DNA from: Dimorphilus gyrociliatus
Lineage: Eukaryota > Animalia > Annelida
DNA length: 64,000 bases
Assembly (NCBI GenBank): GCA_904063045.1
Contig: CAJFCJ010000020.1
Span: 236,425 to 300,424, forward strand
Reading direction: 5' to 3'
Part shown: positions 1 through 64,000 of the stretch, piece by piece
How the letters are laid out: every line of letters begins with the position of its first letter
Position numbering within the stretch: the first letter of the stretch is position 1
Translations under genes and position numbers: made by a program
The notes under the pieces: model-generated
Told to the model about the DNA's origin: nothing
The model's input: the letters and a program-made list of their open reading frames with translations, nothing else
The model's database searches: none

Positions 1-1596
1 TTAAATGAACTTCAATTTACGACCGTCTGTGTAGGTCTGGTCGCTTTGTTTACAAGCTGAAAAAATCTGATTACCGACCATCAGTTGCAGCCGTGCAATG
101 CACCTGTCCCCATTGCCGTGTCTGCGGGCTATTGCACACTTTATTTTTATTTCTGAAACGGCTTTGCTTTTATTTTCATAGCGGCTATAACGTTTGGTCA
201 AATGCCAAATCCTTGCGCATACATATCCGCGCCTATTGTACCCTCTACTGTTGTTTTCTCCCTTGGTGGTAAGAGGAGAAGGATGCTATTTAACGATTTG
301 TCGTATCAGCAGATGGCGCTTCTTTTATCAAATAATAAAAAAGTAACAGACTCAACTTTTTATATCTTTTATCCCTTACACCCTTATACGGTGTCGTTGT
401 GAGAATACAAATTTACAAAAGAAAAATTGCTTTCTAACACGTAATTTTATTCAAAGTGAACAAGAAGAAACTCTCTAAACTATTTAAGTAAGTTTTAGCG
501 TCTTTGTTTTCCGTGACTCTTGCTTCCTTTCTTGTTTTTCCATTATTAATGGAAAAGATTTGGGTCATAGTCATAGGGGTGAGAGGTAGAATATGAGGAA
601 GAAATGCGGCATAAAGGATAATGTTGACTGGTCGCCGACCTTATTAAATTGATGGCATTCGAATGTTAAGAAGTATTCGAACGTGACTGTTGAAGTAGCA
701 AAGTCCCAATTGAACTAAATGCAAGTTCTCTTTTCGAGCTTATTTCTAAGAATTTATTCCCTTCTTGTCTTATTATGTCAAATTTATCCATGTCCGTTCA
801 GGTTTTGTAGATTTACTCCTAGATTTCTGCTTTCCGCCTTCTTCTTTAATCTATCGGTTCCTCTTCTTAGAAAAAACACAAGCTACATAATTAATTATAA
901 TGACGATAGATATCTATACTTTGATGTTCAATAATGAAAGAACGATCACAGATTTGCAGACCAAATAATATTAAAGTTGATGAAATTTATTATTAGATTA
1001 TAGGAAAACAGAACAAGTTATATATATAGTATATTTATCTCCTATAAGATAATATCAAAGAGATATGTATCATTTCTTTAAATAAGTGACCTTAAAGAAG
1101 CATCTGAAAAAAATGCGATAATATAAAAACTAATAAACTTCAATATAACATGAAGATAATACATCTATATGTAATACACGCTATATTACTAGTATTATTA
1201 TACATATATGTATGTATATAGTACAATAGAGTATGTAAATTAGCAATCATATGAACTCATAATTTTTATTTAATATGCAATCTGTTATATGTATATATAT
1301 ACTGTATAGTGCATATATGCAATATATATATATATATATATATATTTACTGTATATAGCTTACATGTGTATTGTGCATGCATATTTATTACAATATGCCT
1401 ACAATTTCCAAAAACTATAACTTCATAAACGAGTTGTATACTTACTTATCTATTCGATATAAGTTGCTCTGATTAACCTTCATATGTAGCCTTGCTTCAT
1501 ACAAAAAATGAATCCAATAACAATAGCTTGCCCTAACGCAGTCTGAATACGAAACTAATTTGTAAGAGATATATAAGTGATGTATCTCCTACCATC

Positions 1597-1670
1597 TATA
1601 TACTGTATACAGTATATCGTATACTATATACAGTATATACTGTATATATATATATATATATATATATCTT
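1597..1670. repeat. (TA)n microsatellite containing two perfect palindromes built from TACTGTA/TACAGTA
   Basis: ATATACTGTATACAGTATAT (1598-1617) and TATATACAGTATATACTGTATATA (1625-1648) are each self-complementary. A (TA)n run follows. Confidence 0.85.
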
Positions 1671-1957
1671 ATATTTTCTCTATATATACCTCTTAATATA
1701 ACTCTTCGCCGTCAAAATTAGAAAAATTGTCTGCTTGGATGATTATACAAAAGTACAGTTCTGCCCTTATTTTGTCAAACTGATGCCGTCCCTGGTATTT
1801 ATGAAAAAAGTGTCTTTCCTTTCTAATTTCGTTTTCCTTGTCATTTGTTGGCTTTTTTGTCTCTGAATTAGAAATTAGACGGCGCAAAGAACATCACTAG
1901 GTGTCGTCGTCGGAACATTTTAACATTAAGGCGCTCGAAATTCTGTCGGGCGCAAAT

Positions 1958-2986
1958 ATGCTGAAAAACGAATCGGTTCCGCTAAGCAGCGACGATTCCT
2001 CAATCGAATGTCTCATTAAACGCGTTAATCTTCTCTTGGCTATAATTGCAATTGTGGTGCATTTCTTCTGCGCATGCGCATTTCTGGGTAAAAAGTTTAA
2101 GAAAGTCGCCGGAGTGAATTTCCTGATTGCTTTAAGTTCATCGATACAGTTGGTTTTTGCGTGTTATTTGATAAATTGGATTACAGCAAACACTGGACTC
2201 AAGCTAACAGGCCAAAAGTTTGTTTGTCATATGCACGTCCTCATCGAAAAATCAGCATTATTTCTCTCAGTTTGGTTCTCAGTATGTTCATGTGTCGAAA
2301 GAGCAATCGCTTTGTCTTTTTATGACAGAAGTAGGAATTATTGTAGTAGCTCAAAGGTGAAAATTACTATATTTCTCTTATCTACCTTTGCATTAGTTAT
2401 AAATTTAAATATTACAACAACCTTCGAATTACTTTTCTCAAAAAGTGCTAAAAGATACTTCTGCGTACAAGATATTGATCGTAATGTCGAGTATACTTTG
2501 GAATTCCTTCATCTAATATTCAATATTCTACTACCATACACCATTAGAATACTCTTAATAATTCTCCTCATTAAGACTCTGCATAAGCACTCGAACACGT
2601 TACAAAGTCTTGATCCACAATTAACTGTTAGTATTTCAGACTTAGAACTTACCAGAAGTGTTTGCTGGTCAACTATTTTTCACTTGTTTTTTGTTGCACC
2701 TAATCATTTTTTAAGAATACTTGCTTTTACTCCGAAATTTGATTTAATACGGCGTAAAAGGTATTTGCAAGGTTCCTTCTACACACTATTCATATTCAGT
2801 TTCTCGTCCCACCTCTTTTTTTATTTCTTGTTTATGAAAGCATTCAGGAAGAGCCTTAGAAGATTGTTTGTTAACTTGATTACGCTAAAAACGTGTCGTT
2901 GCCGAAAGAAAAAGCTAGTAAACAGTGATGGCTCGCTAATAGAAGACGCTAGAGTTATCAATTTAGAGAAAACAACAGCTTTCTGA
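1958..2986 (+). CDS. Intronless rhodopsin-class (class A) GPCR, orphan/peptide-receptor-like, 342 aa
   Basis: The first ATG in the 1901-2986 ORF is at 1958. The protein has seven hydrophobic segments, CSCVERAIAL at the DRY position, Cys residues in TM3 and ECL2 (KFVC, YFC), and a basic helix 8 followed by a CRC motif. Confidence 0.85.
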   Translation: MLKNESVPLSSDDSSIECLIKRVNLLLAIIAIVVHFFCACAFLGKKFKKVAGVNFLIALSSSIQLVFACYLINWITANTGLKLTGQKFVCHMHVLIEKSALFLSVWFSVCSCVERAIALSFYDRSRNYCSSSKVKITIFLLSTFALVINLNITTTFELLFSKSAKRYFCVQDIDRNVEYTLEFLHLIFNILLPYTIRILLIILLIKTLHKHSNTLQSLDPQLTVSISDLELTRSVCWSTIFHLFFVAPNHFLRILAFTPKFDLIRRKRYLQGSFYTLFIFSFSSHLFFYFLFMKAFRKSLRRLFVNLITLKTCRCRKKKLVNSDGSLIEDARVINLEKTTAF

Positions 2987-5900
2987 AAGATTACTACTGG
3001 AAATTGGATATGTTCCCATTATATCGTGATCTTTATTGTTTATTTAAATATTTTTTATTGGGCTTATCAAATTATTAATGGTAACAAAACAACTCTGCAT
3101 TTCTTATACTGTATATAAATTGTATGAATTGTTTAATTAAATGGGTGCTTTGTTTTATTCTAAGTAAGAATAAAAATATATTATTGCTCTTTCTAGAATT
3201 CAAAAGAAGGCAAAAGCGTGAAAGAAAAAATGTATCATCTTCTCTTCACTCTTGAAGGATTTTATACTATATACTTTTCTTCATCTTTCATCTTTGTAGT
3301 CTAACAATGTAAAGTCCTTTCCATACTATTTATCTACACTTTGAAATATGACAATTAAAATTATTATTTCTTTTTTCTAATAATTTATTTATAGAAACCT
3401 AAATGTGACCAAAGACCGAATAAAAATAACTTTGATCTTATAACTCCGCATTTGTATGCCCGGTTAGCAGCGTTTATCCAACGCAATCTACCTAGATAGA
3501 ATAAACTTTTTCTTCTCTTTTATCCCTTTCCTTTCCTAACGAAAATGGAAAACGAGATGAAGGGATTTTTTTCCTATTAATAAACAGACTATATATATAT
3601 ATATATGTATATATATTTATATTCTTGATAAAACATACTTAATAATAACCTTCTCAATTCCTAGATAAAATAAAAATAAAATAAAGCCAATTTTCATTTA
3701 AATAATGTCATTTGTTCCAGATATATAAATAATAAAGAGGTGTTTTTCTTTTAAAGGAGATTTGACTGTAATCTTTGGAATTAAAATTTTAAGAGGAAAA
3801 CAAATTCGCTAAGGGATTAAATTTTCTCATAAAGACTAGCACTTGATCACTTTTGCAGGGTTATATGAATTTTCCAAGCTTTCACATTTTCTTAGATTAT
3901 TCCTTCTATGGAATGGTGTTTCTTTTCCGCCTACAGCTCTTCCAACACATTATTTATTTATATATATACTGTATAACTATATATATATATATCTATATAC
4001 TGTATATGTATTACGTAAAAAAAATATAGCACATTTCCTATGAAACAAATATACATCAAAGTTTTGTATGAAAACATAGGGGATTTCTATATGAAGCTTT
4101 ATGATCAGATATATGAGGATTCGTGACTATGTCTCCTTTTTATGTAATGTGTACATTTTGTAATATATGTATGTATAGCATATTTATAAAGTATATATGT
4201 AATTTATAAGAAGAAAAATTCTATGGCATGTGAAATAATTACGCCTACCTTGTGAGCAATTCATCTTATATCTCTTATCGTTAATTCATAAATAACATAC
4301 AAATCAGAGTGTTTTGTGGATACGGTAGTTTCATCTCTATAAAAATAGAATAAGAAACGTTCTAAATGTAGTCTTGGTGTATTATACTTGGAACGTCTTT
4401 ATTAGTATGTGTTAAAAATACAACGTATCATTTGCTTCGTTCGATTCGGCATTCATATGAATAAAAAGATGCTCTATTCTGCTTTTCGATGTCATATTCT
4501 CATGCCTCATTGACGTCATATTGCGTGTTTACTTATTTCATCGATCGACTAGATTTTTACAATATCAAAAAGAAAATAAATAATAAAAAACAATCACGAG
4601 AAAATATTTTTAGATTTTATTAAAAGAGAGTAGAACAATTGATTTTATGAAAAACATTTTTCGTAATAGACCAAAATATTCTAGTATGTAAATCTTTTCT
4701 CACTCGACAATTTCTTTTTGATATCGGCTTGTCTGGTGAAATGGACTTGGAGATGACGATAGCTAATTAACAACTGATGCCATAAGGTAAGTATTAAGTA
4801 AAAGGTGAAGAAGTTTCGATTTAACTTGGCTTATTGAAGCCGGTTTATTTCCTTTTTCTGGTTAAATCATTTTGTCTTAATAATCTAATTCGTATACAAT
4901 TTTAGTATGACATTTCTTTATATAATAGAGGAAAATAGCCTCCAGTTTTTTTCTTTTCATTTTCACCCTCTAGAATATCAAAATTATTTTAATAATGTAA
5001 AAACAAGATATTTATCTCAACACTACGGTTTCGAATGAATATATGAAGAATCGACTAACGAAATCAATATACCAACTATAGATAATTTTTCCTTGCTGGA
5101 TCATTGAACTTGCAGACAACTTTTTACAACTCAACAACTCCTGTATAGAGTCTGTCAAGTGGAATTTCTTTCTAGTCCAAAGCATACACCTGCTATTTTT
5201 ATCTTTCCCTTGTAGACTTTATTGAAGCAATAATTATTCAATTAGATATAATTCCGATCGGCTATGGAAAACGAAGGTATATAATTTTTTAAACATAAAA
5301 ACGTAGTAATTTTTTAATGTTATACCACTTTCGCGGGGATTATATGTTAAAGAGAAAGGTGCTTATTAATTCAATTACTCTAACTTTCTCATTAATAAAG
5401 AGAAATATAACAATATTTATGAGAGTGTGGCTTGTAAACGCCATTTTAAAACCTTTTACCATTGATGATTCCAGAAGTGGAATTTAAGAAAACGATCATC
5501 TCGAGTGAAATAAGCTTTTCTCTAAATGCAACAAAAGCCTATTCTAGACTCTTGATGTAATCTAAATAATAAAAAAAAAAGACTGTTTTACCAAGAAACT
5601 ACATTCAATTACCTAATGACGTCAACAACTTTCTTATTTTACTATTCAATAAATAGAAATTTTTGCCTCTCTATTCTTGATTTAATGAAAAATCTTTAAT
5701 AAAATAGTCTAATATAAAAAATTAACTTTATCTATAATAAAAAATGAAAAAAAGAGAAACAATAAAACAAATTACATATATAAATAATACAGAAATTAAT
5801 TAAAAAAATAGATAAATTCGAATAGAAATATATTTTTTCTGAAAACAGAAGCTAGATGCAGCTGTGTAATATTGATTAATAATTCTTTAAATTAATATAG

Positions 5901-8504
5901 GAGCTAATAAATCTTGCGATAGATAGATAGAAAGATCGTTTTATATAGTGTATCTTTTAAACAATAGACAATATTACGCAATATATATTGTTTATACAAA
6001 AGGTGATGTACCTGTACGAATATATCTAAATAGAGGAATGGAACACAAAAGAAATATATTGTATATACTGTATATTTTTTATATAGTTTTTATTGGTGAA
6101 CAAAGAATGTTACCGATATTAATTACTGTTTTTTATCACAATTTCTTTTATTGTCTCTGGAAAAAATATTATTGACCGCATTAAATTTATGGAATAATTT
6201 ATTAAGTTAACTAATACCTGATATGGATACTCATTATGTCATGAGAAGCTAGTCGTCTAAAATGACTGTAGTTGTATTGGTCTGATGAAGATATTTTATC
6301 TATGCCATAGGCCAGTGGATGGACGTCACGTTTCGACATACTATATTTTACCAATGAGGCTAATTAAATTCTAATTTTAGCCGAAATATTTAAATAAAAA
6401 CGCCCCTATTCTATGTCGATATTTTTGTGAATTTTTACTCGGTGATGTATTTAATTCAATTACTTTTTAATGATTGTTCTAAACGATCTATCCTATAAAT
6501 AAGACAAAAATTTACAATGATTGACATTAAGACCTCTTAAGGTACCTAAATACTTATTAAGAGTCCCTTAAAACGGCAATAATATTCTATAAAAGATAAA
6601 AATCTGACATATTATATTTAAGATATATAATACAATCTACAGACACTTTCGTACGAATATGTATATATATATTTATATATTAGTATTTATATTTATGAAT
6701 ATATAAATATAAATATATTTTCTATATTTAGATAAAGATTCGTGTTTTTGTTTATATATCGTTATAAGATATACATAACACCATATATACTACTTTGGTT
6801 GTTAACAATAAAATAAATTTAGGTCAGATAATATATTTTTAGACCATATAAAATATACGCAAATTAAAAGATATTCTCGGAGTTACTAATTCCCAAGGGC
6901 ATAAGGATGCATTATAAATTGGGCAGGTATTAAGTTTCTAATATCACACTGCATTACCTATCTACTTTGCATAGTATAGTCATCGATAACTTTTGCTTCT
7001 ATCATTAGCAAATTTTCTGCCAAATAAGCTTTTTGCAGTTAAACAGAGACACATTTTTTTATTCATTTAGAGAAATGAGAGCAAGTCTATTATTATAAAA
7101 TTTACTTATAATTTACAATATATCTCATATTTACAAACCAGTATTTAATGTTGTGTATTACTTGAAATAGATTGATCAGTATATGTATACATAATAAATG
7201 AAACTAGCCTTAGTTTGTAATGAACGCTAATTAGGACATTAAAGAAGAGTAAATTTTATTCTTTTTATTTCTATTGGATGCTAGACAGACGGTTTAAAAT
7301 AGACTATTTCCGAATAGCTTTTAGTTTAGGGCTATATTCTATAAACGTAGGATCTTTCCTTCTTGAGGCGCTTCTTGATTATTTTCCTATACCTCATTTT
7401 CTTACTTTATGGCAATCTCTTTTTCTTAATTACAATCGCTTTTATTAATGATTCCCAACTCTCATTATTAGCCTGCAATATGGCATAATCAATAAGTGGC
7501 TAGTAATAATTATAAGCTTTTTAATAAGGAAATATAGAAAATTGATAATTATTTAGAATAGAAGGTTATAATTAATTAATTTGTTGTTGATTTTTGATAC
7601 CTTACAGCTGTTTAATTGTTTGATGCGTTTGTTCAACTTCCCTCTCAATATATCCCTGTAACTTTTTTCACTAATATTTTTTACTGCTTTTCCCTCTGCC
7701 ACCTATTTTTCCATCTGGACGGCGTACGTTTACAGTTGTATTTAGGAATTGATGCTACCTTCCTTATCTGCTGTATGTCGGTATTATTTTCTCTATCCCT
7801 TCTTCTTCATATAAACAGAGCAGTTACTAGAAATAGGATGTGAAAGTCTTAATCAGCGCCTGCTGTAGCCTTTGTAGGAAAGGTTTTTTTATCAATCTCC
7901 TTTGATATTTGCTACTACCCTAACAATATCAGTACTAAATTCTCATAAAAAAACACAACTCCTGTTAAAAACATGCTGACCTGTTTCTCTGTAAGAGAAG
8001 CGTTTAAAAGCAGAATATATCTACTTTATTGAATTAATTAGTTCGCCAATTAACACACCCTCCGTACTAATTACTAACTAGGGTCGAGATATTTAATTAA
8101 ATTCCTCTTAGGATGAATAAGAACAATAGTTATTCCGAAATTTCAACAAATGCGTATAAAAATATATTTTAATCTATATGCAGAATATGGCCGGAAGCTT
8201 CCTTAAATTAGTCAATTTCATGCTGTAGATGGCGTGAAATTCAATGGAAAATAAAGCAATTCTTTTACTAACAGTTATGGTTAGTATCAAGATAATAAAC
8301 GATGATAGAGGTTTATTCCTTTATGGAGGGTAGTTAATAAATCGTTCTTTCTGTTGCCGTTGTGCCCTGTTTTAAAAGGGGTTTTCGGTAAAATTACCCT
8401 GCTCTATATACATATACATATATCCTGCATAAATATCGTATTAAATTATATTATACTATATTATATAAATATATATATATATTCTTTCTATATATATATA
8501 ATAT

Positions 8505-8508
<4 letters not shown>

Positions 8509-8546
<38 letters not shown>

Positions 8547-8570
8547 TATAGAGAGAGAGAGAGAGAGAGA
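8509..8570. repeat. Compound (TA)n-(GA)n microsatellite
   Basis: Read directly: a (TA) run, then CAGTATA, then (GA)10. Confidence 0.95.
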
Positions 8571-10493
8571 CAGTGGATTAATATACTGTAGATAGAAAAT
8601 CCTCTCTTCACAATATTTTGATCAAGCTGCAGTTCGTTTCTCTCAATTATAAAGTAATAAAGTGATAAAATTAGAATCAATATATCCACTCTTCAGTCAA
8701 TGTGAAAAGAATGCCACTTATTAGACTTTTCACTATGGAAATCAAAGCTTAAATTCCTTTTAGGAGGGACAAGGACACTTTTTAGATTTCGAATCAATAG
8801 TCAACAAATAAACGCATACAAAATTTATGTAATATGATTTATTACGTGCTCTTTTTAGAGCTTTAGGAATTAGAAACAATCACTTCGATAAATAATTTTA
8901 TCAGTTTTACCATTTCCATTCCGCTTCTTCTTTTAGTCTCCTTTCTTCGAGCTTTAATTTTAGATTTTTCTTTTTTCTTCAAGAGTAAATTATATAAAGA
9001 CTTCAGGGTGAAATCATCTATCATGTAAGACGAAGAGAAATATGTTAAAAGAAAAAGAAGGGAGGAGAAAAGAAAAATTGCCTTAGATTTTTTACCCTTA
9101 TCTTATTGGCAAAAATGATTTTGGTATCAAAAAATTGATCTGGTTCGATATTTGCCTGGAAGATAAATTAAAATAATTAGCCTACTACAACCCTTTCCAT
9201 TTGCGTAATGACAAAAGTATTCAAGAGAAAATCTTTATTAATCTCTTGGCAATTACTTATTGGGCATTGTTAAAATACCGTATTAAGAAAATAGTCAGAT
9301 ATCTCAGTATATGTATAATCTAGTTGCTCTAAAAGGAGTATATAAATGGAAAACAAAAGAACGAAGACCCTCTTTGCTAAATTCCATTACATAGATCTCG
9401 CTGGGGGTTTTCATTCTATTTATTATGAAGAAAGAAGAGCAACAGTATATAAACACTAAATTACGTTTCGAGGATTCTATAAGGTATAGAATTTCTAAAC
9501 GCCAAACTATGATTAGCTTGAAACGATAGGTAAATTATACTTGATAATAATTGCTTGAAATTATGTATATTTAATTCTTATAAACTGGCAATATTCATAG
9601 CAATTAAATAGAAGAAGATGACGTTCTTCATTAATGATTCGTAAGCAATTATCTCCATGATATTGTATTGATGGGTGATGAAGGTTTTTCATCATTACCT
9701 AATCTATCTAATCAATCTCTATTAATCAAAATTGCCTACTTTATACACTGACTAATAGAAATGCTCTCCACAAGAAAATCTCCCTCATAAAACAATCTCT
9801 TATTGCAAAAAAACAAGCGGCTTAGCCTTACTCTTACTAGTAATGCCATCAAGTTGACAACAAGGAAGTTAACAAAAAAATTTCACTCCACTTATAAGAA
9901 AAGGAGGTGGAGCCACTTGTACTTCTTTTAGACATAAAGAAATAATGTTACAAAGAGATTGCTATAAAAGATAAAAAAGAGAAAATAAAAAGAGAACTCA
10001 CGCCTAAATTTATAAAAATAATATTTGTATATTCTCTTTTTATTCCTTTAAAAAAGGATTTTTTATCAAACGAGACCTATTTAGCGTAAAGGATAGGGAA
10101 TATATATTTAAATTGAGCAAAGAAAATCATCCCTTAATCTTTTTTCCGTATATTAGATTTATTTAGGAGTTTTTTTCTATAAGTCATCCAACTACTTAAT
10201 AAAGTAGCTTGTAGAATGGAGCATGTACTTTAAAATAAACTATTCTTTGTTGTATACATTTAGAAGAATATAAACATAAAAGAGGTGTAGATTGCGCGAT
10301 TTGAATTCAGTATGTTTCATTCATAATCAATCCGGATATTATTAAAAAGGTTCAATAGGTCTAAAAATAAATTCATTTACTCTATCGATATTTTCAGTGG
10401 CTTACTCAACCTTCAACCTCACCTGTCAATATTGGCATCATCACTCCTTAGCCTTCCAGAATATACGCAAGATTTTTCATTCGAATAGGAAAT

Positions 10494-10540
10494 AGAGAGA
10501 GAGAGATAGAGAGAGATAGAGATAGAGAGAGAGGGAGGGA
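10494..10540. repeat. (GA)n/GAGATA purine-rich simple repeat
   Basis: Read directly from the sequence. Confidence 0.85.
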
Positions 10541-13500
10541 CATCGATTGACTTCATTTAATCATTTTATTAAATCTAAAAAAAAACGATAATTATTGCGA
10601 TTGTATAGAGAGAAAAAAGGAAAATATAATGTTATTTATAATTACTAACTATCAAAACATTTTCAAACAAACACCCTTTAATTTAGTTTTAAAAGAGAAG
10701 GGAAGTTGAAAGGTCATTATACAGGATTAGAATTTAAGAAAAGTAATGAAAGAGAAATGAGACGGGTGGTTAATTTACAATTATACCTTTGACGATTGAA
10801 TTCATTCAAAAAAGATCTTTTTTCTTCCTATTCTTTAACTAAGTTAAAAACAAATTGTCCCTTTTACAACGATCTAAAATCGTAATCGGCTTTAAAAGTT
10901 AAACGCTTTAATTGTTCCCCGGCTTTACCCTATGTTTTTTAGCATCTACCTCAACATAATGAATAACTTGATAATGTTTCTATTCGATCTTTTTCATCTA
11001 TTCTACTTAAAATCAATCAACCGTTTCCAATTACGTTATATAATTATTCTACAGGAAAAACTTTGAATTCTATTTCCTTGAATAGCTATGTAAAAAAAGA
11101 TTACTCATAAAAAAAGAGAGAATTCCATTTAAAAGTCTTAAAAGTTTGAATGGGAAAAAAATCAGCGACATTTAATAACAAAAATATTTAATCTATATTT
11201 AAAGATGATAAACGTCTTAAAATTTTCATAACAAAGAAATGTTCCACAAAAGCTATAAAAGATAATAATATGTTTTCATAAAGAATTCACTTGTCAACAG
11301 AATTTCCATACTAGTCTTTAATAATAAAACTAAATAAAGATCTAATAAAAAAAATTGATTTCAACTATCTTCAACGTCAAAGTCATTCTTAAAGGGTAAG
11401 GAAAATTAGTGTAGTAGCGATAAAGAACGATAGAGGGTGAAAAGAGAAAATAGATGGAAGAATGATAACGACAAAACAGTCAGAAGGAGGTAAAGGAGGG
11501 GAGGGACGGAGGAGGAGGAGTAACAGGACGAAATGAACAAAAATGAAAGGTTAAAGTTAATTTTACATCATTAAAGTTATATAATGTTATTATCTGTGCA
11601 TATGACGTTTCTACCTCCCACTTTTGATACTAAGTTCCTTTAATTGTTGAATTACGTAAAAAATTGCACTTAAATCTCAGCATTCGATAGACAGTGTTCG
11701 TATAGAAGAGTTTTTGTTTAACAATAGATTAAATACTTAATAGGATAAAAAATAAATAAGTAGAAAGAGAATTTCTATTTACATTTTCCGAGAAAAGAAA
11801 GAAAATGTATTAATAAAAATTTTTAATTAAAAGTCTTTCCCTTTGTCTATTCACCAAACTTTTTCGCTACATTAACAGATTGTAAATGATTATGTAATTA
11901 TTCTAAAAAATAAAGCTGAGAGGTTACGCAACGTAATTCATTTTATAAGTAGCATTAGGAAGTAGGATATAAATTACGGTTAGTTGAATTAGATCTAACA
12001 ATCTAATATATTTAGAAATTACCAATAATAACAAGAGAAATAATTTCATAATTAATTAAATATTATTAATTAATCATTTAATGAATGGGATAAAGAATTA
12101 ATCAGTATTAAAAGGCGTACTTTATTCAAGAGATTCTGTTATTAATAAAAAATAAATCTATTATACATTCAGCAGTTTTTTAGCTTTTGTTCCTGAAGAT
12201 TAATATCGGTATTACCTTTTTTCATATATCAATGCGAAAAATTAACAATAGTCAATGAATATTGAATGAAAATTCGTCATAAAATAGAAGGATTTCTAAC
12301 CATTCACCTTAACAATGTTTTACCCCTTCTTACATATTCTACCGTGAAAGATAAACAGGTAAGAAAATTCTCTTTTTATTTATATTGATGTTCAATGAAA
12401 CAACTTCCGGTTAAGAAAAGAAAGCTTTAATAGTCAAAATATCTAGTTTTGGTGTCTATTTATATCTTTGTATAGAAAATCAGGATACTTGCCATTAAAG
12501 GCTGGAAATAAATATATAAATGGTGTTTTGGAAAAAGATCAGAAAAGTTGGCTCTTAATTTGTTTCGTTTAAATGAGCCTTATTCATAGAAGAATCAATA
12601 AGTCTCTTTATTCAGTTTTCACCTTCATTAATATCGTTGAAGAGACAATCTTCTACTTTTCCGGTTTAAGAAACTCTTGAACTAGACTCATTCAAAACTA
12701 CAATAGAATGAAAATTACAATGTTTTTACCTTTTGTTAATTAGAGGCTTTTTCATACGGTTTACGTAATTCACCACCTATGATGATGAACTAAATCAATC
12801 AAAAGTAAAACCTAAAAAACATAGATGACGCCACCGTTGAGCTTTTTCCAGCGATTTACTAAATCCATTCTTAAACTAAATCAAAAAGTCGAGCAGAAAG
12901 ACTAAAAAATTGTTTGTTCAACACCTTTTCTCACTCGACCGTATAATAGCGTTAATGTAAATAAACAAATAATAAAAGAATTACGTCATTTAGTCAACAA
13001 ACAGTCTGTAAAAGGGTTCACGCCAACTAAATTAGCCAATATAGCGCAGTCATCAACAATTTAGAGATGTTTGACCTACACTCGATCTAAACTTAATTCG
13101 TTTAATAGGAATAGACTGTAAGTTATTGGAACAAAAAACGTCAACGCTTTGCATTCTTAAATACTCTAGAAATTCGAGTGCTATTACGCAACAATGCTCT
13201 TTACTATACGACAATCGAGCGTTGTCTAACCTTTTATTGCAGACAATTAGAAAGAAAATTGCTCCGTTATATCTATACAGAAAATATACATTTGCGTAAA
13301 GTGTACATGACATCTAAATTGGCTGGGAAAAATACAAGATGCGCATGCGTAAATGGCCAATTATACGATCTGATAATTATCTCATTATTCCGCCTCAAGT
13401 GTAATGATCCGTTGAGATTTGTGTGTACAAACTACGTTAATCGCCTCTAATCAATTTGATAAATTCAATAAAAACAGTATTAGTAACTGTATTAATGTCA

Positions 13501-13727
13501 TTTGTACACAATCGATCATTGTTCGTTTTCTGAATAGGCGCTAATCACTTTGTTGGAATAATTGTGAGTTTTTATATAACCGCGACGCTCGAAAAATTGA
13601 GGAGGATGGGATAACGTTAAGTATTCAACTATCAAGAAGAGAATTAATAGAGATATAAATAAAAACACAGACAGCACCCCTCAAAAATAGTGAAATTGAG
13701 AAGAATGGGCAGTCAGATAGAAGAAAC

Positions 13728-13754
13728 GATAGATAGATAGACAGATAGATAGAT
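13728..13754. repeat. (GATA)n tetranucleotide repeat
   Basis: GATAGATAGATAGACAGATAGATAGAT. Confidence 0.85.
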
Positions 13755-14973
13755 TTGCTGATAAATCATCGGTGGACGATTGAAACAAGAAGAAAGAAAG
13801 AAAAGGGAGAGGATAGAGAGAGAAAAAAAGAGACAAAGACAGTTGAAAATATGATTAGATGATTGACGGCTGAGTAGGAGAGAAGGAGGGAAGAGAGAGG
13901 AAAAGAAAATTTTCTTGTTGACATAACTCTGCAGATTGCATCACCTGTCAGCAGCGCTAATTGCGTACGGTTGTTGTGATTAACTGCGCATTATCGGTTG
14001 GATTATCCAACGTTTATCTACATAGGCGTCATATAGTACGGAAGCGGACGAGATATTTGAGTTGATTGACAGCTGCTAAGGCTTAGCGGGACGCCGATTG
14101 CCGTGCTCTCGAAAGCTGTTTGCTCTACTAATCTAGTACTCGAGGCGAACTCAATAAGCCGAATCGTTACGCCATACAAGCGACGTCACTCGACGGGGCG
14201 TCGCTGTGCCGTTATTAAACGTCAATTGGTGCATTATCCTGGCAAATTGCTCGCTTAATCGCCTCGTCAAATACTCGATACAAATTGATGCAAAATGGCG
14301 AGCGTAATTGTGCTCGGACGCCAATAATGGAAAATTAAATAAAGCTGTTTGCTGAATAGAAGTCTAATGGCGTTCTGTAGATAGCGTTAATCGACCGCCC
14401 AGATAAGCGTCTAGACTAAAAATTCGGATTTCTTCTCTTTTCTCTTTGTATTATTTATCGCTTCAATGTGCTTTCTATTTCTTCTCTTTCTATCTCTAAT
14501 TCCATTCATTCACTTCCGCTCCGAACATGTGCGATGTTAGTATATATCAGTATATACCCGTCATATTCGTTTTATGCTACACTATTCGAATCTCGTCAAC
14601 AGCCTTGGGCATTTAACTCGCCGTCAGTCAATACACAGTTGCCAAGCTATATGCAAATCCATTTACTATTTATATATTTCTCTTTCCACCCTTCCAAAAA
14701 CGCTAATGTCCAAATTAAATATTGTTTGTTCTTTGTTTGCGAACCAATTGTGACTGAAGACCTTACACAGCTATGTAGGATCCACTCGTCTGGACATAAT
14801 AGAAGCATTGAATACGAAGTATACGGCCGTGAAAGCGCTATTTAGCTTACTGCCCATATTAGTAGTCATTATCATGCTTGCGGCTTATAAACGGCGAGAA
14901 ATTTACTTTGAATAGAGACCCGGCTCAATTATACCCGGGTCAAGACCTATATCTACCACCAACCATCTCTATA

Positions 14974-15100
14974 ATGCAAATTAACACTCCCACAATGCTA
15001 TGTTCTTCAGCCAATCAGCGTTAAAAAAAAGATAAACGCCAAAGCGAACTAAACGACAGCGAGCGAATCAGGGCAGAGGCTCTAAGAGTTCATTTTCTCT
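14974..15100 (+). promoter_or_regulatory. Putative hbn proximal promoter
   Basis: Octamer ATGCAAAT at 14974-14981, CCAAT at 15011 and an Inr-like TCATT near 15090, all directly upstream of the ATG at 15137. Confidence 0.4.
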
Positions 15101-15136
15101 CGCGGTTTTATCACGTTCAGAAGTTGGCTCTAGAGG

Positions 15137-18100
15137 ATGGATATGAATAAATGTAAATCCACTTCTTATATGATTGATAGTATTCTTGGAAGAAGATCCC
15201 CTTCTCCTATACAACCACCTATGTCTTCATCGCCTATAGTGCAAGTTCACGACGGTAAGTTGAATCTCTTTTATTTATTATTTAATAATATACCCGCATC
15301 AATTTCATTTCGGTCAATTCAAAATGTTAAACAAGTAATTGTTACAAGTTTTCAATCTGTTTTTCTACTATACCCTCTTAAAGAATATCAAGTATTTTAA
15401 TAGTAGCTTTCTCATCTCTCTATACTCCACCATCCGTCTTTATCTCTTTGACTCTCTCTAACCGAGTTCCCTTTCTTCATATGTTTACTTATATCTTATC
15501 TCTTACTCTAAAGTTAGGTATTGAAGTTTCCTGTTGATTTCCTAAAAAATGTAAACATTAGGCATCCTACTAAGAAAAAAAGAAAATTTGGTGAATTACG
15601 CAACCGTATAACGATTATTCAGTTCAATAAATCGTGACAATTTAATCGTTTTTATTCGACGATAATAAGTAAAATTTGATACTTTGTATGGGTATGGCAT
15701 TGCGTGCCAAACTATATGGAGTGTTCATTTGCGTTGAAAAGCGTCATTCTTACAAAAACTTATTGTAAATATACAATAGTATAAATTCTTTATTGTGCCA
15801 AATGGGCGGGCAAATATAATTGGTGAATAGTTGAGCGATAACATTATTTAAGCTAATTTACCCCGTTTTCTTTTGACAAAATAACGGTCTTTGAAAAGTT
15901 TTTAGGTCCAATTATTACCTATTTATGTACTTACCAATAGCTTAGAAATGAAATTATACAATTGCTCTAAACATATAATAGTAGTTTAAAAGGATGTTAA
16001 AATTTATAAAACGCCAATTGCGCTAAGTAGGGTAAAAAAAGGAGATTAGGGAGGTGGAGTAGGAGGAGTTGGAGTAGGAGGAGAGATGGAAATCTCAATA
16101 AAAACTTTTTTAAGGATAATTATCTTTATGATTTACTTGGTTTAAGTAACTTTGTATGCATTACAAATAGTATTCTATTAAATACACTAAATTGATTGTC
16201 ATTTAGAATTAAGTTAAACAAGTAAAGGTTGTTTAAAACTATACTAAAATTGTTTAATCCTGATAACACAGGGATTACGTATGAAACTCTTTGTTTCCTT
16301 AACGCAACAGGCAATTAGAGTAAAATCGCAAATCAGATGCACGCTTCATAAGCAATTAATAGTAAACTAACGAACCAAAACAAACTTCTTAAACGAATTG
16401 ACCAGGGAATTCCGTGACGTAGATTCAGTCAATTAAGATCAAAGTCGCTTCAAACAATAGATAGGAGATTTCATTACCATCGAAGCATGGTGGGCGGTGT
16501 CAGATAGATGTGATGAGGCGGTGAGAGTGTTAGCATATGTTCATTGTCAGCCCCCCGCCTATAACTTTCCTACATCGTTCCTCTTATTCAATTACGTCAT
16601 ATCCTATCATCAACAATTCCTTCTCTATTTACATGGAAAAGTTTTCGCCATAATTAATCGGATTGAGCAAGTCGAAACGTCAGGGTGATCCGTTTAAAAA
16701 TCAAATTTCCTCCCTCTAAATAGCCGTGTATAATGAATATAGGCTTTCTAAATGCACGCATTCGAGGATTATGGTTGGGGTTCATACGGAAACCCTATAA
16801 AGTGTATAGTATAATTGTCACGCCATTGAAACCATTAAAGCGTAAGTATTTAATGTCAAATGTCAATTTGTATGAAAGCAAAAAAAACCCTTCAAAAATG
16901 AAACCCAAGTTAATTTAGGTGTATACATTCCGATAAAAATAAAAAATCGACCCCTATATAACAACTCATGTATAACAAAGAATAGAAATACTCAAAGCCT
17001 TAATTCATTATACTATTTTTCTTGATGAAAAAAAAAACCATTTAAGTGTTAAATGAAATTATTAATAGTTTATATAGAATGAAAACTATTATAATTGGTC
17101 ATTTGATTGACAGTTTGAAGAATTGTGGGAGAAATAGCTAAGGAAATAGTGTATATATACGACTAGTGAAATAAGAGAGGCCGGAAGGCATATTCTGTCG
17201 ATATACAAATAATGCCATCACGTAACTGAAACGAAAAGTATGACAAGTGTATAGATCTGAAGGGGCTTAGCCGTTTTGAAAATCTCAAAATATTGCCAAA
17301 GTAAAATTCCTTTGTAAGAAATTACAACAATTCATTCAAAATTACTGAATCGTATGAGATACCAAAAGTATGATATAGTAAGACTGGCTATTAAGAATCT
17401 TTATTAAATACAAAGTTTATTTCTACTTTAACTATCGCCACCCCCTCCCCTTTTTCTCTCTCTCTGGGTCTCTTTCTCTCTCCCTCTCTATTTATCTTTT
17501 TTATTTTCCTCATCTATTTAAATAGTGTTATTCTATACCAACTGTGTATTTTTTTTTTAATCACAAAGCTATATCTGGTCTATTCATTTGATTGCTTACT
17601 TTTTTATACATTTATTAAATGCATCTACATGCGCCAATTGATTTTACACACTGCAATTGAATACACTTAATGGAAAAATAAACAAAAAGAAAAACTGTAT
17701 ACAGATATATAATAAGAATAAACGTTTACTAATAGCTTGCATATGTGAGTGTGAACGTGCAGGTGACGTTTTCCTATTGCGGACGTCACACTATTTGCTA
17801 ATTAGTCTATCAACTAGCAATTAATTGTTTTTGAACGGATGCGTTCTGAGTTTGATGGTTTTGATAGAAATTTTGCGTGATTGTCTATGTTAAAATAATA
17901 GAATCATTGTTCCCCCTAATGGTACAATGTTCCATTGTTTTCATAAAAGTAGGGAGTAATCATGCGATAATTTGTCGAGAAAACTCGCTCTCTTTACCTG
18001 CATTTTCTCCGTCTCAACAATATATGATTAACCTCTTATCTATAAAATTATCTTAATGCACGTTGGCCAATTAACGACCATTATATAACAGATAATGAAG

Positions 18101-20989
18101 TGTCTTTGTTCATTTTCAGCAGATGAGGAACACCCAACACCATCTCCACAACCAAACTCCGTTCAAGATGTAGAAGAAACATCTCCTGATGTTGGAGAGG
18201 ATAAAGATGATAAGCCACGCAAAGTTCGACGAAGTCGAACAACTTTTACAACATTTCAATTGCATCAATTAGAAAGGGCGTTCGAAAAAACTCAGTACCC
18301 AGACGTGTTCACAAGAGAAGAGCTCGCATTGAGATTGGATCTAAGCGAGGCCCGTGTACAGGTAAGATTTTCCATCTGATAATATGTAAGATAAAACACA
18401 AAGATACCAGCTTTGGTACACCACACAAGCTCTATAAGGCGTTATTAGATACTTTATATATACATATAATGTATTAAAGAGTAAACTAGAGAAGGTAACA
18501 TAATGGTATTAGAAACCGAACAAGTGTGCATCTGAACTAATGGCTCAATAAAAAAGTAGACAGCTTCTAATTTCATTGTAAATGCATAGGTAAAAAAGCA
18601 TTAGGGCGGTCGGTAAAGCTTTTCAATTAGCTATCATCGGCTACGGCTCGGCGTGTCGAATTGAACACAAAGCCCTTAAAACACAATCACCTAGCTGTCA
18701 AACTGGATAAAGGGTGTAAATGTCAGGACAAATCACTCACGCTCCGTTCATAATCTCGTTCATTAGATTTCACTCTTATATAACCGACTCGTAATTATGT
18801 TTGTGTATTTTCGGTCCTCCTATAAATTACAAAGTATCCTTAAACAATAAAAAACCAAGCGCTTTGTAATTTGTTAGAAGGCTAATTAGGCGGACAATAA
18901 CAGCTAATTACCGCCTATAAACGTTTTAAGTGTACGTTTTAGAGAGCAGATGTTGAAACGTTCTTTGTCCAACGTTGTTTCGATTGCCGCTTTTCTCACC
19001 GTCTAATAAAGCAGGAGAGTGATTTTAAAAGAAAGCTATTTCTATAAATAAATACAAAAAATGTACTTGAAAAAAGTGGGAAAAATCGTATATATATCGC
19101 CGCACTTAACGGATAAAACCAACTCTATTAATTAAATAGACGCCATTATTTTAAATAATAGATAATAAAGTGACATTAATTTATAACTAAAATAATAATG
19201 AGTATAACTATACCGAAAGAAAGAAATAATGATAATAAAAAAAAGAACAATTAAGAGGCTGTTCGTGATAATTAAAGTGTCAATGCATTATCGGATCAAT
19301 AAATTACGTAACGAATGATAAAAGGTGATGGCAAGTCAAACAATAGCACTTTGTCGTTGAACTTAAGTAAACAAGAATTTTGCAGGGAATAAATAGAGAG
19401 ATTTATTCTATTAATTATATACTCTATAAAAGAGGGATTTAACCACTTAACGCTCTATAAATTAGCTTACTAGTAAACGATATCTAATCGAATAAGGAGA
19501 AAGCCAATTGCTAAAAGATTATATTAATATATAAATTAATTCCTTTTTATTATTAACTGTAATGTATAAACATTGTATAACAAATAAACTTTAATATAAA
19601 CATATAAAGTATATATATTATAGAAAATTGGATAGTTTATTTGGACAAAATGCATAGGAGATATTTTAAATTAAATTTTGGCATGTAGTACTTTTCTTCT
19701 TAAGCCTCGCGCCCTACAAAACGTATTAGTTAAATCGGGCATAGAGCAATTAACCGAATTGAATAGAAGCGATAATAGTGGGTGAAACACTCGAAATGAG
19801 AATATAATAAGCTATCATTACACATTGCATTCGCCGTAATCTCACGGGGACAATTACTATGACATTGATGCCGGCGCATTCCTCTTGCCAAGTGAAAAAG
19901 AAACGTACACCTGCATAAAAGTATAAAAAAGCGCGTCGTTTGTAAAATGTAATGTTGCGACGCCCTTCTCATGAACAGTCGTATATAATATAGTTGAGAA
20001 GGACCACACCGCTAAAGGATAAAAGGCGTCCCTTCAATAGACGCCTAAACGAGGAAGGAAGACGGTAATTGAGCGGATCGGAAGTAGAAAAGTGGAAACA
20101 AATTGCACGCCACTGACATAATGAGCAAATGGTATAGTCACGCAGTAAATGCAAGGTCTTTTTGACCTGCCATTACATCTTTATTAATAAAGATATATTA
20201 GATATTCTACCGCATTACTGTATTATTTATTGTACGTAGTTTTAATGACTTCAAACGTGAAATTGATCGTATCAAGGCCAAGATAAAATGCCAAAGTTTT
20301 TTAATAAATTATTATTTAGGCGGTCTTTTTATACATGATCAAAGGCTTTAAGAGGGGTGGAAAAATTAAATTACAAGTATAGGCATTTAGCGATAGTTAC
20401 TACAGAGCTAAATTAAGATTGAGAAAATGAAGCCAATTGCTTATTGGAGGAAAGCACTCGCTCTTATTATTGTTAATGAGGCAATTATTAAGAGAAGACG
20501 GTACGACTTGGCGTGTGTCTATGGTTAGCATTGGCAATTTGCAGCCATTCACGCAGTCGTTTCACTATATAGTACAAATTATATTGATACGACGCCGTTT
20601 TTAATGAAGGTCTATTGTATTTTTCCATACAGGTCTGGTTCCAGAACAGACGCGCTAAGTGGAGGAAGAGAGAGAAGCAATTGGGTAGAGAGAGTCCTAC
20701 CTATTTAGCTTCTCCAGAAGAATTGACGGCAAATATCCCTGCCGATCTATTAGCTGCTCGAATGGCTTTAAATCCGGTTTTGGGGTTGCATCCTACATTA
20801 GCATATCTCCAACATAAGCTACCATATCTACCACCACCTCCACCACCTACTCTTCTACCACCGCCTTTCTTTAGACCCCCTTTACATACCGATTGCAGTT
20901 CGGAGGAAACGCTCGATTTGAGAAAGTCATCGATAGAAGCTTTACGTGTTAAAGCTCGACAAATTCAAAGGCCGACCTGTAAATCTTAG
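15137..20989 (+). CDS. hbn: Homeobrain, a PRD-class Q50 homeodomain factor, 238 aa. Exons 15137-15254, 18120-18361, 20633-20989
   Basis: The spliced homeodomain [47 protein letters not shown]|[15 protein letters not shown] has the Hbn signature (VRRS, FQLHQ, KTQY) rather than Rx or Arx. It has an N-terminal octapeptide YMIDSILG and a C-terminal OAR motif [12 protein letters not shown]. The GT-AG introns are phase-consistent (1, 0), and the second lies at the canonical Q46/V47 position. Confidence 0.9.
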
Positions 20990-23248
20990 ACATTTATTAT
21001 ACCACTATACGTATTCGTTTTGTCTGTGTAAATAGCCGATAGACTATATGTAGAAAGAGAGAGTATGTTTACCGATAGAAAATTATGTTTATAATATAAT
21101 GCCATATAATACAGAGTACATTGACCTTGGTGTGACAAAGAGTGCGTAATTAGCCCTGAAGCGTGTTGGAGGCGGGAGGATATTAAACGCATTAACATGT
21201 CCGTGACGTGAGCTTTGTCAAACATGTCTATATCTCAGTTTTCTGCCCCTCAGATAAGCATCTCAATTGTTAATACCATATAATATAACTTTAGTCGAAT
21301 TATAACCAGTCGACCGAACAAAACAACCCGATTGTTAAAAAAAAAATCCCACTTACGAACCGATCCATAGGCGAAATACAATGGGCAAATAAAGCTAATC
21401 AGAGTTAATTGAATTTCTAATAAAGAAAATAGCTATAATTTAAGAGCGTGTAATTGGAAAATGCACATCGACATAATGAAAATCGATAAGCAATAAAAAT
21501 GTGATTTGTATGGAACGTTCTCAGCAACTAACTTGAAAAAATTCTCTTATTTATCAATATAGAAAATTTAAGAGTTTTATCTATTAAATAGTCTATTTTT
21601 CTGATCGGATAACTTTCTATTTTGTTATTATACAATTTTCGCCTTTCACATTATTTCTAATCCACTCAACCGGAAACTATAGTCACGACACTATTGTTAT
21701 GAAATGGTCGAGATGAAAAGAAACAATTTGACGGCCAGTTAGAATTGGTAAATTGAGCTCGAAGGTGGAAAAATGGATCACTTTCAACGAGCTTTGTTAA
21801 AGTATGAAGCAGTTTGTACACAAGTGGATCGCCTTGGGCCACATCTCCATTCACGCCCATCCGCCCATACCACACCGCCTACTAGAGTATCTAACCAATC
21901 AGTAGATGGAGCGAGGCTTAACGACCGATCTGGGGAAACTAGAAAGGATTCCAATTTACTTGTTTACACTCAAATTCGTTCACGAAAAGCGGCCTCATTA
22001 CAAGCGGCGCGTTCTAAAGAAAACAACAAAAGAACTTGACGACGCATGGAAAAGCGAGAACTGTATAAAGTATATAACCTATATAGGGCAGATTTGATGC
22101 TGGATGAGTTGATCTAAATCCAATATTGACGCAGTAAGTAATTGTATGTTTGCCTGTGGCCAGATTCATTGAGCGAGTTGCAAATATTTAGAGGCGACTT
22201 GATTAATTCCTCACTCAGACTCTCTTCACTCTCAATAGACGACCCACATTCATGGACATCAATCCGATTTTGTTTATAATATGTATAAAAGGCCGCCGCT
22301 ATAAAAACTCCAACTTGATAAGATGATGGGTTGGCGGATTAGCGCAATTGATACGATGATAAAGTGATCGATGATGACCACATGCTACATTTCTCGTTAG
22401 GCGAGACGTCATCAATGGACGCTGGCTATTTGGATGGATTTAATACTTGGAATCCTTATACTCTTATTTGCATTCAAAAGATATAGAGTCAAAAGAAGGA
22501 TTTTGTCAATTGTATCCCATAGAAACGTTTAAAAATGATATGTAAATGATATTCAAAGAACAATATCTGGCTATTCTATATATTCCGTACATATATTCAT
22601 CTGTAATAAATTGATTAGAAAAGCACAAATTCTACTCTTATTAAATGCCTAGAAGATAGGATATAATTGTTGTATTAATTTGCAAGGATTTGCCCCAGGA
22701 TTGAGGGAAAGAGAAGAAAGGACAAAATAAAAGGGAACAAAATAAAAGAAAAATAAATCGAGATCTTTTTTAAACCTTCGATTCATACGACCTCTAGTGC
22801 TAGAATTACAAATGCTAATTGAAGGGCGTGGATCTCTTATACTTATTTAAGGTTATGGACGTTTTAAGCATTAAAGCTTATTACGTATAAATTCGCGGAA
22901 ATATATACTTTCAAGCGTTATAGAAATTTCTAATTATAAAATCACTTTATGAATATTTATTAGATATTCTTTACTGCATTATTAAATAAATAAGAAATTG
23001 TTATAGCTGTACGTAACAACCTGATAGTCAGTTTCTATAATAAAGAGAACTAATTATATACCATTTCTAAGAATATCTTTATTAGATATTCTTTATAATC
23101 ATCAACCTTTATCTCTGTTAATTGTTTTAATTAATCGCTATTTATTTATATAATTAATTTAAATAGATTAGTTAATAATTTTTTATTAGGTATTATTTTC
23201 GATTATTCATATAGATTTTCTATTTTAAATGCTGTATTAGCTATGGAG

Positions 23249-23304
23249 TATATATATATAATATATACAGTTTATATATATATATATATATAATATATAC
23301 AGTT

Positions 23305-23337
<33 letters not shown>

Positions 23338-23360
23338 GTTTATATATATATATATATATA
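23249..23360. repeat. Three tandem copies of (TA)n-ATATATACAGTT followed by (TA)n
   Basis: Read directly. The units differ only in TA-run length. Confidence 0.9.
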
Positions 23361-26091
23361 TTATTTATTAACACTTTAAACAACTTGGAGGAATGTTCTA
23401 TCTATTTAGAAAAAAAATAAAAGGAAAATTAGACGTTTGTCAACACTTATTTATAAAATAAAGATGGTGATTAAGAATTAGTTAGATAAGATCAATTTCC
23501 ATTATATACACGATATTTCGATTAGCGAAGTTGGGGCGTATTTAGCTTGAGGGTTTTTTTTAGAGACTTGACCCTGTAACATGTAAAAGTAATATATTGT
23601 TTTCTATATTACACCCATACCAAACCATTGAAAGTGGAGAATTTTAAGATTTTCGAGTGGCGTATCATATTCATATCTACTGGCTGTTAAGTATTCCCCT
23701 TACAAAATAGGTTAATCTAACCCTGAAACTGGTTTAAAGTGTAATTTAAGGCAGTTTACTGACGAAACAATGTCAAAGCTTCTAATAAACTTTAGAAAAA
23801 AGAATATTGCCGATAGAAAAAGGAAATTATTTATATCTTTTAGCCAGAAATTAACTAAGCCTACGCTTAATACTAATAATAATACTAATACTAATAACTT
23901 CAAACAAAATTGTTTATTGTCAATTCACAGTTATATAATGAATAAAGCTTATTATAAATTTATTAATCTGTTTCGAGAGTTTCAGTCTCAGTTTCGATTA
24001 TCAACTCAACCGGAAGAAAAGAGACGTTATAATATATTCGATTAGAGAAAATTGAATAAAAACTGTTTTTCAAAGAGATTTTTAAACATTTGTTTGTCTG
24101 AGGATTATGACTACTAAATAAATCCTCTCCTCTCCAAATGGTAAATTTGTAGCATGCTAGAATAAAGAAAAGTTCCAATACCTAAAAGCCTTCTTTACCA
24201 TATAAGTAGTTATTTAATCCTTTGTTAGATAATTTATTAAGATTTATATTAATATATTTATTACTTTCTCTAAAGTATAATTAAAGATTTTTAAGCTCTT
24301 TTTTTTAAGAGAATTGATAAATATGCTACTTCCAAATATATAATATAGATGGCGCAAAACAAATTCTCTGGTGGAATCAGAATTATTTCTTGACCTAGAA
24401 AAGAATATTTCCCTAGTCTATTTGGACAAAAAGCGTATTTTTTCCAACCCCAACAGGCTTACATTATTTATTTATCTCATTTAATGAGTGAAGCTATTTT
24501 TTATCCCGCTTATAGTCGTTGTAATTTATGATATTTTCCCACAAAGATATTAATAAAAAAAAAAAGAAAAGACAATTTTTAAATATGAATGGAATGATAA
24601 AATTGTAAAGAATTCAGATAAATCAACTTTTTTTTTCCTTTATATTTTCTTTACTAAAGAATAATGTTAACTTTGCGATCTGAAATAATTTTAAGACATG
24701 AAGTAGGGAAGAAGGGTGCTGGTAATTCATTAGTAAATAATAGTTAACCACTTGTGCCATAGTTTACCTATTTCCTCTCAAATATATACGGTACACACAG
24801 TCTTTTTATAACGGAAACTGTTAATATTTTATTTTATTTGCTTAATATTTAGTAGTAGTCTATTTGAAAAGGGAATGCTCTTCGACTATTACAGCCTACT
24901 ATGCTTCACAAAGCCGTATATCAAAGGCTAAAATTTTTGAAGGACTTGGCAATAACATATCATAAATGGAGCGGTTTCTTTCTGTACACACACATATATA
25001 TATAGTTTATATACAGTATACACTAATATGTATAAGGAATGAAACATATTTCATTTAATTTTAAACTGATATTTTTAGCTGTTCAGATGGTTTCAAGTAT
25101 AGAAAATTAATGTAACCCAACCGCATTTGGTATGGTAACAGTTGTTCATGTCAAAATAAAGAACTAAATATAAATAATATTTGTAGTGACGTCATGTTTC
25201 TCACCATCTTACACCTGGAACATTTTTTTCTTCTCAAATTTAACTCTGTCTTTTTTTTATTTTTTTTTTTGTGTACAGACTTTAATATGCAGAACTTCGT
25301 TTTTATATAATTTTCAAGTAGTTTCAACAGTTCAATACCTCTTTTTAAGATAAGTATTCTGTTGACATCTTATAATAAATAGTTTACTCAAGTTTACCGT
25401 TATCGTACATTTTATCAAATTTTCTGTTGCTATTTGGAGGAAGGCTTTTAAATGTTTTCAACAGAATAACTCGATAACAAACAATAAAACAGGGCAAGAA
25501 TTTGAGAGATAGACTACCACGTTATATTCATTTATCAAACAGATGGCGCCAAATGAAGAAAATAAAAAATAAAAAATGATTGTTCACAAGAAGCGCCATC
25601 TATCGGCTTTGCTAGAGGGAAAACTAAAAATACACACTTTGTAATACTTCACCACGGTTGAATAAAGAGATATTTAACATAAAAACATGTTATAAAGAAA
25701 AGAAAATTATTACTTAGGCAGTTTAACATAAAAACTGGGACAATTCGTTTTTGCTTATAGAGAAAATTGAATTTTTATTTAACAACGGACTCCTTATAGC
25801 GGAAAATTAAATGAATTTATTCAAAATAATACTAAATATCAATTAAAAGTCCTACTAGTCGCCTAAAGCAAAGAACTCTTTGAAAAAGATTTCATTGTTG
25901 TAAGAATATTTATGGATTTTATGGGTTAGAAAAGCCCGTTTGTCAATTTAATTTCTCAAGTAGTCGTTGTACTTGGAAAGAAACGAGTATAAGATAAAAT
26001 AAAATATGGGGACAAAGAACAACAAAAATTTTACAAGATTAAGTTTAAAGCCATAAACATTCATTTATAGTTATACTGTATATAAACAACA

Positions 26092-28992
26092 TTAATAATT
26101 AGTTAACTTCATTAATAATGGTATATCTTCATCACAATCGAATTTTAATGGTTCTTCTTTACATAAATACATTGTCTGTGGAATTGTCTTCTTCGGCTCT
26201 ACCATTTGTCCACTTTGTAATGAATTGCATTTACCAACGTATGAACAATTGGAACATGGTTCGCAAAAGTTCGAAGTTCTACAACAGCAGCTATTAATAA
26301 TGAAATTCTCTTCTTTGTTTAAGCTATTTGTTCGAAATTGATCATTTATGATTTTACTATTATTTTTAAAAGTATTTTGACTTTCCCACGAGAATAATTC
26401 ATTTATTTTTTCTTTAATATTAAATGGAATTGTAGTAGAGATATAACGGCTCTTTATCACATCACCCTTTCCCAGTCGGCTTGTTTGAACTACAGAATTA
26501 GATCTCTCTTTGTTTGATTCATCCATTAATTTATCCTTTTCATCCCCTGGATCAATTATATTTAGTATGGCTTCTTTGGAAAACTCACTATTGATAATAG
26601 AAATCTCGTCAGAGTCTGTCATTTTCACTGATTCAACACTGACTTTTTCTGGTCGATTGAATTTCAGGGTAGATTTCTCGTTCGAGTTGACCAAAGCATC
26701 CTCGAACTCACCCTCGACCTCAGTTTTCACGACTTCCGTGGTGGTGGAAGAGTGTTTAACCTTATCCATCTGGACATCTTCTTTGTCTGCTGTTTTGTTT
26801 GTTGTCATTGTGTGACTTCTTTCGCCATTTGTTATCGTCTGAACAAAAGATCCAAAAGTTTTATCATATCCTTTATTCTCCCCTTCTGCCTCCTCTTTTT
26901 CTCTCCCCCCGTTATCATCCTTATGCTTTTTATTCTCCGTTTCTCTTGCCTCAAGCACATTTTTTAAATTTTCGTCAACATTATTCGTGACTTTGGATTG
27001 TTTGGATTTCTGTTTTCGCTTGAACAACCAAATTCTCTTTTTTCGTAAGGTAAAAGCCGCTAAAAAAACAAGAAACAACCCAACAAGGCCAATTAATATT
27101 GGCATAAAGAAATTGATACCCGTTGAACCGTTAGCGGATCTTGGAGACCATTTGCCAAATTGACTGCCCTTTAGCCCGACTTGTTTAATAATTGTAGAAG
27201 GCTTACATTCTTGAACGCTGACTGAACCTGTCCGTTTAGTGTAAGACTTAGATGGACATTTTTTGCATTTATCCATTCCGTTCATTGGGGCGAAAAAACC
27301 TACTGGACATTTTTGACAATGACTGGTTCCATTACCTCGTTTAAAATGACCTTTAGGACATGGAAAACAACGCCCCAGCTCAACGTCAAACTTTGCTTGA
27401 AAGCCACCTGGGCAAAGCCATAAATAATTATTTCTTACGCTCTTCAGCACGTGTTCGAAGCGTTCAAGTAATACGGGCCTAATTTGTTTCTTATATACAT
27501 TATTTAAGTAACGGCTGTAAAATTTGACAGTACAACCCTCCGACCGCCTGCAGGCATGTGCTGCTGGTATGAGGTTATCATCTGGTGCGATGTCTAAATA
27601 ACCGTTAAACCAGCCCTTTTTGCAGTTGTGATATAATAAGACAAAACATTCTTTAGGGGGTTTCCCATAATGACAAGCTTGGGAAAGAACTTTTGATTCA
27701 AATATATCAAAAGAGGATATTTTATTCAAGCATGTGTACCCTTTGCGAACCCGTAAACGAAAAGTAATTTTAAAAAGAAATATAGGGGAGTCTGAACGCC
27801 TCCTTATAAGTGAGGGAGTCATCAAACAGGCTGTACCATCTCCACTAGATGTCGTTCCAATAGGACAATTTAAACAAGAAGTCTGTCCGACAATATTTTG
27901 AAAGTGGCGTCCTGTACACTTACGACATTCAACAGAGGCAAACCGATGGCTGTAAGTCCCTTTTGGGCAATCCTGACATTTTCCCGTTCCACTCTCACTT
28001 TTATACTTGCCCGGAGGGCAAGCAGAGCAAGTCAGGCCGCTCTTTTCCCCTCCTACTGGGCAGGCTATAAAGAAATATTGCTTAATAATCGAAAATATTT
28101 CAGAAATTTTAAGCCCATGCACCAACCATTAGCACAATCCTTATTTCCTTCGAAACCTTTGACCGACGTCTGATTGATAGGACAGAGCTTACATTCCATC
28201 TCTTGGACATGATCCTGATAATAACCAGGTTCACAGGGTTTACAATACTTTTGCCCTGTTGTGTTTATATCAATGGAGTTATTTATTTGTTTATTTATTA
28301 TCACAGAGAAATTTAGAGTATAATTCATATTCGTTTTTCTTTTTACCTTTGATACTCGAGTACGTCTCTCTTGTGCATTTCAGACATATCGCCGACCCTT
28401 TTAACGGTTGATACTCGCCTGAGAGGCACTCGACGCACGTGATACCATTTATAGAATGCTCACCGACCTTACAAGGTACGCAATTGAAATTTGATTGAAC
28501 AAATCCGGGTGGGCAATTTATAAAATACTTATGCCTTAGATCACGTCTTATATGTCTAAAGAGGATAGGTAATTGGTATGATCCTCTTCTAATTAGAACC
28601 ACTAGAGGGACGCTATTTTTCACAGAGTCTTTAATAAAAGCCTTAATTCGTTTGTATAACTTCTTTCGTAGGTCTAAAGGAATGCTTTTAGATTTTGTAG
28701 AAAGCGTTAAACGGAACCGGGTTCCTTCGTTTATTTCCTTTGTCCGCTCCGTATTTGTTGTTCTAAAGCAAAACCCTTTTGCGTATCGAACAGCAACCAG
28801 ATTGCAGTTTAAGTAATCACATATGGAATCAAAATGTCGCATTATTTCTTTTTCGTCTTTGCATCTTAAAACCAAGTCTGTGTTCTTTTGCTTATTGATT
28901 AGAACGTAGACGTTCCAAGTAAAACCGTGCAGGAATTCTATCACGTAAAATAAACCTAATAATCTATGTAGCGGAAAAGAAATGCTTTGCAT
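26092..28992 (-). CDS. Type I membrane protein with GCC2/GCC3 (ephrin-receptor-like Cys-rich) repeats, 915 aa. Exons 28992-28347, 28255-28127, 28064-26092
   Basis: Hydrophobic N-terminus and repeated CxxCxxGxY/F motifs in two blocks. A TM helix (FFMPILIGLVGLFLVFLAAFTL) is followed by RKKR and a long acidic tail. Two phase-1 GT-AG introns (91 and 62 bp) join three ORF-track fragments in frame. Confidence 0.8.
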
Positions 28993-29405
28993 GTTTTGTA
29001 AACAAACAGTATGGTTTTTTAAATTATGTACTCCTTTAATAAATCTTTCGAATTTTTAAAGCTAAACCAACTACGTAGAGTACGGTTAGATAAACAAGAA
29101 CGCAGATGATACCATCATTTCTGATTGGCGCCACCTGGCTGTTGATAAGGGAGCAGAAGTTCGATTTGAACTGCCACCTGGCGCATCCCAAAAATTTGCG
29201 TGACGGGAGGGTAGGGAAAAAACGTTCTAACCGCTTTGTGATTTGTCTAAGATATCTGATAAGGCAGCGTGTAAGTTTTCACACAACATACAGCAAAAAA
29301 ATAAGCTGAGTAAGATGGGAAAAAGCTCTCGCTCGACGATAAAATGTAAAAGCTGATTTATTAGAGGGATACGTCGACGTAATTTCGTCTCTCACATGCC
29401 TAACC

Positions 29406-29419
29406 GTTGCTATGGTAAC
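29406..29419. promoter_or_regulatory. RFX X-box-like element
   Basis: GTTGCTATGGTAAC fits the GTNNC-AT-GGNAAC X-box palindrome and lies about 410 bp upstream of the GCC-repeat gene ATG. Confidence 0.55.
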
Positions 29420-32400
29420 GACGCAGCGGTGATTAGACGCCTCGAGGCTGCGTGACGCCTCACAATAAGGCAACTGTAATGATGAGAGTATTATACGGAT
29501 TCGACTTTGCAGTTGGGACGTAATTATGGGCGTCTGATAAAAATCATTTTCGAATAAATATTTTATAAGAGGATGTTCTTTAAAAATGCGGTTGACAAAG
29601 CTTGTCACTTGTCACAGAGACGTCCCTAGTGGGTAACTGCAACGAACTCCATTTCATACTCTTTTCAGTCTTTCTAATTTTTTTTCTCTCTATTTGACAA
29701 ATTGCAGACGGACTTGTCAATTTGAAGGAGACGTTCGGAGAGCACCTGCGTGCCACACCCTGTCAGGCGTCTAGAGCACGTGCAATCTCGGCGTCTCTCG
29801 ACTATGAGTAGCACCTGCACCCTTTGTCTTTGCGGAACACGTGCGCCCGGCAGATGTGCATACATATGACGGCCGTAGACGTCATGTTTGCTTTTGGTCT
29901 TTCCAATAAGACTGACGTTTCACTTTCTCAATCTAAGCCAACGCAATGGCTCGTTAAAAGACCGAAATCCGAAGCAATTTCACGCAACGTTACTCCTTTG
30001 GGGCGTCTCTGCGGCGTTTCACGGCTCGTTTTGTTTTATTCGGAGTCACCTTTCAAAAGCTATGAAAATTCGACTCCTAGCTTGTTTGCCTCACTCGTTC
30101 GAATGGGCGGATTGAGTTACTCGTAAACAAGTTGGCAAACTACGCTAAGGCTCGTGTATGTTTGTAAATGTTGCGTGTTTTTTGATAGGTTGGTTGTAAA
30201 GAGAAAAACATGGGCTCTCTCATCTCTCTCTTTGCCAGTCTGTCGTTCCTCCTTTCTCCGTTTAAGTCGGCAGATGACTAATACTCGCGACGACGTCGAG
30301 GCAGATGCGTGCTACGAATATTGCAGCTGTTGAGCATTCCCAGCACCTGGTATATGGCGTCGTCATCAACTGCAACGCCACCTGCACGTCCATCTGCCAC
30401 CTTTCTTGAAATAACCGCATCTGCTCGGAGCCCTCGAGATAGAAGCAGTTCATTGAAAAAAAGGAATACGGGGGTCGAATCAACAAGAGAATATAATCAG
30501 AGAGGAATACGATTTTAAAGAGAAATCGTTTAAGAAAGGCGATGACACTCGGTCCGTGCAGAGCTGGACCGCCTGTAATGACGTAACAGTTTCGAACGTT
30601 TCACGCACCTGGATCGAGTTGTGTCTATAGGCCGCCGTAGGCATTCGACACATGTCTTGTGCAGGTGGTGACATTCTTCGCATCACTGGTGCTGCCACTC
30701 CGTGAGAAAGTGGCGATTTGAATAACGAGCTTACTGTTTTTAAAGCTTCCGAAATAATACATGAGCATAACAAAGCAAAGAAGTATTTGATGAGAAACTA
30801 AATGAAGGAGCAAAAGAAAGAGTAGAAAGAGAAGTGGGAACAGAGAAGAGACAATAAATGAAAGGGAGATGGAGAGGGGGAGAGAGTGAATGAGGGAGAG
30901 GGTTGACGATTGAAATAAAGGAATGAATTTTCCACGTTTTTTATCTACAGGGTACTTAACGCCCAATTGTAATACCGGTCAGTCATTAGACGAGCCCGCG
31001 AATTGCATCACAAAACTCTCGAGCAGCTATGACACTTCCGTTCGTCGTTCAATAAATCACAAGTGCGACAAACAAATAACTCGAATAACCCAGCGATATT
31101 GCGATTTTTGGGCGTTCTGTCAACAGAAGTTGGCAGGTGAAATTATCGTGTCGAATACATAAAGAGCAGGGATTAAAAACGCCTCCTTTTGGATTAGATA
31201 GATTCAACCTTTTCACATTCTTTTTTTTTATGTCAAAATTCTTCTTGTACTCTCTCTTTTCTAGAAAAGTTCAAGCATCTCTCGTCACCCGTATGCATTC
31301 CTTGCGAATAAGCGCATCTGTGTTTTCCGAGGTCTTTCTTTCATTACTCCATTAGATCGAGCCTCACCAAAATATTGCCGTCACCTGGCGTTTGCCTTCG
31401 GAACGTTCTCCAGCACCAGGTGTCGAATGTATGGCGTGTCAGAGTAACAAGAGTGGCAATGTTTGGCGCCAAATGACAGGCATTCCTAAAGGCGCTTTTC
31501 TCCGCACCTGACTAAACACTGACGTATACATTTCGCCTTATTCAATAGGCCTATTTTGATTGGCCACCTAACAAACGAAAGAGGTTGGAAAAAGAAATAA
31601 AAGAGTAGATAGAAGGAAAGAGAGGAAGAAAAAAAATAAACGCCCGTCAAGTAGTGCGCATATGGCGTCTTCATTTCGCTGCGTCTGTCGCAGTTTGTCC
31701 AGCTTTCGAATATGCAGACAGACCAGACGCGTTACACATCTGCACCGCAGTTTGTCAGATAACAATATACTAATTAATTGATGTCATTTTTTTGTATTCA
31801 ACTATTCGTAAAAGCAATTTAGTTTTTACACTTGAATAATTCTTAAACAAACTATTATTTTGTCTTAAAAGAATGAAAACAAACTATATTACAATAATTT
31901 TTCTTGTACTAAGTAAACCGGTAGACGTCTCTCTTTTTCCAGATCACTTCATATATATTGCACTCGCCTGTTTTCCAGATCCGGCTGGATTTCTCGACAT
32001 TGACGACCGTGAGAGCGAAACCAGCTCGCTGCAAAAGAATAAATAATCGAATCAATAAAACAGGTGCGGGAACGAGACGTCTTCTAACAAAAAGGAAATA
32101 AAAAGCCCTAGTAGGGAGTTTTCTGAGACGGGTGCTTAAGACCGGATTTTTTATGAGTGAAACGGGCAAGCGTTAGCCCCCGGTGCAAAAAAATGCAAAT
32201 CTAATCAGGTCGTCGCGGCCGAACCTGACGTCGTCACTCGTAATCGAATTTTTTTCCTTCTTTACTTTTTTGCTACAAGAGCGCCGTCTTACAGCGTATT
32301 ACAGTCACGCGAGACGACGCAATCAAAGAAGAATCTCGCTTGGCGCATATCTAGTCGCCTAGAAGATTTCTCCGGGGACTAGAACCAACTTGTATGCGCT

Positions 32401-32996
32401 AAGCAATTGTTTTATTGACGCCCGTCGCTATGGTGACGGCGGTCATTACTAACGCTGCATAGACTTTCGTTGCCTAGCTGACTGCACAATGTGACGTCGC
32501 GTCGATATAAATATATTCATTTACTTGCTAAACAAACTTATGTATAAATATAAATAGGAAAATTCAACTTACCAATTAAAGGACGGTTGAGATATCCAGA
32601 AAAACGCTGATTAGTACCAGCGTTTCTCTATATATAATGATTAAAATGGTTGAATGTCGGTTGTCTGCAATAACAAATAAAACATGAGATATGTACATTT
32701 TTGTTATTTTCACATATTCTATCAACTATTCGATAAACTATAGTACATTGCTTAAAAGAAACGCACAGATGTGCTTAAAAAGATAGAGAGCATTAAACGC
32801 CGGCTGGTTTGTTTATGATGAATAATAGAGAGCGGGCGATAATTTACGAAAATGAAATAGCAGATGCTTCGTTTCGAATTGTTTAGACAAGTTTGCGAGA
32901 AAAGCCGGCGGCGTATGGCGTGCACCTGCACCTGTACCGTGTCAATACTTAACAGTTTGCTATGACGACCCCCGCTTTATCGGGCAGATAAGCCCT

Positions 32997-33446
32997 TTAC
33001 AAACAAGCATCATCTGGCACCCCAGCAATGTTTTCATAGGCGCTGTTTGTCTGAACGGCCGACTCGTATGATGTTATCTCGAATAGGCGCCTTTTATAAA
33101 TAAGTCTGATAAGGCGCCGTTTGACATCGAACAGACAACTTACCGTTAACCGGTGAAATGGTAAATTCATTGGGTTTTCGCCTAAAGGCGTTCGTCCTTC
33201 AGTAGGCAGGCAGGGTGAACAGTCGAGTTCGAGCGTCATTTCCAGATCGAAAATATAGTCAATAACGTGTTGTAGGAGTTGTACTTTGCTGACCTTCTTG
33301 TCGTTAGGTATTGTAGGTACGAGATCTCGTAATTTGGCAAAGTAAGAGGCCATTTCACCATCGATTACGTGTGTAGCATGTGATTTCTTCACACCACCTT
33401 CTCTCATAGCTCCAGCAGTACGAGGTTGACAAATTTTAGCTTTCAT
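32997..33446 (-). CDS. id/emc: Id/extramacrochaetae HLH inhibitor lacking a basic region, 118 aa. Exons 33446-33144 and 33050-32997
   Basis: The N-terminus MKAK is Id-like. The [38 protein letters not shown] has no basic region, and RTPL follows it as in Id proteins. A 93-bp GT-AG intron gives the C-terminus VPDDACL, reminiscent of ID1. Confidence 0.9.
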
Positions 33447-33611
33447 TTTCTTATTTGATTCGTAAACACAAATTCCTTTTCTCAAAAATAACAATTTGTA
33501 GGCAGTATAGTCGCTTTTTCGTTAGTAAATTTTCCTCAGTATGGAAAAACTCAAGACGTTTCGTAATCAACTTCTGGGAACGATCTACATCGACATTAGG
33601 CAACAATTCAG

Positions 33612-33700
33612 TATATATACTTGAATTGGTAGGGTTCCGTATTCCGTATCACAAATCTAACCAATCAGCGTCAAGAGTTTTAGGGCTCTTAACCAATCAC
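33612..33700 (-). promoter_or_regulatory. Putative Id core promoter
   Basis: TATATATA at 33612-33619 and CCAAT boxes near 33661 and 33692, 170-250 bp upstream of the ATG. Confidence 0.45.
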
Positions 33701-33928
33701 CCCTTAGAGCACAGCAATGTCAATCACTGTTCAAACACCTGTTCTCAATAGCTGCCACCAATTATGTGATGACTGTCGTACTGCAATAGCTAAGATTTTT
33801 CCTCTTTTTTAAGAAGGCGTGTTCACAATTTTTGACGGCTCGGCAGGTGAAGCTGCGGGAAAGCCATCGAGTCGTTCGGTCAGCAGCTGTTAAACGCCTA
33901 TAGGTGGTTGAAAAGATCAAAAGCCCGA

Positions 33929-35828
33929 TTCCCACAGATTGAAAGCCGACGTTCAGCATTTATATAGGCTGATTTGCACGTCCGAGCAGGCTTATTTCTT
34001 GTTCTTATTGTTTTGCAGGTGCAGCTCGTTCAAAGACATTTTTCCCACACTGTTCATACAAAATCAAATATTCCCGGGCGCCGTACTGTCTGTACAACCA
34101 TTCAGACATAACACCTTTCTGGCGCCGGCCTGGCGCCTCCTCCCCGTCATTTCAAAGCACCGCGCTGATAAAACACATTAAAAGTGCTCAGGTGTTCACC
34201 AGGCCACACACACCTGCACATTTGCATACAACTCATGAATATGTATTAGCCGTAGTAAAGAAAAACATGTATACATATACAAGTTAGGCCTATTATTAAA
34301 TACACGGAAAGAATAATTGATCTGCTCGGACGACTATTGATCGCGATCGATCGCAGCTGGTTGTTGGCCATTGCCTTCGATGACCCTTTCTAAAACGGAT
34401 AGGACGGGGAACAGCAGATGTAAGGAAGAACTCTTGACAGGTGCTGCCTAGCATTCCATTCTCCACCTGGCACTATTGTGCCGCATATGTTCGGTCATGC
34501 GCCGCTGCGCCAATCCACGTTCCATGCACATTTCATGCGGTGCGTGGAATTTAATAAATGAATGAAGGAATGAAGGCAAGGAATAAAAAATGGAAAAGAA
34601 GAGAAAAGAGAGATAGCATGCATGAAATATACTGTATTTTAACAATGAGAACGCCCGTCTGTCTCTCCCTGATGCTGCCATCGCCATCATATCCGCAACC
34701 GGCTTCGGTTCATTTCCTGTTTCTGTTCAGCATAGTAAAAGCGTTTCCAAGGAAACGCTTCATTCGATACGTTATCGATTCTGCGTTAAATAATTATATA
34801 CGCTATATTGACAAGGCATTTTTGCAAGAGTCATAGGAAACGTTGGACGGTTGTCATTTGAAGCAATTATGTATTTATTCATTAATAATGCAATACAAAA
34901 ACGCCCCCGATACGGCGATTAAAACTCAATAACGAAGCTTATTATATCGCCGTGAAATACTGCAATACATCACGAACTGAAGCGACTGCAATTTAGCGAC
35001 CGTGTAATTGCAGTTGCAGATGACCGAATCTGGTACTTGTGCACAAAGTAATTATTAACAGTTAGTTCATTCTGTTCTTGCAGTGTCAAAACTAAGTTCG
35101 CACTCGTTCAGTCATCTCGGCGTTTCACACGCACAAAAACTGCTGCAATTTTCCATTCATATTCACCGGAAGTTAGTCTTTGCTGCCCCTATGTGTAAAC
35201 TGCATAAAATACTGTGAAAAACCACTGAATTTATCATCAAAATCTGTCTATTCATGACGATCAGTTTTATCTCCACTATTAATGTACTCTCAACAAATTA
35301 TTGGTTTAAGTTAGACAACAGAGTGATGTTAAAAATCAATGGTACGGGTCAAAGATTGTTTGCAGTCTTCGTGCGTGTCACCTTTCACTTGTTTGCAATC
35401 AATCAGAAAGAAATCCGAGGTTCGGCTTAGACAGGCCTATTTAAATGGTGACGTATATTTATATGTTTAATATACTGAATAAATGTATATAAAACCTTAG
35501 CTGGGTGTGTTTAGAATGGTAATGTATCTTGTGTTCGTATGGGAGAAACGATCAAGAGGTCAAGAATGCCTGGTTGCTCCTCATAAAAGCAAGGTCACCA
35601 TAGATTAAATTGTCAATGTAAGATAGTACTAACTTTATTAAAAGATTCACAGCGAGAGATAAGTGAATGTTTTAATAGACGTGATTTATCTCGTCTGTTC
35701 GTTAATAAGCGGCGAGTATAGAAAACTGTCAGTCATAGTACTCTCTCTTTATCAGATCATCAATACAACGGTTTACTGCTAACTGTATACCAAGGTGGTC
35801 ATTGACGGTCACTTCAAAAGCGTGGGAA
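33929..35828. promoter_or_regulatory. Su(H)/RBPJ consensus sites upstream of Id
   Basis: TTCCCACA at 33929 and 34042, and CGTGGGAA at 35821. A further CGTGAGAA lies downstream of the gene at 30701. Confidence 0.45.
34077..34092 (+). promoter_or_regulatory. BMP response element (Smad1/5-Smad4/Schnurri type) upstream of Id
   Basis: GGCGCC-GTACT-GTCTG is an exact GRCGNC(N5)GTCTG match. Two further GGCGCC sites lie at 34121 and 34132. Confidence 0.65.
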
Positions 35829-38800
35829 AGCTAAAAATGGCTGAACCTGAATAGGGCTTACTCATTCTTTCTAATAGTTCTACCCCCATAAATATTTATG
35901 TTAAGGCTACTTTATCAAAGAGGGATTTTTTCTTATCTATCGTTCTTCAGGATGAGGATGTTGTTGCTTTTCTTCCCCCTATTTGATTTCCCTTGTCCAG
36001 ACATTTAGCACTCTGTTGAAGAATCAGCTATGTGATTTTTTGCTTTGTGTGACACTAGATAAGCATCAAGACGCAAATGCTAGCTCTAAGTTGCGTCACT
36101 GTTCCCAATTAGTTTATTAATTAGCGCTTGTTCTACAACGAAGGGCAGGTGAGTAGTCAGGTGCATGGAATGTTGTTCCACTATTATAAGCAGATGGCTA
36201 GCTAGAAAAAAAACGCTACAGCTGTGCTTATACGTTCAAAAGTTTGATTCCCTACTCTCTTTTAACCCCCCACCTTCGTTATCTAATTCACGTTCCTAGC
36301 ACCTCGGTGCCGCCATCCGAGACGATTTAAAGCGGATTTTGTTTAGGTTTCGGCTAAAATGGAATGCGTTTGAACTAAACCGCCAGATGTGCTCAGGCCC
36401 GACGCTTTGAAAAGCGTCGTCAAGCGCAATTAAAATTCCACGAATTTCCTTGCTGGCTTTTGATGTCGTCGGCGACTTATAGAAATTTAGAGGAAGAAAA
36501 GGTGTATACAGGGAATGGGGCGTTATACAAGAGCATTGTTCGTGTTTACGTGAATCGGGCGTTTGTTTCGGCTGTAAGCGCTTTGATCTAAAAGCGTCAC
36601 GATAAACTCTTGCGCAGGTGCGGTATTCATGAAATTTTTTATCCAACTTTCCGTTACGCTCTACCGGCTCGGTGGGCTCCCCATTTACTAATTGTACTTT
36701 CAGTAGCCTCTCCATTAATAAATAAAGAAGTGAGGGGGGTTAAACGAAAAAGAGAAAGGCACATAGGCAAAACTAGAAAGGATTGTTTGCTGGTTATGGG
36801 GGCGGCATTGGAACGCGCTAACGAGCATAAAAGAGGAGAGTTTGCCCGATAATTGGAGTTCGTATCAGATCGAACGCGTTTGGCCGGTCATGCAGAATAA
36901 ACATCGTTCTGCATAACTTTCTCTTTAGATTAACGCATCATGAAACAAAGTCTGTTTGTCAAAAGTATATTAAAATGTAACTTTTACGTAATCATTAGTA
37001 AAGAAATTGAAACGTAGGGTGGGGACGAGTAAAAAGAGTAAATCTGGCAATATATAATTGATAAATATCGCCTGCAACCTGTCAGTTCTCACGTAAAACT
37101 GGCCGTCTGAGAAATGGGAGAAGGCGTATTTAATTACGTGCCGAAGCATATTGTCTTAACGCTCCGTAAATAAAATGAAACAACTATTATAATAATTAAT
37201 CGGGCGTTAAGCATTATTGTTCTTTTAGCGCCTCTTCTTTCATTCTCTCTCCAACCTTCCTACCGTATAAGTATTACCTCGTATTCGTATATTAATGTAT
37301 GTAAAAGTTCGGTTGTACAATAAAGGATTTTTCCTCTCATTATTCCCTTGCCTTTGGCTACATTTCAACGCTTCGTAACAAAGGGGAGATGAAGAGATAA
37401 GATTGTCAAAAGTATTTATATGACCTTCATTTAACAAAAGGCCATTTTCTTTAACCTATGGCTAAAAATTTCTTTTTTTATTTAAAAGCCAATGATTTTT
37501 TCTAAGTATTCAGCACATTTTAGGCATTTAGCATGAAACGCCTTCTATCGGTTTTACTATTTGTTTAAAATGTCACTGTAGATGGCAGTAATCATTTACT
37601 AATAGAAAGTATTCATGATAAGTCATGGTAATGGATTTAAAAAAAGACAATAAATTTCCGTTAGTTGTTTTCAATACCTTGAATACGTGATGTTTACACA
37701 AGTGCTAATTAACTACTATCATTATTTACCTTTAATTATCACAGATAATAGGTCTTCCGTTTAAAAAATTTCGAATATTTCAATAGGAAATATAGTATAT
37801 TTTCAATTTAAAGATTATTGATTAAATAGCTTCTTATTATTCAAAATGTATGTTTACATAAAAGAGCTTAAGTGCCATTCAAATGAAAGCGGTTTCTACG
37901 TAATTTACATGCATTAACCTATATTATGTAATATAAGCAGATGAAAGTCTGGCGGAGAATAACCAGACACGGATCAATAGTGACATCTAGTAGCTAAAAA
38001 AGCATTATATTTCTTTTTTTGTATACTAGTTTTATTTTCAACACTAAACATCGATAACTTCACGAACCAAATTGTACAAATACAAAGAAATAAAATTTTA
38101 GCAATTGTTGTTAATTACATGAAAGGTAAAAAGTAAAAATAGGTCAGAATTAGGCATATAAAAGGTGTGAAATGAAAAAATTATAAACACTAACGCCCAT
38201 AGCAAGTATCCTTAATTTTAGAAAAGTAAAACGTGTTTAGAATTACCTTTTTTTCATATTATTTACGTAAAATAGGCAGTTTTTTTAGTTTAATTAAAAC
38301 ACAAAAAAACTATTGCAAAATCTCCCTTTCTGTATTTTTCATTGATTTTCTCTCTTATTTAAAAAGATTTGAAAGAAAAGGAAAAGAACAATATGAGATG
38401 GCGGAAGGAAAGAATAAATAGAAACGATAAGAGAGCATTTTATCGGAATTCCTAACATAGTTTTAATAGGAAATTTACCAATGTCAAAGTGTAAATGTGT
38501 ATTATATATTTCAATAAATCAAGGGAGTTAAGACAAAAGAAAGGTTTTTTTAACTTCTTTTTATCTTTATATTAAACGGCTATTTATTTTTAACTGTTTA
38601 CATTAGTAAAAAGACGAAGTTGCTGAGAAAAAAGTTTGTAACAGTTGTTTTTATATAAAAAAAAGTATATAAAGAATATTATAATAAAAAGTAAATTGAT
38701 ATTAAAATTAGAGACAATGCCCTTGTAGGTTAAGATGAAATTTATAATAGTTATAGTATGAGTATACAGTAACGATTTATCTTTCAATGATATTTATTAC

Positions 38801-39482
38801 TCATGATGGAGGGAAATTACTTATAAATGCAATAAGAATGTCTAAAATGGAGGAAAGTAGTTGAATTATAATTTTGTTTTAGTATTAAACCAATATTAAA
38901 CAATAAAGATACAGTTTACTAGTTATTTTTAGATACAAAAATTCTGTTTTATCAGTGTGAGAAATAGAAAATTTAGCGTACCGCATTCTTTTTGTATCAC
39001 TTTTCAAAGTTTATAAAAGGGTGTATTTATCATTCTATCATCTATACTAATGGTTGAAAATATCTAGATAGTTTATCAGAATGCCATTTAGAGGTTGGTT
39101 AACTGTTTTCAAACCTTTTTTAATGAAATTATTTTGTGATTGCATAAGAATTTATAAAATGATTTTGCCACTATTTACTCTTTTTGCTTTAGTTTTATTT
39201 ATTGAAAGGAAATAAGAAAAAAAAGACAAAAGCTTCTAATTTAATTGTTTTTTCCGTTTAAATCGTTCAACAGATACATTCCTGCTTAAATGACTTTTGA
39301 CATTAGTTAAATAGTACAAAGTAAAAAAGCTATGTAAGTGTACAAGATGCTACAAAGAGATTTTTACTAATATTTTTTAATCAGATTTTTCCTCCATAAA
39401 CTGAAAATTTTTACGTCAAATCAAGCATTCATAAGTTCTGTAAAACGACAATAGATACTTTAATCTATTGACAACTTTTTCG

Positions 39483-39758
39483 CTAGTAAAATTTTAAAAT
39501 TGCCACAACTATGGAGAAGAAAGTGACGAAGGAAGATTTATGGTATACTCCACCACTAGTAGTAACTTCCGGAGTTGATGTTGTCATATTAGTTGTTACC
39601 TACGAAAGATACAAAAGAATTTCAAATATAATTCGCTAAAATTTTAGGAGTAGAATTAAAAATATTACCGTATCTGTAGTGGATGTTTCTGCTCCACAGA
39701 TGGCAAAAACAATAACGAATAAGAGAGCAAAAACGTGAAGAAAAGTTGCATAATTCAT
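39483..39758 (-). CDS. 68-aa secreted Thr-rich micro-protein with a C-terminal GPI-anchor-type signal. Coding exons 39758-39669 and 39599-39483, with a likely 5'UTR exon ending at 39843
   Basis: Spliced translation: MNYATFLHVFALLFVIVFAICGAETSTTDT|VTTNMTTSTPEVTTSGGVYHKSSFVTFFSIVVAILKFY*. The GT-AG introns (69 and 77 bp) have clear polypyrimidine tracts, and the Kozak-like context is AAAATG. Confidence 0.75.
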
Positions 39759-40567
39759 TTTTAAGCTGCAGTTGAAAATAAAATGAAAAATGTTGTATGA
39801 AAAAAAAAATAAGCATCTTTCTTGTCAAAGGAAATTTTATACCTACTTTATCGTTGGAAGTCTTTTGGTCCTCTCACTTTTGTTAGTTTTTAGCGAGTGG
39901 TGTATCTTTACCTTGTAGCTGTATTTATATAAAATATATCAGTCTATATTTACAGTATATATATGCCCCGGTCGTAAATACGTAGTCGAGGAATTGGTTA
40001 ACAGCGACACCTATGTTGAATAGGACTTTAAAATTAAAATTTTTGTTTTAATTTCTGTTTTAAAGTTTTACTGTCTTAATATTTGTTCAAATATCATTGA
40101 CTGATACATGTAACCGTAATTTTTATTTATATAAGAGATAAATAAAAGCGTTAAGCATTTAACTTATTTAAAGGACGGAAAGATATGAGAAAGGTGAAGG
40201 AGTAACGTCAAAATACTAAGATAAAAAGCCATAATTCTTAGTCTTTATTATCATCACGAAATTAGATTATTCATACAAGGATGAGGAGTATGATGGTTGT
40301 GAGTCATTTTAGGAACAAAATCGTGATTCTTTTGTTTTAACAAACAGTAATTAAGTTATTTTTTTTTATAGTAAAAAAAAATCGTAATTTTGTGGCTCGA
40401 AGTTGTGAAATTTTTTCGTCAATACTTAACACAGCCCATAAAAACTTCCGTGCATGTTTATATGCAATATTTGAGAACTTAAACTTTTAATAATGTTTAT
40501 TTAAAAAACTTTAGAATTAATTAATTAATTATTAATTGATTGTTAATTCTAATCCCAATTTTCTTTT

Positions 40568-41865
40568 TTAGTATGTTGATTCTTTTAAACCCATTCGTTG
40601 ATTATTCATAGATCTTGATATATCATAGGGATAGGGAATTTCACCTTCAGAAGCTTGGTTCAATCTTTTCATCTGTTTGAAAAATAAACATTAAATAGCA
40701 AAGATCAAATAAATGTGGTGTAATTAATGTTAATTACCTCTTCATCCGTTAAATTCCATCCACTAGAGACCTCCATTGCATCTCTTAGATGTTCTAGTTT
40801 TCTTGGACCAACGATTATGGAGGCCACTTTAGGGCGTTGGAGTACCCATTTCATGGCTACCTGAGCGGGTGGTTTATCTAATTTAAGGGGAAAATTATTT
40901 CAACTTAATATTTAGCAATTTTCTTTCTAATTGGAAAAAAGAAACCTTTGGCGTTTGCAATATCCTGTACAGTATCGAGAACACGCCACGTTACATCCTT
41001 ATCGGCCAAAGTAGAATGCGAAACATTAGAAATGGCTGCCCTGTTTGAGGGATCTTGTTCTACCCAAGCAACTCTACTATCGGTGGGAGGAAGTTGGTTT
41101 CTCTTAATTCTACAATTTAGCCATCCTCCTTTCAGAGGTGCAAAGGCTAATATCGATACATTTTCATTTTCACATACATCGGTAATTTCATATTCGCCGG
41201 CTCTAGTTAATAGATTATATTGATTCTGGATTGATATTGCGCCTTCGAGACCCATAAAACGTGAGTAATCGCAAATTTTTTGTAGCTGCCATCCGGTAGC
41301 GTTACTAACTCCAATCTGTCTAATTAACCCCCGCCTTATCAAGTCGTTCATCGTTCTCAGAACCTGTTCGACTGAGGTGGCACTGTCCCACATGTGCAAC
41401 TGATACAGATCGACAAAGTCCGTTTCCAAACGTTTAAGTGAACATTCAATACTATGCATAATATGCTTTCTGCTTAAGCCTACGTCGTTTACTCCTTTAC
41501 TCATTGGTAAGTAGACTTTGCTGGCTATTACCAAATCATTACGAAGTGATTGATTCTTCGACAACCATTGGCCAATAATCTTTTCCGAATCTCCTGCACC
41601 GTACCAGTCAGCAGTGTCAATAAAATTGCCTCCAGCATTTACATACTCGTTCAGAACTGCATGCGATTCCTCAACAGAAAATCCAGGCCTGTTTTGCTGT
41701 TGACAAAAAACACTATCAGCTTTATTTTAGTCCATTTTATTCTTTTTAAATGCTATTCTAACGTGAAATTCTTACAAAATGTTTTCCAAAACTAGCTGTT
41801 CCCAAGCATATTTTGGATACTCTAGTACCTGAAGAACCTAAAAAACTGTAAGAAGAGTTGGCCAT
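40568..41865 (-). CDS. Aldo-keto reductase (YajO/Tas-like NADPH-dependent family), 361 aa. Exons 41865-41776, 41696-40946, 40877-40738, 40672-40568
   Basis: Motifs GTRVSKICLGT, GGNFIDTADWYG, IASK, DLYQLHMWD, IGVSN and QNQYNLL are present, with the catalytic D/Y/K/H tetrad intact. Intron phases are consistent (0, 1, 0). Confidence 0.92.
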
Positions 41866-42234
41866 ATTTCTTGCAGACTTAAAAAGATGACCTTTGAACT
41901 TTAAGAACGAAATATACTTTAAAAGCTCGGAATACGAACACTTTAAACGAGAGAGTTCAGTTCACAAAATACGAAACAAGTGTCGCCATCTATTTTCTAT
42001 ATCGAAAGCTACTCAAACTTCTTTTCGATATCATTGGCAATAGACTATAAAAACTACATCTAGAATTCATCGATTAGTTAAATTTGCACACAGCTATTAC
42101 TATACTTTAACGTCTATTTCCGTTTCATGTAAACACTAACATAAAATTGCCGTTAAAGCTATACACAATCAAAATATATTTAAGTGATATTTTATGGAGA
42201 AAATATAAATAATTTTTAAAATTATAATAAAAAT

Positions 42235-42331
42235 ATAGATGGCGCAAGGTGTTTATATCTGTAAATGTATACCTCAATCTAAATCTTTCTTTTTATTGCC
42301 AAAGTAAATTACAACAAGCAGCGCCATCTAT
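42235..42331. promoter_or_regulatory. Convergent pair of CTCF-like motifs between the AKR and GPCR2 genes
   Basis: ATAGATGGCGC at 42235 and GCGCCATCTAT at 42321 are perfect 11-bp inverted copies resembling the invertebrate CTCF core. A similar pair lies at 25541/25593. Confidence 0.45.
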
Positions 42332-43116
42332 CGTATAATTTTCAAATATATGAAATAAATAAATTATAATGATTACATAATACGTTTTTTTTTCAGACTT
42401 AGCTTCAACTTATTCTTGAGCTACTAAACATTCCTAAAATTTCTCTATCGATATTAGATTGATACCGATTTTCATATATACAGTATATATATATATATGA
42501 AATATATTCTCTGTAGATGTATATAGGATAACATTCTGACATAAAAATATCATTATTATCTTTGACAGTTGTCAAATCATTGATAAACATTAAAGTAAAG
42601 AAGAATAAAACAAATTTGCAAAATTCTTCAAGCATCCTATAGAGTGCAAACAAGGTTAACAGATCTAAAGAGATCTGTAATCATTTATTTATCAACATTC
42701 TACTTCCGCATCATATAAAAAAAAATAAATATAAATATGATAAGGATTACATAAAAATTTGAAAATAATATTAACGATGAGTCATTAGTATTTAATCATT
42801 AAATAAATTTAAATATTTAAATAGTGTCTTTAACTGAAATTTGTAAAACTGTCAGTTGTCCAAATGCATGAGAAATATTCTCAATGAATTCATTGATCAT
42901 TTAAGCTTTCATTAAAGCTACTAGTAATTATGAAGAATTTTCTTAAATCCAATGAAATAAATGAATGAAAGAGGTATTCACGAAAAATTAAAGGCGTCCT
43001 AAGTTCAAAGAGAAACGACTAATATCAGACTCCGCAGATGCAGGTACAATAATACAATAAATATCCGTTATGTAATAACCGTAATAAGGCTTACTATTCA
43101 TTAAAGAGAGGTGTCA

Positions 43117-44124
43117 TTAATCATCTGATCTTGGCAGAGAGTTAGTTGGTTCTTCTTTAGAGCTAGGTGTGCCGTGATTTCCCACGGGTTTCGACCTTTC
43201 TATCATCTTCTTTAACTGATTCCAAAATCGTTTATTTGTTGTGCAATAAATAAAAAAGTTTACTGAATGTTGAAGGCAAACTAACAGAAGTGAAATACTA
43301 GAAAGAGTGCGATATAGATTGCTCTGCAGTAAGTTATTATTATTTCTTGTTACCGCTGTAATAAAAGTTCTAGATAGGATTGAAGATGGTAGTTCACCAA
43401 TTATAAAGACGAAAACAACAACAATTAACATCTTTGTAAGTTTTCTTTGATAAATTTCTCTATTTTTCGCTTCGTTATCCCTAGACGACATCATTTCCCG
43501 GTATTTTTTAGTTGCTCTTCGAACTCCAAATACTAAGAGGATATTCAAAATTATTAAAGATATAGTAGCGCCAACTGTAATTGTAACAAAATGAATCCAC
43601 GTGTATATCCTAAATATCCGCTTTTTAGTGTAAGATTTCCTCTCAACGATTCCATTTCGTTCTCGAAACACGAAGAATCGTGGTAAACATAGAAAAAAAG
43701 CAAACACCCAAATGAAGATACAAATCCTTCTTGCAAGACTCCTTGTACCCAAAGATCTAGCTTTTAACGGATAAAATACAAACAAGCATCTCTCAGTACT
43801 GACCGCAACGGTTACCAAAACACTGACAGCGGAAGTAACTGATCCAACTGGCCAGTAAATATATGCTTGAATAATAGCCCATGCACGTTTACCTCGTCCA
43901 TGCGATTTTGAAATCGTAAATAGGGCGAAAGCAAAAACTGTTAATAAATCGGCAATTGCTAAATTAATTAAATAAACATAACAAGACTCTCGAAAGTAGC
44001 GCCTTCTTATTAACAGCAACGCAATTGTTAGAGCGTTTAATATAAAACCAATACCGGTTACTGGTGGAATTACGTAACCATATATAACTTGTTCAATTTT
44101 TAGTTGAGGCGTTGTTGCATTCAT
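43117..44124 (-). CDS. Intronless rhodopsin-class GPCR, FMRFamide-receptor-like/orphan peptide group, 335 aa
   Basis: GFILN (TM1), LAIADL (TM2), VSTERC (DRY position), LPRFF (TM4), GELP (TM6) and HSVNFFIY (TM7). A splice acceptor just upstream of the ATG suggests a non-coding first exon. Confidence 0.88.
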   Translation of the reverse strand: MNATTPQLKIEQVIYGYVIPPVTGIGFILNALTIALLLIRRRYFRESCYVYLINLAIADLLTVFAFALFTISKSHGRGKRAWAIIQAYIYWPVGSVTSAVSVLVTVAVSTERCLFVFYPLKARSLGTRSLARRICIFIWVFAFFLCLPRFFVFRERNGIVERKSYTKKRIFRIYTWIHFVTITVGATISLIILNILLVFGVRRATKKYREMMSSRDNEAKNREIYQRKLTKMLIVVVFVFIIGELPSSILSRTFITAVTRNNNNLLQSNLYRTLSSISLLLVCLQHSVNFFIYCTTNKRFWNQLKKMIERSKPVGNHGTPSSKEEPTNSLPRSDD

Positions 44125-45240
44125 CTTTATTGTTCTGGTAAATTTGGGAAAAGAACCATAGACTAAGCTTAGATAATATATATATATGTATACAGTATAT
44201 ATATATACTCAGTATCACACGGCTGAGTAAATAATTGGATTTCAAAGAATGATGAAGGAGAAGAAAACAAGAGATATTGTCTCCTTCCTACTTTATTTGA
44301 TAATCTCCTACATGTAATCTCTTCCCGTCTAGTATTGATTCTAAGATCCAAATACAAAATCCTTGATACGGAAGAAGAAACGGTTGCTATCACCGCTTTA
44401 ACCCACTTAGCCTTCATTGCCATCATTATATTATTAAGGGTATGTCGGTTTTGTTATTTTTTGCTAATTCCTTTCTATAAACTCACTCAGTTGCTCTCAA
44501 AGTTTTCCTTTTCCTTTTAGATTAAAATAAATATTTGGAATGGAAAGTAGCTGAATTCAATTGAGCAAAGGCTAAAACTAACTGAATTAGGAAAAGCGTC
44601 TCTTTCTTTAGTAGTATCGTTTTATAAGTTATTTATTAAAATTATTTCAATATATAGATATAATTTATATATAGATATAAAAAACATTCATTATTCCCTC
44701 AATTAGTCAAAAATCCTTATCTTTTATCTCAATTCTGTATTATTTTTACATATTGTTTTCTCGTTCTATTATTTCTTTGGGTAAAATCCTATTTATGTAA
44801 CCTTGCAACAAATTTTGGACATAAGACAATAATCTTATTACATTTTTAAAGAGTTTATTAAGCGGTGTTAACTCATTGCATTTTCTTACGTAAGTCGAAT
44901 TGTATGGGGTCGGACATTGTTAAGACGGATATTATGGAAAATGGTCAAGCAAAGAGTGAATTTCCTTGTTATACATAAAAAGAATTTACATACGCAAACT
45001 GGAAAAAGTTAGAGAGAGAGAGAGTTTATACTGTATATTGTATAAATGTATTTCTATACTAATATATTTGAGATATAGGCACAATTTACAACAGTTTTCA
45101 ACGTTTCTATTTTGTTGTTTAACTAAGAATTCAATAATCATTCATTAAACAGTTTACTTTGTTTAAAACTCAACAAATAAACAGTAAGGAAATAGAGAGA
45201 AAGAGTCAGGAATATTTTTTATTAAACATAGATAGAACAT

Positions 45241-45776
45241 CTATGAACGTAATCGACCTCCGTTGCACGTTGAAGGATCATTGTCCGCTCTCTCTGCTTT
45301 CAAAACATTTACACGGTATTCATTCTCTTTTTCTTTTAATATATTTTGTAAATGTTGAATGTATTTGATTGCTTGGCGAAGAGTTTCCACTTTACTAATT
45401 CTTTTATCCCTTTGCTTGATCGGAAGATGAGACCTGGATGGTTATTATTAAAAGTTAGTTAATTATCAATGTAAAAGAACTTGTTGAAGTTTGATACAGT
45501 ATAGTTATTACTTAGATTTTATTATAATTATTTTATAATTCAAAATAAACTTTATATTACTAACCTTAACCTCGCATAACCTTCATTGACACATCGAACT
45601 CTTTCTCGTTCTCTTTCGTTTCTTTTCCGAACAGCTCCATTCTCACATGAGATAAAACAGGGCAGTGGTATTTGGCTTCTTGGAGAAAATGGACTATTAT
45701 CAAAGCTAAGCGAAGCTGCACTAAGTCCAAGATCTGAACAAGATGGAGAAGTTAGAGTCGTTTCTTCTAAATTCAT
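45241..45776 (-). CDS. ascl (ASCb): Achaete-scute family bHLH, ASCL3/4/5 (ASCb) type, 134 aa. Exons 45776-45565 and 45433-45241
   Basis: Spliced bHLH VRKRNERERERVRCVNEGYARLR|SHLPIKQRDKRISKVETLRQAIKYIQHLQ. RCVNEGY is characteristic of ASCL3/4/5. The intron is a 131-bp phase-2 GT-AG intron, and exon 2 is absent from the ORF track. Confidence 0.9.
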
Positions 45777-46968
45777 AGCGTCCTGAAATGTGACGTCGAG
45801 TGCCGTGACGTTGAAAATGCACCTGTTTTCAGCTCGGCGTTCATTGGTTAGGGATGTTTACTTAGCTGTTCGATAATATATAATCATTTGCAATTACTGA
45901 TGTATGGAAGAGAGCTTTTATTCCAGCTCCCTCTACGAGATATATAGAAAGTAAAGGAGATACCTAACATAATTCATTTTTGCTGGAAATGCAAACTTAA
46001 AAAAATAACAAACCTTAACAAACAAATTTAAAAAATTACAGTTAAATAAAAAAAACTGCTTTTTTATGTATCTGCAAACTTCGACAAACAAGCCGATTTC
46101 TTTTGAAATTGTTCAATTTGAAACTTACAAAAAAATCTTACACCCTTAATTGGTTTTAAGAAGAAAAAAAAGGAACTTCAAAGAATTCCGCTTACATTGT
46201 TGAGCAAATAGAAAAGGAAAACGTCACTTAATCATCAAAAGAGAAAGGAATTAAATCGCGATAATACTCTTGAGATAATCTCTTAGAACATGATTATCCC
46301 ATTAAGAAAAAATGTAGAAAGATATAGACACCGGTAGTCTAATTTATTGGTTAATAATAACCAATCACAAAGGCTTAATCAGAAATTAATTAATTTCTCC
46401 TTATGGGTTAGGCTAGCAATAAGAGCGAAAGAAAAAGATCAAGTAAAGCTAGATCATTTTTCACGCTGTTCTCAAGTTATGATCCGATTATACAGAGGCG
46501 TGAAACATGGTAAGAAGGTGGAGAAAGAAAGTAGAAAAAGAGAATTCAAAATCAAAAAGGCGTCTTTTGATCGCGCTCGAGGCGGAGACGGCGGACACGT
46601 GAACGAGTGAACACAACAGATTACAGTCAATTAAATACGTTTGATATTTAGAGTGATCTGTGTTTGTACTTTTACAGTTAACCCTTTGACCGAGTTTCAC
46701 ATTTCCGCTTCTTTATATATATATTTTGAATAAATGTTAACAAACATAGAAAATATGTAAGTTATTATAATAACCATAATATTAAAAAAATATGAATATT
46801 CATGAATAAAAAAAATGCATATATAAAATTTAAAAAGTTAATAGTAAAAAATTGTTAAAAATCGATTAAGCATATTTTTGTCTTTGTTTGTCTTTTAAGG
46901 AATGTTAAAAAAAAACCACATGATTCACGTCGTAGATTTAATGGCACAAACGTGCTTCTTCATTAATT

Positions 46969-48665
46969 TCATTCTTTAACTAATCTATAGATATGATGCT
47001 GGGCACCATGGGATGTCGCAACTTCAAAAACGTATGCCATACATAGAAGCGTCTCTTGGCTATCTCTATTAGTCACCACCTGTTGTATTATCATTTCATA
47101 TTAAAAGATAAGAAGAATTTTGGGATATTTAAATAAAGATAAAAGAGGAATTGCAAAAATTCTATTCTTACCTGTAAGATAGTGAAATTCTCTAGGACCG
47201 AATTCATCATATATTTTTCGGGTAATTGCCTTAGTTTCATGATAAAATTTATCATGTACTCGCACATAGGAGATCTATGTATTTTGTATACGTATTTTCC
47301 TTGATCCAGTACAGGATATTCAGTTTCAACCTTTTCAACCACTTGTTTACCGAAAGAGCATACTTTAGTGCTACTTTGAATTGTCATATTTTCAGCTGTT
47401 TCAAATTGAGCTGTTACACCATAAAAAATATCGTCACAACTTGATTTTGGCATATTCAGATCAGCCCAAAATTTTACAAGATAGAAAGAATCTTGTGGAC
47501 CTTTTTCGTATAATTCTTTCAATCCTCCCTTTCTATCAGGGAATTTATCGTAAATTTGTCGGATATCTACTGCCTGAAAAATTAAAAAAAATTAATTAGT
47601 TAAATTAATATTATTAATAGTATTAATTAATCTTCCATTAGCAAGCTAAATGACTTAAAAAAGTCCTTCACTAATTGGCTCGAATAATAAAAGTTGGCAG
47701 ATGGTATCGGCCAAAATCAAACATCTGTTTATCACTATATGCCAATCGAACGATCAGGGGGGGCTTGCTTAAGGGTCTTAATTTTTTTAGTCGTACCTCT
47801 AAAAGTGGATCGTTAAGGGAAAATGTATTGGAAATTTGGACGTAAACGTGCTTGTGATAGCGTTCAAGGTTTTGGCTCTCTTCGTAGGCGGAGTATTCAA
47901 CCAGCCTGAGGCGAGGCCCAGCAAGACTTCTTCCAGTCCAGCAGCTTAGTAATAGGGTATCCTGAGTTGCATAAGGGCTTCCTGGGGCATTCGGTCGGTA
48001 CATCGGAATTCTGGCTGGTGTCGTTTGCCAGTACTGTCAAATATGATACTCGGTTAATTTTTTAATTACTACTTTGAAACCTATTCGATACTTACGGGTG
48101 ATGCTCCATAGCCGACAGGTGGCAGAGTCCCAGGTCCTGGAGGGACAGCGGCTCCACCTGGGGACATTGGGTCAGGGGCTCCTCCGGTATTTGGCATGCT
48201 CTTGTTTTGAAGGGCTGAGGCTGAAACAATTTGAGCACTGGACATTGAGGACAATTGTTGCGCAGCTTTCTCTTTCGATTGTATATCTTTCATCTGAGAT
48301 TGAATTTCTTTCGATTTACGCCTTGCCAACACCTGAATGTGACTAGAAACTTGCTTCCTTGACCTCGATTTTCCAGTACGCATTTTAATATATCGAGCGA
48401 TAAGCTCATTTCGCCCATACATTTTGCCCTCATCACTTAAAATTATTTTACGTCTTCCACAAGGTGGGTAAATGGCCAGCGCTTCCTGAAAGCTCTGTTC
48501 AATATCCGGACTCCAAACGCCTTCCGCGTCGCTATTCAAGTCAGTTGAATTAGCGTCGTTATTATTTTCCACACTACAACAGTCGTCGATATCGGAATTC
48601 TCTTCGTTCTTTATCCTATCACTAATATGAGTAGGCGTATGAGATGTTGGAGGCCATCCAGCCAT
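46969..48665 (-). CDS. tead/sd: TEAD/scalloped transcription factor, about 439 aa. Exons 48665-48096, 48033-47797, 47573-47172, 47079-46969
   Basis: TEA domain [49 protein letters not shown]...[14 protein letters not shown]. The YAP-binding domain includes [31 protein letters not shown] and [12 protein letters not shown]. All introns are phase 0. An acceptor at 48674 implies an upstream exon, so the true start is uncertain. Confidence 0.95.
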
Positions 48666-50316
48666 GCTGCCGTCTAGAAAATGATAAAGGAATGTCATAA
48701 TTCAAATATTTAACGTTCCAAATGATAACAAGGAATGTGCATAGAAAAAAAACTCAAAGTAAAATTGACGTTTAAATGTTCAGCTATTAATTGTCAATTG
48801 GTTTACATTTGGCTTCGCAGCTGTTCTCAGCTTGCATTACATAACCGCTAAGAAGATCGTCTGTATAGCGCCCAATAGTTACGAATAGCAACTGACGCCC
48901 AGTAAACGTTCTAGAAAGTTTTTTTAGGGGCAGGCATGGCACGCGAGCCTTCTACCCCCTACCCTACCTGTCTATTTCACCTCCCTGGAACAATTATTCA
49001 CAGTAAATAGATGGCAGAGTTGATTTTAGAATTATACGGATATTTGAAAACGAAAATAAGCTAAGAGTAATCACCATATTTATGTAAATAAATAGATGGC
49101 AAGATAATTAAGAAGAGAAATGGAGAGGGGAGGATCGATATTTATTTCTTTCCTTTTGTATTATAGTATATGGCCCCGGTCGAACCGTGTGTAAGAGACA
49201 GGTGCTCAGCCGTTAGGTTTGAACGTGCACCTTCTATTGTTTGGAACGAGCGACAGGTGCAGTTGATGCAGGGCGTCACATTTAAGCCTATACAAGACGC
49301 ATGGTGCCTTGTGAACCATAGTTTAAAAAAAGAATACGACACGTTCGGATAGAAAGAAAGAGAGAATATTGGGAGGGGTAAAAAAAAATTACTATTTAGA
49401 ATTGGTATAAATATAGGCGAGTTAACGACCTTTCGAAGCGTTTTATTGCTGGCCGTAACTGGCCTATAAAGGCGACGCGCGCTTGAACAACCGCTTCAAA
49501 GGCATAGGTCTTGAATTGGCTGTGGCTATTTAATATAGGCTATACTCACACATAACTGCAGCAGCATTTGGCGGTGGAGGCGAGTAGTAGGGATGGGAAT
49601 AGGCGAGGGAAGCCGTTTTAATATCCAGTTTGGCAATATATGGTAGAAATATTCAATAAAAAATAAGTTTTTATTTATAGAATACTGGAGGAAAATTGAG
49701 AAAATCAGTCCAAAACAAATCAGTCGTTTTCCAAATAAGATGATAAATAATTTGATGAAAATCTAAAAACAAATTTGTGAAAATTTAAAAAAAAACCAAG
49801 CGATCGTCTGAACGCGGTGTGAACGGCGGACGTCTGCCAACTAAAGTGTGCACGCGCGTAGTAAAAGACGGTCGAGCCAGAATTAAGGGCAGGTGCTTTA
49901 AACAGGTGACGCTGCTTTCAGCCTATATTAAACTGGCTTCTATGTTTGAATTAGTTTCGAATGCCTGCATATTTCAAGTCCTAAATTATTCAGTTACAAC
50001 TTGGAATAGAAACAAGAAATTCCTTTTTCCTGTTTTTTTCTTGCTAACATCCTGGGTTTCCCTGGTTTTTTTTGTGTTTTCTTCGCCTATCGCTAACAAA
50101 CAAGACTGATTAAATAGAGTGAGTTTGCTTTAGAACGGCTGTTTGTCCATCATCGACTTATTAATTTTAGCGTATCATTTCCTCGATATTTTTTAAATTT
50201 AATTTTGAACTATTCTCTATTTAGATCTACGGGTAATTTTAATTGCAAATCCTGAAGAAGGATTGATGGGAAGGGCTTGGTAATGATGTCGATCAGTTCA
50301 ATTTCGTGTCATTGGC

Positions 50317-51660
50317 ATGATTGCTAACATGTTTTTAAGAATAATCAAGCTTAAATCGGAATGTTGTACTTTAACTGCTATTTTCTTATTAGTATTTATT
50401 ATCTTGTACCCTGTTTTTTTTTCGAAGTACAAACCTGACTATATGCAGGAATTTAGCAATACTTTGACTAGAGTAGCAGATCAGGAGAGAAAAATGGTTG
50501 TTATTTCAGCAACAGATTTGGGATATATTGATTTGGCCGTCAATTTCTACTTGTCTTCTATCAAACGCCATAAAATCTCTAACTTTCTTTTCATCTGTCT
50601 ACATCCGGAAGCGTGTAGAGTCCTCCGTCAGTTTAGTGATCGAGTCGAAACGTTTTATGGAGGGATAGTTGAGTCTGCCGACAGACCGAGCAACTTTTTT
50701 TCGAGAGAATTCAATGAGAAGACACATGCCAAATTAAAATGGGTAATAACTGCATTGAAAATGGGCTACAATGTTTTACTATCAGATGTGGACATTCACT
50801 ATTTTAAGAACCCACTCGGAACACTTTATAGTCATCTACGAAAATGTGACATTCAGATCCAATGGGACAGAGATGAGTTGGAAATGAAATATAATTCAGG
50901 ATTCTATTTCCTGAAGGCTTCTCACCTGACAGTTGAATTGTTGAGGAGAGCCATCTGGTTGGCGGAACACGATAATTTTACGCAATCTGATCAGTACTAT
51001 TTGAACACGGCAATAAGATATTCAGTCTCGAAATTCGGGTTGAAGTTGTGCGAATTAGATAAGTCGACGTTTCCTTGTGGGTCAGTTTATTTTCATGAGG
51101 GTCAACGGGAATTTTACGATGATTCGCCTTGCAAAGATTGCGTCATAGCTCACAATAATTGGATTATATCAGCGGCCAGTAAAAGGTATAGAGCCAGGGA
51201 GCATCTGTTTTGGAACGTCGACATTCCAAGCGGATACTATAGCGCGAAAGGTCGAAAATACTTGACGTATGATCAACAAAGGACGCCGTCAAAGAACAAA
51301 CAGCTGCGAAATTTAAAAAGAGCTCTCTGCCTAGCTGAAAAATTAAATAGGCTTGTCGTACTACCTAAGTTCTTTTGTTTAGAGCAAAAAGTGAGACTTT
51401 GCAATCTATTATCAATTGTTAACCAAACAAATATGGACGCTTTTGAATTAGTCTATGGGAAATTTTATAGAGAATACTCATTCTTGAACAACAAACTCGT
51501 ACCTAACGAAATTAGAAACAAAAATAATTGGAAAAAGATAAAAATAGGGTCGTGCCGTAATTTACATTCAATTCAAAGCGATTTCAATAGATATCCTGTT
51601 TTGCAATTATCATTTGAATGGGACACGTGCAAATGCAAATTTGGAAAGGATTCTATCTAA
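50317..51660 (+). CDS. Intronless type II membrane nucleotide-diphospho-sugar transferase (GT77-like), 447 aa
   Basis: N-terminal TM anchor, GYNVLLSDVD (DxD motif), YNSGFYFL, QSDQYYLN, FPCG, AHNNW, and a C-terminal LNRLVVLP segment. Confidence 0.8.
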   Translation: MIANMFLRIIKLKSECCTLTAIFLLVFIILYPVFFSKYKPDYMQEFSNTLTRVADQERKMVVISATDLGYIDLAVNFYLSSIKRHKISNFLFICLHPEACRVLRQFSDRVETFYGGIVESADRPSNFFSREFNEKTHAKLKWVITALKMGYNVLLSDVDIHYFKNPLGTLYSHLRKCDIQIQWDRDELEMKYNSGFYFLKASHLTVELLRRAIWLAEHDNFTQSDQYYLNTAIRYSVSKFGLKLCELDKSTFPCGSVYFHEGQREFYDDSPCKDCVIAHNNWIISAASKRYRAREHLFWNVDIPSGYYSAKGRKYLTYDQQRTPSKNKQLRNLKRALCLAEKLNRLVVLPKFFCLEQKVRLCNLLSIVNQTNMDAFELVYGKFYREYSFLNNKLVPNEIRNKNNWKKIKIGSCRNLHSIQSDFNRYPVLQLSFEWDTCKCKFGKDSI

Positions 51661-53146
51661 AGCGCCATCTGTCGTGTATACAAGATACTATAAGTTTATG
51701 CTCCATTTCCTAATTGGTTCCACGTGAAATTGGAAAGTGTTTGTCTCGTAAATATTCCATAAAACTACCTTATCCATTAAGCGCTTTAATTAGACTTTAT
51801 ATATATATATATATATGTATACTATATGTATATAGATGAATTAATATTTGTTTATAAACCCTGATTTAAGGAAATGGTTTTTCCTCTCTATTTCAATCTT
51901 TTTCAGTTCCCCAACAGGATTCTCTTTTTTTCATTTCCTTAGTGTTTTCTTTCTCCTAATTTACGATTACAAAGTAATTTATTTTTATCAATGGTTGAGT
52001 ATTTTAAAGAAGATAACCATTATCGGTATTACAGAAATTTACCATTTCTTCAATATGATAATCAATGCTTAAGTAATCTTGTCTTTTTTTGCTGCCATTT
52101 TCAATGAAATATATACTGCTAAGATGTTAGACAAAGTTTTCTAGAGTATTAGGTCTTTTTATTCCCGGTTGAATACAGCCATGTTTAAAAGATACTTCTT
52201 GACATGTTGAAGAAGAAATCAAGCCTATCTAAGCTTTGTAAGAGAACAAGAAAAATATTTTTCGATGATAATTGATACCTGAGAATTTTCCAATGAGACT
52301 TTCATCATTCTCTTTGCTTTTTTTTTGGTTGTTTATATGTCTATGAATCGTAGTGAAGAGGTCCTTTAGTTTTTTCCTTGGGAGTTATTTACTTGTTCTA
52401 ATGATATAAAATTGATTTTTCTCTTTTTATTATTCCCTTCTTACGTTTTAACGATGAAGAGGGGCTTATCTCCTTTCTTGTAGATTTTCTAATTGTACAA
52501 ATCAACTTGACCTATTTATCAAGTTTTCCATCTTTACCATGCGTGGGTGTTGAGTTGAAAAAATTCACTCTCACGGATATTCTTATTCTTATTTTATATT
52601 GATTGAATTGCTAGGTAATCCGTTTGATCATTTAAGCCTCAAGCCTAAATCAGGTAAGATTGAAGAAAGTGATATCATTTATCGTGATTTCTTCCAGTTT
52701 CCACAGAATATAAGGGAGTAACGTCTTCAGCCAGAGTTTCATCTTTGAAATATATATATATATATATTGAAATTTTCTTGATGTTTAACTTCCATAATAA
52801 TCTTTCAAAAAAAACAATAATATAATGGTCAATTTGTACAAGGCAAAAGAACATCGAAAGACTTTTGTATTACGCTATAACTTTCATTATCTTATTAGCT
52901 ATCATGAACATGGTTAGTTAAACTGCTATTTATAAGAAAATTGATTATATCATCGGTTATTGATTCATTAATGAAATCTTAGACAAATTCAAGCGTTTAA
53001 AATCGATCCTATATACAATTGGGCACAAGAAGACACAAGTTTATTTCACTCCAAGAATACAACCGAGGAAAGAACATTAGGAATATTTTAAGTATATATA
53101 TATATGAATGTACTGTATATATATATATATATTATATTTTTTGTAA

Positions 53147-53731
53147 TTACAAAAGAGTTTCTCTATTACACTTTTGAATAATACACATTCTTCTCATTGG
53201 GCCAGATTTGCTACCGCAATAAGAAACAATACAATCGTATAGACCCAAACGATAACGTTTCCTTCTCATATTACTTTCGGTACATTTCTCTCTCATGCAT
53301 GATTCTCCATTCCTCTCCGTTAAACAACGCTCTTTTAGCATGCAAATGAATTTATCAGATACGTGAGATGTTCTAGTAAAGTTATTTTCTTCGATCAGCT
53401 TACATTCGTTCAAACATTCTGCCATATTATTAGAATTCTCACAATTTAAAACGCACTCTCTGTCCGAACAAGCCGCGAGATTCTCGATCGGTATGGAACT
53501 AAGGCACCTAGTCCAGTCCCTCCCAACACAGTAGCCTTGTTTCCACAAGCAAGATTGGAACGAGATAATATCATCGAATGATATTGACCCGACATTCTGA
53601 GAGGTTGGAAGGCCTAGACAAGGTGAGAAAGTTTTCAAAGTTAATCTTAAAGACTTTTTAGTCTATATGTACCAACCAATCGACGTCGACATGCTTAAAT
53701 AGATGAAAAAGGCTGCGACGCCGTTCTTCAT
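53147..53731 (-). CDS. Secreted 16-Cys precursor protein, 173 aa. Exons 53731-53677 and 53613-53147
   Basis: A signal-peptide exon MKNGVAAFFIYLSMSTSIG splices through a 63-bp phase-1 GT-AG intron onto LPTSQ. The protein has 16 Cys and an RRKR site before the last 4-Cys unit. An alternative ATG lies two codons upstream at 53737. Confidence 0.7.
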
Positions 53732-54944
53732 TTCCATCTTACCTCTGTTAGTCCAACCCTTTTGGAAGTGAAAGAAGAAAGAATTATAAATTGAATAAAT
53801 AATAGAATACTTATCATAGGTAACGAAAAAAACTTGGAAGCAACTCACAAGCTACTTGAAAAAATTATAAACGTTCTCCCACCGACTCCTACAACGCACT
53901 AATGGAAGCGTCTAAACGGTGGGGCGTCTTTTATTCTTAAGCGATAATCTGGTAAGATGAGAACGGCGGCGTCTTTTTTTATTGTTTTACCAAGTCATCT
54001 TCAATTCCCTATTTATTTATCTTATTGAACAAATTTTTCCCTACTTAGGCACTCAATAAATGTTGAATGATAAATCCAAAAGGAAGGTTTTTAATATTGA
54101 AACGAAAAGCATTAATCTCTTCCGTCCCTCCCCAAAACCAAGATGTATAAATAAGAGATTAAAGTAATACGGATCTAGGTAATATAATATCGATAAGCAT
54201 TGGTGTAGGCGGTTATTGATAATATTTCGTGGAGACAGCTAAATTTAGCTTTTGGTAAGATTGTGTTGCGATTTTCTTCTTATAAATTTCTGTGAGCAAT
54301 CTATACTAAGCCTTAAGATTATTTCTTATTTTTGATAACTCTAGCAAATTTCGTCTTTAGATATCTCTTTAACTTTTTAAAGAAATATTACGAAACATAT
54401 CCTTCCCGCGCTTTTCCTATTTAACCGATAAAACGATACGTTAACAAAAACATGTATAATATTATATTGAATAGTACATAGTATATAACAACAGTTTATT
54501 ACCACTAGGTTATCTTTTAATTATAATTCCTTTCGATATTAATAGATTTGAATGCGTTGACGGATCATGTCAACTTCTAATTAGCCTCTAAGGTTTAATC
54601 GTATTTTAAAGAATTCTAACGAAAGATACTTAAATACTCCATAATAAAATTGAAATATGGCAAGTATAAATTCTATTTTGAAGCTTTCTTCTTCTGATGA
54701 ATGCATTTATAGTGTTTCTCTTTATTTTTTCTCTCAAGCAAATATTTGAGAAAAGAGAATAAAAAGTATATTTAATTAACAATTGAATAATGACTCTATA
54801 TTTCTATATTTTTATTCATAAACAGTAATGAGATTGCAACATGCATTAATAAAAAACACTGATTAAAAAAACTTAATACGAGCAGAGAAATTTGTGTTAT
54901 AAATATATACAAATGATTTCTCTGAACGAACTAAGAAAGGCACC

Positions 54945-57070
54945 CTATTTCTTAAGAAAAGATGAAAGCCTGTTCATTGCCATTATTGCTCTAGTGTGGG
55001 CCTGTTTAAAATGAAACAAAATTTAGTACAAATTGATAAAAGATTAACTATATGTTAATATATACAGTAGATACATATATTATTCATAATCATAGGATAA
55101 TGTTTGAAAAACAAAGCAATAAAATCATTTGTAAACTAGATTTATGTCTGAAAGTGATTTAAATTGATTAATCAGAAATTAGGTGTAATAATTGAAGAAT
55201 GACTAGCAAACAACAATAAAACGTTAGCTGTGAGGATTTGTTGATTGATAAAAAAAAACAATTGGTAAATAAAAAGTATAAAAAGTATAATTTATTGAAA
55301 AAAAATTTGTATTTAGCGAAGCTTTAAAAAAAAAGAGAACTTTTTAGTTTTTCTATTTAAAAAGGACATTTTCAAACCCGAGATTTTATTAAACTAATAT
55401 ATAGTACATATATATATATATATATATATATTAATATATACTGTAAATATGTGTACTTAAACCAAAAATAGTGTAAAAACTATATATATATGTATAAATA
55501 GATATTAATGAGAAAAATCAACATCATCAAAAATATCGGTATAGAAAATTGTCCTTTTCTGTTTTATAGCTTTAAATATATATATATATGTATTCTGTTT
55601 TTTTTTCTTTATTAGGATCGACTATGAAAATGTTTAGAAGATCAAAACAATAAAAAAATGACCATTTTTAGCGGTACAGAAAATAAGTTGTGTAAAAAAT
55701 AAATTGCTCACTTAATTAGATGTGTATTTTTGTTTTTTTTTTGGTTTTGTATAAGTTTTCTACTGACACTGCTTGTTTTTTGTTAAGATGAACAAAAACA
55801 AAAAAATTTGGTTTTGAATAAAACAAAAAAAAAAAAAAAATTTGAGCATCAAAGAGATAAATGAAATATTTTATAATTATACCTGCCACTTTCTACGATT
55901 CATAAATGAACGAAGTTTTGTTGTGTCAATTGGAACATTTGGTAATTTATCTTTACCAACAGTTAACCAATCATCGGATAAACAATCCTTAGCTAACATA
56001 CGACGCCTGGTTTTGAATATTTTTATAGAAACAATCAATAGTTTTTAATACATATGACAAATAATATTATATTTTCATTACCTTGGCCGTTTCTGTAATA
56101 ATTTTGAGATAAAATTTTTACCCAAATCGCTAATTATGTCAAATTCTTCTGTAAAATCATATTCTCCACTAGTAACATTTGTAATAGTTTCGTCGTCAGT
56201 TTCACCAGCAAATGGGGCAATTCCAGACAATCTATGATAAATATAAATTGTTATAATCCTTAATAATTTTTTTAATAATTAATATACAATAAGCTATATA
56301 TTTATTTTAGTTCTATTTTTACTTACAGAACGTAGCAAATGACCCCTACACTCCACATATCGGTGGTAGTACTAATTGGATCATAGTTGAGAATTTCTGG
56401 AGCAGCAAATTCAGCAGTTCCTTGTAGACTTCTATTATTCATATCGTCGGTTACGTTTAATTTTTGGGCAAGACCAAAGTCTATAATTTTTATTTTAGTG
56501 CCTTCTTTCGAAACACATACGATATTTTCAGGCTAAATGGAAATATAAAGGCCGTATTAGATAGAGAAATATATAAGTAAACATATTAGAGAAAGGTGAT
56601 GAAGGTATACTTTCAAGTCCAAATGTACGATAGATTTTTCGTGCATATATTGGCAACCTTCGCAAATTTGCCTAATGTAACCGATACAGTCTATTTCTCG
56701 TACAACTTTTTCATCAACTACTTTCTCGAACAATTCACCACCAGCAACGCTAGAACGATATAAAAGGTAAAATGACACGAATTTTATGAGTATTTAGTAA
56801 ACATTGAATAGCTTACAATTCCATTACCAATACGCATTCGTTTCGATTTATAAAAGCGTCGTAAGCAATTAATAGTCTTGGATGACGCAGTTCGTTCATG
56901 ATATTTAATTCATGCTGAACTGTTTGCCTTGCCGCTGCACCTCTCTTCTTTATTACTTTGCACGCTAGATGGAGCTTTGTCTCATTGTCAACGCAGTGGT
57001 GAACATCTCCAAATCTTCCACTAAGCAATTGGTATTGAAAATAAGGAAATCAGATAAAACCTCTAAAGAT

Positions 57071-57110
<40 letters not shown>

Positions 57111-60100
57111 GGGTGGGAGGGGAGAGAAAAGAGAGACAAGGAGTAATAAAAATGTTAAAATACCTGTTAATTTTCTCTCCCATTTGATAAAAATCGGCGA
57201 ATTTTTCACTTGTTCTAGGCTCTACTTCTTTAGGTTCGAAAGGGTAGTCTGATTCCTCAACTGTTTCTCTTCTTAGAGTTCTGACAATGTCACTAATTTT
57301 CTCTCTCTTCCTTGCCGTTTCAACACTTTCGCGAGTTTTCATAGGAATAACTTTAAATTTATATTCTGTATCTTCTTCTAAATTTTCGATGGCATATTCA
57401 GTATCCTAATAAAACCATTTACATTGAAAACAATCACACTAACTCGCTCAGAAAATTTAATTTATTTTCGAATTCAAACTTACTCGGTGCATTTCACAGG
57501 CAACGACCCATTTATCTTCTGATAGTTTATTCATTTCAACTCTATACCGCAGTAGACGATTCACATTTTCCTTATTTTCACATTTAGTCCAAGAAAGCAT
57601 AACCGAATTGTATGTGCAATTAGAAATTTCCAGACTACTTATGAATTCTTCGACTAATACCGTACTATCCTCCGTATCGGGTTTAGATATGGAAGAGAAA
57701 TCTTGGGATGATCTATCAGAAACCGCTTTAGACATTGATCCGAAACGAGAATAATCTAAGTAAAAACAAGTAATATAACAAAAATCCCATTTTGGTAAAA
57801 AGTTTGCAATTGCCAGCCTATAGCGGCCATTTAGAAATTCAAATAAAAATATACATAAAAACGATGTAGCGCAAAGTTTATAATCTTACCGAGCACATTT
57901 ATAAAACAGCTACTTTCGGCAATTTCGCCAATTTCATTACAAATTTCAACGCAATATTCTCCTTCTTCTTCACGATTAACATCAGAAATTAATAAAGATG
58001 CTTGCTTATTGTCAAAATTCATTTGGACCGATTTACTCTTAGGCTGAAAAATTGTAGCAATAAAACCATTGTGTTTATAATTATCGAGTATATCACTAAC
58101 AATTACTTCCGTGTATAATAAAACTCGTAAATAAAAAGAAAGTGCCTTGTTAGCTAGAAGATTGGTACATTAAATATTTTATGCTCATAGATTATGGACA
58201 TTATTTGCACTATGCTTTAAAAGTATAATAATTATGAAAGGAGTTTAAAACTATAAGTTATAGTTCATATATTCCATTGTGACTTTCATCTAACATCCCT
58301 CTGCTCTTGTGTATTAAATGAGATACAATTTTAATTATACTTATTTGTAAAACAAATTTTCATCGGATGATTCGATTATTAAATGGAAATTATATAGGCT
58401 TTTTCCACTATATACAATATATACTTCGTGTGAGGGATTTTTGTCGTATAAATATAAAATTTTACTTTCTCGCACAAAGCATGCCTAAAACTTCTATCAA
58501 CTTACAATAGCTTAATGCTTTATATAATTAATAAAGTATAAGTTTACATTCATACCTTTACAACTTGGTTGTCTTTATACCAAGAAACGCTGGTGATTGG
58601 ATGTTGACTATCGAATTTTAACTGAAGCATTAAAACGTCCCCACTCAAGACTTTAGCATTTTTTAAATCACGTAATATCTGAATGGAAGAATCATCGTCG
58701 AGTAGTTCGTTTTGTACAGTCTGAATTCTCTCTGGTGGTTTTTCTTCAACAGGTGGTTCAGGTTCTGGTTCTTTTTCCACGGGAGGAGGTGATTCTAGTG
58801 AAGAGTTATCAGTTCCATTTATATTTTGGTTAATGTCTATTTCCTGCTTTGTAAAAGAACTCTCATCTTCTCGTTCTTTTTTATTCATAGTCCTCCGTCT
58901 CCTATCTCTCAGCTTGCTTTGAATATCTCCAAATTGTTCAGTCTCGTCTAAACTCTCTCTGCTTCCAGCAATTCCAGAATCTAAATTTTTAAATGGTGGT
59001 TTCAGTTCTTCCATTCGCTTTGGTTTATTCACTATCACTTTACATGTACTGTCTTTAAAACCGTACTGATTACGTACTTTTACTAAATATTTTCCATGAT
59101 CTTTATCTTGAATTTGACGGCAAACTAATGTAGAAGAAACTTTATCTGTAATTATATCGATTCTATCATCTGTATATTGCTTTATTTCAAGATCTTCGTG
59201 CTTCCATATAACGCTAGGAGAAGGGATGCCAGAAAAAGTTGTTTTTAAATACAAGGTTCCTCCTTCTGTGACAGATTGATCGTCTAATTCTTTAAGAATT
59301 TTTGGCTTATCTTCCCTCCCAACATTGGTTTTCAAGAGAGATTTATAATCAGGAGCAGTAGATTTCGCTTCTGTCCTTGGAATGGAAAGTTCTGTTTTAT
59401 TTGACAAAAGATTTTCACTTGATGCTGTCTTCCTAAGTTGAAACCTTGCGTTATGAATTTGCTTTTTTCCAGAATCATCTTCTTTGAGAGGTTCTTTATC
59501 ATCAGATTTCGAGAGTGTTCTACTTTTTTTCTTGAGCACCTCCCTAAAGTCAACTTGAAGCGGTGGCGAAGCAATTGTTTTCTTCTCTAAATGATCAAAA
59601 TTAGATTTCTTCTTTAGAACGGATAAATAATCCATTTTTGTTGTTGTTGTTGTTGTTACTGGCTGAGGTGAAGGCGACTGTTTAAAGCTGGAAGACTTTT
59701 TCAAAACATTTCTAAAATCTGTTTGTCTGGGTGGAGTACTTAAGGTCGCACTGGTGTTCTGGACTTCAACATGACGAACTAATGCATCTTTATAATTAAT
59801 GGAATCTTCACTGGCCTGGGAGGAACCACGTGGACTTTGCTTGCTACTTGATCTCTTTGTGAATTCTCGATCTTATAAATGCACAATTGTTAGAACCTAT
59901 AAACTATTTCTATGTTGTGGTATGATACCTCTGACTGTCAAATTACAAGTAGATTGTACTTTCCCATAATCATTAGATAGTCTAACGCATATCTGTCCTG
60001 CATCGTCCATGAGGGCTTCGATAATTTTTAAAGTTGCTTTGTTAGAGCTTGTATCTATTTCGAAGTCATTCGGCCCGTCGAGTTGTTCGCCTTTGCTAAA

Positions 60101-63100
60101 CCATTCGGCGGACACTGGTTTACTAGAGTAAAATTCGACCTCAAATGACACTGATTTGCCTTCCATTACAGTTTGATTTTTTAGTTCCTTTTTAATTTGA
60201 GGTGGTTTTCGAGATATTTTTACATCTGAAATATGCGATATCAAAAAAGAATAATAACTTAATTTAGTAGGTAAATATACCTTCTACTTTTACAATGCAA
60301 GCTGTTTGAATTGAAGTTCTTCCATTTGTGGCTTTAGCCATTACCTTTCCAGAAAATTCTCTTGTAATATTAGCAATAGATAAGCAAGAGTAACCGTTAT
60401 CACTGTCAATGAAAATTTCATCTGTTGGCTCTAATCTTTTATCTTCACAAAACCAGCTAATCTTGAGAGGAATAGTGGATGCAAATTCACATTCTAATGT
60501 CAATTCGTCACCTTCTTTCAACTGTTATAATAAAATCATTATATGTAATAAATCTATATATATGTTTGTTATAATTTAAGGCTTTAAACGTACTGTAACA
60601 TCATGTAAAGGATGTTTTACTTCTGCAAGAGAACCTCTTGAGTTTGAAATTCTTCTTTCAGTTCTGAGAATAAGCAAATATATACTTCTTTATTAAATAA
60701 ATAGTGAAATTTTACCTTGAACTTTCAAAAACTTCGTCGATATCCGTAGATCTTCTTCGATCGGCACAATGAACATTTAACATGATAGAACATTCAGATT
60801 TTCCTGCAGAATTTTCCACTATACAAGTATAGTTTGCGGAATCACTAGCTTTAGCTGAGTCTATTCGCAAAAGACAAGCATTGTCTTCAATAAGATCTTT
60901 AAACCTTTTGTCCATGTTCCGGTTTGTGATAATTCGATCGTCCTTCAACCAGTTTACAGTACATTTGTTTAAAGAATTAACGAGACATCTCAATTCGATG
61001 GAATCTCCTTCTTTAGAACTTGTAGAGTATGATTTAGTTATAATATCGGGTTTTTTTATCATTTCTAAAATGATAATAGATTATGAAATATTTAATTACT
61101 TGTTCTTGATTGATTTTACTTACCTATAACAGTAATTTTGCATGAACACTGATCATTTCCATTTTTGGCACTTACGAAAAAGTCATATATTCCAGCACAT
61201 TTATGGGTCACTTGGTGAATTTCAATATTATAAACATTTCCTGACGAAGAACACTTTAAATTTGGTGATGAATTAGATATAGGTTTTTTATTGTGCATCC
61301 AGCGTATTTCAGGTTCAACACATGATGGATCAATTTCAACAGTTAATAAGCAAGTGCTACCTTCATCTATATTCTCATCATGAAGAGGCCTTAATATACA
61401 ACTTTCCAAAGGTTTAGCTGTATCAACATAATAAAAGTGTTTTATTTACGTTTTTTTGATTAGAATGAGTCTATAAATTATGTTTTAAAAGTCAAATAGT
61501 CAACTCATTCGGGACATTGATAAAATTTTGATATGTGAATTAGATATAATAAACATTGTAAGGTTAAAAAAAAAACTTTTTGACTAAAAAAAAAGTATCC
61601 GAATTTTAATTAAAGTATGTGGGAAAAAGAAAGAATTTATGATTATATAAATTAGAAATTTGGCCTATAAAGATAAAAAAAATTTCTTACAAAAGTATAA
61701 TTTTTTTGTTAACTTAAATTAAAAATATGCATATCTGGGTAGCTTCAAGTAAGAAACAAGCTCCATATTATAAAAATGATAAGAATCCGAAGAGTTTCAA
61801 GTAAGAAAGTAAAGTAATAAATTTACCAGCATAACAGTGTGAAATATGTTAAATATTCAATATTTCTATTAAATGAGTAAAGAAAGGAATCAATGGTACC
61901 CAGTTGAGAATGAATAGCAAAATACTATTAGACTTATTTTACTACGTATTCTATCCTATTTGTTAGCAATTATAAATAATTATATAGTGAAATATTTCCT
62001 CACGTTTAACGGAAAGTTTACAAGAGCAATTAATTTGAGCGTCTCCTTTCCTAACATATAACGAGTACAAGCCGTCATCTTCTGGAAAAAGTTCCTCAAA
62101 TATTAATCTGGCTATTTTACCATCAAATTCACTTCTAAAATAGTAAAAAAAACACCATTAACAGTCTGAAGCGTATTATAGTAGATAACAAACTTTATGG
62201 CGGAACCATCCACCCGAAATTCTGTATCATCTTCCTTAATCCATTTTATTTCTGCGTCATCACCGTTTTCTAATTGACAACACAATTGTGCAGATTCCGT
62301 ATCGATACCGAATATATCACTTAAGGGTTTAACAAACTTCATTGCTTCCTCATTAGCATTATCTAGAAGTTTATATTATAGCATATAACGCTAGCATAAA
62401 ATTCGCATTAAGCCGATTTATACCTTTGACAGTTAATTTACACAAACAGCTATCTTCTCCTGCGCTATTCACCGCCTTGCAGATATATGTTCCATCGTCA
62501 TCCGGATAAATTTCGGTGATAATTAAAGTGGCACGACCATCTTCAAAAACTTGTTTGAAATCTTTTGAATTTTCTAAGAGTTGTTCTCCGAAATACCATG
62601 TGATTGTTGGTTGTGGATTACCTAACAAAAACATCATTTATGACATAAAAACAACGACAAAAAACAAAAAAAATTTAGTTACCGGAAACGCAGCAAGATA
62701 ATTCAACGTTCTGTTCATGATCATTAGCTGTCAAATCCTGTAATTTAGATGAAAACTTCGGCTTTTGTTCGGCTTGTTGACTTCTACTTCGTCGGCTTCT
62801 TTTTACTAGTGTGAAAAAAGGAAAGTGTTAGGCATATGCAAATAAGGTCTACAATTGTCAACACTTACTATATAAATCTAAATTAGCCTTGGCTTCAACG
62901 GATCCTACAGTATTTGTTACTTTAACCCTGTATACCCCTCTGTCAGTCTCTTCTGTATTTACTATTTCAAGAACCTCGTAATCGGCGACTTGGTATACCT
63001 GTTATTCCAAATTGATTATAATCTTGATAGATGTTTCAAAGTTGAAATCAAAACAGACCATAAACTTATAACTGGCTCCAATTTCTCGGCCGTTTGGCGC

Positions 63101-63343
63101 AAACCATTGCACACTAGGTTTCGGATTGCCTTGAACCGATACTTTAAATTTTGCATTCTCCGATAGAGCAACGCTTTGATCTTGAAGACCTTCTATAATC
63201 ATTGGTAAGGATCTAAAGAGTACATAGAAATATTAAAAATTTTCAACTCTTTTTTTCAAGCACAAACCCATTTGTTGAATGAGAAAGCATTTTATTCGCT
63301 TGAATGGTTCTAGCTTCAAATTTCGAAGATTTTCCGTTTAAAG
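54945..63343 (-). CDS. mylk-like: Long myosin light chain kinase (about 9 Ig domains, DFRxxL region, FN3, kinase, CaM-binding helix); 5' end unresolved
   Basis: More than 20 exons joined in consistent phase, from 63343-63268 down to 55001-54945. Kinase motifs are GRFG, ACKVIK, VMEFVAGGELF, HLDLKPEN, IKIIDFGLA, GTAEFAAPE and TDMWSVGVICY. The regulatory segment is KLRSFMNRRKWQ|AHTRAIMAMNRLSSFLKK*. Confidence 0.9.
57071..57110. repeat. Compound (AC)n(AG)n microsatellite in an MLCK intron
   Basis: Read directly from the sequence. Confidence 0.95.
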
Positions 63344-64000
63344 CTAAAGTGAAAAAAATTGCACTTATTCAAAGGTAAAAAGTAAAACTATCTTCAAAGA
63401 GATTAAGTAAAAATTGAAATGTAATTGATATAAGTTTTTCCCATGCTTAGCAAAAACACACAAACGCAAAAATTTAAGTCGCTTGTTCTCTCTTTTCCAG
63501 TTTATTCTTTGTAAGCTATACAAATATCCTTGAATTTAAAAAAACACATATTAAACAAACTAACGTTAATTGAATTTGTTGAAGATTGTAAAAGTTGGAA
63601 CGCTAATATTTCGAATTCATCAACGTATTCTCCGATGACGTTTGACCCGGGTTAAGTAAAATTTAATGACATTTAACCATTGGCAATTAAAACCTGCTCT
63701 TCGGCGACATTACACAGACAAAACAGTCATATTCCCATTTTCAGCCGTTAAAAACCTTTCAATAACACTATTATGCTTACCTGAGATATTTCAATAGAAG
63801 CTGAGCGAAAAAATAGTGCAGCTTTGGCCAACACTTTTACTACAAATATTACAATACGAAAAAAAGTAGTCGATTTGAATACGCCTAGGAAGTAAAGTAG
63901 CTAATCGACTGGTCCTATTCGGTTATCATCACGTACTGGTTTTATTGATGATTATTAAGTAGATTACAAAAAAATTGTTAGGTAAATTCCGAAGAGCAAA

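What the first reader, a model, noticed from the sequence alone, without database searches (positions are those of the whole stretch)
34077..34137. Exact vertebrate-style BMP response element upstream of an invertebrate Id gene
Seen: GGCGCC-N5-GTCTG about 630 bp upstream of the Id ATG, plus two tandem GGCGCC sites 40-55 bp away. Established: GRCGNC(N5)GTCT is the Smad1/5-Smad4-Schnurri element, known from the Drosophila brinker silencer and vertebrate Id/Vent BREs, and Id genes are hallmark direct BMP targets in vertebrates. My rough hand estimate of a chance match within 1 kb is about 1%. Inference: direct BMP-to-Id wiring may predate the protostome-deuterostome split.
Basis: partly seen in the sequence, partly recalled or inferred. 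Interest (0 to 1): 0.75.

Follow-up and report, generated by a model that had tools for sequence, protein, structure and literature searches.

The report
Known ancient BMP switch before Id
The motif is real and sits in this worm's version of an ancient DNA switch in front of the Id gene, already described in 2012 in vertebrates, sea urchins and snails, so it extends a known case to segmented worms and is not new wiring.

Summary
Observation confirmed. GGCGCCGTACTGTCTG lies at 34077-34092, 628-643 bp upstream of the ATG (33449, minus strand) of an Id-family HLH gene of Dimorphilus gyrociliatus. It is the only match in 64 kb. The two nearby GGCGCC sites (34121-34137) are spaced by exactly 5 bp.

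It is not chance. A profile built only from other species' Id upstream regions (Ridgeia, Lingula, Haliotis, Priapulus, Saccoglossus) gives a single hit in the window, 34247-34078, E 1.4e-05. The motif's GGCGCC is invariant in all nine aligned species.

The region matches Bicore1, the Smad-site enhancer upstream of Id genes (Clarke et al. 2012, PMC3410860), known in deuterostomes and two gastropods.

New here:
- Annelid instances, with brachiopod and priapulid ones seen in passing.
- The worm has lost the ATF/CRE palindrome and one GGCGCC site.
- Its GTCT half lies on the opposite side of the GGCGCC from limpet and vertebrates, so the exact vertebrate-style match is probably rebuilt, not inherited.

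BMP responsiveness in this species is untested, and its sign (activation or Schnurri-type repression) is inferred. The scan holds three other unchecked BRE-type notes elsewhere in this genome.

The parts
34077..34092 (+). SE/ID-type Smad composite GGCGCC-GTACT-GTCTG, read CAGAC-N5-GGCGCC in the direction of the Id gene. This is 'site C' of the conserved Id enhancer.
   Evidence: Searches show a unique match. In alignment A4 the GGCGCC is invariant in 9 species. The profile alignment ends on it.
34098..34104 (-). TGAATGG block. In other species it directly precedes the ATF/CRE palindrome TGACGTCA. Here the palindrome is replaced by TTGTACAG.
   Evidence: TGAAT is invariant in A4. TGACGTCA is absent from the Dimorphilus enhancer.
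34121..34137 (-). GGCGCC-N5-GGCGCC homocomposite ('site B'). In gene direction it reads GGCGCCAGGCCGGCG, which fits the Drosophila BMP activating element GGCGCCA(N4)GNCV.
   Evidence: It aligns with the (GA)CCGCC-N5-GGCGCC block of the other species. A 5-bp-spaced GGCGCC pair is BMP-responsive in human cells (PMC11907993).
34165..34172 (-). TTTATCAG block, GATA-like by my reading.
   Evidence: TTTATC is invariant in A4.
34211..34227 (-). Octamer-like ATGCAAAT plus E-box CAGGTG block.
   Evidence: ATGCA.AT..CAGGTG is invariant in 9 species. Dimorphilus and Lingula share an 18-nt run across it, ATGCAAATGTGCAGGTGT.
34051..34247 (-). The whole conserved promoter-proximal enhancer, the Dimorphilus counterpart of Bicore1.
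   Evidence: nhmmer gives a single hit at 34247-34078, E 1.4e-05, with a model from named species only, and 34230-34076, E 1.8e-05. Positions 34051-34242 show zero differences from the close relative L001, where flanking non-coding DNA is about 90% identical.
33959..33966 (-). TATA box TATATAAA.
   Evidence: Sequence. It lies 33 nt upstream of the adaptor-tagged cDNA 5' end. An AAATCAG block followed by an A/T-rich box is also found downstream of site C in Lingula, Saccoglossus and the unidentified lineage.
33931..33933 (-). Probable main transcription start. This places the motif at about -144 to -159.
   Evidence: The contig of run X13 ends at 33933, followed by letters that I recognise from memory as the reverse complement of a template-switch cDNA adaptor (table 7). 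This is one low-depth contig.
33144..33933 (-). Id exon 1: 5' UTR plus coding sequence 33449-33144 (102 codons, HLH domain). An RNA contig of run X3 extends further upstream, to 34112.
   Evidence: record 13 covers 33144-34112; the joint 32664/33144 has GT..AG ends on the minus strand.
32573..32664 (-). Id exon 2: last 7 codons and stop TAA at 32643-32641.
   Evidence: Joints. The reading matches the database protein P0016, DgyrCDS12308.
31778..32028 (-). Id exon 3 (3' UTR).
   Evidence: Joint 32028/32573 and contig ends at 31778 with a T-rich loose end.
32800..33143 (-). 5' part of intron 1, unusually conserved with the close relative. It holds two more GGCGCC sites (33086, 33113). Possible second, lineage-specific enhancer.
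   Evidence: 99-100% identity against 83-92% in exon 1. No similarity in other phyla.

Best explanation
The motif is one of two 5-bp-spaced Smad composite sites in the Dimorphilus gyrociliatus counterpart of the ancient promoter-proximal enhancer of Id genes, published as Bicore1.

The likely mechanism has three steps, all inferred for this species:
1. After BMP receptor activation, two phospho-Smad1/5 MH1 domains bind the palindromic GGCGCC.
2. Smad4 binds the GTCT, or the second GC site, 5 bp away.
3. The complex, about 150 bp upstream of a TATA promoter, raises Id transcription together with factors bound to the neighbouring conserved blocks (octamer/E-box, GATA-like, TGAATGG).

Shown here: the sequence, its uniqueness in the window, its homology and same block order with the enhancer in five named species, and the gene structure. 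Not shown: Smad occupancy, BMP dependence and the sign of the response in this worm.

My confidence by step is about 0.9 that this is the orthologue of the known enhancer and about 0.6 that it mediates BMP-dependent activation in this species.
For: Homology to Id upstream regions of other phyla:
- A model built without Dimorphilus gives a single nhmmer hit in 64 kb, at the right place and on the right strand.
- In alignment A4 the two GC sites, TGAAT, TTTATC and the octamer/E-box are invariant across 9 species.
- Leave-one-out E-values run from 2e-49 to 7e-81 among Ridgeia, Lingula, Haliotis, Priapulus and Saccoglossus.
- The Saccoglossus hit lies 0.5-0.84 kb upstream of Id, where Clarke et al. 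place the acorn-worm Bicore1.
- The printed limpet Bicore1 sequence shares the same blocks, compared by eye.

Smad syntax:
- Composites with 5-nt spacing give 28 matches in about 3.4 kb of enhancer across 11 loci, against 3 in 132.6 kb of their flanks. Palindromic pairs are counted on both strands.
- Both GGCGCC-N5-GTCTG, in either orientation of the whole motif, and GGCGCC-N5-GGCGCC confer a BMP response in human cells (PMC11907993).
- The Smad sites of Bicore1 are needed for the BMP response of Id1. BMP gain and loss expand and reduce id expression in a sea urchin (PMC3410860).

Recent constraint: there is not one difference across 34051-34242 from a relative whose non-coding DNA is about 90% identical.
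Against: - There is no functional or occupancy data for Dimorphilus or, in the papers I found, for any annelid Id gene.
- The similarity of the Dimorphilus copy is weak (17.8 bits), and it lacks two conserved parts: the TGACGTCA palindrome and the distal GGCGCC 'site A'.
- The motif ends in T with a 5-nt linker. That is the Schnurri-recruiting silencer type in Drosophila.
- An RNA contig covers the motif, so in at least some transcripts it is transcribed rather than upstream.
- The genome paper reports a reduced TGF-beta ligand set in Dinophilidae.
Confidence: 0.7

Rival explanations
1. BMP-dependent silencer. The Smad1/5-Smad4 complex on GGCGCC-N5-GTCT recruits a Schnurri-type zinc-finger protein and represses Id where BMP is high, as at the Drosophila brinker silencer.
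For: The motif meets the Drosophila BMP-SE consensus GRCGNC(N5)GNCT, including the 5-nt linker and terminal T that Schnurri needs (PMC7669266). Dimorphilus has lost the activating-type GNCG partner that most other species keep downstream of site C.
Against: The same syntax activates ID1/2/3 in vertebrates. The neighbouring twin site fits the activating element GGCGCCA(N4)GNCV. I could not check whether this worm has a Schnurri protein with a repression function. Sea urchin id is activated by BMP.
Confidence: 0.12
2. A conserved promoter element that no longer answers to BMP. The GC sites would be kept for other factors (E2F-like or other GC-box binders), or for Activin/TGF-beta Smads, and the composite spacing would be a leftover.
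For: Clarke et al. also read E2F-type matches in the element. The ATF site that mediates the TGF-beta response in mammals is gone here. Dinophilids have a reduced TGF-beta ligand set.
Against: Dimorphilus kept, and at site B perfected, exact 5-nt spacing twice within 61 bp; the expected count is 1.5e-5 for the twin alone. Across species a partner half-site is found on either side of the GGCGCC while the 5-nt spacing is kept, which is what selection for a Smad composite would give.
Confidence: 0.12
3. The element acts in the RNA, as a 5' UTR sequence of a longer Id transcript, and not as a DNA binding site.
For: The RNA contig of run X3 spans 33144-34112 and so includes the motif.
Against: A TATA box and an adaptor-tagged 5' end place the main start at about 33933, downstream of the motif. 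The conserved blocks match transcription-factor sites. In Capitella the element is inverted relative to the gene, yet conserved.
Confidence: 0.03
4. Chance occurrence of a short GC-rich motif in a GC-richer promoter.
For: The first-stage reader scanned many features, so some rare motifs near interesting genes are expected.
Against: The expected count is 0.00075 per kb locally. The GGCGCC sits at the invariant alignment column in eight other species, and the profile hit in the window is unique.
Confidence: 0.01

Closest known systems
Bicore1, the bilaterian conserved regulatory element upstream of Id genes (Clarke et al. 2012, PLoS Genet, PMC3410860). It contains the classical Id1 BMP response element of Korchynskyi & ten Dijke 2002 and Lopez-Rovira et al. 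2002.
   Same: It lies upstream of an Id orthologue. It has two GC-type Smad sites in the same order, with TGAATGG between them. There is significant profile similarity at the same place upstream of Id. Site C lies 550-640 bp from the ATG in Dimorphilus, Ridgeia, Lingula, Priapulus, Haliotis and Saccoglossus.
   Different: The 8-bp ATF/CRE palindrome, which the paper calls perfectly conserved across clades, is absent. The distal GGCGCC (site A) is absent. The Smad4-type half-site lies on the other side of site C. Site B is a perfect GGCGCC pair. The paper knew the element in protostomes only from two gastropods, and Frith & Ni 2023 (PMC10735318) still say so.
Vertebrate 'ID-type' SMAD heterocomposite GGCGCC-N5-GTCTG and the GGCGCC-N5-GGCGCC homocomposite (PMC11907993, 2025).
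   Same: Exact match in half-sites and 5-bp spacing for both types, 29 bp apart.
   Different: The linker is GTACT (ID1 TGGCT, ID2 AGAGA, ID3 AGGCT). Relative to the gene the motif is in the CAGAC-N5-GGCGCC orientation, which gave a weaker response in that study. It lies about 150 bp from the probable start, whereas the SMAD-bound composites of that study lie mostly in intergenic enhancers.
Drosophila BMP silencer element GRCGNC(N5)GNCT (brinker; Pyrowolakis et al. 2004) and activating element GGCGCCA(N4)GNCV (Dad; Weiss et al. 2010), as summarised in PMC7669266.
   Same: 34077-34091 fits the silencer consensus. 34123-34137 (minus strand) fits the activating consensus.
   Different: These are motif classes, not homologous elements. 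Clarke et al. found no Bicore1 counterpart in insects. Whether Schnurri-dependent repression exists in annelids is unknown to me.

Membership tests
Smad1/5-Smad4 BMP response element (5-bp-spaced composite) | GC-rich Smad1/5 site GGCGCC (GRCGNC) | tested here: met
   34077-34082, 34121-34126 and 34132-34137.
Smad1/5-Smad4 BMP response element (5-bp-spaced composite) | Second half-site (GTCT/GNCV or a second GC site) exactly 5 bp away in back-to-back orientation | tested here: met
   GGCGCC-GTACT-GTCTG and GGCGCC-GGCCT-GGCGCC. The orientation rule is taken from PMC11907993.
Smad1/5-Smad4 BMP response element (5-bp-spaced composite) | Occupied by pSmad1/5 and Smad4, and needed for a BMP-dependent change in transcription | not testable with these tools
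   I found no ChIP, CUT&RUN or perturbation data for Dimorphilus Id.
Bicore1 (Id enhancer of Clarke et al. 2012) | Upstream of, and in conserved position relative to, an Id orthologue | tested here: met
   The Id HLH gene is directly downstream. It is DgyrCDS12308.
Bicore1 (Id enhancer of Clarke et al. 2012) | Detectable sequence similarity to other instances, with binding-site blocks in the same order | tested here: met
   nhmmer E 1.4e-05, the only hit in 64 kb. Blocks are in the same order in A4. The link to the published element rests on the Saccoglossus hit at the published distance and on the printed limpet sequence compared by eye.
Bicore1 (Id enhancer of Clarke et al. 2012) | 8-bp ATF/CRE palindrome TGACGTCA between the Smad sites. 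The paper describes it as the most conserved part. It is a characteristic of the element, not the paper's criterion for calling one. | tested here: not met
   Absent from the Dimorphilus enhancer, where TGAATGG is followed by TTGTACAG. Present in Ridgeia, Capitella, Lingula, Haliotis, Priapulus and Saccoglossus. I therefore file this as a divergent orthologue, not a typical member.
Bicore1 (Id enhancer of Clarke et al. 2012) | Enhancer activity in vivo | not testable with these tools
   Clarke et al. tested human, zebrafish, urchin and limpet copies. No annelid copy has been tested.
Drosophila-type Schnurri silencer (BMP-SE) | GRCGNC(N5)GNCT with a 5-nt linker and terminal T | tested here: met
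   The consensus is from PMC7669266.
Drosophila-type Schnurri silencer (BMP-SE) | Schnurri recruitment and BMP-dependent repression | not testable with these tools
   No data. The Schnurri gene of this genome was not examined.

The most novel reading that the evidence does not exclude
The Id enhancer is a roughly 300-350-nt pan-bilaterian promoter-proximal module, much larger and more widespread than the ~100 bp reported in 2012. It is present in Annelida, Brachiopoda and even an ecdysozoan (Priapulus). Its GGCGCC anchors have kept their spacing (about 190 and about 55 nt) since the bilaterian ancestor, while the Smad4-type partner half-site moves from one side of an anchor to the other. Under genome compaction, Dimorphilus trimmed the module to its Smad, octamer/E-box and TGAATGG core and discarded the ATF site. 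That would point to the 5-bp Smad composites as the indispensable part.
Probability: 0.55. Interest if true: 0.5.

Novelty: new member of a known kind. Interest (0 to 1): 0.35.

Why it matters
Non-coding elements shared by protostomes and deuterostomes are very rare, and the Id enhancer is one of the first two described. A recognisable, pared-down copy in a miniature annelid with a 74-Mb genome has three uses:
- It gives a small natural 'minimal version' for asking which sites are essential.
- It gives annelid developmental biology a concrete candidate read-out of BMP signalling.
- It shows that an exact motif match with vertebrates can arise by rebuilding around a conserved anchor, so it need not be inherited as such.

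It does not change the accepted picture that BMP control of Id is ancient.

Tried and rejected
Tried without result:
- The coral-tank metatranscriptome contigs (X6, X8) hold a 93-95% relative, but their contigs stop at 33460 and do not reach the motif.
- MAFFT alone mis-aligned the motif between Dimorphilus and L004 because of an indel. Views anchored on the sites and profile search resolved it.
- The machine-read Figure S2 of Clarke et al. is garbled, with rows repeated, and was not used. Dataset S1 was used instead, by eye only.
- The taxon of the four metagenome loci L004, L006, L007 and L009 could not be found. Cluster names, BLAST against named Id proteins, the protein atlas and enhancer identities all left it open.
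- A Monte Carlo estimate of the chance rate timed out and was replaced by an analytic Markov estimate.
- Single-sequence nhmmer with intron 1 found nothing in other phyla.
- Papers on annelid BMP perturbation do not mention Id in their main text, at least under the names I could search; the bare word 'Id' is too short for the search tool.

Considered and rejected:
- Chance match.
- An RNA-level element.

Constraints observed:
- The spliced Id coding sequence was not joined by me. Only exon 1 was searched by reference, and the database protein P0016 stood in for the spliced product.
- The human sequences printed in the paper's supplement were read but sent to no tool.
Full report
**1. What is in the sequence**

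The motif GGCGCCGTACTGTCTG lies at window 34077-34092 on the + strand. It is the only match in the 64-kb window, on either strand, to GGCGCC-N5-GTCT (0.02 expected from shuffles) and to GRCGNC-N5-GTCT (0.15 expected). Two more GGCGCC sites lie at 34121 and 34132. The window holds eight GGCGCC against 2.06 expected, and five of them are in or beside one gene.

That gene is on the minus strand. Its ORF starts at ATG 33449 and has a Pfam HLH domain (2.8e-11). Its best solved relatives are human ID2 and ID1.

A local Markov model of the 1 kb upstream of the ATG gives these expected counts: 0.00075 for the exact motif, 0.006 for the loose consensus and 0.000015 for the twin site.

**2. Organism and gene structure**

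A search with exon 1 by reference returned a cluster whose named member is DgyrCDS12308 of Dimorphilus gyrociliatus. This agrees with earlier notes of the scan.

Public RNA contigs define three exons, with GT..AG joints on the minus strand:

| Exon | Window coordinates | Content |
|---|---|---|
| 1 | up to 33144 | 5' UTR and coding sequence from 33449 |
| 2 | 32664-32573 | last 7 codons; stop at 32643-32641 |
| 3 | 32028-31778 | 3' UTR |

The database protein P0016 served as the spliced product.

One contig of run X13 ends at 33933, followed by letters that I recognise, from memory, as a template-switch cDNA adaptor. A TATA box (33966-33959) lies 33 nt upstream of that end. This places the motif at about -144 to -159 from the probable main start.

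A contig of run X3 runs on to 34112 and so covers the motif. Some upstream transcription therefore exists, and I cannot explain it.

**3. Is the motif conserved?**

I fetched Id loci of relatives through the protein hits.

- *Close relative L001.* This Logan contig encodes a 94-96% identical protein and carries the identical motif. More tellingly, positions 34051-34242 show not one difference, while the surrounding non-coding DNA is about 90% identical and even exon 1 is only 83-92% identical.
- *Distant species.* A strict or near-strict composite sits upstream of Id in Capitella teleta and in three of four unidentified metagenome contigs.
- *Anchored views and alignment A4.* These show a shared module of blocks in the same order:
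  - GGCGCC 'site A';
  - about 45 nt on, an ATGCAAAT...CAGGTG block;
  - TTTATCAG;
  - TGATTGACAG;
  - (GA)CCGCC-N5-GGCGCC, 'site B';
  - ACAGT-TGAATGGGTGACGTCAC;
  - 6 nt on, GGCGCC 'site C' with a partner half-site 5 nt further.
- *Spacing.* A to B is 188-201 nt. B to C is 53-55 nt in Haliotis, Lingula and Priapulus, and up to 75 nt in the unidentified lineage.
- *Position.* Site C lies 553-633 bp from the Id start codon in Haliotis, Lingula, Priapulus, Ridgeia, Saccoglossus and Dimorphilus.

**4. An objective test of homology**

A profile HMM built from seven other species, without Dimorphilus, finds one hit in the whole window: 34230-34076 on the minus strand, E 1.8e-05. A model from the five named species alone gives 34247-34078, E 1.4e-05.

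Leave-one-out runs among the named species give hits over about 290-350 nt:

| Species left out | E-value |
|---|---|
| Ridgeia | 1e-50 |
| Lingula | 7e-81 |
| Haliotis | 2e-59 |
| Priapulus | 2e-49 |
| Saccoglossus | 4e-57 |

Capitella matches at 4.9e-07, in inverted orientation relative to the gene.

The Dimorphilus copy is thus a weak but specific, correctly placed relative of a very strongly conserved module.

**5. What it is called**

A literature search led to Clarke et al. 2012 (PMC3410860). They described 'Bicore1', a ~100-bp element upstream of Id genes. According to that paper:
- It contains the Smad sites of the classical Id1 BMP response element, E2F-type matches and an 8-bp ATF palindrome described as perfectly conserved across clades.
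- Human, zebrafish, urchin and limpet copies drive expression in zebrafish.
- Sea urchin id responds to BMP gain and loss.

The link to my loci rests on two things:
- The limpet sequence printed in their Dataset S1 shows, by eye, the same blocks as my loci: TATCAG, TGATTGACAG, GGCGCC, AATGGGTGACGTCAC, then GGCGCCAGTCAGTCTG, then TTGTTGATTGT.
- My Saccoglossus hit lies where they place the acorn-worm element, 0.5 kb from the transcript.

The Capitella genome was on their search list but was not reported as a hit. The annelid, brachiopod and priapulid instances appear to be additions.

**6. How the Dimorphilus copy differs**

- It lacks site A.
- It lacks the ATF palindrome: TGAATGG is followed by TTGTACAG instead of G-TGACGTCA.
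- Its site B is a perfect GGCGCC-N5-GGCGCC. In gene direction this also fits the Drosophila activating element GGCGCCA(N4)GNCV.
- At site C, most species carry the partner downstream as GNCG:
  - Haliotis GGCGCCAGTCTGTCG;
  - Priapulus GGCGCCAGCCTGGCG;
  - Lingula GGCGCCACACTGCCG;
  - Saccoglossus GGCGCCAGCGAGCCG;
  - Capitella GGCGCCAGTGTGTCG.

  The limpet has GTCTG there. Dimorphilus has nothing downstream (CGGGA-ATAT) and carries CAGAC-AGTAC on the upstream side, overlapping what used to be the ATF site.
- Three of the four contigs of the unidentified lineage have the same upstream arrangement, TGACGT-AGAC-N5-GGCGCC.
- Ridgeia has GGCGCC-AGTAC-GGCGCC there, with the same linker as Dimorphilus.

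The anchor is therefore ancestral, while the 'exact vertebrate-style' half-site is most simply read as a lineage-specific replacement. Which of the twin B sites matches the canonical B is ambiguous, as is whether a 10-11-nt deletion occurred between B and C.

**7. Smad syntax as the selected feature**

Across the 11 loci, GGCGCC-N5-GNCV or GGCGCC-N5-GNCT gives 28 matches in about 3.4 kb of enhancer and 3 matches in the remaining 132.6 kb. Palindromic pairs are counted on both strands.

In Ridgeia, Lingula, Haliotis and Priapulus, the B and C composites are mirror images around the TGAATGGGTGACGTCA core.

A 2025 study in human cells (PMC11907993) found that:
- GGCGCC-N5-GTCTG and GGCGCC-N5-GGCGCC are each sufficient for a BMP response;
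- any other spacing fails;
- the reverse-complement placement CAGAC-N5-GGCGCC still works, though more weakly;
- GGCGCC-N5-CAGAC does not work.

Both Dimorphilus composites obey these rules.

**8. Mechanism and its uncertainty**

The best reading is BMP-dependent activation of Id through Smad1/5-Smad4 binding, about 150 bp upstream of a TATA promoter.

The main rival is repression. In Drosophila, a 5-nt linker and a terminal T are what let Schnurri join the Mad/Medea complex and silence the gene (PMC7669266). The Dimorphilus site C is of that type, having lost the activating-type partner.

I could not examine the worm's Schnurri or Smad genes. The genome paper notes a reduced TGF-beta ligand set but an intact receptor set, and says that most regulatory information lies within 1 kb of starts. 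That fits a compact promoter-proximal enhancer.

Public ATAC-seq and CAGE data exist for this species, but I had no reads call left.

**9. Verdict**

| Question | Verdict |
|---|---|
| Observation | Confirmed |
| Chance | Excluded |
| Identity | Divergent annelid orthologue of a published bilaterian Id enhancer |
| Function in this species | Inferred, not shown |
| Novelty | Low for the concept; modest for the taxonomic extension and for the pared-down, partly rebuilt architecture |

Three other unchecked first-reader notes report BRE-type motifs near the E-protein gene, Msx and a Meis/Pbx element elsewhere in this genome. I did not test them.

Noticed in passing
window 32800-33143 (Id intron 1): The 5' part of intron 1 is 99-100% identical to the close relative L001, although exon 1 is only 83-92% identical. 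It holds two GGCGCC sites (33086, 33113), several GATA-like sites and a double E-box. No similarity was found in other phyla. It may be a lineage-specific intronic enhancer.
   Followed up: partly
L012 5178-5476 (Priapulus caudatus); L011 5185-5538 (Lingula anatina); L010 5176-5467 (Ridgeia piscesae): The Id enhancer is strongly conserved (leave-one-out E 2e-49 to 7e-81) in a priapulid, a brachiopod and a siboglinid annelid, over about 290-350 nt. The literature I read knows it in protostomes only from two gastropods and as a ~100-bp element. Priapulus would be the first ecdysozoan instance.
   Followed up: partly
L005 4496-4559 (Capitella teleta): The Capitella copy is inverted relative to the Id gene and has a shortened B-C distance. 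This may be why the 2012 screen, which searched this genome, did not report it.
   Followed up: partly
L004, L006, L007, L009 (metagenome and Logan contigs): An unidentified animal lineage has Id enhancers 77-87% identical to each other and only 53-66% identical to every named phylum. In three of these four contigs every 5-nt-spaced Smad composite ends in T (the Schnurri-competent type); L006 also has one ending in G. The site C partner is on the upstream side in L004, L007 and L009, as in Dimorphilus.
   Followed up: partly
L007 522-536 versus L009 5077-5091: The same enhancer lies 5.5 kb from the ATG in L007 and 0.9 kb in L009. L007 therefore seems to carry a roughly 4.5-kb insertion between enhancer and gene, which includes a 222-aa ORF at 2395-3063.
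   Followed up: no
window 33934-34112: An RNA contig of run X3 extends 180 nt upstream of the TATA-linked 5' end and covers the motif. This may be a minor upstream start or promoter-upstream transcription. It is unexplained.
   Followed up: no
window 31500-33460 in runs X6-X9: Coral-tank metatranscriptomes and metagenomes contain contigs 93-95% identical to this locus. A close relative of this worm therefore lives in those coral samples.
   Followed up: no
window 34103-34107: A further CAGAC (GTCTG in gene direction) sits directly upstream of the TGAATGG block, 13 nt from the twin GGCGCC. It is not in 5-nt register with any GC site.
   Followed up: no

Follow-up and report, generated by a model that had tools for sequence, protein, structure and literature searches.

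The window studied here, i.e., the whole stretch of 64,000 nucleotides of Dimorphilus gyrociliatus DNA that was analyzed, harbors on its minus strand a short two-exon gene, referred to as the mini-gene in the following, which encodes a precursor of 68 residues (30 and 38 amino acids as translated exon by exon). The genome of this annelid was described to consist of approximately 350 scaffolds and to feature a median intron length of 66 bp (PMC7854359). The mini-gene is organized as follows:

39929-39922, minus strand: TATA box (TATAAATA), lying 24 nt ahead of the transcript contig's 5' end and present in the related worm too
approximately 39847-39905, minus strand: 5'UTR exon of 59 nt without an ATG, equal to the first 59 contig letters before the joint at 39847
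39846-39766, minus strand: 5'UTR intron, 81 nt, GT..AG, with the joint 39765/39847 in the runs X2 (depth 1154) and X1
39765-39669, minus strand: second exon, 7 nt of 5'UTR (CTTAAAA) followed by CDS exon 1
39758-39669, minus strand: CDS exon 1, 90 nt, 30 codons, ATG at 39758, last codon ACG directly before GT
39668-39600, minus strand: CDS intron, 69 nt, GT..AG, phase 0, located after the ACG codon as in the relative
39599-39483, minus strand: CDS exon 2, 38 codons (114 nt) plus TAG
39482-39243 at least (contig end), minus strand: 3'UTR with ATTAAA hexamers at 39464-39459, 39381-39376, and 39245-39240

Transcript evidence was obtained from two public sequencing runs (X1 and X2), which were compared with positions 38000-42000 of the window. 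The library type of run X2 is unrecorded; however, three canonical introns of the neighboring gene are absent from its contigs, for which reason the run was regarded as cDNA. A 513-nt contig of this run covers positions 39243-39595 and 39665-39765 as well as the 59-nt 5' exon, and its CDS joint, comprising five ambiguous letters, fits 39599/39669 with GT..AG ends on the minus strand. The first-pass annotation, made from the letters alone, had proposed a hidden two-exon gene for 68 amino acids that was missed by the ORF track, and the spliced contig confirms both this gene and its CDS intron. In contrast, the 5'UTR intron had been placed at 39842-39766, whereas the RNA of both runs locates the donor 4 nt further upstream (39846-39766). 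Two neighboring candidate donors are present at 39842-39846 (GTAGGT, then GTATAA), the upstream one being used in the RNA, and the aligned place in the relative (L005:4300-4309) features a GTATAA-type donor only.

The 5'UTR-intron joint was also found in run X1, which originates from an independent study, namely a coral metatranscriptome. The k-mer depth of the mini-gene contig in run X2 amounted to approximately 1150 compared to 3-6 for the unspliced background, although contig depth cannot rank expression. Since the 5'UTR exon lacks an ATG, the frame opens at the first AUG of the mRNA. The mini-gene is thus real, spliced, and transcribed from a TATA promoter. A further joint in run X2 (38665/40511), which skips the whole mini-gene, was rejected as a probable assembly chimera in view of its depth of 14, a side of 21 letters, and its non-canonical ends.

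Run X1 (2024) contains spliced and unspliced contigs with 95-99% identity to the mini-gene locus (39679-39952) and to the neighboring reductase (40738-41874), indicating that the coral sample included a close strain of D. gyrociliatus or a sister species. One of the differences, located in exon 1, results in a Val15-to-Ala exchange within the predicted signal peptide. Altogether, five differences were counted in the 81-nt intron versus two in 193 bases of exon and promoter (Fisher p 0.025), which is suggestive only.

The precursor encoded by the mini-gene can be divided into the following predicted segments:

39758-39690, minus strand: predicted signal peptide, residues 1-23, with an apolar core of approximately 12 amino acids and cleavage between C-G-A and E by the -3/-1 rule
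39689-39669, minus strand: first 7 residues of the predicted mature glycopeptide, end of exon 1
39599-39555, minus strand: remainder of the predicted mature glycopeptide, encoded by exon 2, 15 amino acids, 9 of them Ser/Thr, with an N-M-T sequon at 39590-39582
39557-39549, minus strand: small-residue triplet S-G-G, predicted omega residue being the Ser at 39557-39555, aligned with A-G-A of the relative
39554-39486, minus strand: predicted removed GPI attachment signal, consisting of G-G, the 6-residue spacer VYHKSS, and a hydrophobic end of 15 residues up to the C-terminus

The predicted mature peptide accordingly comprises 7 + 15 = 22 residues, of which 14 are Ser or Thr and three are acidic, and carries one N-M-T sequon; the length, the Ser/Thr count, the sequon, the S-G-G triplet, the spacer, and the hydrophobic end had all been read correctly from the letters beforehand. 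No tandem PTS repeats were found in the 22-residue core, which, as predicted, is mucin-like and no mucin proper. GPI signals are described to consist of small residues followed by 5-10 hydrophilic and then 15-20 hydrophobic residues (PMC9997660, PMC2064130), and the predicted C-terminus of the mini-gene product matches this rule with small residues at omega and omega+2, a spacer of six residues, and a tail of 15 residues.

To what extent such a layout arises by chance was evaluated by means of custom-made rule sets for GPI and signal peptides, which are crude, 2% of random frames satisfying the GPI rule alone. Among the 622 open frames of at least 38 amino acids in the window, 13 feature a GPI-like end, and exon 2 is the only one of them that combines such an end with a Ser/Thr share of at least 60% across the 15 residues leading up to the omega site. 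The same combination was found in none of 10,241 frames obtained from 20 block shuffles. The signal-peptide rule was passed by 3 out of 222 ATG-headed frames of the window, exon 1 included. As judged by these rules, the predicted layout of the mini-gene is far from chance expectation.

Further genes and open frames in the window are the following:

26092-28125, minus strand: long open frame with ephrin-receptor-like cysteine-rich repeats (PF07699, four stretches)
40554-41874, minus strand: aldo-keto reductase DgyrCDS12311, listed with 267 amino acids, of a bacterial-like 'YajO-like' type
43117-44124, minus strand: rhodopsin-type GPCR (7tm_1) open frame, 73% identity to L005:36-1094 in an ungapped alignment of 330 residues
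50317-51660, plus strand: long open frame with a nucleotide-diphospho-sugar transferase domain (PF03407)

The best non-dinophilid relatives of the reductase DgyrCDS12311 share approximately 50% identity with it, many of them being bacterial or metagenomic and a few of animal origin. The public model of this gene may be short at its N-terminus, because the transcript-derived reductase of the relative comprises 361 amino acids and a further spliced exon was detected at 41776-41874 in run X1.

One relative of the window reductase, with 76% identity, is encoded on L005, a genomic Logan contig of 21 kb that stems from a related worm and also carries a syntenic orthologue of the mini-gene. The rhodopsin-type GPCR, the reductase, and the mini-gene follow each other in the same order and direction on L005 and in the window, and the neighbors share 73% (GPCR) and 76-78% (reductase) identity between the two species. 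The mini-gene of the relative is represented by two features:

L005, approximately 900 nt past the reductase: mini-gene of the relative, with TATA box, 5'UTR intron at 4304-4397, and ATG at 4412
L005, CDS: 26 codons ending in ACG directly before GT, a phase-0 intron of 60 nt, then 39 codons plus TAA

The protein identity between the species is only 23% for exon 1 and 32% for exon 2. In a per-feature alignment, the promoter, the 5'UTR, and both introns showed identities of 0.55-0.59 versus 0.50-0.54 for shuffled sequence; being at or near the shuffled level, they indicate that neutral sites are saturated. Identity above shuffled sequence was recorded for exon 2 (z 4.5) and, to a lesser degree, for exon 1 (z 2.0). 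The length differences of the CDS exons (90 vs. 78 nt and 114 vs. 117 nt) are divisible by three, in contrast to the 13-nt difference of the 5'UTR intron; both worms share the intron phase and the position of the stop, the stop codons being aligned. Moreover, both exons are open in the relative, which, as a rough estimate, has a chance of approximately 0.5% for 65 codons at approximately 8% stops per random codon.

Conserved signal and GPI ends in related genomes had been named as a check in the first-pass annotation, and the predicted signal peptide and the GPI-type end are both retained in the orthologue. Its predicted signal peptide ends in A-S-A before N and is followed by a predicted acidic mature peptide of approximately 20 residues with 8 out of 20 being Ser/Thr and with three N-x-T sequons. 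The block N-x-T-T...P-E-x-T-T-[S/A]-G-[G/A] is common to both species, as are a spacer of 6 and a hydrophobic tail of 15 amino acids, the spacer of the relative (TAITSY) being weakly polar. The predicted omega triplet is small in both worms despite its changed identity (S-G-G in the window, A-G-A in the relative), and a triplet that changes identity yet stays small reflects the kind of constraint that a transamidase site would impose. Since the relative is less Thr-rich and features three N-sequons, an 'O-glycan mucin' character is not strictly conserved. The comparison thus suggests that the mini-gene evolves much faster than its neighbors and is under selection for its layout. So far, it is known from D. 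gyrociliatus and one relative only, the copy of the latter being derived from genomic sequence, and it exemplifies how synteny can recover an orthologue where sequence similarity is nearly gone.

Within the D. gyrociliatus genome (77.9 Mb, 349 contigs), the mini-gene is present as a single copy, since whole-genome searches carried out exon by exon and with a two-species profile matched only the mini-gene itself and revealed no paralogue. Searches in protein collections were likewise without a self match: the unspliced 40-aa ORF spanning the whole of CDS exon 1 (39639-39758, minus strand) yielded no protein candidate of 22-70 amino acids, and an exhaustive phmmer search with exon 2 across 1.84 billion representatives did not return the mini-gene product. 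The neighboring aldo-keto reductase exon was 100% identical to DgyrCDS12311 of D. gyrociliatus, which indicates that the NCBI proteins of this species are part of the searched collection. The public annotation, including the protein set, thus apparently lacks the mini-gene; the first-pass annotation had assigned it to a class that gene finders routinely miss.

Four phmmer matches to exon 2 were discarded as spurious, because they represent long proteins matched over short stretches with scattered shared residues, none of them exhibiting the layout; two of the four are Gly/Ser/Thr-rich with a repeated unit of the G-x-x-x-S-G-G type. Two degenerate back-translated patterns matched nothing in metagenome contigs, and five ORFs of the window that were looked up by exact match had no entry. 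Rfam provided no credible match at the locus, with a single weak match upstream (19 bits versus a gathering score of 94).

Taken together, these results favor the interpretation, with a probability of roughly 0.6, that the product of the mini-gene consists of approximately 22 acidic, Thr/Ser-rich, glycan-bearing residues that are displayed on the outer face of the plasma membrane by a GPI anchor. Residues 1-23 would direct entry into the ER and be cut off after C-G-A, and the GPI transamidase would then cut at the Ser of S-G-G and put the GPI lipid in place of the C-terminal 23 residues, namely G-G, VYHKSS, and the 15 hydrophobic ones. In the Golgi, polypeptide GalNAc-transferases would place O-glycans on the 14 Ser/Thr residues, and the N-M-T sequon would take up an N-glycan. 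The resulting product, consisting mostly of sugar, could serve as a hydrated, negatively charged glycocalyx component or as a scaffold for lectin ligands, similar to CD24, CD52, and the short Echinococcus apomucins. Rapid evolution of the peptide would be expected under such circumstances, since constraint would act solely on the processing signals, on the overall composition, and on the N-x-T-T...P-E-x-T-T block close to the membrane.

The anchoring, the glycosylation, and the surface location are predictions based on sequence rules. Genes for the GPI transamidase were identified in the genome, namely GAA1 (PF04114, 187 bits), PIG-T (PF04113, 93 bits), and two Peptidase_C13 loci. Furthermore, the genome contains twelve ricin-B matches, eleven of them above the family cut-off, and the two ricin-B open frames that were inspected combine GT2 with ricin and GT7C with ricin, which is typical of polypeptide GalNAc-transferases.

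Alternatively, the hydrophobic C-terminus could be retained as a membrane span, in which case the mini-gene would encode a tiny type I membrane glycopeptide without a GPI anchor. In the relative, the sequence from A-I-T-S-Y to the end comprises approximately 20 mostly apolar residues and would be long enough for a helix, and a Lys is located three residues from the end in D. gyrociliatus. However, owing to H-K-S-S, the apolar run of D. gyrociliatus comprises only 15 residues, rather few for a membrane span, a cytoplasmic tail is absent, and the near-terminal Lys is replaced by Asn in the relative. The conserved small triplet at a fixed distance of 6 + 15 residues from the end suits a transamidase site instead, so that retention of the tail in the membrane is considered unlikely.

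It is rather improbable that the product is a secreted, soluble glycopeptide that acts in mucus, in the cocoon, or in signaling, with the hydrophobic end being a transient ER tether or the peptide being shed after anchoring. Soluble CD52 sets a precedent in being a released and active form of a GPI glycopeptide (PMC6065011); however, no dibasic or other processing sites were found ahead of the hydrophobic tail in the two exons, and a conserved terminal hydrophobic segment would be an unusual trait of an entirely soluble peptide.

The highest conservation within the locus was recorded outside the reading frame:

39473-39417, minus strand: conserved 3'UTR island, corresponding to L005:4678-4735, 76% identity over 58 columns, shortly past the stop codon

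This island is better kept than the CDS, the initial 120 nt of the 3'UTR reaching a z value of 5.7. Folding of the island revealed no convincing structure (-2.8 kcal/mol), and it may therefore represent a linear regulatory site. The possibility that the transcript acts as RNA through this island, with the short frame being fortuitous or translated without function, could draw on the non-coding nature of the best conserved stretch and on the low identity of exon 1, which hardly exceeds the shuffled level, but is hardly credible given that both exons stayed open while neutral sites became saturated, that CDS indels are in frame, that the start context, the intron phase, the stop position, and the three protein modules are kept, and that neither an Rfam match nor a stable conserved fold was detected.

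Assuming the GPI-anchored glycopeptide as the preferred reading, the mini-gene could be the first member of an unannotated dinophilid family of fast-evolving GPI glycopeptides, its product being a major component of the cell-surface coat of the worm (epidermal, ciliary, or on gametes) and the protostome counterpart of CD24/CD52, either by convergence or as a deep homologue whose sequence signal has been erased. This extension is very doubtful; if true, it would mean that tiny GPI peptides presenting glycans are ancient and widespread among animals and are systematically overlooked by gene finders. In its own right, the mini-gene is a clean and checkable animal gene of 68 codons that is missed by ORF lists and is apparently outside the public gene set. 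Provided that its product is GPI-anchored and glycosylated, the compact-genome model D. gyrociliatus would gain a minimal glycan-presenting surface peptide, which would aid the study of the glycocalyx outside vertebrates and parasites. A new mechanism is not revealed by the mini-gene.

In its predicted layout, the mini-gene product resembles the vertebrate proteins CD24 and CD52, and the first-pass annotation, which had matched it to both, gave a fair description in this respect; support for homology was not obtained, and homology to either protein is undetectable at the sequence level. A Pfam-A hmmscan of each exon separately with E values up to 10 reported no family, including no match to CD24 (PF14984) or CD52. 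In a comparison based on language-model features of the Atlas, the CD24 cluster (476 out of 518 members with a recorded phylum being chordates) was the third nearest, with a score of 0.79, which lies below the 0.9 line, where chance matches are common. CD24 (heat-stable antigen) likewise features a signal peptide, a Ser/Thr/Asn-rich mucin-like core of approximately 30 residues, and a GPI signal, and its mature peptide evolves fast as well. The mini-gene has, as predicted, a signal peptide, a short Ser/Thr/Asn-rich core, and a GPI signal, a layout that is common to unrelated proteins and hence no proof of CD24 membership.

CD52 (CAMPATH-1 antigen) has a two-exon coding layout, and its mature peptide carries one large sialylated N-glycan on approximately 12 residues. 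Similar to the predicted mini-gene product, it is made as a very short precursor with a signal peptide, a tiny glycan-dominated mature peptide, and a GPI signal. The peptide of approximately 12 residues with a single N-glycan differs, however, from the 22 residues with 14 Ser/Thr predicted for the mini-gene. The CD52 ORF comprises 183 bp (PMC6395743). CD52 acts in a Siglec-10/HMGB1 axis (PMC6065011), which is without a known annelid counterpart.

Among protists, the small surface mucins of Trypanosoma cruzi (TcSMUG / Gp35/50) are short, Thr-rich, GPI-anchored surface glycoconjugates as well (PMC3828161, PMC6544316); unlike the mini-gene, they form an intronless multigene family with a role at the parasite-vector interface, and they are unrelated by descent.

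The closest described invertebrate analogue is EGC00317, an apomucin of the Echinococcus granulosus cyst wall, which was compared by layout from its description only. This spiralian protein is short, non-repetitive, and highly expressed; its signal peptide and acidic N-terminus are followed by a core rich in Thr, with 11 Thr and 3 Ser as predicted sites, and a GPI signal is predicted as well (PMC3510090). EGC00317 originates from a parasitic flatworm, was proposed to build the laminated layer, and belongs to a family with a common C-terminal signal (PMC3510090), whereas the mini-gene is a single-copy gene of a free-living annelid. Since tiny apomucins with GPI signals have thus already been described in the spiralian Echinococcus (PMC3510090), such proteins as a class are no novelty among invertebrates. 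The processing signals of EGC00317 and its E. multilocularis orthologue are far better conserved than the mature core (PMC3510090), and the mini-gene resembles this pair in evolving fast while its predicted layout is kept.
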